From assembly GCA_041937175.2 (NCBI GenBank), contig CP166615.1, forward strand, positions 1,728,001 through 1,792,000: a stretch of 64,000 bases of DNA, given 5' to 3'. Below are positions 1 through 64,000 of this stretch, in pieces. Source of the stretch: Limnothrix sp. BL-A-16. Its GTDB lineage: Bacteria; Cyanobacteriota; Cyanobacteriia; CACIAM-69d. The notes under the pieces are model-generated. The model did no database searches. It was not told the DNA's origin and worked only from the letters and a program-made list of their open reading frames with translations. Numbering within the stretch: the first letter of the stretch is position 1; every line of letters begins with the position of its first letter. The translations under genes and the position numbers were made by a program.

Positions 1-3
1 CCC

Positions 4-2298
4 CTAGCGAGCCGCCGCCCCCAACAGCCGGGGCCGATCGCGCCGTCGCACCCGTTGCCACTGTTCCCGCAAAGCCGCCACATCCGCCGGCCGATCGCCA
101 TAGCGCCAATCGCTGTAGGCCCCGGCCACCGCCGCCAACAGAGCCAGGCGATCGCCCGCGCCGGGGCCGCCCCCCTGCTGGGCGAGCCACTGTTCATAGG
201 CGGCCACATATTCCAACGGTGTTTGCCAAGGATAGGCAGGGCAGTCTTCCGCTAGCCAATCGCGCACCTCCTGATACAACGCGGCGATCGGGGCTAACCG
301 AGCCAATCGCCGTCGCCGTTGCCAATTGTGCCAACCCAACCACCCCAACCACAGGGCCCCGCCCACCACCAAGGCCAGGGCGATCGCCGCCAAAATGCCC
401 GTCCAGCCCCCCGTTAACAAACCCAGCAACCGACCCACCAGCGCCAGCAGCCCCCCCAACACCCCTGAAATCACCCCATCCAGCCAATTGCGCAGGGGCG
501 TGGGCAACCAACCGGCCACCCAAGCCCAGAGTTTTTCCAGGGTGCTGAAGGTTTCATTTTTCTCGATCGAGGGCGGAATCAAGGGATGGCCAGGAATCGG
601 GTCAAAGCTATACCAGCCATACCCGGGAAAATAAACCTCCGTGATCAAATGGGCATCGGTGTTGTAAACCTCGTATAGGCCGGTGAAAGGATTGAACCGA
701 CCCGGCGCAAACCCGGCCGCCACCCGTGCCGGAATCCCCAAACTCCGCAACATCAGGGTGAGGGTAGTGGGGAAATGGTCGGGATAGCCCCCTTGATACT
801 GAAACAAAAAGCGATCGACCAAATCTTCACCCGCAGCCGGTGGCGGCAAGTCCGGTTGCACGGTGTAGGTTTGCTTCAGGGCTTGGGCTAAGAACAGCGC
901 CTGCTCATACGCGTCATTGCGGGCATTGGGAGCCTTCGCGAGTAATTCTTGGGCCCGTTGTTGCAACTTGGGCCGCAGGGCCGCGGGCACATCGAGGTAA
1001 TAGTTCCGAATGAAGGGGGGATAGGTGCGGCGGGCCTGGCGCAGTCGGGTGCGATCGCGGTAGGCCACTTGGGAGATGACCGAGTAGGTTAACCCCTCAT
1101 CCAAAATGCGGGGCGATCGAATGCTGCCTTCCTTGTCGATCGCAATCCCTCGAGTCGGAAAAAACAGCTCCGTCGGTTGGGCCAGGGTGGGAATCAGGTT
1201 CGGCAGGGCCGAAAGCACCGTGTAGCTTTGCACCACCTCTTCAATTTGGGCCCGAGTTGGCTCCGGCGGAATCACAAAGCGATAGGACCAATCGGGCCGC
1301 ACCAGGCTTTGGGTATCGTCATTGCGGGAAATTTCCCACCCGCGGCCGGTGTAGCGATCGAACCCCAACACCCGCCAAAAGCCCGGCGACTGCGATCGCA
1401 CCCGCATCACCAAGGTGGGAACCAGTTGCCCCTGAAGGGTTTGATCGATCGTGCTGCTAAAGCCGTAATAGAACGTGTTGTCCGTTTGGCCGCGGCCTGC
1501 GCCGCTGGTTCCCCCGAGGGCTTGGCCATCTTGCCCATAACCGGGATTGCGAATCGATGCAGACTGATCCCGATTATCAAACATCTGATCCATCAAATTG
1601 GGCGGGGCCGTCACCGGGAACTGGCGCAGTTGGTAGCCCGGAAAACGCGGCAGCAGAGCAAAGACCACCAGCCCCAAAACCGCCACCACCCCAAACAACC
1701 GCGCCATCTGACCGGGCCGAATTAGCCCCGTGAGGGTGCGCCAATCCCGATCGCCCGGTTCCAACCCTAGGCGCGATCGATAGTCCAACACCAACATCGG
1801 CAGCGCCACCCCCACAAAGGCCACCAACACGGGCGCAAACAACATGGTTTGGCTGAGGGTTCCGGCCACCCCCATCAGAATCAGCCCGATCAGCATCGAG
1901 TAGCCCAAATCCTTGCGCCGGGGCAAGTCGAAGCAATGGAGCACTTGCAAATGGATCAGCAGTTCCGCCAAAACCAGGCGCGTATCGCCCAAATTGCCCA
2001 GGAGCGATCGAAAGAAAACGGCCAAGGCCACCAGCATTCCCGCCGCGATCGCCAGTTGCGCCCCCAGGTTGCGCCGCCGCCGTTGTCGCCAACTCCAGTA
2101 GGCCCCGCCAAAGCTGAGGGGAATGGCCCACCAACTGGTTTGGGTGCCAGCGGCCACATCGGTGGCCAAAATCCCGATCGCCACCAAAATTTGCACCAAA
2201 ATTCGCAGGGCGATCGACTCTTCCGGTTGCGGCCGGGGTTGATTTTGCCAAGTTTGCAGCCGTTGCCACCAAGCCTTCCTTGCCGCTTCCGAAACCAT
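4..2298 (-). CDS. Membrane transglutaminase-like protein (TgpA/DUF3488 N-terminus, transglutaminase-like core, DUF4129-like tail)
   Basis: 764-aa ORF: multi-TM N-terminus, then GGYPDHF...RSLGIPAR...GF...DAH..TEVYFPGYGW..FDP motifs. The usual catalytic Cys position (G.C..F) reads Pro (GYPDHF). Confidence 0.85.
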   Translation of the reverse strand: MVSEAARKAWWQRLQTWQNQPRPQPEESIALRILVQILVAIGILATDVAAGTQTSWWAIPLSFGGAYWSWRQRRRRNLGAQLAIAAGMLVALAVFFRSLLGNLGDTRLVLAELLIHLQVLHCFDLPRRKDLGYSMLIGLILMGVAGTLSQTMLFAPVLVAFVGVALPMLVLDYRSRLGLEPGDRDWRTLTGLIRPGQMARLFGVVAVLGLVVFALLPRFPGYQLRQFPVTAPPNLMDQMFDNRDQSASIRNPGYGQDGQALGGTSGAGRGQTDNTFYYGFSSTIDQTLQGQLVPTLVMRVRSQSPGFWRVLGFDRYTGRGWEISRNDDTQSLVRPDWSYRFVIPPEPTRAQIEEVVQSYTVLSALPNLIPTLAQPTELFFPTRGIAIDKEGSIRSPRILDEGLTYSVISQVAYRDRTRLRQARRTYPPFIRNYYLDVPAALRPKLQQRAQELLAKAPNARNDAYEQALFLAQALKQTYTVQPDLPPPAAGEDLVDRFLFQYQGGYPDHFPTTLTLMLRSLGIPARVAAGFAPGRFNPFTGLYEVYNTDAHLITEVYFPGYGWYSFDPIPGHPLIPPSIEKNETFSTLEKLWAWVAGWLPTPLRNWLDGVISGVLGGLLALVGRLLGLLTGGWTGILAAIALALVVGGALWLGWLGWHNWQRRRRLARLAPIAALYQEVRDWLAEDCPAYPWQTPLEYVAAYEQWLAQQGGGPGAGDRLALLAAVAGAYSDWRYGDRPADVAALREQWQRVRRRDRPRLLGAAAR

Positions 2299-2475
2299 GC
2301 CTGTTCCCCGGTCTTGCTTCAGCTATTCCCAGGATAATAGGTTGGCCAAAGATCCCCAGATCCTCAACCGGTCGATGCTCAAGATCTTCAACCAAAGGGT
2401 TTCGATCGGTCGGGTTTCAATCGGCAATCACAGGCACAATCACGATCGCGATCATGACCACGATCGCAACCCCCA

Positions 2476-3828
2476 TCAAAGGGCAATTTCAGGGGTTGGC
2501 TCGCGCGATCGCAACTCCGACGGCCCCGAGTCGGTTCCAGGGGGCACAGGGGCCGGCGTTTCTTCCGAGGCCGAGTTGGCTTCCGGATTAGGCCAGGGAC
2601 TCGATCGCCGCCGCACATAGAGATAGGCCGTCATTCGGCCGCGTCCCTTCACCGGTAAATTAGACCAACGCTCAAACTCGTAATGATCCTTCAGGTAGGC
2701 ATAGGTTGCCTCGGTCACCTGAATTTTGCCGGGAATCCCCTGGGACTCCATTCGGCTAGCCACATTTACCGTGTCGCCCCAAAGGTCATAGCTAAATTTT
2801 TTGATGCCAATCACGCCGGCCACCACCGCCCCCGTGTTGATGCCAATTCGCAAGGCCAGGGGCAGCCCCGTTTCTCGCCGCAGTTGATTAATTTCCCGAC
2901 GCATGGCGATCGCCATTTCCATGATGGTGAGGGCATGGTCAGGCCGCGGCACGGGAATGCCGCCGGCCACCATGTAGGCATCCCCGATCGTTTTAATTTT
3001 TTCGAGGCCAAATTCTTCAGCTAATCGATCGAACGCCGAAAAAATTCGATTCAACAATTGCACCAACTCCAAAGGCGGCAACTGCACCGAAAGGGGCGTG
3101 AAATCCACAATATCGGCAAATAAAATCGTGGCTTCTTCAAACCGATCGGCGAGGATTTCGTTTTCCATCGCCAGCCCATCCCCCCTTGCCAGGCGATCGA
3201 CAATGGCTTGGGGCAACACATTCAACAGCAACTTTTGCGTGCGGCTTTGCTCCTCGCGCAGGGCCGATTCCATTTGCCGCCGCTCCCGCACTTCCCGATC
3301 GAGCAAAAAGAGCTGATCTTGCAATAACTCCGCCTGTCGTCGCAAACGCTTTTGCAAACTGGCGGCCAACAGGGCGGGCCCCCGAAACAACGTGAGATTG
3401 CGGGCCCGCTCATGGAGTCGATCGAGCCGACTACGATCCAAATGCAACCGAATGCGCGCCAAAGCCTCCGCCGGTTCCAAGGGCAACAGCAAATAGTCCG
3501 CCGCCCCCGCCGCAAACAACGCGCCCCGATCGAGTTGCCCCGCCGCCCCCACGAGCACGATCGGGGTGTTTTGGTAAGGGGCCGCCGATCGCAACTGATG
3601 GCACAGCTCCAAGGCCGCCAACTCCGGCCAAGACCCCACCAACACCAAAAGCGGCTGGAGCCGAGCGGCCGCCGCCATCAACTCATCCAAACTCGCGGGG
3701 CAATGGGCTTCGCACCCTAACTCCACCACCACCTGGGCCAAGGCCTGAGCCAACTCCCGATCGGCAATGCCAATCAGAATTGGGCTACCGGAGGCAACCA
3801 CAGCCGAGCTTGTCGTTGGAGCATTCAC
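2476..3828 (-). CDS. Adenylate/guanylate cyclase with N-terminal receiver-like domain
   Basis: Class III cyclase motifs LFADIVDFT, KIKTIGDAYM, YDLWGDTVNVASRMES; REC-like N-terminus (GAADYL). Start uncertain; GTG at 3828 chosen, ORF is open to 3927. Confidence 0.88.
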   Translation of the reverse strand: MNAPTTSSAVVASGSPILIGIADRELAQALAQVVVELGCEAHCPASLDELMAAAARLQPLLVLVGSWPELAALELCHQLRSAAPYQNTPIVLVGAAGQLDRGALFAAGAADYLLLPLEPAEALARIRLHLDRSRLDRLHERARNLTLFRGPALLAASLQKRLRRQAELLQDQLFLLDREVRERRQMESALREEQSRTQKLLLNVLPQAIVDRLARGDGLAMENEILADRFEEATILFADIVDFTPLSVQLPPLELVQLLNRIFSAFDRLAEEFGLEKIKTIGDAYMVAGGIPVPRPDHALTIMEMAIAMRREINQLRRETGLPLALRIGINTGAVVAGVIGIKKFSYDLWGDTVNVASRMESQGIPGKIQVTEATYAYLKDHYEFERWSNLPVKGRGRMTAYLYVRRRSSPWPNPEANSASEETPAPVPPGTDSGPSELRSREPTPEIAL

Positions 3829-4286
3829 AATAATCGCAGCGCCATGCGGCCGAAAACGATGCAGCCTGTCGTAACCATCAGTTACTAGGTAGGGGCTACA
3901 ACTCCGCACAGACCAAATCCGCCTCAAACCAGAGATTCAGAGGAAATTGCCCCCAAAATCCCGGTATTTCGTGGTCAAAATTCGGTAAATGATGACAACC
4001 GACCGCCACAGCGGCGATCGCCCCCCCAAAAGACAGACTGCGTGACAATACGCCGATTAAAGATGCACCAACGGTTTAGCTCCCTGAGGCCGCACTGTGG
4101 CATCAAGCAACCTTCAGCTCAGGGCTTTGAGCCAAAAGTATCTTGAGCCTTGAGCCAGCAACAAAGCTGCTGCGATCGTATCAAAATTCCCCCGAATCCA
4201 GGTTTCCTAGGCCCCACAAACCCCGGCCGGGCGATCGCAGGCTCCGTTGGCATAATGAGACCAACCGCGATCGTGAGGACTAACCG

Positions 4287-4994
4287 ATGATTGCCCAACC
4301 CACCCCCACTACGATCACGCCAGGGATTCAGCCCCCACCGATCGACTATCCCGACAGCGATGGCCAGCCCATGGCAGATAACACCAAGCAATTTCAATGG
4401 ATTCAGACCATTCAAAGCAATCTCGCCGCCATCTTTACCAACGATCCGCAAGTTTTTGTGGCGGGCGATCTGCTCTGGTATCCGGTGGAAGGGGACAACA
4501 AAACCCGCCAAGCGCCCGATGTGATGGTGGTGTTTGGGGTTTCCAAGGGCGATCGGGGTTCCTACAAGCAATGGTGTGAAAACAACATCGCGCCCCAAGT
4601 GGTATTTGAGATTTTGTCGCCGGGCAATCGCTTTGGGGAAATGCTGAAAAAGCAGGCGTTTTATGACACCTACGGCGTTGAGGAATATTACATCTACGAT
4701 CCGGATCGCCATGATTTGAGCATTTTGGGGCGATCGGAACGAGGCGATTTGCAGCTCCGGGGCGATCGCGCAGACGATTGGGTGAGTCCCCGGCTCGGGA
4801 TTCGGTTCCAAATGGGCGAAGACACCCTCACCCTGTTTCGGCCGGACGGTCAGCCCTTTTCCACCCTGGCGGAAGAAATCCAACGCACCGAACAAGAACG
4901 CCAACGAGCTGAGGAAGCAAACCAACGGGCCGATCGCCTGGCGGCCAAGCTACGGGAGTTGGGCATCGATCCCGAGGCGATCGAGTCGGATTGA
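4287..4994 (+). CDS. Uma2 family (DUF820) endonuclease-fold protein
   Basis: YPDSDGQPMADNTKQF, APDVMVVFG, VVFEILSPGN, YGVEEYYIYDP and a C-terminal coiled tail typical of cyanobacterial Uma2 proteins. Confidence 0.92.
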   Translation: MIAQPTPTTITPGIQPPPIDYPDSDGQPMADNTKQFQWIQTIQSNLAAIFTNDPQVFVAGDLLWYPVEGDNKTRQAPDVMVVFGVSKGDRGSYKQWCENNIAPQVVFEILSPGNRFGEMLKKQAFYDTYGVEEYYIYDPDRHDLSILGRSERGDLQLRGDRADDWVSPRLGIRFQMGEDTLTLFRPDGQPFSTLAEEIQRTEQERQRAEEANQRADRLAAKLRELGIDPEAIESD

Positions 4995-5008
4995 TTGGGT
5001 TATGGCGA

Positions 5009-5341
5009 TTATCCAGCGGCGAAATCAGTCAGGCGGCGGCGATAGGGCGATTGAAAACCCAACACGATATCGGTTTTGGGAACACCGAGGGCGAGTAATT
5101 CGGTGGCGATACCCAGTTCGGTGCCATCGCGTTCAATCCAGATTTTGCCGTCCTGCAACGTGACGTAGATGATGCAGCCAAATACTCGCTTGGAACCATC
5201 CCAGCCGATGTGCAGCAGTTGGTAGCGATCGCGCTCGGTGTCAAAAATTAGTTGTAGGTCGGTTTCACCCCGGCTCAATCCTTTGGTGGTGTGCCGTTTC
5301 AGCACATCTTGAACCAGTTGGCTGTAGTTCATTCCTTCCAT
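5009..5341 (-). CDS. xisI: XisI family protein (no xisH partner adjacent)
   Basis: IFDTERDRYQLLHIGW...KIWIERDGTELGIATELLALGVPKTDIVLGF matches the XisI signature; start at Met 5341 or 5332. Confidence 0.88.
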   Translation of the reverse strand: MEGMNYSQLVQDVLKRHTTKGLSRGETDLQLIFDTERDRYQLLHIGWDGSKRVFGCIIYVTLQDGKIWIERDGTELGIATELLALGVPKTDIVLGFQSPYRRRLTDFAAG

Positions 5342-5361
5342 AGCAAGTTGGGCTGATTGGG

Positions 5362-5616
5362 TTACGGCGGGTCGGGGGTGATCCAATCCGTGAGCGATCG
5401 CCCCAGGTAGGCTTCCAAAAAGGCGCGGGCGGCAGCGGGTTCGATCGCCTCTAGGGCTGCCACGATCGCTGGAATTGCATCTGCCTGGGGATCTTGGGTT
5501 TCGTTGAACCAATAATGCACGGTCGATCGGGCAATGCCCATGGTGACGGCGAGCCGGTTTTGGCTGATGCCGTAGTCTTGCAACGTTTGTTTGAGTGCTT
5601 TTCCTGCTCGCGCCAT
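5362..5616 (-). CDS. XRE-family helix-turn-helix protein (84 aa)
   Basis: MARAGKALKQTLQDYGISQNRLAVTMGIARSTVHYW; ATG at 5616 within the longer 5362..5913 ORF. Confidence 0.85.
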   Translation of the reverse strand: MARAGKALKQTLQDYGISQNRLAVTMGIARSTVHYWFNETQDPQADAIPAIVAALEAIEPAAARAFLEAYLGRSLTDWITPDPP

Positions 5617-5629
5617 ATCCCTAATGATC

Positions 5630-5935
5630 TCAAAGGGGGGCTGATCGCCGTTGGGCGAGCCATTGATCGAACGATCGGGCGCTTTCGCCGCTGCGTTTGC
5701 CGGCCAGCAGTCCGGTGATGCCGATATGTTCGTCGAGGTCGGGCCATTCGATCGCGTAGCCGTCGCCGAGCAATTGCCAATTTTGGCGTTCGGCGGGGGT
5801 GGCTTGTTGCAGGCGGGGATACCAGTCGAGGGGAATGGTGAGTTGGCGACCGTCGGCGAGGTGAATGGTGAAGGTGCGATCGTCAAAATCGATTTGCTGG
5901 GCTTGGGGTTCAATCTCCAAGATCAAAGTAGTCAT
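5630..5935 (-). CDS. DUF2442 family protein (putative antitoxin)
   Basis: LADGRQLTIPLDWYPRLQQATPAERQNWQLLGDGYAIEWPDLDEHI; overlaps the end of the upstream DUF4160 gene. Confidence 0.85.
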   Translation of the reverse strand: MTTLILEIEPQAQQIDFDDRTFTIHLADGRQLTIPLDWYPRLQQATPAERQNWQLLGDGYAIEWPDLDEHIGITGLLAGKRSGESARSFDQWLAQRRSAPL

Positions 5936-6152
5936 GCCAGGCCTCAATCAGCTCGGGTTGGTGTTCTTGAACGAGTTTGAGAATGCGACTGATCTCGTGG
6001 TCAGCAAAGCCGAGGTTTTTGCTGGTTTCCACTGGATCGAGCCAAATCTTAATGAGTTGCCGATCGCGTTTGACGTGAATGTGGGGTGGTTCTCCTCGAT
6101 CGGAGCTGAAGAAGATGAAACTGTAGGGGCCGACTTGCAGAACGGTTGGCAT
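5910..6152 (-). CDS. DUF4160 family protein (putative toxin)
   Basis: MPTVLQVGPYSFIFFSSDRGEPPHIHVKR...LIEAWHDYF. Confidence 0.88.
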   Translation of the reverse strand: MPTVLQVGPYSFIFFSSDRGEPPHIHVKRDRQLIKIWLDPVETSKNLGFADHEISRILKLVQEHQPELIEAWHDYFDLGD

Positions 6153-6260
6153 TTTTAATCAATTGTCTAACGACTCAAGGGCGATCAGGTAAGGCGCTAT
6201 GGGAGGACGGTCGAATGGTTGCAAAACGGTTGATTGGTTCTCCCACGCACCACCGATCGC

Positions 6261-6575
6261 TCAGAGTTTGGGAATGCTGAAGGCTGAATCCTCAAGGGTG
6301 GATGTGAGGTCAAGGGTGTGGGATGTCGCGGGGCAGGGTGTTCCATTGCGCCAAAGTTCGTATTCACTCAGGTCGATATCTTCATTCCAAACCAGCGCAT
6401 GACCGCCTATTTCAATGTGGAAGCTTTTAAAGAAGGCTGGATTTTTGAGGAGTTGAAACGGGGTTTTGGCTAATAGGGGTGTGATGTCATATTGTTTGAT
6501 CTCGTGATTGGAAAATTGAATAATTAATGTGTGGCTATTGAGAGCTTTGGCGGCGATGATTTTTAGAATAGTCAT
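6261..6575 (-). CDS. Second DUF2442-like protein
   Basis: LIIQFSNHEIKQYDITPLL...FQLLKNPAFF...LVWNEDIDLSEYELW; ATG at 6575. Confidence 0.78.
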   Translation of the reverse strand: MTILKIIAAKALNSHTLIIQFSNHEIKQYDITPLLAKTPFQLLKNPAFFKSFHIEIGGHALVWNEDIDLSEYELWRNGTPCPATSHTLDLTSTLEDSAFSIPKL

Positions 6576-6609
6576 GATCAATGCCGTAAAAACGGTTAAT
6601 TTCGGGCAT
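6535..6609 (-). pseudogene. Truncated DUF4160 remnant (MPEINRFYGI...)
   Basis: ATG 7 nt after the TPR stop gives MPEINRFYGI, the typical DUF4160 N-terminus; it then runs out of frame into the DUF2442 gene and stops after 24 codons. Confidence 0.6.
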
Positions 6610-6616
6610 GGATGAG

Positions 6617-9475
6617 CTATGGGGTGAGGTGGGATTGGAGCAGGTCGATCGCCCGGTGCAGGTCGGGGGTTTGGAGGGGCGATCGGGCGATCGCTTGGGA
6701 TGCTTCCAGCACGCCGCCGCGAATCGGCCACATTTCGTTAGGGTTGGGGAGGCTGGCGAGGGTCTGGGTGAGTTGCTCAAAACCGGCTTCGACGTTGCCC
6801 AACAGAATGGACAGGATCGACCAATGGAGTTTTTCTTGATCGTCTGAGTTGGGGCAGAGTTGCAGGCTTTCGGCTAGGAGCGATCGCGCCTGTTCCAAAT
6901 CTGATTGCAGGGCGCGAACGGCGGCCAAGTTAAAGGCCGGCATATAGTAATCGGGTTTGAGTTCTCTGGCTTTCAATAAATAGGCGCTGGCTTCGTCTAG
7001 GAGATCGCTAATTAGGCACAAAAAGCCGAGATTTCCTGGCAAATTGACATCGGTGGGGTCAAGTTCTGCTGCTTTTTGGAAAGTGGCGATCGCCCCAGCA
7101 ATATCCTCTTGCTCGAATTGCAGAATTGCTAAGGTGTAATAGGGCGAAGTAGACGTGTTATCGAGATCGAGATCAATCGCTCGTTGGTAAGCCTCAATTG
7201 CTTCCTCATAGCGTTCTTGGGCTTTTAGAACATCACCCAAATTGCTGAAATCAAAGGCGCGTTCTTCGATGCTGAGAGCTTGTCGATAAGCGGCTTCGGC
7301 TTCGGAATAGCGCTGAAGATTGTTGAGTGCCAAGCCCAGATTGCTGTGGGCATAGACATAGTTTGGGTCAAGCTCGATCGCCCGTTGGTAAGCAGCGATC
7401 ACCTCCTCATGCCGCTTCAGATCGCGATACGCATTACCCAAATTGTAATGATAGTCAGCATCGTTTGGGTCAAGCTCGATCGCCCGTTGGTAAGCAGCGA
7501 TTGCCTCTTCATAGCGCTCTAAATCGCGATACGCAGCACCCAATTCGTTGTGGGCATAGACAAAGTTTGGGTCAAGCTCGATCGCCCGTTGGTAAGCAGC
7601 GATCGCCTCCTCATACCGCTTCAGATTGTAGTACGCAAGACCCAAATTGTAATGGTGACCAGCATTGTTTGAGTCAAGCTCGATCGCCCGTTGAAAAGCA
7701 GAGATCGCCTCCTCATACTGCTTCAGATCGCCATACGCAAGACCCAAATTGTTGTGATAAATAGCTTCATTTGGATCAAGCTCGATCGCCCGTTGGTAAG
7801 CAGCGATCGCCTCCTCATACCGCTTCAGATCGCGATACGCATTACCCAATCTGTTGTGGGAATAGACAAAGTTTGGGTCAAGCTCGATCGCCCGCTGGTA
7901 AGCAGCGATTGCCTCCTCATACCGCTTCAGATCGCGATACGCATTACCCAATCCGTTGTGGGCATAGACAAAGTTTGGGTCAAGCTCGATCGCCCGTTGG
8001 TAAGCAGAGATCGCCTCCTCATACCGCTTCAGATTGTAGTACGCAAGACCCAAATTGTAATGGTGACCAGCATTGTTTGAGTCAAGCTCGATCGCCCGTT
8101 GGTAAGCAGCGATCGCCTCCTCATACCGCTTCAGATCGCGATACGCATTACCCAAATTGCCGTGGGCATAGACATAGTTTGAGTCAAGCTCGATCGCCTG
8201 TTGGTAAGCGGTGATCGCCTCTTCATATTGCTTCAGATCGCGATATATAAGACCCAAAATGTTGTAGCGATTTGCATTTGGCCCGATCTTGATCGCCCGC
8301 TGGAAAGCGTCAATTGCCTCCTCGTACCGCTCAAGATGCCATAGCGCATTGCCTTGGCGTGCCCAAATATAATCGTAGTTAGGCTTACGTTGAACAATAC
8401 GTATGAAGCGGCCAAACATCATTCTATACATTCTTGAGGCAGAAAGAAGATACTTATAACTTTGGAGGTTGGTTATCCGAAAATATTGATAGTAATTAGG
8501 CAGATTTTTGATATATTGAACACTATAGATGATTGCAGTTTTGTACCATTTCAAGTCAAACAAAAACTTATTTCGATTTCTAAAAGCATATTCAAAAACA
8601 TAGTGATACCTAGGTTCAAGCTCAGTGGCTCTTTGATAGATCATCACTGCTTCTTCATATCGACCAAGATGAAACAGTGCATCGCCTTGGGAAAAAGCTG
8701 CAAGATGGTTTTCTGGGTCAAGGTCGAGAACACGAGCAAAATTGATAATTGCTAGTCCATAATTTTGATTATATAAATTCAGTTGACCTGCTTGTAAATA
8801 AAGTTGACTTAACTGATCCGAGTCGCTTGTATTTTTGATTAGATCTTGCAGCTCTAGTAATCTTCTAATACATTCCAACTCTGTTAGTTTTTCATAGCCA
8901 TCTCCTGCCAATGACTCGTCAAGGATCTTTTGATCGATTTCTGATGGTTTTAGGGGAAAACGATAGACTCCCAGCCGCCAATCAAAAAAGTCCGGGGCGC
9001 GTTCGCTCAAATATTGAATCGTAGTGGGCCGACAGCAGACCACAAAGGCACAGGGAAACCGATCGCGCAAGGTTTCCCGCGCCCAATTGAGATGCTGCAA
9101 AATCGGCGGCACACCTCGCCAATCGACATTGTAAATTTGCACCTCGCTCCAGCCCGCCTGCCGCTTTGTGTCTTCATAATCCAACAGGGCTTCATCCAAA
9201 TCCCGCACAAACAACACATCAAATGCCGTCGTTTCTGCGAGAGCTTGCACCCGATCCAGCAATGTTGTGGCCTTGCGATCGAGCACCAATTGAGCAAACC
9301 GTTTTTCGGGAATTTCTCGCCGCAAGCGATCGAATAGCTCCTCATCCTTGTTGCGATCGCCCACTACAAAATGCAGCTCAAACCCCGTTTGCCGCTGGAG
9401 CGATCGCCGCAAATTCTGATAGATTTCCTCCGGTGTTTCCGGTAGCAAATCCTCCTCCTCATCCCAATCCATCAC
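6617..9475 (-). CDS. Large TPR protein with N-terminal degenerate NTPase-like domain (LNWARE...APDFFDW motif)
   Basis: 952-aa ORF with many 34-aa TPR units; N-terminal ~175 aa has alternating helix/strand character, a Walker-B-like VLFVRDLD and no Walker A. Confidence 0.88.
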   Translation of the reverse strand: MMDWDEEEDLLPETPEEIYQNLRRSLQRQTGFELHFVVGDRNKDEELFDRLRREIPEKRFAQLVLDRKATTLLDRVQALAETTAFDVLFVRDLDEALLDYEDTKRQAGWSEVQIYNVDWRGVPPILQHLNWARETLRDRFPCAFVVCCRPTTIQYLSERAPDFFDWRLGVYRFPLKPSEIDQKILDESLAGDGYEKLTELECIRRLLELQDLIKNTSDSDQLSQLYLQAGQLNLYNQNYGLAIINFARVLDLDPENHLAAFSQGDALFHLGRYEEAVMIYQRATELEPRYHYVFEYAFRNRNKFLFDLKWYKTAIIYSVQYIKNLPNYYQYFRITNLQSYKYLLSASRMYRMMFGRFIRIVQRKPNYDYIWARQGNALWHLERYEEAIDAFQRAIKIGPNANRYNILGLIYRDLKQYEEAITAYQQAIELDSNYVYAHGNLGNAYRDLKRYEEAIAAYQRAIELDSNNAGHHYNLGLAYYNLKRYEEAISAYQRAIELDPNFVYAHNGLGNAYRDLKRYEEAIAAYQRAIELDPNFVYSHNRLGNAYRDLKRYEEAIAAYQRAIELDPNEAIYHNNLGLAYGDLKQYEEAISAFQRAIELDSNNAGHHYNLGLAYYNLKRYEEAIAAYQRAIELDPNFVYAHNELGAAYRDLERYEEAIAAYQRAIELDPNDADYHYNLGNAYRDLKRHEEVIAAYQRAIELDPNYVYAHSNLGLALNNLQRYSEAEAAYRQALSIEERAFDFSNLGDVLKAQERYEEAIEAYQRAIDLDLDNTSTSPYYTLAILQFEQEDIAGAIATFQKAAELDPTDVNLPGNLGFLCLISDLLDEASAYLLKARELKPDYYMPAFNLAAVRALQSDLEQARSLLAESLQLCPNSDDQEKLHWSILSILLGNVEAGFEQLTQTLASLPNPNEMWPIRGGVLEASQAIARSPLQTPDLHRAIDLLQSHLTP
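7262..8281 (-). repeat. Tandem array of ten 102-bp TPR-coding repeats
   Basis: Near-identical units (...TCAAGCTCGATCGCCCGTTGGTAAGCAGCGATCGCCTCCTCATACCGCTTCAGAT...). The NYVYAH codons at 8179 and 7363 are exactly 8 x 102 bp apart. Confidence 0.95.
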
Positions 9476-10904
9476 CCATTCCCTCCCTCACCATTTGGCC
9501 CAGCCGCCCACGCTACAGACAGCAGCTCAGACAAGGGGCTTAAGCCCCTTGCCCCCGTGAGTTTGATGCTTGAAACGCATCCCAACGCTGCTTAAATTCC
9601 TTGGAACTCCGAATCAACGGATGCACCGCCGCCCAGGTGATTTTATCGTCGTTTTCCTCATCCCATTCGCGATATTCCAACACACACAATCGAAACAGCA
9701 AATTGCGACAGCGATCTTCACATTCGTTGCGGCTGTCCTTGTGTTGTTCCACAGCCATCAACGCTTCCCAATCCTCAAACCGGATTGCATCCATATAGGT
9801 TTCTCGCGCTTCGGTGATCGCCCGTTGCACCGTCTTCGAGCCGATCGGTAATGCATCCACCCGCTTCAACGATTCCTGCACCAATCGCATCAACTCGCGC
9901 ATGTGGCCACCGCTGGCCAAACACAATCGCTTCACGGCTTCTTCTTCCGCAAAAATATCAGGAACCAGCGATCGCCCGGGAGCCGCTTTGGCCACTCGCC
10001 GCGTCAACACATCGCGCAATTTCCCATAGCCATCGTCCAACATTTGATGATCCCGATCGGCGATCGCCACCATTGGCAACCGCTCCACCCCGTCATATTC
10101 ATCCCGCAACCGCGACGCACTCGCCGAAAAGACAAAGGACACGGGCGCTGTATAAATCATGTGGCAATTCAGGGCTTTTAGGGAATCAGCCCGATCGAGA
10201 AAAATTTCATCATGATTCGTGCGGCCATCGGGGCGATCGACCGGTGAAATCCGATCCAAGTTGTCCGCCATGACGACCAAATCGCGCTTGCCTGCGGGCA
10301 GTTTTTGGCGTGCATTGGCAATCAATTGATTGAGCGCCGCTTCCAAGCTTTCCGTTTGATCGCGCATCAATTTCCGCACTTGATCGCGCTTTTGGGGTTC
10401 CAATCGCACCGCCGTGGTCAGCTTGGCAAACTGACTGAGTTGCAGCTCCACATTGGTTTTCAGCTCATCAATTTTGATATCCGCTGAAAGGATCGTTTTC
10501 AGATCATCCATCGATTTGCTAATCCATTGGGCGATCGGCTGGGAATCGAGTCCTTCTAGGCTCTTGAGTCCGTCAATAATGTTGCGCGCACAGGCCAGCA
10601 AAATATCCGCATATTCCGTATCTTTCAGGTTCAAATCACCCGCATCGTCCGTCGCCGCTGCGAAATACACCACAAAAAAGCCGCGCTCTTCTAGCCACTG
10701 TTTCAGCTTTTTCAGTTCCGTGGATTTGCCGCCGCCGCGATGACCAGAATAGATTTGGCAGGTTTTGCGCTGGGCATCGGTAATCGTGCGGCCCAAGTCC
10801 ACGGTGATGTCATCGTCGCCCCGCACCGAGGTGCAATCCACATAGACCGGATCGCCCGGCTCCAGCGGCCGCGACGGATCGAACTCATGCTTGAGCTGGA
10901 CAAT

Positions 10905-11807
10905 AGACCTCTTGCACGAATCAAATTGGATGTGCCGCTTGGTAGTTGAGCAACCCAGCTAACAGATGGAGCCTCAAGCCAAAACGGCGACGACGATTGC
11001 GATAGCGTTCTGAGAAGATCCGAAATCGCTTCAAGCGACGAATGGCGTGCTCAATCCGAATGCGCACCGCCGCTAACGCCTGATTGCAAGCTTTTTCCTC
11101 GTCAGGCAGGCACTTTCGAGGTGGTTTCCGTTTCGGAAGGATCGTGGCTTCATGGTGACGAGCTAGCCCTTGATACCCACTATCCGCTAGACACAGCCGG
11201 TCTGGGGCTAGGCGAAACGCGCTCTCACGCCAAAGTCGCAGGTCATGGGTGCGACCTCGACCGATTGCCACCGCTAGGAATTGACCGGAGCGCCAATCAA
11301 TCACCAATTGCCCTTTCAACGTATGCCGCTTTTGCTTACCGCTGTAGTAAGCTCGCTGTTTTTTTTGGGCGTTCAATGGCGACTTCGGTCACATCAATCA
11401 CCACCACTGACTCGTCGGTTTCGGGGTCTAAGAGACGGCGTTTGCCGGGCAAGGCAAACCGACCACTTTTGACCAAGACGGTCTCAACACGGTTGATGAT
11501 CCGACAGACGGTGGCTTCTGAGACCCCGAAATCGAGACCGATGTGGAATTGGGTGCGATACTCGCGCCAGTATTGCAGGGTTAGCAGAAGCTGATTCTCA
11601 ACACTCAGACTATTTTGGCCCCCGCGTTTGCCACTCCGGTCTAGGGCGGGGCGGAGGACTTCCAGCATGGCTTGGAAGGTGGAGCGACTGAAGCCACAGG
11701 CACGGCGAAACTGTGATGGGGGCAGCGAGGCGAGGCTTTTGTAGAGCATCTCCCGATCAGGGTGACGACGACTTTCTACACTACTGCTTTATTCGTGCAA
11801 GAGGTCT
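10905..11807 (-). mobile_element. IS5-family insertion sequence (ISL2/IS702-like), 903 bp
   Basis: Perfect 17-bp TIRs AGACCTCTTGCACGAAT (10905-10921) / ATTCGTGCAAGAGGTCT (11791-11807); AAT target duplication at 10902-10904 and 11808-11810. Confidence 0.93.
10921..11749 (-). CDS. IS5-family DDE transposase in two overlapping frames (probable programmed frameshift)
   Basis: ORF-A 11336..11749 (LLLTLQYWREYRTQFHIG...VVIDVTEVAIERPKK) and ORF-B 10921..11376 (YYSGKQKRHTLK, LADSGYQG, RIRIEH), joined at an A8 run (T8 at 11359-11366 on + strand). Confidence 0.9.
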
Positions 11808-11885
11808 AATGATCGGAAATTCTGGGCTAAACACGTCAACGGCTACCAACACAACTCGCCCCGATTGTAGCCAAGTCGATCGCCC

Positions 11886-13472
11886 CTAGTGACCACCGGT
11901 TGTTGCTTGGCCCTTGCGGCCCTTGCCCAGCAACAACAACAGCGGCAACGAAGCCAAAAACACCATCCCCACCACCCAAAACGTATCGGCAAACGACAAA
12001 ATCGACGATTGCAAACTGAGAACGCGATCGAGCGAGGCGATCGCCTGTTGGTGCGCCGTGGTGGGGTCAATGCCGCGACCTTGAAACGCGCCGGTCAGGG
12101 CATCGAGCCGCCCTTGGGTTTCGGGGTTATACAGACTCAAGTGCTCACTCAACACACTGCGGTGAAACGCATTGCGCTGATCCAATAGCGTCGTCAAAAT
12201 CGCGATGCCAATGCTGCCGCCCAATTGCCGCGTCAGGTTATAAAACCCCGACCCGGCGGGAATGTCAGCCGGGGGCAACGAACCGAGGGTCGCCAAACTC
12301 AGGGGCAAAAACATCATCACCGTGCCCACCCCCCGAAAAATCAGCGGATAAAACAACGAATCGCTGCTGGAGTCGGGGTTGAGGGTCGCCAGGGAAAACA
12401 TCACGCCGCTGGTCATGACGCTGCCCGCCGCGATCGCCCAGCGGGGATCGATGAAACTGCTGACTTTGCCCAGGAGCATCATCGTGGCGGCGGAGGCCAG
12501 GGCCCCCGGCAACAGCAACAGGCCCGTTTGCTGGGCGGTGTAGTGCAACACGCTCTGGGCAAAAATCGGCACGGCGAACAAGGTTCCATACAGCCCCATG
12601 CCCACCACGGCGGAATAGACACTGCCCGCCGCAAGCGATCGATGGCGCAACACGCGCAAGTCCACGGCCGGGTGGCGCACGGTCAGTTCCCGCCAAATAA
12701 ACAGGGCTAGCCCAACGATCGCGGCGATCGCCAGGACGATGATCGTGGGCGATTCAAACCAGTTGTCCTGCTCCCCTTCTTCCAGGAAGGTTTGCAAGCT
12801 GCCCACGGCGATCGTTAGCAGGGCAATCCCCCACCAATCAACCGATCGACGTGGGCCGGAGCGATCGGGCGGGCGATCGGCGGGCAAAAACAGCAGGGCC
12901 ATCACCACCGCCGCGATGCCGAAGGGAATATTAATGAAGAAAATCCAGCGCCACCCGAGGGTATCGGTCAAATAGCCGCCGAGGGTCGGGCCGATCGCCG
13001 GGCCCGTAATCACGCCGACCCCGAAGACCGCTTGGGCCAGGCCCTGTTCGGCGGGCGGAAAGCTCTGAAACAAAATCGATTGGGCCTTGGCCAGCAAGCC
13101 GCCCCCCAGCAACCCTTGCAAGATTCGGGCGGCCACCAGCTCGGTCAAACTGCCGGACAGGCCGCAGAGGATCGAGGCGATCGTGAAGCCCGCCAGCGAG
13201 AGGACGAAATAGCGCTTTTGGCCAAAGGTTTCGCCCAGCCAAGCCGTCAGGGGAATCACGATCACGTTGGCGATCGCGTAGCCCGTGACGATCCAGCCAA
13301 TTTCGCTGAGGGTGGCCCCGACGCTGGATTGGATATCGGTCAGGGCGACGTTGACGATGCTGGTGTCGATCACTTCCAGGATTGCGCCTAGGGAAGCGGT
13401 GGCGGCGATCGCCCATTTCACCCAGCCGGTGGGATAGGCCGGGGCGATCGCGGGATGGGAGGTTGCACTCAT
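11886..13472 (-). CDS. emrB: DHA2-family MFS efflux permease (EmrB/QacA-like)
   Basis: LEVIDTSIVNVAL, WIVTGY, GPAIGPTLGGYL, WRWIFFINIP, VDWWG motifs; many TM helices. Confidence 0.9.
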   Translation of the reverse strand: MSATSHPAIAPAYPTGWVKWAIAATASLGAILEVIDTSIVNVALTDIQSSVGATLSEIGWIVTGYAIANVIVIPLTAWLGETFGQKRYFVLSLAGFTIASILCGLSGSLTELVAARILQGLLGGGLLAKAQSILFQSFPPAEQGLAQAVFGVGVITGPAIGPTLGGYLTDTLGWRWIFFINIPFGIAAVVMALLFLPADRPPDRSGPRRSVDWWGIALLTIAVGSLQTFLEEGEQDNWFESPTIIVLAIAAIVGLALFIWRELTVRHPAVDLRVLRHRSLAAGSVYSAVVGMGLYGTLFAVPIFAQSVLHYTAQQTGLLLLPGALASAATMMLLGKVSSFIDPRWAIAAGSVMTSGVMFSLATLNPDSSSDSLFYPLIFRGVGTVMMFLPLSLATLGSLPPADIPAGSGFYNLTRQLGGSIGIAILTTLLDQRNAFHRSVLSEHLSLYNPETQGRLDALTGAFQGRGIDPTTAHQQAIASLDRVLSLQSSILSFADTFWVVGMVFLASLPLLLLLGKGRKGQATTGGH

Positions 13473-13484
13473 GGGGCCTGGCTC

Positions 13485-14846
13485 CTAGCGCAAGGCCACG
13501 CTGACATTGGCGGACATGCCCGGCGTGACCTGGGCTTCGTAGCCGCGCAAGCTGTCGGGGTCGATCGCAATCCGCACGGGAATCCGCTGCACCACTTTGG
13601 TGAAATTGCCCGTGGCGTTGTCCGGTGGCAGCAGGGCAAATTGCGCACCGGAGGCGGGGGCCAGGCTTTCCACCCGGCCGTGGAACGGGTGATCAGGAAA
13701 GGCATCGAGCCGAATCTCGACCGCTTCGCCGGGATGCATCCGCTGCACTTGGGTTTCTTTGAAGTTGGCTTCGATCCAGAGTTGATCCCCGACGATCGCC
13801 ATTAGGGGCTGGCCCGCCTGCACCTGTGCGCCCACTTCCACGGATTTGCGGCCAATCCGGCCGCTGACGGGGGCAACGATCGTCGTGTAGGACAACTGCA
13901 ACTGGGCAGCGCGCAGGTCGGCGGCCTGGCGGGCAATTTGGGCCGTGGCGGCGGCGTAGCGATCGCGGTTCACCTGGGTTTGGTTGCCGGTGGCGCGGGC
14001 CTGTTGCACATCCCCCTGGCGCGATTGGCGGGTGGCCTTGGCCCGATCGACCCCTTGGCGGGCCTGGGCCACGCGGGCGATCGCCTGTTGCACCTGTTGG
14101 CGGGCGGCGGCGGTTTGAGCCAGGGCCACATCGTAGGCCGCCTTGGCCGCATCCCGTTGCTGGGCGGCGATCGCCCCGTCTTGGTAGAGCGCATTGTAGC
14201 GATCGAAGTCCGCCTTCGCTTTGGTCAGGGCCGCTTGGGCCTGGGCCAAATTGGCCTGCGCCACCGGTACGCCTGCGCTGGCTTCATTCAAGGCTGCCTC
14301 GGCATTGGCGATCGCGGCGGTGGCATCGTTCAGGTCACCCCGCGCCGTGGTCAGTTGGGCGGCGGTGTTGGCTCCGGCCAGGGCGATCGAAGATTGGGCC
14401 GCCCGGGCATCCTGCTGGGCCGCCACCAGGGCCGCCTGGGATTGCTGCATCTTCACTTGATAGTCCGTCGGGTCGAGGCGCACCAACACTGAACCCGCCG
14501 CCACATGCTGGTTTTCCTCGATCGCCACCGCCGTTACTGTGCCCGGCACGCGGCTGGCCACTTGATAAAGATGGCCCGCCACCTGGGCGTTGTCCGTTTC
14601 CTCGTGAGTGGAGGCGTATTGCCAAAACTGCCAAGCCCAACGACTGCCCGCGATCGCCCCGGCCGCCACCAGCACCAAGACGATCGCCAGGCCGATCGGG
14701 TGACGCTTTTGGGGCGCAGGCTCGGGCGTGGGGTCAATGGTTGGGGCGATCGGGCGATCGGTTTCGGGCGCTTCGATCGGCTCCAGCTTGGTCACGGGCG
14801 GCTGAGAGCCATTGCGATCAATGTCATTCATCAACTGGGGTTTCAC
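13485..14846 (-). CDS. emrA: HlyD/EmrA-family membrane fusion protein
   Basis: ETDNAQV, long coiled coil, ANFKETQ, FALLPPDNATGNFTKVVQRIPVRI. Confidence 0.92.
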   Translation of the reverse strand: MKPQLMNDIDRNGSQPPVTKLEPIEAPETDRPIAPTIDPTPEPAPQKRHPIGLAIVLVLVAAGAIAGSRWAWQFWQYASTHEETDNAQVAGHLYQVASRVPGTVTAVAIEENQHVAAGSVLVRLDPTDYQVKMQQSQAALVAAQQDARAAQSSIALAGANTAAQLTTARGDLNDATAAIANAEAALNEASAGVPVAQANLAQAQAALTKAKADFDRYNALYQDGAIAAQQRDAAKAAYDVALAQTAAARQQVQQAIARVAQARQGVDRAKATRQSRQGDVQQARATGNQTQVNRDRYAAATAQIARQAADLRAAQLQLSYTTIVAPVSGRIGRKSVEVGAQVQAGQPLMAIVGDQLWIEANFKETQVQRMHPGEAVEIRLDAFPDHPFHGRVESLAPASGAQFALLPPDNATGNFTKVVQRIPVRIAIDPDSLRGYEAQVTPGMSANVSVALR

Positions 14847-14973
14847 AATCTCTAACCTCCGTGGAACAGTGAAATGGCGGATTATTACGGGTGTTTTTAT
14901 TTCGTATGCGTATTATTGGGCCGATTAATTAGAGGGCGGTGGGTATTGCCCACCCTACTAGTGGGTTCTGGAT

Positions 14974-15450
14974 TTAGTCGGATCGGATCAAATTGCCGAT
15001 CGCCCGATCGACTAAATCGGACATCAGTTGGCGATCGGGTTCGGAAAATCCATGCAGGGTTTCCTCGCGCATTTGCACCGCGATCGGCGGCAAAATTTCT
15101 CGCATTTGCCAACCCAGATCCGTCAGCCAAATCCGCCAGACGCGCCGATCATGGCAGTCGCGCTCCCGCCGAATCAGGCCGCGCTCTTCCATCCGATCGA
15201 GTGCGCCGGTCATCGTCCCGCCCACCTGCCGCAGCCGATCGCCGATCGCGCAGGTGGCCAGTCCGTCTTGATCCCACAGGCAACAGAGCACCACCCAGTG
15301 AAACGGCGTGAGGCCATGGGGTTCCAGCAGTTCTTGAAACCGCCGTCCCATCAGTTGCGACAGCAGCCGGATCCGATAGCCCAGGCCATTGGGAGCCAAG
15401 ACTTCTCGCCAAGGCGCAGTGGAAAGGGCCGATCGAGCAGTGGCGTTCAT
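14974..15450 (-). CDS. MarR-family regulator
   Basis: GLTPFHWVVLCCLW...TMTGALDRMEERGLIRRER...DRRVWRIWLT; upstream of emrAB. Confidence 0.92.
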   Translation of the reverse strand: MNATARSALSTAPWREVLAPNGLGYRIRLLSQLMGRRFQELLEPHGLTPFHWVVLCCLWDQDGLATCAIGDRLRQVGGTMTGALDRMEERGLIRRERDCHDRRVWRIWLTDLGWQMREILPPIAVQMREETLHGFSEPDRQLMSDLVDRAIGNLIRSD

Positions 15451-15470
15451 GGGAAAACCGCAAACATGAT

Positions 15471-15505
15471 TTATTTCGTGTACTAACTATTTAAGCACGA
15501 AATAA
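15471..15505. promoter_or_regulatory. Putative MarR operator (inverted repeat)
   Basis: TTATTTCGTG-N15-CACGAAATAA 20 bp upstream of marR; a related half-site TTATTTCGTA lies at ~14897 upstream of emrA. Confidence 0.55.
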
Positions 15506-15636
15506 AATTCCGAGTATGACCCGATCTCCGTTGACCATCCGAGCCATGATGAGGTGCTTAGGATCAGGGATGATCACCCCCGATCGCCCCTAAGCCTTGG
15601 CTACAATCCGATCGAGCTGCTCGATCGCCCTGACCT

Positions 15637-16224
15637 ATGCCGCCGATCCTTGCTGAAGCCCTAACCCTGCGACCGCTGCAAGTGCGCGATTATCAATGCC
15701 TGATTGATCAGGGTTGTTTTGGCCCGGAAGAACATATTGAATTGCTCAATGGTCAACTGATTCAAATGGCTGCTAAGGAAACCCGCCATGCCGCCGCTGT
15801 CAGTCGTTTGGCGCGGCTGCTGGGTCGGCAATTGGGCGAAACGGTGCTGATTCGGCTGCAAGACCCGATCGCCCTGAATGATCAGTCCCAACCTGAACCC
15901 GACCTGGCGATCATCCGGCCCCATCCCCTCGACTATGCCGACCATCACCCCACCCCAGCGGAAATCCATTGGCTGATTGAAGTGGCGGATAGCACCCTCA
16001 CCTACAACACCCAAACCAAGGCCCGTGCCTATGCCCAAGCGGGTTTAGGGGATTATTGGGTGCTGGATTTACCGGGCGATCGGCTCTGGGTGTTCCGCAA
16101 TCCGAACCAGGCGGGCTATGGACTGGTTATGCAGCTCGATCGCGCCCAATCGATCGCCCCGATCGCCTTTCCGAATTGCACTTGGCCCCTGGCGGACTTG
16201 CTGCCGATCGCCTCGGACTCTTGA
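15637..16224 (+). CDS. Uma2 family endonuclease-fold protein
   Basis: IELLNGQL, QPEPDL, LIEVADSTL, KARAYAQAG..DYWVLDL. Confidence 0.9.
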   Translation: MPPILAEALTLRPLQVRDYQCLIDQGCFGPEEHIELLNGQLIQMAAKETRHAAAVSRLARLLGRQLGETVLIRLQDPIALNDQSQPEPDLAIIRPHPLDYADHHPTPAEIHWLIEVADSTLTYNTQTKARAYAQAGLGDYWVLDLPGDRLWVFRNPNQAGYGLVMQLDRAQSIAPIAFPNCTWPLADLLPIASDS

Positions 16225-16280
16225 GCAACCTGGGCCAAGGGGCGTTAGGCTGGGCAAGAGCGCGGCCAAGGAACCTCAAA

Positions 16281-16616
16281 ATGGCACTGGAATCGATCGA
16301 ACGGGCGGAAACGGTGGAGCGAGCGACCCTGCTGGCGGGGTTCCATGCCCTGGGCGATCCGATTCGGTTGGGGGCGATCGAACATTTGCGGCAGGGCGAA
16401 TTGTGCGTGTGCGACCTCTGCGAACTGCTGGGGGTCAGCCAATCAAAGCTGTCGTTTCACCTGAAAGTGCTTCGGGAAGCGGGCTTGATTGAAGTGCGCC
16501 AGGACGGCCGCTGGAACTATTACCGGCTGAATCCGGCGGGCTTTGAGCGTTTAGAGCAATATTTAACGAGTTTTGCGGGGTTGGTGATTACGGGCGATCG
16601 CGCCGCCTGTTCCTAG
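16281..16616 (+). CDS. arsR: ArsR/SmtB metalloregulator
   Basis: FHALGDPIRL...GELCVCDLCE...SQSKLSFHLKVLREAGL; directly upstream of acr3-arsC. Confidence 0.9.
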   Translation: MALESIERAETVERATLLAGFHALGDPIRLGAIEHLRQGELCVCDLCELLGVSQSKLSFHLKVLREAGLIEVRQDGRWNYYRLNPAGFERLEQYLTSFAGLVITGDRAACS

Positions 16617-16732
16617 CGATTCCGCCGCGCCTACCAACTAGCCGCGCCCGCAAACAAGGCTTGCCCCTTCGGTGGGACAGACAAGGGGTTTGAACCCCTT
16701 GCCCCCTCGATGGGATTGCTGGGGGTTGTCAA

Positions 16733-16768
16733 ATCAATTTTTTTTGAATTCATCAAGTTTTTTTGAAC
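16733..16768 (+). promoter_or_regulatory. ArsR operator: two 17-bp direct repeats
   Basis: ATCAATTTTTTTTGAAT (16733-16749) and ATCAAGTTTTTTTGAAC (16752-16768) resemble the ATCAAGTTTTTTTGATG ArsR boxes I recall for Synechocystis arsBHC. Confidence 0.75.
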
Positions 16769-16830
16769 TATTCCTGGCACAATGGAGGCGATCGGGGCAA
16801 TCGGTGCGCATTGCCCGATCGCGAGGTGCT

Positions 16831-17970
16831 ATGACCATCAACCCCAGTGCCAAGGCCCCGAAAGTGGGCGGCCAACTCAGTTTTTTTGAACGCTATCTGA
16901 CCGTTTGGGTGCTGGTTTGCATCGGGGTCGGCATTCTGTTGGGGCGGTTGTTTCCCGATGTGGCGATCGCCCTGGATGCCTGGACGGTGCATCAGGTGTC
17001 AATCCCGATCGCGGTCTGCCTGTTTTTCATGATGTATCCCATCATGGTGAAAATCGATTTCACCCAAGCCAAACGGGCCATGCGATCGCCCAAGCCGGTA
17101 TTGCTGACTTTGGTTGTGAATTGGGGGATCAAACCCTTCACGATGATCGCGATCGCCCAGCTATTTTTAGGCCATTGGTTCCGCCCACTGATCCAAGGTT
17201 CCGAGTTATTGCGTGGTGAATCCATTGCTCTCGCGGATTCCTACATTGCCGGGGCAATTTTGTTAGGCATTGCGCCCTGCACGGCCATGGTGTTGATGTG
17301 GGGCTATCTCTGCTATGGCAATCAGGGCCACACCTTGGTGATGGTGGCGGTGAATTCGCTGACCATGCTGCTGCTCTATGCGCCTTTGGGGCGGTGGCTA
17401 TTGGCGGCGAATGATTTGGCGGTTCCTTGGGCCACGATCGCCCTGTCCGTGTTGATCTATGTGGGCTTGCCCTTGGCAGCGGGCATCTACACACGCCACT
17501 GGATTTTTAAATACAAGGGAGCCGATTGGTTTGAGCAAAAATTTTTGCACTACCTCAGCCCGATCGCCACTTCAGCATTGCTCTTAACCCTGATTTTGCT
17601 CTTTGCCTTTAAGGGAGAGTTAATCGTTAACAATCCGCTGCATATTTTCCTAATTGCCGTGCCGTTACTGATTCAAACCCTGGCAATTTTTGGGATCACC
17701 TATGCCTTAGCGAAACCCCTGAAATTGGTCTATGAAGATGCGGCTCCGGCGGCTTTAATTGGCGCGAGCAATCATTTTGAAGTGGCGATCGCCACGGCGG
17801 TGATGTTGTTTGGGTTGAATTCGGGGGCGGCCCTGGCGACGGTGGTGGGCGTGTTGATTGAAGTGCCGGTGATGTTGTTGCTGGTGGAATGCTGTCGGCG
17901 CACGGCCCACTGGTTCCCCCGATCGCCCGAAAAAGCCACCTTGCTCGATCCCCGTTGTGCGCGTCTTTAA
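16831..17970 (+). CDS. acr3: ACR3-family arsenite efflux transporter
   Basis: SFFERYLTVWV, MMYPIMVKIDF, GIAPCTAMVL, GASNHFEVAIA, GVLIEVPVML. Confidence 0.95.
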   Translation: MTINPSAKAPKVGGQLSFFERYLTVWVLVCIGVGILLGRLFPDVAIALDAWTVHQVSIPIAVCLFFMMYPIMVKIDFTQAKRAMRSPKPVLLTLVVNWGIKPFTMIAIAQLFLGHWFRPLIQGSELLRGESIALADSYIAGAILLGIAPCTAMVLMWGYLCYGNQGHTLVMVAVNSLTMLLLYAPLGRWLLAANDLAVPWATIALSVLIYVGLPLAAGIYTRHWIFKYKGADWFEQKFLHYLSPIATSALLLTLILLFAFKGELIVNNPLHIFLIAVPLLIQTLAIFGITYALAKPLKLVYEDAAPAALIGASNHFEVAIATAVMLFGLNSGAALATVVGVLIEVPVMLLLVECCRRTAHWFPRSPEKATLLDPRCARL

Positions 17971-18029
17971 GTTGTGTGTGTCTTTAAGTTGTTGAGCTTG
18001 GTGCCTTTTGAGATTGGGAGGGCAATGGA

Positions 18030-18446
18030 ATGAAATCGGTGATGTTTGTTTGTCGGCGCAATTCTTGTCGATCGCAGATGGCGGAAGGCTGGGCGAAAAC
18101 CCTGGGGGCGGGCAAAATTCGGGTGGTGAGTTCCGGTCTCGAAGCCAGCCGGGTGCATCCCACGGCGATCGCGGTGATGGCCGAAGCGGGAATTGAGATC
18201 AGCGACCAAACCTCCAACGCCCTGGCGGAGTTCTCGCCGGAGGACTTTGATGGGGTGATTTCCCTCTGTGGCTGTGGGGTGAATTTGCCGGAAGCCTGGG
18301 TGCTGCGGGAACGGTTTGAGGATTGGCAACTGGACGATCCCGATGGCCAACCGATCGAGGTGTTTCGGCGGGTGCGCGACGAAATTCGCGATCGCGTCAC
18401 GGCCTTGATCGATCAGATCAGCCAGATTAGCCAAATCAGCCCTTAA
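18030..18446 (+). CDS. arsC: Arsenate reductase (LMW-PTPase fold, cyanobacterial type)
   Basis: FVCRRNSCRSQMAEG, SLCGCG, EDWQLDDPDG. Confidence 0.93.
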   Translation: MKSVMFVCRRNSCRSQMAEGWAKTLGAGKIRVVSSGLEASRVHPTAIAVMAEAGIEISDQTSNALAEFSPEDFDGVISLCGCGVNLPEAWVLRERFEDWQLDDPDGQPIEVFRRVRDEIRDRVTALIDQISQISQISP

Positions 18447-19495
18447 TTCAGTGGCACTAAGGCTTCAACCGCCGCCACCAAGCGCGATCGCACCGTGGGC
18501 AAGTCGGCGGCCGGATCCGTGAGCGAAATGACCGATCGGGCTGTTCCCAGCAGCATGGCGTTGAAACCGCCCGCATCGCCGGAGCCGCGAAAATCCGTGC
18601 GCAGCGCCACGATCGGCAACTGACGCGCGAACGCATAGCCACATTCCCAACAGGTTCCCGAATCCGCATCGGCCCCGTCCAACACGGCAATCACGGCGTT
18701 TGCCTGATCCAGCCCCGATCGACAGCGTTCAAAAATCGCTTGCGGATCACTGAGGCCCGCACATTCCGCCTGGGGCAAGAAAACGGCATAGCCCAAGATT
18801 TGTAGTTCCTCGGCCAGGGTTTGGTTTAGCCAGCGTTCTCCCAAGGAAAACAGTGGCCCAGCCCAATAAAGCCGCAAGGGGCGATCGGCCCTTGGGGCGG
18901 CCAAATGGGCGCGGCCGGTTTGCAAAATGGCGTGAAACGGCTCCATCAGGGTTGGCGGCATGGGCCCCAGGGCAGTCACCACCTGTTCAGCCCAGTCGAA
19001 ATAGGCCTGGCGACGGGTGATCGACCAGCGTTCCGGCGGCGACTGATCCACATCCCGCAAGTTGCAAATTTTGTCCGCCAGCTTCACCAGCTTGGCCCGA
19101 TCGCTCAAGGTGGGTGCATGGTCAATTTGCAACTGCTTTCGCTCGGACTGGGGCAATCGCTTATCGTCCGTTACTTCTTGCACCAGGGCGGCAATTTCGG
19201 GGCCAAAGTGGGCGACCAATTCGGCGGCGGTGGTGTCTGTGTCCTCGATCGTGTCGTGGAGCAGGGCTGCCGCCAACACTTGAGGATCTGTGATTTGGGC
19301 CTCATGCACCAGCGCCCGCAACAGGGCGATCGGGTGGTTGATATAGGGCGATCGCTCTCGATCCTTGCGCCGTTGGTGGCGATGCTTTTCCGCTGCAAAG
19401 GCCAAGGCCCGCGCTAACAAATCCAGTTGGGGCCAACCATTGGGGAAATCGATCGGGCGATGGCTTTCCGATTCAGTGATCGGCTGAGGATCCAT
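18443..19495 (-). CDS. Fusion: Mesh1-like RelA/SpoT HD hydrolase + nucleoside 2-deoxyribosyltransferase-like domain
   Basis: N-half KHRHQRRKD...PYINHP...LLHDTIEDT...VTDDK...KLADKICNLRD; C-half LYWAGPLFS...FLPQ...DGADADSGTCWECGYA...RTDFR. Confidence 0.85.
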   Translation of the reverse strand: MDPQPITESESHRPIDFPNGWPQLDLLARALAFAAEKHRHQRRKDRERSPYINHPIALLRALVHEAQITDPQVLAAALLHDTIEDTDTTAAELVAHFGPEIAALVQEVTDDKRLPQSERKQLQIDHAPTLSDRAKLVKLADKICNLRDVDQSPPERWSITRRQAYFDWAEQVVTALGPMPPTLMEPFHAILQTGRAHLAAPRADRPLRLYWAGPLFSLGERWLNQTLAEELQILGYAVFLPQAECAGLSDPQAIFERCRSGLDQANAVIAVLDGADADSGTCWECGYAFARQLPIVALRTDFRGSGDAGGFNAMLLGTARSVISLTDPAADLPTVRSRLVAAVEALVPLN

Positions 19496-19519
19496 AGAAC
19501 TAAGGACAAAAAACAGCGG

Positions 19520-20236
19520 TTAAACAGTGGGTGCAGCCGAAAGCGGGAGCACCTCATCCCCCAAGTGCGATCGCAACAGTTGCCAAAGTCGTCGATCGGT
19601 GAAGTTTTCAATCACCAACGAGGCCCCGGCTTGGGTCAGTTCCTCTGGCGCGTGGGTGGTGCTCAGACCCACGGTGAAAATCCCTGCCGCCACCGCCGAT
19701 CGCACCCCGGGGGGTGAATCCTCAAAGGCGATCGCCCCACTGGCCAGCAGGTTCAGCCGTTCCAGCCCCAACCGGTAGGGCGCGGGATCCGGTTTGCCGG
19801 GGGGTGCTTCTTCCGCCAGCACCACCGTTGCGAACCGTTCCCGCAGCCCCAAAGCCGTCAGCATATGGATCGCATTGTCCTTGGGCGCATTGGTCACCAC
19901 CGCCATCGGCAGATTGCAAGGTTCCAGGGTTTTCAGCAGCAAGGGCAACCCCAGCACCGGTTCCAGGTCGGGGGCTAACTGCCGAAATAGCGCTTCCTTG
20001 CGATCGCTCAGGGCTGCTCCCTCGGCCACGGAATAGCTGGGCAACAAATCCACCACAATTTGGGCATTGGTGCGGCCGCTGATGATTTGTTCATAAATCG
20101 TGGGCGTAAGGTCATAGCCCACTTCCGCCAAAACCAGTTCCCAAGCTCGGTAATGCAAGGGATTGGTTTCAGTTAAAGTGCCATCCAAATCGAATAGCAA
20201 GCCGAAGGAATTGGGCAACGAATCAGCGGACAACAT
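19520..20236 (-). CDS. HAD-IA family phosphatase
   Basis: LFDLDGTL, VVTN, GKPDP, AFEDSPPGVRSA. Confidence 0.92.
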   Translation of the reverse strand: MLSADSLPNSFGLLFDLDGTLTETNPLHYRAWELVLAEVGYDLTPTIYEQIISGRTNAQIVVDLLPSYSVAEGAALSDRKEALFRQLAPDLEPVLGLPLLLKTLEPCNLPMAVVTNAPKDNAIHMLTALGLRERFATVVLAEEAPPGKPDPAPYRLGLERLNLLASGAIAFEDSPPGVRSAVAAGIFTVGLSTTHAPEELTQAGASLVIENFTDRRLWQLLRSHLGDEVLPLSAAPTV

Positions 20237-20333
20237 GGCAAACGCAAGGGGAGAAGGGGAAGGAGATGTTATGCAAGTCGATCAATGCAAACCAATTGAT
20301 TGAATTTGATTGATTGAATTTGATCGATCAACC

Positions 20334-20434
20334 ATCGATCGAATCTATGAGTTGGTGTTTGATTTTTGATCGATCGAATCCATAAGTTGGTGTTTGATTT
20401 TTGATCGATTAAATCCATGAGTTAGTGCTTGATC
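20334..20434. repeat. Three ~35-bp tandem repeats
   Basis: ATCGATCGAATCTATGAGTTGGTGTTTGATTTTTG-like units starting at 20334, 20369 and 20404, with no spacers. Confidence 0.8.
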
Positions 20435-20494
20435 GCGAACGCTTGATCAATCGTGAATGCTTGATCCTCAGTTTCGCAATTCACTCATCGGTCA

Positions 20495-20854
20495 TTAGCC
20501 GCCACTACGTTTGGCCTTATAGCCCTGCTCCACCAGCAACGCCACCAGTCGATCGGCATAGTCCCCTTGAATCTCAAGGTTGTTGTCCTTGACTGTGCCG
20601 CCGGTTCCGCAGCGATTTTTCAGAGTTTTCAGCAGGGCCTGCAACGTCTCGGGCTTGTGCTGAAAGCCGCTGATGACCGTGACGGTTTTGCCGCCGCGGC
20701 CTTTACGGGACAGTTGCACTTTCAGGTTTTGTTGGTTGGGCGGCAGGTCAGGAACCGCCCGGGCGATCGCGTCTGGATTCACCGCATCGCCAAATTCCGA
20801 ATAGACCACACGGCGATCGGGGCGATCGTCAGCAGCACGGCGGGGACTCGGCAT
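20495..20854 (-). CDS. yciH: SUI1/YciH translation initiation factor
   Basis: SRKGRGGKTVTVI...LKNRCGTGGTVKD..LEIQGD. Confidence 0.93.
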   Translation of the reverse strand: MPSPRRAADDRPDRRVVYSEFGDAVNPDAIARAVPDLPPNQQNLKVQLSRKGRGGKTVTVISGFQHKPETLQALLKTLKNRCGTGGTVKDNNLEIQGDYADRLVALLVEQGYKAKRSGG

Positions 20855-20954
20855 TGGTAGCAACCATTCCTTTGCAGTTGGGATTCGTACATTATGATGA
20901 AACGACGTTAATCCATGCGGGTTTCATGGCCCTGAGTCGGGGTTTAGCGCCATT

Positions 20955-21127
20955 AGACCTCCTGCATCAATCAAGACCCTCACCCTAAATCCCTCTCCCA
21001 AGTCGGGAGAGGGACTTGATCACCAGCCACGAGATCGCTGTAACGCAATGGTTCTGGCTCCCCTTCGCCCCCCTTGGGAGAAGGGGTTGGGGGATGAGGG
21101 CTTCTAGCCGATTCGCGCAAGAGGTCT
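20955..21127. mobile_element. MITE family A, copy 1 (173 bp)
   Basis: Ends AGACCTCCTGCATCAAT / ATTCGCGCAAGAGGTCT resemble the IS5 TIRs; ATT duplication; internal hairpins such as TCCCTCTCCCAAGTCGGGAGAGGGA. Confidence 0.88.
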
Positions 21128-21187
21128 ATTGCCCCGCCGCCGGCCCTGGCCCGCAGGTCGATCGCCCGTTTCGCCCGGAGGAGTTGC

Positions 21188-21631
21188 GTGAACGCCGCCG
21201 AACGTGCCCACTCGATCGCCCTAGCCAGCCAAATCGCGGCTGCGGTGAATTTGTTTCGCATCGCTTTTCCCGATGTGCGCGTGGATCTGAAACCTTGGCT
21301 CAATGATGCAGAAACCCGCGCCACCGTTGATCCTGATTCGATCGACATTGGGTTTCACTTTCCGGGTTACAGCCGCGCCTGTGCCTGCCGCAGTTTGCTG
21401 GTGCAAGTGCGCTTTTTTGCGGATCCGGTGGAAGACACCCAACGGGCGATCGGTGTGGAGGTGGCGGGCTACGACCATCGAGGGCAACAGTGGCGCTTTT
21501 CCACGATCGAGGCCTGGCAGTTTGAGGGCGACAGCCAACCCCGCGCCGAACCGGCCGATCGAATTAAGCATTACTGCCGCGAGGTGATGGAACTGTTCAA
21601 CGGGCGATCGAGCAGCGATTCGGCTGCCTAA
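21188..21631 (+). CDS. Hypothetical protein, probably conserved in cyanobacteria
   Basis: 147-aa ORF with globular composition (DLKPW...DPDSIDIGFHFPG). Confidence 0.7.
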   Translation: MNAAERAHSIALASQIAAAVNLFRIAFPDVRVDLKPWLNDAETRATVDPDSIDIGFHFPGYSRACACRSLLVQVRFFADPVEDTQRAIGVEVAGYDHRGQQWRFSTIEAWQFEGDSQPRAEPADRIKHYCREVMELFNGRSSSDSAA

Positions 21632-21720
21632 GTATGGCTCGATCGTATGGCTCGATCGCGCCAACTCAGGTGCAGCCAGTCGAACCGGGAGACGCGAGTA
21701 AATTACGAGCGTAAATTACC

Positions 21721-22383
21721 TTACTCCTGTCCCCAACCATTAGGATTCAGGGTGTTATAGCCACTGATCAGTTTCTTTTGCCCCTTCAACTGATAATAAT
21801 CATCTTCGTAGATTGAGAACATGCAAAGGTCGATCGGGGTCACTTCCGAAGCATTAATCGACCCGATCGCCCCGCTGGCTTCCAAGGCCGCCGCTGCCAA
21901 TTCTGAACAGAAGAACCGTGAAAAATCTTCCGCATTACGGGTTAATTTCCCGGGAATGGGTAAATTGCTGGGCAAATCAAAGGCGGAGCGAATTGCCTGG
22001 GCAATGTCGTAGGAACGGTGCTCGTTATGGAGCAAAAAATTATAAAAAGCCCGTAAGTCCATGCGATCGCGCACATCCTGTCTGAGGGGCAACCACCACA
22101 TATCCCCTGGATAAAACTTCACCCGATCGCTCAACCGATTGGCAATGACCCCGGCTCTCGTGCCGCTGGCCACGGTGGACTCCATCACCTGATTAAAGAA
22201 TCCCTCTTGGGCCTCTCCATAGATAAAAAGTTTGGTTTGAAAAACAATGCCAATGTGGGTGATGTTCGATCGCGTCGCCATCTTAATCAACGATGAAAAT
22301 CCCACATTGCTCGAAAACGCAACAATATCGCCGGGATTCATGGCTTTCCGAACTGATTCGTAGGGGGCAGATTTCCAGGGCAT
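21721..22383 (-). CDS. Permuted papain-like amidase (YiiX/YebB-type NlpC/P60)
   Basis: PGDIV...THIGIV (His first), YD, FFCSELAA (Cys last). Confidence 0.78.
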   Translation of the reverse strand: MPWKSAPYESVRKAMNPGDIVAFSSNVGFSSLIKMATRSNITHIGIVFQTKLFIYGEAQEGFFNQVMESTVASGTRAGVIANRLSDRVKFYPGDMWWLPLRQDVRDRMDLRAFYNFLLHNEHRSYDIAQAIRSAFDLPSNLPIPGKLTRNAEDFSRFFCSELAAAALEASGAIGSINASEVTPIDLCMFSIYEDDYYQLKGQKKLISGYNTLNPNGWGQE

Positions 22384-22665
22384 GAAACCTCTCCAAAGTT
22401 TTTGCTGAGATTGAATGAAATAGATAGATGGGAAAATTAGACAGTCGGGAGCCGCCAAAAAAAGGCTAAGGGTGTGTTCTCATATAGCCTATGATGTGCA
22501 TCCCATAGTTGGCGAATCCCTGAGCAGATCATGGGTAGCGTAGCCAGTCGCTCAATCGGTAGCGTAGTCAGTCGCTCAAACAAATTTTGAATGCATAATC
22601 CCAGGCGATCGCATTCTTTCGCGTCCTTGGCCCACGTCCTTGGCACAGTCGTTCCCTAACCCCCT

Positions 22666-23964
22666 ATGGCAGCCTGCTACGAACAACACGATTGGATCAT
22701 TTTGGGCGGAACTGCGGCCGGACGGCTGGCGGCCCAACAGGCGACCCGATCGGGGTTGCGGGTGGCGCTGATTGAGCCGTTGGAGCCGGAAACGCGCCCT
22801 TGGGCTGAGTTGCTGGTGAGCCAAGGGGCGGCCCTGGCGGCCGGAACGATCGATTGGCGATCGCTGCAACGCCAGGCCCAATGGCACGATCGCCTCTGGG
22901 GCGATCAACGGGCTGCCTTGGCGGCGGGTGGGGTGGACTGCCTGGTGGGCGATGGGTTGCTGATGCGACACCGGAACCAGTGGCGGGTGCAATTGGGCGA
23001 TCGCCTGCTGGCGGGGCGGCGTTGCCTGTTGGCGTTGCCGGGCCGATCGACCGTGCCCCTATGGACAGAGCGGGCCCCCGTGGCGGCCTACACCCCGGAC
23101 ACGATCGCCCAATTGGCTCATCGGGGGGTGCGGCCCGGCGAGCGTTGGTTGGTCACCGCCGACAGTCCCATGGCGATCGAGCTGGCCCAGGTGCTCCGGG
23201 GGTTGGGGGCCCAAGTGACCTTGGCGGCGGCGGGCGATCGGGTCTTGGGAGGGTTACCGGCGGCGGCGGCCGAATGGTTGGAGGCGGAACTAGAAGCCCA
23301 GGCGATCGAGGTGATTTTGCGGGCCGCTCCCCAGCAGTGCAAAGTGTTGGAGGGACAAACCTGGATTCAAGTTGGCGATCGGGCCCGGGAAGTGGATTGC
23401 TTGCTCACGGATGGCAACTATCAAGCCCTCTTGCCCAAAGGATTTGAGCAGCTTTGTCCCCGGGCGATCGGGATTGGCGATTGGCCCGCCAATGACCGAT
23501 TGCAACTGCCCCTCGCGCCAGAACTCTATGGCTGCGGGGCCCTGCTCGGAGGCCACCCGATCGGGGCGATCGCCGCCACCGAAGCCCAACTAATCATCCG
23601 CAATAGCCTGCAAAACCCAATCCAACGCCCCCACTGCATCCGCTATGAACAGCAGCCTTGGGCCGTGCGGGGGCCGCTGCCCTTGGCATTGGTGGGCGGC
23701 GGCGAAGGGCCCAAACTGCGCACCGCAACCTTGACCCTAGCGGCCGGCCGTTGCCAAATCCAGCATGATCACCAGGGCCAATTGCAAGGGGCCCTGTTAC
23801 TCGCGCTGGGGGCGATCGAAGCGATCAGCACCGTCGCCGCCCTGATTGCCCGATCGGGAACCATTGCCGACCTGGCCCACCTGCCCGCCACCGAATCCCT
23901 GGCGATCGACCTGCTGCGGCGCACCGCTCAACAGGCCCTGATCGCCGATCGCTTCCGCCAGTAG
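22666..23964 (+). CDS. Degenerate pyridine nucleotide-disulfide oxidoreductase-like flavoprotein
   Basis: DWIILGGTAAG..AA..A...GLRVALIE, IELAQVLRGLGAQVTL, LYGCG; no CxxxxC redox pair. Confidence 0.7.
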   Translation: MAACYEQHDWIILGGTAAGRLAAQQATRSGLRVALIEPLEPETRPWAELLVSQGAALAAGTIDWRSLQRQAQWHDRLWGDQRAALAAGGVDCLVGDGLLMRHRNQWRVQLGDRLLAGRRCLLALPGRSTVPLWTERAPVAAYTPDTIAQLAHRGVRPGERWLVTADSPMAIELAQVLRGLGAQVTLAAAGDRVLGGLPAAAAEWLEAELEAQAIEVILRAAPQQCKVLEGQTWIQVGDRAREVDCLLTDGNYQALLPKGFEQLCPRAIGIGDWPANDRLQLPLAPELYGCGALLGGHPIGAIAATEAQLIIRNSLQNPIQRPHCIRYEQQPWAVRGPLPLALVGGGEGPKLRTATLTLAAGRCQIQHDHQGQLQGALLLALGAIEAISTVAALIARSGTIADLAHLPATESLAIDLLRRTAQQALIADRFRQ

Positions 23965-23969
23965 CGGGC

Positions 23970-24362
23970 CTACTCCTGTCCAGATACCAAGCTCGAGTAG
24001 GTATCCGCCGTCATCGCCCGATCTAATTCCTGCGGATCGCTCATCCGAATTTTCACCAACCAGCCATCCCCGTAGGGATCCTCATTCACCAACTCTGGAG
24101 AACTGTCCACCTCGTTATTGATTGCCACCACGTCCCCGGACACCATGGCATATAGCTCGCTGACGGCCTTCACGGACTCGATCGATCCCACCGATTCGCC
24201 GGCCTCGACTCTTTGTCCCACGGACGGCAGTTCCACAAACACCACATCGCCCAGTTGCTCGGCCGCAAAATTTGTGACCCCCATCGTGGCTTCACTGCCT
24301 TCAACCCGAACATATTCATGGGAATCGCTATATTTCAAATCATGGGGAAATTGGTTAGCCAT
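23970..24362 (-). CDS. gcvH: Glycine cleavage system H protein
   Basis: YSDSHEY, LGDVVFVELP, lipoyl site IESVKAVSE, NEDPYGDGWL. Confidence 0.97.
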   Translation of the reverse strand: MANQFPHDLKYSDSHEYVRVEGSEATMGVTNFAAEQLGDVVFVELPSVGQRVEAGESVGSIESVKAVSELYAMVSGDVVAINNEVDSSPELVNEDPYGDGWLVKIRMSDPQELDRAMTADTYSSLVSGQE

Positions 24363-24501
24363 TGCTTTGCCATTCCTTGGGATCGTTGGAACTAAAGACT
24401 AAAAATTGCGAATTGCGACCTTGATGGGCCATGAGCCACCGGTCACGAACTGAATGATGAATGACTGAATCGCACGTGAGCGATCGTAAATCGCCCTTGG
24501 C

Positions 24502-24945
24502 CTATTGCACGGGCCCGGCGATCGACTGCAACACAGACACCAACTCCGGCGGCCAGCGACGCATCACCCGCCCCGTTGTTCGATCGACCGGTACTAGGGT
24601 GACACAGGCCGTGGCATAACATTCCCCCGTTGCCGCCGATTCCACTTGGTAGTCAAACATCAAGCGGACTCCCTCGATCGGCTCCAGGGCCACCTTCACC
24701 ACCACCGCTTCGCCCATCCGCGCCGGGCGGTGATATTGAATCCCCAGGTCAACTACCGGCAGCTCGCAGCCCATCTCCACCAGTTGCTCATAGGCCAACC
24801 CACGCGATCGTAAATATTCCACCCGCGCCGACTCCATCCAAGACAGATAAGTGCCGTGCCACACCACCCCGGCATAGTCCGTGTGATGGGGCTGAACCCG
24901 CGCCGGGTAAGCAAAACCCTGAAAATCCGTTGAATTTTGAGTCAT
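24502..24945 (-). CDS. Acyl-CoA thioesterase (YbgC/4HBT family)
   Basis: RVQPHHTDYAGVVWHGTYLSWMESARVE; start at 24945 or 24978. Confidence 0.88.
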   Translation of the reverse strand: MTQNSTDFQGFAYPARVQPHHTDYAGVVWHGTYLSWMESARVEYLRSRGLAYEQLVEMGCELPVVDLGIQYHRPARMGEAVVVKVALEPIEGVRLMFDYQVESAATGECYATACVTLVPVDRTTGRVMRRWPPELVSVLQSIAGPVQ

Positions 24946-25616
24946 CGGAGCTGAGGAGGCAGTTACAGAGGCATTCATAGCGCACATTGCAAAACACATT
25001 GCAAAATTGCAGAAGGATTTAATCGGCCAAGGTTCGGGCCGGGCCAATCCCCTTTGTTTGGTCAAACCGCCGATCTCAGGGGGCGATCGAACCGGCGATC
25101 GCATGGATTAAACCAGGATTAAACCAGCGATCGTCATTGGGTCCGAGGTCATTCAGAACGCAATCCTCTGATTAACAAATTAAGCGCATGGCCCTCAGAC
25201 CCACCACCCCCATTTAACACCTCCAGACCCGATCCCGTTGTAATTCTTTAAGGTTTTAATTTTTCCAGCAATTCTTGAAAAATGTAACTATTACAAGGGG
25301 TTCTGGCGGCAACTCAGGAATTCGGTGGTAGGCTTTAAATGAACTGTTGAAGTCTGTTGAATCAGCTCATCAACGGTCAGCAAGTGGTGTGCCTACTGTG
25401 TTTGTGCCACCCCTGACTCGGTTGATTCACACCGTAAAGAGACATCCTTAAAATAATACCAATCCTAACCAATACCAATTTCGGGATATTCGCCAAATAT
25501 CCAATTGGTTAGTATTAGGTTGGTATTAGCAGCTTATCGATCTCTTTTGGGTTCAATTTCAACGTTGTTCTTGAGTAGTTCTTGATCGGTCTAGCAACGC
25601 GACTCCTTCAGAAGCC

Positions 25617-26459
25617 ATGATTAAAAAAATCTTGTTCGCTGACTCGGGCACGGGACAGTCAGAAGAAATGCTGAAATTTCTGATGGAGATCCCCGCGATC
25701 AAAGATGCCCATGTCACCATCTTGCATGTGGTTCCTGGTCGGATTGGGTCTGACCAAATGACCGAAAAGCTAGAAGCGGGTGGCAAGATGCTGGCCAAGG
25801 CGATCGAGTTCTTGGGCTTACCACCGGAGCAAGTGTCACCCATGTTGCAGCAGGGTGAACCCAAAGATTTGGTGCTGCGGGTGGCGGACAGTGTGGACGC
25901 AGACTTGATCGTGATGGGATCGCGGGGTCTGAAGCGGCTGCAATCGATCCTGGAAAACTCGGTGAGTCAGTATGTTTTCCAATTGTCGGGGCGGCCGATG
26001 TTGTTGGTGAAGGATGATATCTACGTCAAGCGGATTAACCGCGTGATGGTGGCGATCGACAAGTCCGATGCCTCTAAGCAAGCGCTGCAATTGGGACTGT
26101 TTTTGACGCGGGATATCAAGGGTAGCCAATTGATCTTGACCCACGTGGATGCTAAGCGGAAGCCGGATGAGGTGATCAGCGGCGAGAGCGATGAGGTGCT
26201 GGCTGGGGCGATCGCGGAAGCGAAGAAGTTTGGGGTTGGCTACAAGGCCATTTCCGCCGGGGGGCGGGCTGGGGAAACCATCTGTCGCCTAGCGGATGAT
26301 AACAACGCGGATCTGTTGCTGTTGGGGTCGCCCGATCGCCGGCCGTCGGTGGCGAAGGGGCTGCCGGATCTCGATCGCCTGTTGGGATCGTCTCTGTCGG
26401 ACTATGTGCGGGTTTATGCCAACTGTCCGGTGTTGCTGACGCGGATTCCGAGTGCGTAA
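25617..26459 (+). CDS. Tandem-domain universal stress protein
   Basis: KKILFAD, DLIVMGSRG...SVSQYV, second USP domain ending GSSLSDYVRVYANCPVLL. Confidence 0.93.
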   Translation: MIKKILFADSGTGQSEEMLKFLMEIPAIKDAHVTILHVVPGRIGSDQMTEKLEAGGKMLAKAIEFLGLPPEQVSPMLQQGEPKDLVLRVADSVDADLIVMGSRGLKRLQSILENSVSQYVFQLSGRPMLLVKDDIYVKRINRVMVAIDKSDASKQALQLGLFLTRDIKGSQLILTHVDAKRKPDEVISGESDEVLAGAIAEAKKFGVGYKAISAGGRAGETICRLADDNNADLLLLGSPDRRPSVAKGLPDLDRLLGSSLSDYVRVYANCPVLLTRIPSA

Positions 26460-39425: not shown

Positions 39426-40523
39426 CTACGATGCTTGATAGGCGGGAAAATCTGCGTAGCCCTTTTCGTCAAAAGCGTACCAAACCTCCAACGGGGCTTC
39501 CGGAGCCAAGGGCCAATCATGGGCAAACCGCTCAACCAAGTCCGGGTTGCTGATGAAAGGTCGCCCAAAAGCAATCAGGTCTGCATTCCCCGACGCGATC
39601 GCCGCTTCTGCCGTTTCTTGGGTGTAGCCACAATTGCCCATCAAGGGCCCTGAAAACACCGATCGAAACTCGCTCAGGGTCATGGGTTCACCCAAATTAT
39701 GGAACCCAATTGCTAGGCCATCCATAACGTGCAAATAGCCCAAATTCAGCGCATTGAGTTGTTGCGCCACGTAGGTAAAGGTTTCCCGATAATCCGGCGA
39801 ACCCATATCGTTATAAATCCCATTGGGCGCAAGCCGAACCCCCACCCGATCGGACGGGAAAACTGTTATCAGGGCTGCCACAATTTCGCTCAGAAATCGA
39901 TAGCGATTTTCCAGACTGCCACCGTAGCGATCGGTGCGTTGATTGGTTTTGGATTGCAGGAATTGATCAATCAAATAGCCATTGGCCGCATGAACTTCCA
40001 CCCCATCAAAGCCCGCCGCCTTGGCTCGTTCGGCGGCCCGGCGATAGTCTTCCACCACTGCCGCCACCTCGTCGGTTTCCAGGGCGCGCGGGGTTTCGTA
40101 GGGGTGTTTGCCCGTGGGGGTGTGGATGTGGTCGTTGCTGATGGCGATCGCGGAGGCAGAAACCGGCAGCGACTCATCGGCGCGGAAACTGCTGTGGGAA
40201 GCGCGGCCACAGTGCCACAGTTGCAAGAAAATTTTGCTGTCCCGATCGTGCACTGCTTGGGTAACCTGTTTCCAGGCTTCCGTTTGAGCGTCGTTGTAAA
40301 TGCCGGGAGAGTTTTGCCAGCCAATGCCCTGCTCAGAAACGACGGCGGCTTCGCTAATCAAGAGGCCAGCACTCGATCGCTGGGCATAATATTTCGCCAT
40401 TAAGGCATTGGGCAGGCGCTCCACCCCTGCGCGGGCGCGGGTTAGGGGAGCCAAAACCACGCGATTTCTGAGGGTTAAATCACCAAACGTGAAAGGACTT
40501 AGAAGCTGAGGAGATGAACTCAC
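39426..40523 (-). CDS. Old yellow enzyme / alkene reductase (NemA-like)
   Basis: NRVVLAPLTRAR, QLWHCGR, GFDGVEVHAANGYLIDQFL, AFGRPFISNPDL. Confidence 0.95.
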   Translation of the reverse strand: MSSSPQLLSPFTFGDLTLRNRVVLAPLTRARAGVERLPNALMAKYYAQRSSAGLLISEAAVVSEQGIGWQNSPGIYNDAQTEAWKQVTQAVHDRDSKIFLQLWHCGRASHSSFRADESLPVSASAIAISNDHIHTPTGKHPYETPRALETDEVAAVVEDYRRAAERAKAAGFDGVEVHAANGYLIDQFLQSKTNQRTDRYGGSLENRYRFLSEIVAALITVFPSDRVGVRLAPNGIYNDMGSPDYRETFTYVAQQLNALNLGYLHVMDGLAIGFHNLGEPMTLSEFRSVFSGPLMGNCGYTQETAEAAIASGNADLIAFGRPFISNPDLVERFAHDWPLAPEAPLEVWYAFDEKGYADFPAYQAS

Positions 40524-40630
40524 AGAACGATTCCCAATGAATAGCAGGGTTAATAGTCGCGATTGTCAATCTAGCAAATTCATTAGGACTTGGGATTCAA
40601 CTGGCAGATTAAGTTGCGTTTAAGCATTTA

Positions 40631-40756
40631 GAGGATGTCTGAAAAGCCAAAATTGCTACTCTGTACGCCCCAGTGATCGACTTAGACAAGATGCTCAAGC
40701 CCCTTCCACGACTATTGGTGCTTGCCCGTGCCAAAGAATAATTTTTAAACATCTTC
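40631..40756. mobile_element. MITE family B, copy 2 (126 bp)
   Basis: GAGGATGTCTGAAAAG ... TTTTTAAACATCTTC; TTA duplication. Confidence 0.85.
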
Positions 40757-40950
40757 TTAGATCTGAGCAATGGCCCCTACGAACTCTTGGGTAATGATTT
40801 GACTAGGAGATATCACTCCCTGATCGCATGAGTGCGAAAAACAATTCAAGATGCTTTTATTGAAATCAAGACAGAAACTTAGTGAAAAATTTCGGTCAAA
40901 AGTTTCGATCAAAAATTCAAAAATATTCTAGACAAAATTCCAAGAAGCAA

Positions 40951-42366
40951 TTAAGGAGACCAATGACGAACCCACTGGCGAAGTTGGTTTTGAAATCTAG
41001 CCATTAGGCTTTTCGGTTCCGAATCTTCCAATAGTCCCGCCACTTCTAAATGGTGGCGATAACTTTCCAACACATCTTGCCGATCGCCCATGGCCTGCGA
41101 AATCACCTCCAGCAAATAGGGATGGTTGTTCAGGAGTAATTGAAACCCATCACGGTGAATCAAAAAAAGTTCGGTGGGTTCCGCCGCTCGCATGGTGGTG
41201 GGGTAAGGCACATTCAACATCAGCGGCAATTCACCGAAAAATTCACCCTCTGCAAAGGAAAACAACCGGCGGCTAATGCGCTGATTTTCAAAAATGGCTT
41301 CGATCGCCCCTTTCAAAACAATGCAAAATTCATGGGCCCCATCCCCTTGCTGATAAAGAATTTCGGCCGTTGCTAATTGCCGCCGGTAGCCCAATTGGAT
41401 CAGAAACTCAATTTCCAGAGGGGTGAAACCTTGGAAGTAACTGATCGATCGCAGCAGGTCTTTGAGGGGTTGGGTTGGAACGGTTGCAGGAGCGATCTCC
41501 CCAGCCTCGGCCGCTGAAGGTTCCGATTCGGCCGCAACCCAATGAGGAAGGATTGGCGCAAGCTGGATCTGATGTTGCCGCAAACCATGGGCGATCGCAA
41601 AGTGGAGCGCACTGCGAATGCCAGCCCGTTGATCAACCCGATCGACCCAGGCCCAAAGTTCCAAACTGATGCTGCCTTCTTGAAAGCCTTGAAACATCAC
41701 CTTGGGTGGGGGCGATCGCAAAATGTGTGAGTGGGTAAAAGCCGCCGCCAGCAAAATCTCTGTCACGACTGAAAGATCGCTGGTCGGAACCACTTTCAAA
41801 GGAATTTCAATCCGGCTTTGGCAATCTTGATAGCTCCAATTTTCAACCATTCGGTTGGTTAATTCACTGTTGGGCACAATCAATTCTGACCCACGAAAAG
41901 TGCGAATCACAGTTGAACGAATGGAAATATCTTGGATATAGCCCAGCTTGTTATTAAATTCAATCAGGTCTCCAACCTTGAGCTTGCGTTCACCCAACAG
42001 GGTTAAACCACTGGCCCAGTTTTTAGTTAGTTCCTTCAGACCCAAACCAATGCCAACCCCTAAGCCGCTGACCACCAACGCAAAGGATTCCAATTGCAAT
42101 CCCATGGCTTGGAGTACCAGCACATAACCCAAAGCGCCCATGCTCCAGCTAAACAAAATGGCGACCGCTCCACGGGTTCCTTCGCTCATGCCTAAGCGTT
42201 TCAGGATGATGTTTTTCAGCAGTTGGCGCAGGCCTTTGGTGAATAGACTCACCAGCATCAGCAGCAACGCCACTTGAATCATCCACCCGATCGTGATTGG
42301 GGTGGTTCCCAATCTAAAAAGGGGCGCTTGCGTAATTTGTGACCAAGCAACTTGTAAAGCAGCCAT
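40951..42366 (-). CDS. MscS-family channel with C-terminal cyclic-nucleotide-binding domain
   Basis: GLGVGIGLGL, VGDLIE, IVPNS; cNMP-domain motifs QGD...GEFFGEL. Confidence 0.88.
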   Translation of the reverse strand: MAALQVAWSQITQAPLFRLGTTPITIGWMIQVALLLMLVSLFTKGLRQLLKNIILKRLGMSEGTRGAVAILFSWSMGALGYVLVLQAMGLQLESFALVVSGLGVGIGLGLKELTKNWASGLTLLGERKLKVGDLIEFNNKLGYIQDISIRSTVIRTFRGSELIVPNSELTNRMVENWSYQDCQSRIEIPLKVVPTSDLSVVTEILLAAAFTHSHILRSPPPKVMFQGFQEGSISLELWAWVDRVDQRAGIRSALHFAIAHGLRQHQIQLAPILPHWVAAESEPSAAEAGEIAPATVPTQPLKDLLRSISYFQGFTPLEIEFLIQLGYRRQLATAEILYQQGDGAHEFCIVLKGAIEAIFENQRISRRLFSFAEGEFFGELPLMLNVPYPTTMRAAEPTELFLIHRDGFQLLLNNHPYLLEVISQAMGDRQDVLESYRHHLEVAGLLEDSEPKSLMARFQNQLRQWVRHWSP

Positions 42367-42491
42367 GGAAACGTTCCCGATCGGGATTGGGTTGGAAAAG
42401 CAGCCAAATTCAGCATTCAGGAAGCATCGTTCAAGAAGGGTTTTTCAAACCAAATTCTTCACAAGAACCCTTTGCAAAAAACTGCAACCCT

Positions 42492-44234
42492 TTATTCACG
42501 AAATTGGCGAGCATAGTAGGCAGCATAACGACCGTTTTGGGCCAGTAGCTGATCATGGCTGCCTGATTCGACAATTTGCCCTTTTTCGATCACTAAAATT
42601 CGATCGGCCCCACGCACGGTGGCCAGGCGGTGCGCAATGGTTAGGGTGGTGCGATCGCGCCGGAGTCGATCGAGTGCTTCTTGCACCAGGCTTTCGGATT
42701 CCGAATCGAGGGCGCTGGTGGCCTCGTCCAAAATCAGAACTTTCGGATCTCGCAACACGGCCCGGGCGATCGCAATTCGCTGGCGCTGGCCGCCGGACAG
42801 GTTGGCTCCCCGTTCGCCCACCCAGGTGTTGTAGCCCTCGGAGAGTTGGCTGATGAAGTCGTGGGCGTTGGCAATTTGGGCGGCTTGTTCGATGTCGCTG
42901 CGGCTGGCTTTGGGGTTCCCGAGGGCAATGTTTTGGGCGATCGAGCCGGAAAAGAGGATCGTTTCTTGGGGCACGATCGCAATCTGTTGGCGCAGGCTGT
43001 TGAGGGTCACGTCCCGTAGATCGATGCCATCAATGCAAACCTGTCCCCCTTGGGGATCATAGAACCGCAGTAGCAGATTAACGATCGTGCTTTTGCCCGC
43101 ACCGGAAGCCCCCACCAGGGCGATCGCCTCACCGGGCCGCACGGTCAGATCCAACCCTTGCAGCACCGGTTCCGCCGCCCTTGGATAGGCAAACTCGATC
43201 GCGCGGAATTCCACCCGGCCGGTGATGGCGGGCAGGGGTTGCGCCCCGGGGCGATCGCGCACCGTGGGCGGCACGGCCAGCAGCTCAAACAGCCGATCGA
43301 CCGAGGCTTCACTTTCCTTGAATTCGTTGTAATTGCTGGTGGTGATCGAAATGGGGTCAATCAACAGGGCCACGGCGGTCACGTAGCTAATGAACCCCGC
43401 GCCGGTTAAGTTGCCTTGGCCAATTTGCCAGCTTCCCAACCAAAACAACACCAACACGCTCATGGCTTCCAAAAAGCCCACAATCACAAATTGCGCCGCC
43501 TTGGCTTGGGCCGCTTGCAGTTTGGCGTGCCGAGCCGCTTCAGCCTCTTGCTGGAACCGATCGAGTTCCGTGCGCTCGGCCCCAAAGGCTTGCACCAACC
43601 GAATTCCCGCCAGAATTTCCGCAATTGTGGCCGCCAGACCCGCAATTCGATCCTGGCTGCGGCGAGCAAAGCTCAGCAGGCGATCCCCAAACCAAGCAAT
43701 CAAAACCGCAATCAAGGGCGCGATCGCAAAGGTAGCCAAGGTCAACTGCCAGTTGAGATAGATCATGTATCCCAACACCACCACCAGTTGCAGCACACAG
43801 GGCACAAACTGGTGAAACACCTTGCCCACCGCGTCTCCCACCCGATCGACATCGCCCGTGAGTCGATAGGCCAGGTCACCCGTTTGCGATCGCTCAAAAT
43901 AGTCCAGGCTCAGGGTTTGCAAATGCCCATACAACCGCACCCGCAGGGTCATGGCCACCCGCAAAGCCGCCTTGGCCATCAGGGTATCTTGGCCATACTG
44001 AAACGCGCCGCGCACCAAAAAAACCAGGGCCGCTAAGCCGGCCAATTGCAGAATTTTGTCTGGCTGACCCGTGCCGATCGGCTCGGCCAACTGGCCCGGC
44101 AACCAGGCCAACACCGGCCAAAAGGCCGTGAACCCCACCGTGCAGGCCAATGCCAGGGCGATCGTCCTGGCCTCCGCGCGCACGAAGGGCCACAGTTGCC
44201 AATAGTGCGATCGCCCTTTGCCGGTTCGGGACAT
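42492..44234 (-). CDS. ABC exporter, fused TMD-NBD (MsbA-like)
   Basis: GASGAGKST, LSGGQRQR, LILDEATSALD, IAHRL. Confidence 0.93.
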   Translation of the reverse strand: MSRTGKGRSHYWQLWPFVRAEARTIALALACTVGFTAFWPVLAWLPGQLAEPIGTGQPDKILQLAGLAALVFLVRGAFQYGQDTLMAKAALRVAMTLRVRLYGHLQTLSLDYFERSQTGDLAYRLTGDVDRVGDAVGKVFHQFVPCVLQLVVVLGYMIYLNWQLTLATFAIAPLIAVLIAWFGDRLLSFARRSQDRIAGLAATIAEILAGIRLVQAFGAERTELDRFQQEAEAARHAKLQAAQAKAAQFVIVGFLEAMSVLVLFWLGSWQIGQGNLTGAGFISYVTAVALLIDPISITTSNYNEFKESEASVDRLFELLAVPPTVRDRPGAQPLPAITGRVEFRAIEFAYPRAAEPVLQGLDLTVRPGEAIALVGASGAGKSTIVNLLLRFYDPQGGQVCIDGIDLRDVTLNSLRQQIAIVPQETILFSGSIAQNIALGNPKASRSDIEQAAQIANAHDFISQLSEGYNTWVGERGANLSGGQRQRIAIARAVLRDPKVLILDEATSALDSESESLVQEALDRLRRDRTTLTIAHRLATVRGADRILVIEKGQIVESGSHDQLLAQNGRYAAYYARQFRE

Positions 44235-44859
44235 TGCTTACACCTGCTTTGTGGATAGAGCCAAAATGCTACCCGTTAATCACCCCCGAATCCCGATCAG
44301 GCCCCAATCTCCTCCTTGGCCGATCCCCGTGATCGCCAGAATCGAAAACCAACTGAAAGGGGTTCGAGCCTGTCGTTATTCCCCGGGATCCGGTGAAAAC
44401 GGTTGATCTTCCATACCCTAACCACCCTAGACAAGGGGCTTCAGCCCCTTGCCCCCCACGATTCGTTAACCGTGGAGTCAGGGTTTCAGGCGATGGAGTC
44501 AGGGTTTCAGGCGATTTGACGATGCGCCCTAATCAATCGATCGGAAAAGGTCGATCGAGCCAGATTCGGTCAATTTAAATGAATGCCCTAACCATGGTCT
44601 AAAAAAGAATGGTCTAAAAAATGGCGAATTTAAGCGCTCCTTTGCAGCGAATCCCCCCATGGATCGTTAAAAAACATACCCATTCCTCCGAAGGATCCCC
44701 AAAGAGTTATGGTGTTAGCCGTCGTAGCCCTCGGGTGGGTGGTTTAAACTTGAAGCGTGCGACCATCCCGCGCGATCGCCCAATTTTGCCCCCGGATGCC
44801 GCTCGCTCCCTACAAACTCACTGCTTTGAACGCTGACACAGTAAACGCAGCCTGGCCCT

Positions 44860-46899
44860 ATGGTGACGCTCTCAGTCGGTCAACTTCTCGACCGACGCTA
44901 TCGGATCGTAGAAATCCTGTCGTCCGGAGCGTTCGGGCAAACTTACCTGGCTGCGGACTTGCGCCGACCGGGCCTGCCCCACTGCATCGTGCGGCAATTC
45001 CAATTCCCCAGTAAGAATTCCAAAGCACTGCAAGTGGTGCAGTTGCTGTTTAAGAAAAAAGCAGAAACCCTCGAAAAGCTGGGCACTCATGATCGAATCC
45101 CTCAGCTTTTGGCCTGCTTTGAGCAGGAGGGACAACTTTTTTTCATTGAGGAACTGATCCAGGGGCAAACCATCGCCGAGGAGCTGAAGGCCAATCAGCC
45201 CCAACCGGAAGAGTATGTGGTGCGATTCCTGCAAGATACGCTGGAAGTGCTGGATTTTGTCCACAAAAACGGGGTCATTCATCGCAATTTGCGGCCCGAA
45301 ACCCTGATTCGCCGCACGATCGATGGGCGAATTGTCCCGATCGAGTTCGGCTTGATTCAAGAAATTGCCAATCCCTCAGCCCGGGCTGATGCGATCACGC
45401 CGCCCCCTTCGCCGGATTCGGTGGTTTACATGTCGCCGGAACAGTTGCAGGGAAACCCGCTCTACAACAGCGATCTCTACGCGGTGGGGATGATTTGTGT
45501 CCAAGCCCTGACCGGGTTGTCGCCCAATGCCCTGCCCAAACCCAAAGACAACAATGGCGATCGCCCGCCCCATCTGGATTGGCCCAACCACGGGCAAATT
45601 AACCCCGGACTGATCTCCCTAATTGAGCGGCTGATTTCTCCCTACTTCGATCGCCGCTATCAGTCGGCTGCCGATGCCCTGCGGGATTTGCAGGAACTTT
45701 ATGGCCTGTCCATGGGCAGCGGTAGCGGTGTGAATCTCAGCGGTGCGGGCATGAGTGGCCTGCGGGCCCGCCTGGCCAGCAGCAGCCAAAACTCCCCCGC
45801 CCACAGCGAGGCCCAGGAAGCAGCCAAACGCCGTTGGCCCGATCGCCGGTTGTGGTTGGGGGTGGCCATTGCGGTGGTGGGACTGGGGTTTGGGGCGTTG
45901 CTACTGGCCAGCCCCCTGCGATCGCGCTATTGGGTCGATCGCGGCAGTGACCAACTCAAGGCCGAAAACTTGGAAGAGGCGATCGCCAACTACAGCCAAG
46001 CCCTCCAGGTGGATGCCAACAATGCGGAAGCGCTCTACCGACGGGGAGCCGCCTATGAGGAAATTGGGGAATATCAAAAGGCGATCGCGGATTTAGATCG
46101 GGCCATTCGCCTGCGGCCCAAACATGCCCCCAGCTACTTCCAGCGGGCCAACGCCCGCTACCGTCTCAGCGATGCCCGTGCCGCGATCGAGGACTACGAT
46201 CGGGCCCTGACCTACGACCCCAACTTGGTGCAGGCTTACCTGAACCGGGGCAACGTTCGGGGCGACATTGGCGACGACAAAGGGGCGATCGAGGACTACA
46301 ACCGTGTGATTGCGGCCAAGGGAGTGCCGGCCCGCCTCTTGGCCCCCGCCTATCTGAATCGGGGCCTGTCGCGATCGAACCTGGATGACCAACAGGGGGC
46401 GATCGACGATGCTACCAAAGCGATTCAACTCAACCCCAGCTATGCCCTGGCCTATCAAAACCGCGGCCTAGCCCATCGGCGGGCCGGCAACCTCCAGGCC
46501 GCCCTGCAAGATTTCAACATTGCGATCCAACTACAACCAGACGACCCAGACCCCTACTACAATCGGGGGCTAACCCGTTGGGATTTGGGCGAAGTGGAAG
46601 GCACGATCGAAGACTTCAACAAGGCGATCGAACTGCGGCCCGAACATGCCCTGGTTTATTACGATCGGGGCGTGGCCCGGCTCAAGCAGGGTGACCAAAC
46701 CGGCGCACTCACCGACTTCCAACAATCGGCCAAGCTATGCATCGACGAAGGCCGTTTGGGTTGTTACCGTGATGCCCAGTACCAAATCCAACAGATCCAA
46801 GCGGGCAAATTGCCCACCGATCTCAAATTGTCCAATGAGGAAGAACCCGAAGCCCCACCGCCCGAACCCAGTCCGGCCGCCAGCCCTCCGCCGCCCTAG
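44860..46899 (+). CDS. Ser/Thr pseudokinase-TM-TPR protein
   Basis: Hanks kinase fold with degenerate catalytic motifs (IVRQ, HRNLRPET, IEFG); TM helix; multiple TPRs. Confidence 0.85.
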   Translation: MVTLSVGQLLDRRYRIVEILSSGAFGQTYLAADLRRPGLPHCIVRQFQFPSKNSKALQVVQLLFKKKAETLEKLGTHDRIPQLLACFEQEGQLFFIEELIQGQTIAEELKANQPQPEEYVVRFLQDTLEVLDFVHKNGVIHRNLRPETLIRRTIDGRIVPIEFGLIQEIANPSARADAITPPPSPDSVVYMSPEQLQGNPLYNSDLYAVGMICVQALTGLSPNALPKPKDNNGDRPPHLDWPNHGQINPGLISLIERLISPYFDRRYQSAADALRDLQELYGLSMGSGSGVNLSGAGMSGLRARLASSSQNSPAHSEAQEAAKRRWPDRRLWLGVAIAVVGLGFGALLLASPLRSRYWVDRGSDQLKAENLEEAIANYSQALQVDANNAEALYRRGAAYEEIGEYQKAIADLDRAIRLRPKHAPSYFQRANARYRLSDARAAIEDYDRALTYDPNLVQAYLNRGNVRGDIGDDKGAIEDYNRVIAAKGVPARLLAPAYLNRGLSRSNLDDQQGAIDDATKAIQLNPSYALAYQNRGLAHRRAGNLQAALQDFNIAIQLQPDDPDPYYNRGLTRWDLGEVEGTIEDFNKAIELRPEHALVYYDRGVARLKQGDQTGALTDFQQSAKLCIDEGRLGCYRDAQYQIQQIQAGKLPTDLKLSNEEEPEAPPPEPSPAASPPPP

Positions 46900-47160
46900 T
46901 CACGCGGCAGGCTTGCTTTCATCGGTCAAGCCATCGGTCAAGTCCACTGACTGTTACCGTTACCCGATCGTTAGGCAGCAAAAGGCTTCAGCCCCTTGTG
47001 ATTGCGACTGACTCCGCAATCTGCGCCCAACGAATTAAACCTGTCGTGCGACTAGGCGCGACTATCCATGCACCTGCTGGGGTCTGTCCCACCCTCTAAC
47101 GCCCCAGGCCTCGTTTCTGGATCATTGAACCTGTTGTTTTTGCCCCATCCCTAACCGACC

Positions 47161-49197
47161 TTGGCCCCCAATACCCCACCTTCTCCTCCACCTCCGGGCG
47201 ATCGACCTCCCAAACCATCCTTAGGTAAGGATCCTATTACCATTGGCCAACTGCTGGATAAGCGCTATCGCATCTTGCAGGTGCTTGGCTCCGGAGCCTT
47301 TGGCAAAACCTACCTGGCTGCGGATCTGCGCCGGCCGGGCTATCCCCAATGTGTGGTGAAGCAACTGCGCCTGTTGCGCCCCAACCCCACCGCCGCCAAA
47401 AACGCACACCGTCTCTTTCAACGGGAGGCGGAAATGTTGCAACGGTTGGGAACCCATCCCCAAATTCCCCGCCTGTTGGCCTTTTTTGAAGAAAACGAGC
47501 AATTTTATCTCGTCAAGGAATTTGCACCGGGTCACCCCCTCTCGCGGGAGTTGGTGGTGGGGGAACCGCTGCCGGAGCAACGGGTGATTTCCATGGTGGC
47601 GGAAATTCTGGAAATTTTGTCTTTTGTGCATGGCAACCGGGTGATTCACCGGGACATCAAACCCGCCAACTTGATCCGCCGCAGCGCTGACGGCCGGTTG
47701 GTGTTGATTGACTTTGGTTCCGTGAAGGAAATTCTGCAAACCGATGGGGAATCGGCCGCCGCCCGCACGATCGCAGCGGGTACTCCGGCCTACATGCCGA
47801 TCGAACAGTTTTATGGCAATCCCCAGTTCAACAGCGATATCTACGCTGTCGGGGCGATCGCAATTCAGGCCTTAGGGGGCTTTTCCTCGGAGGAATTGCA
47901 GGCCCTGCGCGGATCCCAGGAGCCGGTGAGCGGCCGCCTGAATTGGCGAGCCAGCATTTCCGTCAGCACTACGTTTGGAACCGTCCTCGATAAGATGGTG
48001 CATCCTTCCTATCAACAGCGCTACGCCAGCGCCGAGGAAGTGTTGATGGATCTGTTGCCGTTAATGGGCGGGAATGTTGGCGAGTCCACCACCACCGCTG
48101 CCGAGGAAGAACTAGGCAACCCCATTCCCTGGGCTGAATGGTGGCGACGTTGGTGGCCTTGGGGGTTGGGGCTGTTGGGCACGGTGGTGGGGCTGGCGAC
48201 CCTCTGGCAGTCGGGGTTGCCCCAGTTGGCCATTGCCCAGATGATTTTGTCGCGGTGGTCTCAAGTGCCCACGGGGTTGGTGATGAACCAAAATGCGTCC
48301 CCCTCGGATTTGGTGGGAATTGCGCGGATGTTGGAGGGAAAAACCCCGGCTCCCGATCGCACCTGGGACTACAGCAAGGCCATTCACGACGCAACCCAAG
48401 CCCTGGTCTGGTCCGCCAGCAGTTCTGCCTATTTTTTGCGCGGCGTGGCCTACTACAACAGCGGTAACTGGAATGCGGCCTTGGCCGATTTAAATCAGGC
48501 CTTGCAGCTCGAAGCTAAGGACGCGATCGCCCGTACCTATCTGGCGGCCACGCAAGATCGCCTAGGCGATTTGCAAAGCGCCCTGGCCAGCTACGATCGC
48601 GCCATTAAAGACGATGCCAATTTGAGTGCGGCTTATCTGGGGCGCGGCTTTGTGCGGTTGGAACTGAGCGACGCGAAAGGGGCGATCGCGGACTTTGACA
48701 AAGTGCTATCTCAGCAGTCCAGTTGGTCGGCGGCCCACCGTGGCCGGGCCCTGGCCAAAATGCTGGCGGGCGACTCCGAAGGGGCGATCACCGACAGCTC
48801 CCAAGCCATCCGGCTCGATCCCAACAACGCCAGGGCCTATCAGGTACGGGGACGCACCCACTTTGCCAGCGGCAATCTGCCCTCGGCCCTGGCCGATTTG
48901 ACGGTGGCCATTCGCTTAGACAGTAAGGATCCGGAGAGCTACTACTATCGCGCCCTCACTCGCCAGGCCCTGGGGGAACCCCAAGGCACTCTCAGCGATC
49001 TGAATCAGGCGATCGCCCTAGACGATCGCTATGCCATGGCCTACCAACAGCGGGGATTGGTGCAGGTGGGTTTGGGCAATCGGGCCCCGGCGGCGGCGGA
49101 TTTTCGACAGGCAGCCAAGCTTTGTCTCGATCGGGGGCAACTGGATTGTTATGACGCGGCCCGCCGTGAGCTAGAGAAATTGCAGGCGATGCCTTAA
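47161..49197 (+). CDS. Ser/Thr protein kinase-TM-TPR protein
   Basis: LGSGAFG, VVKQ, HRDIKPAN, IDFG, GTPAYMPIEQ; TM helix; TPRs. Confidence 0.92.
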   Translation: MAPNTPPSPPPPGDRPPKPSLGKDPITIGQLLDKRYRILQVLGSGAFGKTYLAADLRRPGYPQCVVKQLRLLRPNPTAAKNAHRLFQREAEMLQRLGTHPQIPRLLAFFEENEQFYLVKEFAPGHPLSRELVVGEPLPEQRVISMVAEILEILSFVHGNRVIHRDIKPANLIRRSADGRLVLIDFGSVKEILQTDGESAAARTIAAGTPAYMPIEQFYGNPQFNSDIYAVGAIAIQALGGFSSEELQALRGSQEPVSGRLNWRASISVSTTFGTVLDKMVHPSYQQRYASAEEVLMDLLPLMGGNVGESTTTAAEEELGNPIPWAEWWRRWWPWGLGLLGTVVGLATLWQSGLPQLAIAQMILSRWSQVPTGLVMNQNASPSDLVGIARMLEGKTPAPDRTWDYSKAIHDATQALVWSASSSAYFLRGVAYYNSGNWNAALADLNQALQLEAKDAIARTYLAATQDRLGDLQSALASYDRAIKDDANLSAAYLGRGFVRLELSDAKGAIADFDKVLSQQSSWSAAHRGRALAKMLAGDSEGAITDSSQAIRLDPNNARAYQVRGRTHFASGNLPSALADLTVAIRLDSKDPESYYYRALTRQALGEPQGTLSDLNQAIALDDRYAMAYQQRGLVQVGLGNRAPAAADFRQAAKLCLDRGQLDCYDAARRELEKLQAMP

Positions 49198-49236
49198 GGA
49201 CTGTTCTCTAGGTTATTCTCCACCCCCCATACCCTC

Positions 49237-49896
49237 ATGCTGTCGATCGGGAAAATCATCGGTAACCCATGGCCCGGGAAAGTCGCCAGACGCATTCGGC
49301 AAACCGGACTGACCGGCGCAATGGCGGGCCTGTTGGTAGGTTGCCAATCGCCCCCATCGCCTCCGCTGTCTTCGTCATCCGCGCCGATCGGTTCGCCCCC
49401 GGTGCAACCCTTGACGCGCATCACCCAATCCGGCGGCGGCATTGCGATCGCGCCCGATCGCCTGGCCGTCAGCACAGGCCAGGTGATTTTGGTGCCAGCC
49501 TACTCCCATGTGTATTACGGCGATCGGCAGGATGAATTTCTGCTGAGCGTCACCCTCAGCATTCGCAACACCAGCCTCACGGAATCGATTGTGGTGCGAT
49601 CGGTGCGGTATTACGACTCCCAAGGCAAGCTGATCAAGCAATATGCCAGCAGCGCCTTGAAACTGCCGCCCTTAGCGAGCACAGAATTTTTCATTCCCCA
49701 AACCGATCGCAGCGGCGGTTCCAGCGCCAGTTTTGTGGTGGAGTGGGTCGCGGAGCAAAAGCAGGTCACGGCCCCGATCGTGGAAGCGATTATGCTCAGT
49801 ACCAGTTTTCAGCAGGGCGTTTCGTTCACCAGTCCTGGCCGCGTGATTCAAGAACTTTCGGCCTCACCATCCGCCCGATCGTCCAATTCGCAGTGA
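49237..49896 (+). CDS. DUF3124-like protein, possible lipoprotein
   Basis: VPAYSHVY, TLSIRNT, YYDSQG, GGSSASFVVEW, PIVEAIM; LVGC lipobox-like; start uncertain. Confidence 0.8.
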   Translation: MLSIGKIIGNPWPGKVARRIRQTGLTGAMAGLLVGCQSPPSPPLSSSSAPIGSPPVQPLTRITQSGGGIAIAPDRLAVSTGQVILVPAYSHVYYGDRQDEFLLSVTLSIRNTSLTESIVVRSVRYYDSQGKLIKQYASSALKLPPLASTEFFIPQTDRSGGSSASFVVEWVAEQKQVTAPIVEAIMLSTSFQQGVSFTSPGRVIQELSASPSARSSNSQ

Positions 49897-49993
49897 TGAC
49901 CATGGGGCTGGACTCGTCGAACCATGGGATGGTTGGGCGATCAAAATCATGCTTCAGCAACCCTGCGGCGGCCGCCGAAATCAGGACTGAGAA

Positions 49994-51040
49994 TTACGGG
50001 GATCCTAAAGATTGTAGGGAAATGAACGCGATCGCCATGCCTAAATCCTCGTCATCGGTGGCCAACAACAGGCGAGTGGCGTTCGGCTCCGGAGCCAGGG
50101 CGATCGCTTCGATTTTGTGATTGCCCGCTTGGATCAGATTTTGCGGGCGATCGACCGGCTGCCAAACCCATTGGCCCTCAACCCAAGTCAGCGACCCCAC
50201 CCAATACAGGGCCGACTGAAAAGGGCCCTGATCACCGCCATCGATGGTGGCCACACCCAACAGGCGACCATCGGCTAAATAAACCAAATCCGAGAGCGAT
50301 CGCTGGGTGGCCAAATCCAGGGGGCCGGTCACGGGGGCGCTGCCTTGTAGCTCGATCGCGTTGGTGGCCGGGTCAAACCAACCCCAATGGAGGGTGGCGG
50401 GGCGGCCCTGGCCACCGCGATCGGCAAACAGAATCACCAGTCGATCGCCCCAGCGCACAATCCGCAGGACTTCGATATCGCGATCGGGTTCCGGGGTTGG
50501 GGGCAAGTTAAACACCGCCCGCACAGTCAGTTCACCGGCCAGCGATCGGGGGTCTGGATTCAGGAAAACCTCGGCGATCGAGGAACCGCTCTCCACCGCC
50601 GACAACCGATAGGCCCGTCCGCGACTGGTGACGGCTAGATAGTCCCCGGTTCCAGGAATGGCGCTGATGGCTTCGAGGTCGATCGGCAGTTCGGCATCGA
50701 GGGGCCAGGCCAGGGACGATCGCCCCCGGGGTGGTTGATCGCCCCATTGCACCTGACTGAGCCGATAAAGCGCCGTGCGGGTCCGATCGCCCTTGGTGTC
50801 ATGCACCGCCAAAAAGAAATCGTGATCACCATCGGGCCCCTGCCAGGCCAGGCCACTGATGCCCGAGAAGCGATCGGCCCCGAGTTCTGTCCAGCGCAGC
50901 ACCAAGGGACTGCGGGCCCAAAGGGGAGCATTGACCAGGCCGATCGCCCCGATGGTCACCAGCAACAGCAGCACCCATCGGTAAATTCGGCGCACAAGGG
51001 TTTGGAGTCGAGAACGGAGCGGCGTGAGATCAGGCAGCAT
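49994..51040 (-). CDS. Hypothetical exported/anchored protein, beta-propeller-like
   Basis: N-terminal hydrophobic segment; recurring SGISGL, DLEAI, SDL, KIEAI, ATDDE blade-like motifs. Confidence 0.65.
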   Translation of the reverse strand: MLPDLTPLRSRLQTLVRRIYRWVLLLLVTIGAIGLVNAPLWARSPLVLRWTELGADRFSGISGLAWQGPDGDHDFFLAVHDTKGDRTRTALYRLSQVQWGDQPPRGRSSLAWPLDAELPIDLEAISAIPGTGDYLAVTSRGRAYRLSAVESGSSIAEVFLNPDPRSLAGELTVRAVFNLPPTPEPDRDIEVLRIVRWGDRLVILFADRGGQGRPATLHWGWFDPATNAIELQGSAPVTGPLDLATQRSLSDLVYLADGRLLGVATIDGGDQGPFQSALYWVGSLTWVEGQWVWQPVDRPQNLIQAGNHKIEAIALAPEPNATRLLLATDDEDLGMAIAFISLQSLGSP

Positions 51041-51121
51041 CGGCGCAAAATCGACAGCGATCGATCGACTGGGGAGCGGCTTCCCTAGTTTGACCGATGG
51101 GCTGAAGCGGTTGCCAGCTTA

Positions 51122-51251
51122 GAGGATGCTTAAAAAGTATTCTTTGGCGCGGGCAAGCACCAAGAGTCGTGAAGACAAGGGGCTTAAGCCCCTTGTCTAA
51201 GTCGATCACTGAGGCGTACAGAGTAGCAATTTTGGTTTTTCAGACATCCTC
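51122..51251. mobile_element. MITE family B, copy 3 (130 bp, inverted), inserted at the sufS stop codon
   Basis: GAGGATGCTTAAAAAG ... TTTTTCAGACATCCTC; TTA duplication at 51119-51121 and 51252-51254, the latter being the sufS TAA. Confidence 0.88.
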
Positions 51252-52511
51252 TTAGGCGACGGATTGGAAAAAGTCGATCGTGGCGCGTAGAGCTTGGGCA
51301 AACCGATCAATTTCTTCGATCGTGTTGTAGAAATACAGGCTGGCACGGGCGGTGGAAGCAATATTTAGGGACTTGTGCAGGGGTTGGGTGCAATGGTGAC
51401 CCGATCGAATGGCGATTCCCTCCTGATCCAAAAAGGAGGAGAGATCGTGGGCGTGAATCCCCTCCACGGTAAAGGCAGCCAAAGCCGCCCGGCCGGAGCC
51501 ATCCCCTTGGGGACGGGGGCCATAGATACGCACTTCAGGAATGACTCCGAGGCGATCGAACAGGTGGCGGGTTAATTCCGCTTCATAGTCGTGAATGGCA
51601 TCCATCCCGATCGCGCTGAGGTAGTCGATCGCCGCGCCCAGGGCGATCGCCTCGCCAATGGCCGGTGTGCCCGCTTCCAACTTGTGGGGCAAGTCCGCAT
51701 AGGTCGATCGCTCTAGTTCCACCTCGGCAATCATTTCCCCACCCCCCAAAAAGGGCGGCATCGATCGCAATAGTTCCAACTTGCCGTAAAGGAAGCCAAT
51801 GCCCGTGGGCGCGCACATTTTGTGGCCCGAAGCCACCAGCCAATCACAATCTAGCGCTTGCACATCCAGGGCCAAGTGGGGCGCACTTTGGCAAGCATCA
51901 AGCAAGACTTTGGCTCCCACCGATCGAGCGGCGGCCACCACCTCCGCCACGGGCAAAACACAGCCTAAGGTGTTGGACACATGCACCAGGGAGACCAGTT
52001 TGGTGCGATCGGACATCAGCGATCGCAACTGCTCCAAATCCAAAGATTCCGTGGCATCCAAGCCCACAAATTTCAGCACTGCCCCCGTGCGCTGGGCCAC
52101 CAATTGCCAGGGCACTAAATTACTGTGGTGCTCTGCCACGGACAGAATCATTTCATCGCCCGGTTGCAGTTGGCTCATGCCCCAACTGTAGGCCACCAGA
52201 TTGATCGCTTCGCTGGCATTGCGTGTGAACACAATTTCCTGAAACGATCGGGCATTCACAAACTTGGCCACCTTTTCCCGCGCCGCTTCATAGGCATCCG
52301 TGGCCCGCATACTCAGGGTGTGAACCCCGCGATGCACATTGGCGTTGTCCCACTCGTAATAGTGCCGCAAGGCATCAATCACCTGTCGGGGCTTTTGGGA
52401 GGTGGCGGCATTGTCCAAATACACCAGCGGTTGATCATGCACCCGCTGATCCAGGATTGGGAAATCGGGGCGCACCTGTTGGGCGATCGAGCGGGGCAAG
52501 GCGAGGGTCAT
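51252..52511 (-). CDS. sufS: SufS cysteine desulfurase
   Basis: [32 protein letters not shown]. Confidence 0.97.
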
Positions 52512-52617
52512 GGCACAGGAAACAGAACAAGAAAGGGCAGCAGACCTGATGACCAACCGGGAGCAAGGGCAATTAGCTCCCGATCAACCGGTATCGATGG
52601 CGACCGATGAACGTCCA

Positions 52618-54012
52618 CTATTGATGCGCAGGATTAATCCGTTGGGCAATTTGGCTAGCCAAGGTCGATCGCAACGAGGCGATCGGGAGGCGATCCAAAA
52701 TTTCCCCGGCAAACCCATCCAACAGGAGCGATCGCGCCGTGGCCAAATCCAAGCCGCGACTGCGACAGTAAAACAGCTCCGTTTCTTCCAGTTGGCTGAC
52801 CGTGGAACCGTGGGAGCACTTCACATCATCCGCAATGATTTCCAGTTGTGGCTTGGTGTCCACCCGCGCCTTGGGCGACAGCAACAGATTGCGGTTGAGC
52901 TGGGCGGCGTTGGTTTGTTGTGCATCATGATCCACAAAAACCCGTCCATTGAAGACCGTGTGGCCCCGATCGTCCGCGATGCACTTGTGCAACTGATCGG
53001 CGGTTCCGTGGGGATGGCTCAACACCAGGGAGCTATGGGTGTCCGTTAACTGCTCGCCCGTGGCCACCGACAGGCCGTTCAAGATCGTTTCAGTGCCGGG
53101 GCCCGTTTGGGCAATGTCGATCGAGTGACGGGCGATCGATGCACCCTGGCTGATGGTGGTCAGGGTGTAGTGACTGTTCCAGTCCTGGGAAATGGCGGTT
53201 TTGCCAATGTGGATCGCCTGTTCACCTTCCCGTTGCAGTCGCACATGGTGCAGGGTGGCGCAATTTCCCAGCACCACTTCCATCACGCTGTTGGTGCAGT
53301 AGCCGCCTTGCCCGATCGCCACGTAGTCTTCAATTAAGGTGCAGTGGCTGTCGCCGGCCTTGGCCAACACCAAGCAACGGGGTTGACTGATTGCCGGTTG
53401 ATCCGCCGTGGCCACATAGAGCAAATGAATGGGCTTGGCCACCTGCACGCGGCGCTCCAGTTCAATCACCACACCATCGCTCAGCCCGGCCGTATTCAGA
53501 ACCGAGAAGGCATCCTGGCTACCCTGTTGGCCCAGGTGGTTTGCCAGCCGCTCCCGATCGGTCACGGCCATCAGCGAGCCGATCGTCACGCCCTCGGGTA
53601 ATTCAGCCAAGTTCGACAGTTCCGGCGCAAACCGACCGTTCACCACCACCACCCGCACGGGCGCTTCGGGAATGGCAAACGCCGCGATCGCCGCCGGTTC
53701 AAGGGTGGTCAGCGCCGGGGCCCGCAACGCGATCGCCAACATGGGTGACAGATCCGTAAACCGCCAATCTTCATCCCGCGTCGAAGGCAACGCCATTTCC
53801 TGCGCCACTGCCTGGGCCTGCGATCGCAGCCGCTGCACCAATTCCCAATCGGTTGCCGGGGTTGCCGCTGTCACCGTGGACAGCAAGCCCGCGTAATAGG
53901 TCGATCGCTGGGCCGCTTTGCCGGGTGCGCGATCGCCCGGCGTTGAGTTCGCCGTCAGTGCGTCCAAATCTGCCTTGTTCAAGTCCGTTAAACCACTCAA
54001 ATCCACGCCCAT
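52618..54012 (-). CDS. sufD: Fe-S cluster assembly protein SufD
   Basis: EDWRFTDL, KPQLEIIADDVKCSHGSTV. Confidence 0.95.
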   Translation of the reverse strand: MGVDLSGLTDLNKADLDALTANSTPGDRAPGKAAQRSTYYAGLLSTVTAATPATDWELVQRLRSQAQAVAQEMALPSTRDEDWRFTDLSPMLAIALRAPALTTLEPAAIAAFAIPEAPVRVVVVNGRFAPELSNLAELPEGVTIGSLMAVTDRERLANHLGQQGSQDAFSVLNTAGLSDGVVIELERRVQVAKPIHLLYVATADQPAISQPRCLVLAKAGDSHCTLIEDYVAIGQGGYCTNSVMEVVLGNCATLHHVRLQREGEQAIHIGKTAISQDWNSHYTLTTISQGASIARHSIDIAQTGPGTETILNGLSVATGEQLTDTHSSLVLSHPHGTADQLHKCIADDRGHTVFNGRVFVDHDAQQTNAAQLNRNLLLSPKARVDTKPQLEIIADDVKCSHGSTVSQLEETELFYCRSRGLDLATARSLLLDGFAGEILDRLPIASLRSTLASQIAQRINPAHQ

Positions 54013-54014
54013 GG

Positions 54015-54797
54015 TTACACCCCCACCGGCTGCAACTCATCTACCCAGTCGTAGCCCTTGGCTTCCAACTCCAGCGCCAATTCCTTATCGCCCGTCATCA
54101 CGATTTTGCCGTCGTACATGACATGGACATAATCCGGAATGATGTAGTCCAGCAGCCGTTGGTAGTGGGTAATCACCAGCATCGCATTCTTTTCGTTTGC
54201 CAGTTGATTCACCCCCTCGGCCACAATCCGCAGGGCATCAATATCCAAGCCAGAATCCGTTTCATCCAACACGGCCAAGGTGGGTTCGAGCAGCGCCATT
54301 TGCAGGATTTCGTTGCGCTTTTTTTCACCACCCGAGAAGCCTTGATTCACGCTGCGATCGAGGAAGGACGCATCCATCTGCACCACTTGCAGGCGATCGT
54401 GCACCACATCCTCAAAATCAAAGGGATCCACTTCCTCTAACCCTTGGTGTTTGCGGCGGGCATTGTAGGACGCACGCAGAAAATCCAAGTTGGAAACCCC
54501 GGGAATTTCGACCGGATATTGGAAGGCCAAAAACACCCCCGATCGGGCCCGTTCTTCCGCCTCCAATTCCAATAGATTTTGCCCTTCAAAGACCACCTCG
54601 CCACCGGTCACCTCATAGGCCGGGTGTCCTGCCAAAATTTTGGAGAAGGTGCTTTTTCCAGAGCCATTACGACCCATAATCGCGTGAATTTCGCCGGCCT
54701 TAATTTCCAGGTTCAACCCCTTCAAAATCGGCGTGTCATTCACATTGGCAGTGAGGTTTTTGACCGAAAGCACGGTCGGCGCATTATCAACAATCAT
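54015..54797 (-). CDS. sufC: Fe-S cluster assembly ATPase SufC
   Basis: [39 protein letters not shown]. Confidence 0.98.
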
Positions 54798-55085
54798 CGT
54801 AGCCCTTCAACCCTTAAAAACATGCTTCCAATTCAACAAACCAGTTCAACAAACAAGGGTCTTAAAGCCTGTCGTCACTGCCTGAGATCAAGCGAAAAGG
54901 GTTAATTGTCCATGCCCCAATCGTTGTAGCAAGGGGCTTAAGCCCCTTGTCTTTCGCGATCTGTTGATGGTGGAATCAGAAGCCCCTTGTTTCTCAAGAT
55001 CCGCTAACAGTGAAATCAGGGTTTCATGCAACTTGGCAATTAAGACCTAAGCCCCTTGTTTCCAATCCCGATCGACCCAGCGTCG

Positions 55086-56522
55086 TTAGCCCACTGAGCC
55101 TTCCAACTTCAGGCTGAGGAGCTTGTCGGCTTCCACCGCAAATTCCATCGGCAACTGGTTAAACACATCCTTGCAGAAGCCCGAAATCATCATTGAAACG
55201 GCATCTTCGGCGGAAATGCCCCGTTGCGCCAAATAGAACAGTTGATCTTCGCCAATCTTGGACGTGGTGGCTTCGTGCTCCACCCTGGCCAACTCGTTTT
55301 GCACCTGAATGTAGGGATAGGTGTTGGCTTGGGCATTGCTGCCAATCAGCATCGAATCGCATTGGGAATAGTTGCGCGCCCCATCGGCATTGGGGCCCAC
55401 TTTCACCAGGCCGCGATAGCTGTTTTTGGACTTGCCCGCCGAAATCCCCTTGGAAACGATCGTGCTGCGGGTGTTTTTGCCGATATGCACCATCTTCGTG
55501 CCGGTGTCAGCCTGCTGACAGTTATTGGTGAGGGCGACGGAGTAGAACTCCCCGATCGAGTTATCACCCACCAGCACGCAACTGGGATATTTCCAAGTAA
55601 TGGCTGATCCCGTTTCCACCTGAGTCCAAGAAATCTTGGAATTCCTGCCTTTGCAGAGGCCGCGCTTGGTCACGAAGTTATAAATTCCGCCCTTCCCGTT
55701 CGCATCCCCGGCATACCAGTTTTGCACCGTGGAATATTTGATGCTGGCATTGTCCAGGGCCACCAATTCCACCACCGCCGCATGGAGCTGGTTGCTGTCA
55801 TACATGGGGGCGGTGCAACCTTCCAAATAGCTGACGGAGCTGCCTTCTTCGGCCACGATCAACGTCCGCTCAAACTGACCGGAATCGCCGTTGTTGATGC
55901 GGAAGTAGGTGGACAATTCCATGGGGCATTCAACGCCCTTGGGAATATAAACAAAGGAGCCATCGCTAAAAACAGCGGAGTTGAGGGCCGCAAAGTAGTT
56001 ATCCGCGATCGGAACGACGCTGCCCAAGTATTTTTTAACCAGCTCCGGATGCTCCTTGAGGGCCTCAGAAATGGAGCAGAAAATCACCCCATGTTCTGCG
56101 AGCTTTTCGCGGAACGTGGTGGCCACGGAAACACTATCAAAGATGGCATCCACCGCCACATTCGCCAGCCGCTTTTGCTCCGAAAGGGGAATCCCCAATT
56201 TCTCGAAGGTTTCGAGCAGGGTTGGATCAACTTCATCGAGGCTCTGCTTCTTTTGCGTTTGCTTCGGAGCGGAGTAGTAAATGATGTCTTGGTAGTTGAT
56301 CGGAGGGTAGTTCACATCGGGCCAGGTCGGCTCCGTCATTTTCAGCCACTGGCGGTAGGCCCGCAGCCGAAATTCCAGCATGAACTCTGGCTCGTTTTTC
56401 TTGGCCGAAATGGCGTAGACAGTCTCTTCGCTGAGACCCCGAGGCAGGGTATCTGACTCGATGTCGGTGACGAAGCCGTACTTATAGGGTTGGTTAACGA
56501 GGGTGCTGACGGGTGCGCTCAT
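55086..56522 (-). CDS. sufB: Fe-S cluster assembly protein SufB
   Basis: [33 protein letters not shown]; no intein. Confidence 0.98.
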
Positions 56523-56657
56523 GGCTCGTGGGGGCTGGCGTTCTTCTCGGGGGGGGCGGGGGCCATCGGCGGAATGGACGATCGCACCTGTGGCTGCCGG
56601 GGCGATCGCACGGATTGTAACCACTCACCGCGCGGAAAATCGCGGGAGTGGGCAGCG

Positions 56658-57005
56658 CTAGCGCATGTTTAGGATTTCGTCGAGGCCGATTTCCTGCTGC
56701 TCGCCCCGGAAGTCATTGTCAGGGGTTAGAAACAACATGCAGTGACATTCATAGCGCTCGCGCATGGGCACGCAAGGACAATTCCAATAGGCAGCGGCCA
56801 CTTCGGCTTCCTTATCTTCGTAGTGCCGACAGGGGCAAAGGGGCGAGCCGAGTTCGTCCTTGTGACGGGCGAGACCTTCGATCACGACAGCGGTCACGCC
56901 CGGGTCAGCGCAAAAGTAAGTGCCAGTACGTTTGGCGTAGCTTTCAGCGAACTTCCGAACCGCATCAAGGCTCTTTTCGCTGGCGTGGGTCGTTGCATTG
57001 TCCAT
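56658..57005 (-). CDS. ftrC: Ferredoxin-thioredoxin reductase catalytic chain
   Basis: LCPCRHY, WNCPCVPM, ECHCMLF. Confidence 0.97.
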   Translation of the reverse strand: MDNATTHASEKSLDAVRKFAESYAKRTGTYFCADPGVTAVVIEGLARHKDELGSPLCPCRHYEDKEAEVAAAYWNCPCVPMRERYECHCMLFLTPDNDFRGEQQEIGLDEILNMR

Positions 57006-57062
57006 GTCGGCGGTCTCTAGAAATTAACGGTGGGGTTTGTATAATGACCTTGATTGCTAAAA

Positions 57063-57115
57063 CAACTTGATTGTTGCGTAATCGTTTTTAGCGTACTTTA
57101 GCAACGCAAAAGTTG
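57063..57115. promoter_or_regulatory. Two SufR boxes (CAAC-N6-GTTG)
   Basis: CAACTTGATTGTTG (57063-57076) and CAACGCAAAAGTTG (57102-57115) in the divergent sufR/ftrC-suf spacer. Confidence 0.85.
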
Positions 57116-57254
57116 TCAAAGCCTGAGCGATCGAGGCCAGAATATAACAATAGGCTGTTTTCTTAACCGGTTGTTTTGAACGGGCCGATTCACGGTCGAT
57201 CGACTGGCTGCCGCTGCCGAATGCTGCCCAATCCACGATCCACGGTCTGAGCGA

Positions 57255-57935
57255 ATGAGTGCTCTTCAGCAAGCGTCCACGAAGCATGACATTTTGAAAT
57301 ACCTCCTCCAGCAGGGCGAGGCCACGGCCCAACGGCTGGCGGAGGCGCTGGGCATCAGTCCACAGGCCACCCGTCGCCACCTGAAGGATCTCGAAAGCGA
57401 GGGGCTGATTTTGCACGAGGCGGCCAGGGGCGGCACGGGTCGTCCCCAGCACCTTTACCGGTTGAGTCCGGCGGGGCGATCGCAATTTCCCGACAACTAC
57501 GATGAATTTGCCGTGGATTTGCTCCACACCCTGACCGAAACGATCGGGAATGATCAAGTGCAGTCCCTGCTGCGACAACAGTGGGTGCGCAAGGCGTTGG
57601 ACTACCGACGACATCTGGGCGCGGGGAATTTGCGCGATCGGGTGGCTCGGTTGGTGGACCTGCGCCGCGCCGAGGGCTACATGGCCGAGTGGGAAGCGAT
57701 CGAGCCGGAAGCCGAGGGTCACCCGCGCTATCTGCTGGTGGAACACAACTGCGCCATTTCCACTGTGGCCGAGTCCTATCCCGGCGTTTGTGCCCATGAG
57801 TTGGAAATGTTTGCGATCGCCCTTCAGGGCTGCAAGGTGGAGCGCACCCACTGGATTGTGGGCGGCGAGCACCGTTGTGGCTACTCCATCCAAGAGTCGG
57901 AAACCACCCCCACCCCCGCGACCCGCGTCAACTAG
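57255..57935 (+). CDS. sufR: Fe-S transcriptional regulator SufR
   Basis: HTH ISPQATRRHLKDLE, GRPQHLY, EHNCAI...C..ELEMF...HRCGY; divergent from suf. Confidence 0.97.
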   Translation: MSALQQASTKHDILKYLLQQGEATAQRLAEALGISPQATRRHLKDLESEGLILHEAARGGTGRPQHLYRLSPAGRSQFPDNYDEFAVDLLHTLTETIGNDQVQSLLRQQWVRKALDYRRHLGAGNLRDRVARLVDLRRAEGYMAEWEAIEPEAEGHPRYLLVEHNCAISTVAESYPGVCAHELEMFAIALQGCKVERTHWIVGGEHRCGYSIQESETTPTPATRVN

Positions 57936-58202
57936 GCTCGCCCCACCCGGCCCCACAATCCCCCGCCCCACACTCATATGAGGTGCGACATATGAGAGGT
58001 GCAACAGAAGGGGCGATTGAGGGGAGCGATCGGGTCAGAAATCGGGCTAAGGTTAACTAGCGGGGGGTTGCCGATTGCATCGCGCCTGTTCAACTCCGCC
58101 TGTTAATCCCACCCATTCCAGCCCGCCCATTGCCTCTCGGGCGCTGTCTCCCAAACCTGGGTGAACTGAGCCAAGCGATCGCGATGGAAACCGTCCGCCT
58201 CG

Positions 58203-58481
58203 ATGCCTATGCCGCTGAACAATCCGATGAATCCTCAGGGTTTGGAGTTTTTGACCCCCGAAGAGTCTGCAAAGGTCGATGCGGCTCTGTTGTCTCAGCC
58301 TGAAAAGTTTTTAACGCGGTTGACCCTCTCGTCTTTGAAACTGCTGCGCTACATTGCCGAGGACGAGGGCGTGGCGATCGAAGCGTTAACCCATGATCAG
58401 GTGATTGCTTGGTTTGAGCGCGAGGCAAAGCGCAAGCGCGAGCAGGGAATTGATGCGACAGTGCTGAAGTGGGATGTTTAA
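58203..58481 (+). CDS. Small hypothetical protein
   Basis: 92-aa helical ORF followed by a hairpin terminator. Confidence 0.75.
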   Translation: MPMPLNNPMNPQGLEFLTPEESAKVDAALLSQPEKFLTRLTLSSLKLLRYIAEDEGVAIEALTHDQVIAWFEREAKRKREQGIDATVLKWDV

Positions 58482-58489
58482 ATCGGTTT

Positions 58490-58517
58490 ACAGACCTGTT
58501 TTGGCGGGTCTGTTTTT
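58490..58517 (+). terminator. Intrinsic terminator
   Basis: ACAGACC...GGTCTGT stem followed by TTTT. Confidence 0.6.
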
Positions 58518-58644
58518 GATAGATTTTGGGTCTAATGTCCTTTTGAATTGCCTTTCAATTTCCCTTTGAGCTTTAACTTCACGTTCAATTTAAGTTCAAT
58601 TTCCACTCTAATCCCAACTCTAATTCCCGATTTACACCACCACC

Positions 58645-59082
58645 ATGCTTGACTGGCTGCACACCCTTCTGGGTCACGATCATCACGCCCTATCTCAATC
58701 GATCCAAACAAGTTGGCAGTTTGGGTTTTCTGCCTTGCAAACCAGCCCTGCCAGTGAATTTTCACGGGGCTATTGTGTCCAAATCTGTGCCTTTCTGGTG
58801 CCGGCCAATTTGTTGGCAACGATTCAAGCGCTGGTGATGATGGTGATCGATCGCCCCCTGCGCGATCGACTGGTGATTGGTTTGGTCGGCAGTCTTTACG
58901 CCACCTTGATGGTGTTGCATGTGGCGACCTGGTTTGCGGTGGGCGTGGTGATGGCTCCGACCTATGTGTTGCTGTCGTTGGCGGTGGTTTGTTTGGTGAT
59001 GAATGGGGCAATTATTGGGAAAGCGGTTCGCTCTCGACCCAACTTGGGCAGCTCCGTCACCGCTTCGGCCCCTGCCCTCTAG
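58645..59082 (+). CDS. Hypothetical membrane protein
   Basis: Three hydrophobic segments (CVQICAFLVPANLLAT, MVLHVATWFAVGVVMAPT). Confidence 0.7.
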   Translation: MLDWLHTLLGHDHHALSQSIQTSWQFGFSALQTSPASEFSRGYCVQICAFLVPANLLATIQALVMMVIDRPLRDRLVIGLVGSLYATLMVLHVATWFAVGVVMAPTYVLLSLAVVCLVMNGAIIGKAVRSRPNLGSSVTASAPAL

Positions 59083-59332
59083 AACGACACAATTAAGACT
59101 GCACTGATCGATCAGGAACGGGAGAGATGCCTTTTGAGTAGGCACAAGTTCCAACCGATCCCCATCCTTAAAAAGGCCAACCCCAAAAAATAGACAAGGG
59201 GCTTCAGCCCCTTGCCCCCATCATCTTGTCAGCCCACAATCTTGCTGTGGAAGAATCAGGGCTGTCACCCATTCGATTAACCCAGATCCGCTCGATCTCG
59301 ATCAAACCGACTCGATCAAACCGAGATTAAAT

Positions 59333-59428
59333 CTAGATCAGCTTGATGGCCCGCAGGGTGAACATCATGCCCGCTGCCACGCCCAACATGCCGCCAAAGA
59401 AGATGAAATAAGTCATTACGCCAGACAT
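59333..59428 (-). CDS. petL: Cytochrome b6f subunit PetL (31 aa; not in the ORF track)
   Basis: Translated by hand: MSGVMTYFIFFGGMLGVAAGMMFTLRAIKLI*; single TM helix with PetL-type KLI end; divergent from aroB. Confidence 0.88.
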   Translation of the reverse strand: MSGVMTYFIFFGGMLGVAAGMMFTLRAIKLI

Positions 59429-59559
59429 GGGCCAAGCCTCCCAATGGATTCTGAAAAATGGGTTAGTCCCTAACCATTGAACCATCCCGCGCTAAAATAC
59501 GGCCCGCTCTGGTTTTTTGCCGTTCGTTCACTGTTGCTGGCGCAGTTGCGCTTTGGGTT

Positions 59560-60660
59560 ATGGCCGCTACGATTCGCGTAAATTTACCCCAAAATGCCTA
59601 CGACATCGCGATCGGGGCGGGCTTGCTCGATCATGTGGGCGATTGGATGCGCGAGCGATCGACCCAAACCAATCCCAAGGTTTTGCTGGTCTCAAACCCG
59701 CAAATCTTCAAGCGCTATGGCGATCGGGTGATCACGTCCCTGCGGGCGGCGGGTTACCAAGTCCAAAGCTGCATTTTGCCCGCTGGCGAGCGGTACAAAA
59801 CCCCCAGCTCTCTCCAGAAAATTCATGATGCGGCGCTCGATTTCCGTTTGGAGCGATCAAGCATCATGTTGGCGCTGGGCGGCGGAGTCATTGGCGACAT
59901 GACCGGATTTGCGGCCGCCACTTGGTTGCGGGGCATCGCCTTTGTGCAAGTGCCCACCTCACTGCTGGCCATGGTGGATGCCGCGATCGGGGGCAAAACC
60001 GGCATTAACCATCCCCGGGGCAAAAATCTGATTGGGGCCTTTCACCAACCGAGGCTGGTGTTGATTGATCCCGAGGTGTTGGCCACCCTGCCAGGGCGGG
60101 AACTGCGGGCGGGCATGGCGGAAGTGATTAAGTACGGCATTATCTGGGATCCAGACCTGTTTGATCGGCTGGAAGCGGCCCCGCGCCTCGATCGATTTGC
60201 CGCCATTCAACCCCTGTTGGGTGAGATTTTGCAGCGATCCTGCCAAGCCAAGGCCGATGTGGTGGCCCAGGACGAAAAGGAAGGGGGCTTGCGGGCCATT
60301 CTCAACTATGGCCACACGATCGGCCATGCGATCGAGTCATTAACTAACTATCGATTGGTGAACCATGGGGAAGCCGTGGCGATCGGGATGGTGGCGGCGG
60401 CCGAGTTGGCGGCCAAAATGAGCCTGTGGGATGGGGGAAACTGTGCCCGCCAACTGGCGGTGATTCAAAAAACGGCCCTGCCCGATCGCGTGCCCGCCAG
60501 CCTGGATCCGGAGGTGATCGCCGACTCCCTGTTGTTAGATAAAAAAGTCAAAGACGGCAAAGTTCGCTTCATCTTGCCCACTCGGATCGGAGCCGTTGAA
60601 ATGGTTGATCAAGTCCCCGCCGATGTGTTGTACCCAGTGCTGCGAGCCTTACAGGGTTGA
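59560..60660 (+). CDS. aroB: 3-dehydroquinate synthase
   Basis: [38 protein letters not shown]. Confidence 0.98.
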
Positions 60661-60789
60661 TAGTGGGGTCACTGAGCACCGGTCTCTGGCTGGATGCTGG
60701 CTTTTCCCGGGTTCGGTCAGTGTTCGGCCAAATGTAGTAGACTCTGCCTGACGCGGGTTCTCGTTGCATTCTGAAACGTTGGTAGCCCC

Positions 60790-61839
60790 ATGTTCCCGTA
60801 TTTGTTTCATTTCATTGCGTTTCTGGCGGCGGCGGCCATTGTGATGTGGACAACGCCGATCGTCCGGGCTGCGGGCCTCAAAACTGGGCGCTTTGATCTC
60901 CCCAACGAGCGTAAAATGCACGATCGCCCCATGGTTCGGCTGGGGGGAATTTCAATCTTTTGCGGCGCGATCGCGGCCCTTGGCCTGGTGTGGTGGCTCG
61001 GCGGCTTTGAAACCGCCAGCTCCCACAAAATCAATGAAATTATTGGCGTTTTAGGGGGCGGGATCGCTTTTTTCGCGATCGGGCTGGCGGATGACCTCTA
61101 TGGCCTTTCTCCCTTCACGCGCCTGGCCATCCAAACCGCCGTCGCCACCATCTGTTGGCATGTGGGCGTTAGCATCGATTTCCTCACAATTCCTGGCTTG
61201 GGCCTGGTGCAATTGGGCTGGCTGAGCTTGCCCATCACCGTCCTCTGGTTAGTGGGCATGGTGAACGCCATCAACTGGATTGACGGTCTGGATGGGCTGG
61301 CGGCCGGCGTTTCCGGCATTTCCGCCACCGTCATGATGTTTGTGGCTCTGTTTATGAACCAGCCGGCCGTGGGCCTGATTGCTGCGGCCTTGGCGGGCGC
61401 GGCCCTCGGATTTTTGCGCTACAACTTCAATCCTGCCCAAATCTTTATGGGAGACGGGGGAGCCTACTTTATGGGCTTTGTGCTGGCAGGGGTTGGGGCG
61501 ATCGGCCTGGTAAAGGTAACCGCCGTCACTTCTGTGCTGCTGCCTTACCTGATCCTGGCGGTTCCGTTGCTGGATATGTCGGCGGTCATTCTCGATCGCC
61601 TGCGCAACGGCAAGCTGCCTTGGATTGCCGACAAGCGACATTTACACCACCGCCTTTTGGATGCCGGCCTGTCCCATCGGGCGGCCGTTTTGTTTATTTA
61701 TGCCCTGACCCTGTGGGTGGGAACTCTGGCTCTGGCTTTTTCCGGAATGCCCAGCGGTCTTGGCTATGCCCTCGCGGCCACCGCCGTTTTGAGCTACATG
61801 GGCTGGCAGGTTTGGCGACAGGCCAAAAACCCCTCCTAG
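60790..61839 (+). CDS. WecA/TagO-like (MraY family) polyprenyl-phosphate GlcNAc-1-P transferase
   Basis: GLADD, NAINWIDGLDGLA, YNFNPAQIFMGDGG, HLHHRL. Confidence 0.93.
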   Translation: MFPYLFHFIAFLAAAAIVMWTTPIVRAAGLKTGRFDLPNERKMHDRPMVRLGGISIFCGAIAALGLVWWLGGFETASSHKINEIIGVLGGGIAFFAIGLADDLYGLSPFTRLAIQTAVATICWHVGVSIDFLTIPGLGLVQLGWLSLPITVLWLVGMVNAINWIDGLDGLAAGVSGISATVMMFVALFMNQPAVGLIAAALAGAALGFLRYNFNPAQIFMGDGGAYFMGFVLAGVGAIGLVKVTAVTSVLLPYLILAVPLLDMSAVILDRLRNGKLPWIADKRHLHHRLLDAGLSHRAAVLFIYALTLWVGTLALAFSGMPSGLGYALAATAVLSYMGWQVWRQAKNPS

Positions 61840-61849
61840 GCCTGACCGG

Positions 61850-62608
61850 ATGGATCCGATCGCCCTACTGATTGGCCTAGGACTAGGCGGGGCGATCGGC
61901 TGGTGGGGGCATGCTGCTTGGCGATCGCCCAAACCCGATTTATCACCCTCCTTGGATCAGCTTCAGCATTACCTGTGGCAGTGGCACGATCGCCATGCCC
62001 AATCCTTAGATCTGTTACTCGATCGACAGGCAACCCTGGAACAGCAGTTGCAGCAGTTGCAAACCTTGGGCGATCGATTAGAGGCGATCGAGCAACAGCT
62101 CAACACCTTGCCCGCCGTCCCGATCGACCCCGAACCCGCACCCCTGGCCTCCGCAATTGGGTTTGATTACCTCCCCCTCAATGACCTGCTCGGCAATGGA
62201 CAATGGCCAGCCGCCGATACCGCCACCCGAGACTATTTGCTAGCGGCCTTGGGCAAATCGCCCCAGGCTCCCCTCACCCCCGACGATTTCCAAAACCTCC
62301 CGCTCACGGACTTAGCCACCATCGACCATCTTTGGACCTACTGGAGCGGTGGTCGATTTGGTTGGACAGCCCAGCAAGCCGCCTGGCAAGCAGTCCAAGG
62401 CGACTATGGGCAATTTTGCGATCGGGTGGGTTGGCGCAAAGGTGAATCCTGGTGCTACTCCGACGAACTTTCCTTCCGCAACGATGCGCCCATCGGCCAT
62501 TTACCCACCATTGTTTGGACAAAACGCGCCTGCTATGGACTAGGAGCCGTTCCCGTATCGAGCCTGTTAGCCGCCCTGCTCGATCGCCTGGCTCAGACCG
62601 ATGGCTGA
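61850..62608 (+). CDS. GUN4-domain protein with N-terminal TM and coiled coil
   Basis: WPAADTAT...DLATIDHLW...SGGRFG..AQ...DRVGWR...APIGHLP. Confidence 0.85.
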   Translation: MDPIALLIGLGLGGAIGWWGHAAWRSPKPDLSPSLDQLQHYLWQWHDRHAQSLDLLLDRQATLEQQLQQLQTLGDRLEAIEQQLNTLPAVPIDPEPAPLASAIGFDYLPLNDLLGNGQWPAADTATRDYLLAALGKSPQAPLTPDDFQNLPLTDLATIDHLWTYWSGGRFGWTAQQAAWQAVQGDYGQFCDRVGWRKGESWCYSDELSFRNDAPIGHLPTIVWTKRACYGLGAVPVSSLLAALLDRLAQTDG

Positions 62609-62759
62609 GGAGACTAGACACTTAGACAGCTAATGGCCTTGGTTGTAAACCCCTTCGTCAAAGCCCCCTAAAGATCCAGATTGATAGGTATAAAAACTTA
62701 TTCGCTTGAAAAATTGCATCTGTAACAATGACCCTTCTTTTCAATTGTTGAATCAAAAG

Positions 62760-62795
62760 CAGTGGCAATTCAAAGCCGCTTAAGAATTGCCACTG
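62760..62795. terminator. Perfect 12-bp hairpin, possible terminator
   Basis: CAGTGGCAATTC-N12-GAATTGCCACTG; no clear U tract. Confidence 0.4.
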
Positions 62796-63213
62796 GGTCT
62801 TGCAGTCTGTAACTATCAATGCTGCCTTGGTGGGGTGATAAAAATCACTAATTGAGTGATTGGTATCCGATTACCATCCCAACAGAGCCAAATTGTGCTT
62901 CATTTCGAGAAATAGAGCATAGCTATCAGCCGTCAAAGATTTTTCAATAGAAATATTGACCACAGAGTGATTTTTAAGCGATCACGAGGGATTCCTTTGG
63001 CGTAGATTAAAAAAGCTAAATTGCGTATCCCCGTTGCTCTTGAGCAATACAAAACTTAATGATTAGAAATCATGATTATTTGCTTAATAGACTGTGATAG
63101 CAAGCTGGCTTCAATCGTTCAATACACAAAGCCTGGAATGCTGAAGCATTTCATCTCTGTCATGTTGATCCCATGTCTAGCTTTTCAATCTTTATGGTCA
63201 GCACTGACTGCTT

Positions 63214-64000
63214 ATGACTGTGACAAACCTAATTCGATTTAACAATTTACGGGGCGATATATTTGGCGGTGTTACTGCCGCAATCGTTTCGTTGCCCTTA
63301 GCCCTGGCTTTCGGTGTGGCCTCGGGTATTGGCCCGATCGGAGGCCTCTATGGTGCTATCTGTGTAGGTTTTTTTGCAGCCCTCTTTGGCGGCACTCCAA
63401 CCCTAATTTCAGAACCAACGGGGCCGATGACGGTGGTCATGACCTCGGTTGTGGCAGGTCTAACGGCCCAAAACCCTGAAAATGGGTTAGCCATGGCCTT
63501 TACAGTGGTGATGTTGGCCGGTTTATTCCAAATTATTTTTGGAATTTTTAGACTCGGAAAATATGTCACCCTGATGCCCTACAGCGTCATTTCAGGCTTC
63601 ATGTCTGGGATTGGGGTAATCCTAATCATTTTGCAAATTCCCCCCTTCTTGGGCCAAGCCGCTCCGAAGGGTGGGGTGCTGGGAACGGTGTTGGCGATTC
63701 CTGAGCTATTGAGCAAAATAGCTCCCGCAGAGGCCATTCTAGGGGCCCTGACGCTGGCGATCATTTTCTTGATGCCCAAAAAGCTGAAGAAGCTTGTACC
63801 GCCGCAGTTGGTCGCGTTGGTCGTTGGCACGGTTATTTCATTGACGGTGTTCAAAGACGCGGAAATTCGCCGCATCATTGATGTGGGGCAAATTCCGATG
63901 GGCTTGCCGCAATTGCGCTTGCCAATGTTCACCCCAGATCAACTCACAACCATGTTGGTGGATGGTGTGATGTTGGGAATGCTGGGTTGCATTGACACAT
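63214..64000 (+). CDS. bicA: SulP-family bicarbonate transporter BicA, partial (runs off the window; not in the ORF track)
   Basis: MTVTNLIRFNNLRGDIFGGVTAAIVSLPLALAFGVASG...GGTPTLISEPTGPMTVV...PYSVISGFMSGIG. Confidence 0.88.
   Translation, partial: MTVTNLIRFNNLRGDIFGGVTAAIVSLPLALAFGVASGIGPIGGLYGAICVGFFAALFGGTPTLISEPTGPMTVVMTSVVAGLTAQNPENGLAMAFTVVMLAGLFQIIFGIFRLGKYVTLMPYSVISGFMSGIGVILIILQIPPFLGQAAPKGGVLGTVLAIPELLSKIAPAEAILGALTLAIIFLMPKKLKKLVPPQLVALVVGTVISLTVFKDAEIRRIIDVGQIPMGLPQLRLPMFTPDQLTTMLVDGVMLGMLGCIDT

Follow-up and report, generated by a model that had tools for sequence, protein, structure and literature searches.

An ATPase gene and the gene that follows it, whose product begins with a domain of about 190 residues that we call X, form a pair that is conserved and widespread and of which one copy lies on the minus strand of the window (the whole stretch of 64,000 nucleotides from Limnothrix sp. 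BL-A-16 that was analysed). As modelled, X has the AAA+ nucleotide-binding fold without a Walker A motif, and the predicted complex supports its binding by the ATPase at the modelled interface. The reading that we put forward, as plausible if still short of probable, is that the two genes constitute a module in which X serves as a pseudo-protomer adaptor that would tether the ATPase to sensor scaffolds in an NLR-like system. No paper describing the pair was found in the literature, and as far as could be established it is new to print.

Pairing of the two genes and the copy in the window

Matches to the ATPase in other genomes numbered 569, of which the best 80 were taken as loci; they are rich in Nostocales and therefore not independent. 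Seventy-four of these best 80 were long enough downstream to be tested, and in 71 of the 74 an X gene lies directly downstream on the same strand, so that the adjacency is not a matter of chance; in 43 of these 71 the X match starts at most 10 nt from the end of the ATPase frame. Among 31 related genomes, both genes occur in the same 19 and neither was found in the other 12; eleven of these 12 genomes reach a completeness of 96% or more, and the remaining one (G014) reaches 93%. The co-occurrence on which the initial annotation had staked its proposal of a joint complex is thereby borne out. Some related genomes hold several copies (up to 9-10 matches), and the Limnothrix genome itself has three paralogous pairs, in which X comes with TPR, with TPR_12 or alone. 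In the search that returned 76 X and 58 ATPase matches, for which the ATPase query was a single protein (E ≤ 1e-10), an ATPase match stands immediately upstream of 46 of the 76 X matches, and 30 of the 76 X and 12 of the 58 ATPase matches lack a neighbouring partner, at least four of those 12 standing at a contig end.

Every feature named by the initial annotation lies where it had placed it, and the copy in the window is interrupted near codon 15 of the ATPase gene by an IS5-family insertion sequence of 903 bp (10905..11807, minus strand), recognised by its inverted repeats (10901-10924 and 11788-11811) and by a pair of transposase ORFs (11336-11749 and 10921-11376), which overlap, an A8 run marking the place where they meet; these match HTH_Tnp_4, DDE_Tnp_4 and DDE_Tnp_1 of Pfam, and NF033581 in two halves. 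The separated 5' fragment of the ATPase gene (11808..11852, minus strand), a GTG start with 15 codons read by eye, agrees with the N-termini of the intact homologues P0001-P0004; the rest of the gene (9540..10904, minus strand) is in frame from the edge of the element, and its first usable start, a GTG at 10841, opens a remaining frame of 433 residues (9540-10841). An ATPase of about 462 residues ending at 11852, as first annotated, fits once these codons are added, because intact homologues, 462-468 residues long, begin in the same way. Positions 11808-11810 are one copy of a 3-bp target duplication. A genome of the same genus (G002) has an empty site with a 3-nt overlap, a flank alignable from 11808 onward and an intact ATPase, a metagenome contig joins 10901 to 11808, and the Limnothrix genome carries five copies of the element at about 100% and four at 91%. 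The insertion sequence, recently inserted, deprives the gene of its promoter and of 29 N-terminal residues, counted up to the GTG at 10841, and this copy of the pair is probably out of action.

The ATPase stop (9540) and the start of the TPR gene (9475) are 64 nt apart. A 20-nt perfect palindrome (9532..9551, unstranded) spans the stop codon; it is a copy of a dispersed hairpin element with six copies in the window against none expected, and the bin that holds it has high depth in four of four runs. The TPR protein (6617-9475) has 952 residues and is made up of X (8906..9475, minus strand) and a TPR array (6617..8905, minus strand), with 14 TPR_1 stretches in the protein. Within the TPR region lies a tandem array (7335-8245) of 8.9 units of 102 nt with 82% matches; the orthologous open frame in close genomes has 956, 723 or 426 residues, and the region 7150-8648 cannot be aligned to G002. 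The array in the window has recently expanded.

Downstream of the pair and on the same strand follow, as first annotated, genes for DUF2442 (6261-6731), DUF4160 (5910-6152), a second DUF2442 (5630-5947), HTH_3 (within 5362-5913) and XisI (5009-5512). The suggestion that output might run through these small genes is not supported, since phmmer placed DUF4160, DUF2442 and XisI near the pair in none of the best 80 of 569 loci; relatives of the window's HTH and Uma2 genes were near it in one and three of those 80, respectively. In the window the pair is surrounded by genes for an efflux pump, MarR, cyclases, Uma2 and transporters, and neither known defence genes nor MoxR or vWA genes were found around this copy. 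The same housekeeping-looking gene stands upstream of the pair in 16 of the best 80 of 569 loci, which favours a stable chromosomal site over a mobile island; the linkage to defence islands that had been envisaged finds no support in these neighbours.

The two proteins and their predicted complex

The ATPase carries a Walker A motif (GHRGGGKST), a Walker B motif (VVMADNLDR), a lid motif (SGGHMR) and a C-terminal winged helix, so that all the motifs first reported for it (GHRGGGKS, VVMADNLDR, SGGHMR) are present, as are the 64-nt gap and the 952-residue TPR protein behind it. Residues G33, G36, G38, K39, T41, D193 and D196 are invariant among 34 sequences, and T231, R282, R315 and R346 likewise in the family alignment. 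The P-loop core with Walker A and Walker B that the STAND class requires is present, and the model (pLDDT 88.4) also shows the STAND layout, in which a helical lid and a winged helix come after the nucleotide-binding domain, the winged helix as a C-terminal helix-strand-strand-helix unit. Structure comparison returned TnsC (Z 15.0, rmsd 4.1, 279 aligned), Cdc6/Orc1 (Z 14.2, rmsd 4.8, 249 aligned), CED-4 (Z 13.6, rmsd 5.2, 284 aligned), NRC4 (Z 13.6, rmsd 5.7, 289 aligned) and the archaeal ATPase_2 structures 2qen and 2fna (both Z 13.4), the alignments to CED-4 and NRC4 extending to residues 430-433; the scores for TnsC, Cdc6/Orc1, STAND and ATPase_2 are in several cases apart by about 1 Z or less. 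Pfam at E ≤ 0.01 gave no NB-ARC, NACHT or nSTAND match, and its matches at that threshold (AAA_30, AAA_16, KAP_NTPase, AAA_22, Pox_A6) all fall below their cut-offs. Of the designation of the ATPase as STAND-type, the layout thus stands, structure does not separate STAND from an ORC/Cdc6/TnsC type, and a STAND family model is missing. We regard the protein as an AAA+ NTPase that looks active and is composed of nucleotide-binding domain, helical insert, lid and winged helix, akin to the ORC/Cdc6, TnsC, STAND and KAP-like families.

With KAP, AAA_16 and ATPase_2 (PF07693, PF13191, PF01637) it shares weak matches and a long insert between Walker A and Walker B; it differs from them in scoring below the cut-offs (PF07693, 17.3 bits against a gathering cut-off of 20; PF13191, 20 bits against 32.6; PF01637 absent at E ≤ 0.01) and in an insert that the model shows as a soluble helical hairpin. 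A distant kinship with the KAP family is possible, because clusters that resemble the ATPase carry PF07693 on 15-95% of their members.

X, with its family motif R-A-P-D-F-F-D-W, belongs to a family of 3303 representative clusters and matched no Pfam, NCBIfam or PADLOC model; against Pfam at E ≤ 10 nothing rose beyond noise, iSTAND (PF19995) included, and five of five sequences were without a PADLOC match. The N-terminus of the TPR protein does show what had been noted for it, namely no Walker A, a hydrophobic strand ending in an acidic residue and then LNWARE...APDFFDW. In an alignment of 55 sequences (A2) the GxxxxGK[ST] pattern of Walker A was not found, the loop after strand 1 is short and has no conserved Lys, Ser or Thr, and strand 3 ends in G-L-E, of which only the Glu is conserved and which departs from a canonical Walker B (hhhhDE); X is called degenerate because it lacks both. 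The best 50 rows of an unbiased structure search (VIA) with the model of X (pLDDT 87.8) are all AAA+/STAND modules, with Z still 8.4 at rank 50; TnsC leads (Z 11.1, rmsd 3.7, 150 of 190 residues aligned), an ORC subunit gives Z 10.2 (rmsd 3.3, 137 aligned), and the fold matches include chains of RFC, ORC and Hda as well as Pol III gamma-related ones. The best Foldseek E-value is 1.8e-3, and in a profile comparison X showed no sequence homology to the ATPase domain (hhalign probability 0.15). The P-loop-derived fold on which the first proposal depended is accordingly the one that the model and the fold searches return. In the model X appears to have lost its own nucleotide site and to be reduced to a core of about 190 residues without lid or winged helix, which retains a conserved face where helix alpha4 ends and where the APDFxDW loop leads into beta5.

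A complex prediction of the ATPase with X, called for from the outset, scored an ipSAE of 0.68 against 0.00 for the best of three controls, and the mark that it passes was attained in 116 of 157 solved complexes but in only 2 of 215 mismatched pairs. Contact agreement between runs was at least 73% and the pLDDT of the partner at least 76. The predicted interface involves P161, D162, D165 and R167 of X and R35, G36, R315 and R346 of the ATPase, and its conservation does not exceed that of the remaining residues (0.56 against 0.55 in X; 0.64 against 0.62 in the ATPase).

Partners of X and the setting of locus L062

Proteins of X and TPR only, without an enzymatic effector, make up 51 of 61 complete X proteins, and X stands alone in four of the 61 as well as in paralogue 2 of the Limnothrix genome. 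The C-termini are variable, as had been conjectured: 2-15 TPR units, WD40, HEAT, STAND or none. X also heads nSTAND1-WD40 and NACHT-HEAT proteins that are otherwise complete, standing at their N-terminus, and occurs in a TPR-CHAT fusion, and 26 of the 76 X matches lie within open frames of at least 1200 residues. The Limnothrix genome encodes an X-nSTAND1-WD40 protein without an adjoining ATPase, whose X is of the same subtype as the stand-alone X beside ATPase paralogue 2 (81 bits against that one; 64 and 17 against the other two).

In one locus of the best 80 of 569 (L062) the ATPase is fused behind a 235-residue domain and an X gene is absent. In 12 of 12 other loci this domain follows iSTAND-MoxR-vWA genes and bears modules that vary (among them pentapeptide repeats, FHA and FGE-sulfatase); the ATPase of L062 takes the effector slot of this system. 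The pair itself may have a conflict or immune role.

Known systems, rival explanations and the adaptor reading

Avs and bNACHT proteins are single chains that join an NTPase to a repeat sensor with variable repeat arrays. The pair shares this logic and the variable arrays; it departs from them in that ATPase and sensor are separate proteins bridged by X and that most copies have no effector domain. Among the PADLOC anti-phage systems, Avs included, no model was matched above noise by the ATPase or X, the ATPase reaching only a sub-threshold match to PDC-S20 (E 7e-4, 17 bits) and its relatives E 3e-6 at best. In AAA+ machines such as the delta-prime/gamma clamp loader and the ORC subunits, replication machines with fixed stoichiometry, a protomer that does not bind ATP lies beside an active one and gives a face to its neighbour's site. 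X resembles delta-prime and ORC in lacking an ATP site and in its fold matches, and differs from them in being the N-terminal module of signalling scaffolds and in a predicted interface that is mainly acidic (D162, D165) instead of an arginine finger.

Kaur, Iyer, Burroughs & Aravind (2021, eLife; PMC8195603) describe an nSTAND2 operon of two adjoining STAND/AAA+-type genes of one family, one with intact and one with eroded NTP binding, whose products are predicted to hetero-oligomerise and of which the eroded one carries GT4 or HEPN effectors. Set against that description, the pair is alike in having an intact ATPase, an eroded X bearing the variable part and a predicted hetero-oligomer; it is unlike in that X has no sequence homology to the ATPase, is only a core, and carries repeat arrays or whole STAND modules instead of GT4/HEPN enzymes. 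An identity with nSTAND2 was rejected, as no nSTAND model was matched and the partners are TPR, WD40, HEAT, nSTAND1, NACHT or none. The iSTAND and iSTAND2 domains are described by Kaur et al. (2020, PMC7159879; 2021, PMC8195603) as the inactive STAND/AAA+ third component of MoxR-vWA ternary conflict systems of multicellular cyanobacteria; X is likewise a non-catalytic STAND/AAA+ module, and the ATPase relative in L062 is physically within such a system, whereas the partner of X is an AAA+/KAP-like ATPase and not MoxR. This identity too was set aside: X has no PF19995 match, no MoxR or vWA gene is near the window's copy, and among the best 80 of 569 loci L062 alone has that context.

That the genes are chance neighbours, X being an ordinary flavodoxin-like or Rossmann-like N-terminal domain unrelated to the ATPase, would agree with the weak Foldseek E-values and the undetected homology, yet the co-occurrence counts (71 of 74 testable loci of the best 80 of 569; identical presence and absence in 31 genomes) already contradict it, and the AAA+ modules that fill all 50 best fold matches of X and the complex score speak against it; we give it hardly any credence. 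A housekeeping or regulatory pair without a conflict role, in which an ATP-dependent assembly or remodelling factor would serve a TPR or WD40 scaffold of a cyanobacterial complex, seems improbable to us. Assembly factors often contain TPR and WD40 scaffolds, the position behind one housekeeping-looking gene is conserved in 16 of the best 80 of 569 loci, defence neighbours are missing, PADLOC matches are weak and most X partners have no enzymatic effector; against this, the pair was not found in 12 of 31 related genomes and is multi-copy elsewhere, repeat arrays vary in length among close genomes with recent tandem copies, the window's copy is broken by an insertion sequence while a genome of the same genus has it intact, X is fused to nSTAND1, NACHT and CHAT, and the ATPase of L062 lies inside an iSTAND ternary system.

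The split NLR of the first proposal, in which the TPR receptor would have the ATPase for its NOD switch and X for the inactive partner protomer, is one reading of a pairing that stands, and we consider it somewhat unlikely as a whole. Such a pair would behave as if a single-chain STAND-TPR protein had been divided in two, and its output would be oligomerisation itself or an unlinked effector. The STAND/ORC layout with its alignments to CED-4 and NRC4, the prevalence of X with TPR and no other NTPase, the tight gene coupling, the modelled binding and the precedent of one active and one eroded STAND protein in PMC8195603 argue for it. However, X also precedes complete nSTAND1 and NACHT modules, where a second switch is not needed, pairs with a stand-alone X have no sensor, the ATPase matches no STAND family model and that of L062 is placed where variable effector modules sit. 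An adaptor X with a recruited ATPase fits better, because X occurs on complete STAND proteins and the ATPase in an effector slot.

In the adaptor reading, X would dock onto the ATPase on the side of its lid, winged helix and P-loop, tying it to whatever lies behind X, whether that is TPR, nSTAND1-WD40, NACHT-HEAT or TPR-CHAT, or to nothing more. When the sensor scaffold binds its ligand or clusters, this would govern the ATP-dependent co-assembly of the ATPase, which would serve an NLR-like conflict or signalling system as its threshold or its output. In such a scheme we infer both the direction of signalling and what the assembled ATPase does. A bolder version, which we hold to be a minority prospect, is that X is a new kind of signalling adaptor, a degenerate AAA+ domain at the N-terminus of NLR-like sensors (TPR arrays, nSTAND1-WD40, NACHT-HEAT), and that, once the sensor clusters, X nucleates the dedicated free ATPase into an output oligomer, possibly on DNA as for its structural neighbours TnsC, MuB and ORC, acting in cis through the adjacent gene and in trans where dispersed X sensors would share one ATPase. 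If this were true, X and the ATPase would do on an AAA+ basis what adaptors of the Death-fold or TIR kind do in signalling. The pair has the look of a component, so far undescribed, of immune-like signalling in bacteria.

The interrupted ATPase gene and its surroundings

On the minus strand of the window, an MFS transporter gene (11886-13472) is followed by the first 15 codons of the gene for a P-loop ATPase (11808-11852), by a 903-bp IS5-family element (10905-11807) and by the remainder of the ATPase gene, which is in frame from 10904 and stops at 9540; after a spacer of 64 nt comes the gene of a 952-aa TPR protein (6617-9475), and then genes for DUF2442, DUF4160, DUF2442, HTH_3 and XisI, in that order and on the same strand. 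Every motif quoted for this region by the initial annotation is present in the window sequence, and its observation therefore holds. The cut-off ATPase fragment begins like intact homologues of 462-468 aa, and from the IS edge to the first usable start, a GTG at 10841, the frame is open with no ATG, GTG or TTG; the remaining ATPase is missing 29 residues and the promoter, and the window's copy is, judging by its sequence, probably inactive. Uma2-family genes (putative restriction endonuclease fold) lie on both sides of the region, at 4287-4994 and 15637-16224, and two adenylate/guanylate cyclase genes occupy 2476-3927 and 28660-30243.

The IS element has inverted repeats of 24 nt and two transposase ORFs that jointly span NF033581 and overlap at an A8 run, an overlap which suggests frameshift-dependent expression; the 4.56-Mb genome holds five copies at about 100% identity, four at 91% and one fragment. 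The insertion into the ATPase gene is recent: in another genome of the genus (G002) the IS flanks abut with a 3-nt overlap, i.e. an empty site with the target triplet, and in a freshwater metagenome contig (run X1) position 10901 is joined to 11808. A perfect palindrome of 20 nt (CAAGGGGCTTAAGCCCCTTG) lies at 9532-9551, across the ATPase stop codon, and six copies with at most two mismatches occur in the window against none expected, the others being at 39325, 44432, 51176, 54930 and 59195. The bin around it (9528-9631) reaches a depth of 28-811 in all four metagenome/metatranscriptome runs, far above its neighbours, with contig pieces that span 9528-9561, and the palindrome looks like a dispersed REP-like hairpin element. 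All four runs consist of contigs. In the RNA runs these reach, apart from the IS and the palindrome, a single piece of 181 nt, with 16 differences, from the region encoding the N-terminal ~190 aa of the TPR protein (hereafter domain X), a coverage that does not bear on expression of the locus.

Pairing of the ATPase with domain X

An ATPase profile retrieved 80 loci from other genomes, six of which end within 323 nt past the ATPase gene; an X gene lies downstream on the same strand in 71 of the 74 that can be tested. The distance is at most 10 nt in 43 loci, between 11 and 100 nt in 9 and between 101 and 700 nt in 18, and it reaches 2435 nt in one. The exceptions are L035, in which a longer ATPase is followed by a coiled-coil ORF, L084, with nothing downstream, and L062, which is considered below. 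The same association is found at the level of whole genomes, since the ATPase (E <= 1e-10) and X (E <= 1e-5) occur in the same 19 of 31 related genomes and neither was found in the other 12; in this set, 46 X matches out of 76 lie immediately behind an ATPase match, and 46 ATPase matches out of 58 are followed by X. Three pairs are present in the organism's own genome, namely that of the window, one in which a 439-aa ATPase gene overlaps by 1 nt with that of a 689-aa X-TPR_12 protein, and one with a 444-aa ATPase (paralogue 2) followed by a stand-alone X of 163 aa. ATPase subtype and X subtype go together: ATPases with 33-35% identity to that of the window adjoin a short form of X that lacks the insert.

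In three Nostocales loci (L032, L049 and L078) one ATPase has two X genes around it: about 3 kb upstream lies an X-TPR gene of about 525-535 aa, and the gene immediately downstream encodes X alone (about 190-210 aa). At L006:3-5678 (minus strand), an ORF of more than 1892 aa lies directly downstream of ATPase paralogue 2 and its stand-alone X; by eye it contains a Ser/Thr-kinase motif, a GxxGxGKT P-loop and histidine-kinase-like C-terminal parts.

Folds of the two partners and their predicted contact

Residues 1-190 of the TPR protein gave only noise against Pfam at E <= 10 (RpoY 0.02, F420_ligase 0.15); among five X sequences, NCBIfam had no match for four and noise for one, and PADLOC matched none, while the X profile reached a best E of 0.043 against the sequences of solved structures. 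The same profile (55 sequences) matches 3303 representative clusters at E <= 0.001, 1739 at 1e-10 and 244 at 1e-30, and among the best 150 listed of the 3303 clusters the match nearly always starts in the first 30 residues. The structural model of X (pLDDT 87.8) runs helix, strand 1, helix, strand 2, helix, strand 3, two helices, strand 4, helix, strand 5. We assign an AAA+ fold to it because of an unbiased VIA search of 48,161 chains, in which all 50 best rows listed are AAA+/STAND modules, from TnsC (Z 11.1, rmsd 3.7, 150 aligned), an ORC subunit (10.2), Elg1-RFC (9.9) and Cdc6/Orc1 (9.9) down to Z 8.4 at rank 50; Foldseek by itself gave weak matches, none of them at E <= 0.001 and the best at 1.8e-3. 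A Walker A is missing from X, and its strand 3 ends in G-L-E. The best-conserved stretch of X, R-A-P-D-F-x-D-W with an invariant D162, is found where helix 4 ends, ahead of strand 5, a place that holds the arginine finger (Box VII) in AAA+ proteins. Sequence homology between X and the ATPase was not detectable by hhalign (probability 0.15).

The ATPase, like X, belongs to a large family without a name: its Pfam matches are all sub-threshold (AAA_30 at 22.4 bits with a cut-off of 27, AAA_16 at 20 with 32.6, KAP_NTPase at 17.3 with 20), a word-indexed search that scored 7999 candidates gave 654 mostly cyanobacterial proteins at E <= 0.001, and the reference genomes of the genome collection hold 569 loci. 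Among its Atlas look-alikes, 15-95% of members have KAP_NTPase, and against the sequences of solved structures its profile matched P-loop stretches alone (SRP receptor 7.8e-6, clamp loader about 0.01). Invariant residues in 34 aligned sequences include G33, G36, G38, K39 and T41 of Walker A, D193 and D196 of hhhhDNLD, T231, R282, G311-G312-R315 of the SGGHxR lid motif and R346. In the model (pLDDT 88.4, pTM 0.86), the AAA+ core has a long helical hairpin inserted between its strands 2 and 3 and is accompanied by a lid and a winged helix. A second look by structural alignment gave TnsC (Z 15.0, rmsd 4.1, 279 aligned), Cdc6/Orc1 (14.2), CED-4 and NRC4 (13.6) and the archaeal ATPase_2 proteins 2qen and 2fna (13.4), all within little more than one Z unit, and on these modelled grounds the protein is therefore best described as an ORC/STAND-like AAA+ NTPase, as the structural scores do not tell STAND proper from the other AAA+ clades.

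Modelling of the complex supports binding of X to the ATPase, with an ipSAE of 0.68 (0.68, 0.65 and 0.69 in three runs) against 0.00 for the best of three controls; among solved complexes, 116 of 157 attain the ipSAE mark used, as do 2 of 215 mismatched pairs, counts that apply only roughly here because the analysis used its own alignments. The runs share at least 73% of their contacts, with a partner pLDDT of at least 76. On X, the predicted interface consists of the N-terminal helices (4-28) and of residues 150-172 (helix 4 together with the APDFxDW loop), and on the ATPase it takes in R35-G36 of the P-loop, the lid at 304-352 (the invariant R315 and R346 included) and 383-385 and 408-417 of the winged helix. 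Opposite charges face each other in the model, D162 and D165 of X against R35, R315, R340 and R346 of the ATPase, and these residues are invariant or near-invariant; conservation of the predicted interface as a whole is not above that of the rest of either protein.

Putative sensor scaffolds behind X and the proposed role of the pair

The 80 loci contain 74 X ORFs, 13 of them cut by a contig end. Among the 61 complete ones, 51 have X followed by 2-15 TPR units (numbers from an HMM made ad hoc with the window's own repeats), four consist of X alone (about 190-220 aa), five have a Walker A of their own further on and one (L087) has a tail without family assignment. By Pfam, the five with a further Walker A are X-TPR-NACHT-HEAT (L076), X-nSTAND1-WD40 (L081, L083 and L085) and X-TPR_12-nSTAND1 (L086), and the database match P0149 is a CHAT-domain protein by its source's naming. 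Of the 76 X matches in the 31 related genomes, 26 belong to open frames of at least 1200 aa. The two long X proteins that were scanned are X-nSTAND1-WD40 without an adjoining ATPase gene; one of them, of 1723 aa, is encoded in the own genome (L095:4890-10058; G000:C1, about 550.9-556.1 kb), has about 350 residues between X and nSTAND1 that match none of the families shown, and carries an X closest to the stand-alone X beside ATPase paralogue 2 (81 bits vs 64 and 17 for the two remaining paired X copies of this genome). X is thus N-terminal on sensor-type proteins, where NLR-like proteins carry their adaptor or effector, and may couple them to one ATPase in trans.

The scaffolds themselves bear signs of diversification, namely a TPR array with 8.9 units of 102 nt in tandem (82% identity), an orthologous TPR open frame of 956, 723 and 426 aa in three close genomes (723 aa in the same-genus genome against 956 aa here), and between 0 and about 9-10 copies of the pair per genome. 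The middle of the TPR gene (window 7150-8648) gave no blastn alignment at E <= 1e-10 with its counterpart in a genome of the same genus (L093), with flanks at 83-94%.

The locus L062 (Nostoc MAG, 1184-7323) has no X gene, and the ATPase makes up the C-terminal part of a larger protein there (716 aa). The genes before this fusion encode a CHAT protein with a weak EAD9 match, an iSTAND protein (PF19995, E 1.1e-32), a MoxR-type AAA_5 ATPase and a CoxE-type vWA protein, so that the locus is a complete iSTAND-type ternary system whose linker-domain protein bears a member of the ATPase family as its variable C-terminal module. In all 12 further loci fetched, the 235-aa N-terminal part of the fusion directly follows iSTAND-MoxR-vWA, as a separate gene in nine and fused to the vWA protein in three; the nine separate linker genes carry pentapeptide repeats (four), FHA, FGE-sulfatase, SBP_bac_3, PG_binding_1 or an OprB-like piece. 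This layout matches the 'vWA-L linker plus variable effector' arrangement of Kaur et al. (PMC8195603), to judge by its description there. The ATPase here sits in the effector slot, in one locus of 80, and its doing so without X fits X being a non-covalent tether elsewhere.

The reading to which we incline, tentatively and at somewhat less than an even chance, is that X is a pseudo-protomer adaptor that would tether the ATPase to the sensor scaffold fused behind X, with the ATPase serving as a threshold or output element. The initial annotation had proposed instead a split NLR, a reading that differs mainly in making the ATPase the switch of the TPR receptor and that we regard as rather unlikely; in it, output might run through the adjacent small genes. 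Its view of the N-terminus of the TPR protein as a degenerate NTPase is supported by the AAA+ structural matches and the lack of a Walker A, and the C-termini behind X do vary across neighbourhoods (TPR, nSTAND1-WD40, NACHT-HEAT, none). The output it proposed found no such backing, as relatives of the window's DUF2442, DUF4160 and XisI genes are near the pair in none of the 80 other ATPase loci, those of HTH in one and those of Uma2 in three. Nor did clustering of the 621 flanking ORFs of these loci yield a third conserved gene, giving local synteny groups only (16, 11, 8 and 8 loci); in the largest (16 loci), the gene next upstream has a radical-SAM-like motif, CxxxCxxC, and by eye we take it to resemble FO synthase CofG.

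The anticipated linkage to a defence island likewise failed to appear, for in the window the pair is surrounded by genes for an efflux pump and its MarR, for two cyclases, for Uma2 proteins and for transporters, and neither these nor the neighbours in the 80 loci therefore provide a defence-island context. Such surroundings sit comfortably with a non-conflict assembly role of the pair, and the fusions of X to nSTAND1, NACHT and CHAT proteins less so; we hold this role to be improbable. A full-text literature search, together with parts of PMC7159879 and PMC8195603, returned no description of the pair, although the supplementary tables of the two papers could list members. The nearest precedent described is the nSTAND2 operon (PMC8195603), in which an active STAND is joined by an eroded one; it has its logic in common with the pair and differs from it in families, effectors and size of the inactive partner.

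X is a large protein family without an entry in Pfam, NCBIfam or PADLOC. If it docks the ATPase, many cyanobacterial 'TPR repeat' and 'WD40 repeat proteins' would be sensors wired to one ATP-driven output, and the principle of an active combined with an eroded NTPase, as in nSTAND2, iSTAND, ORC and clamp loaders, would, if this is true, extend to a minimal adaptor.
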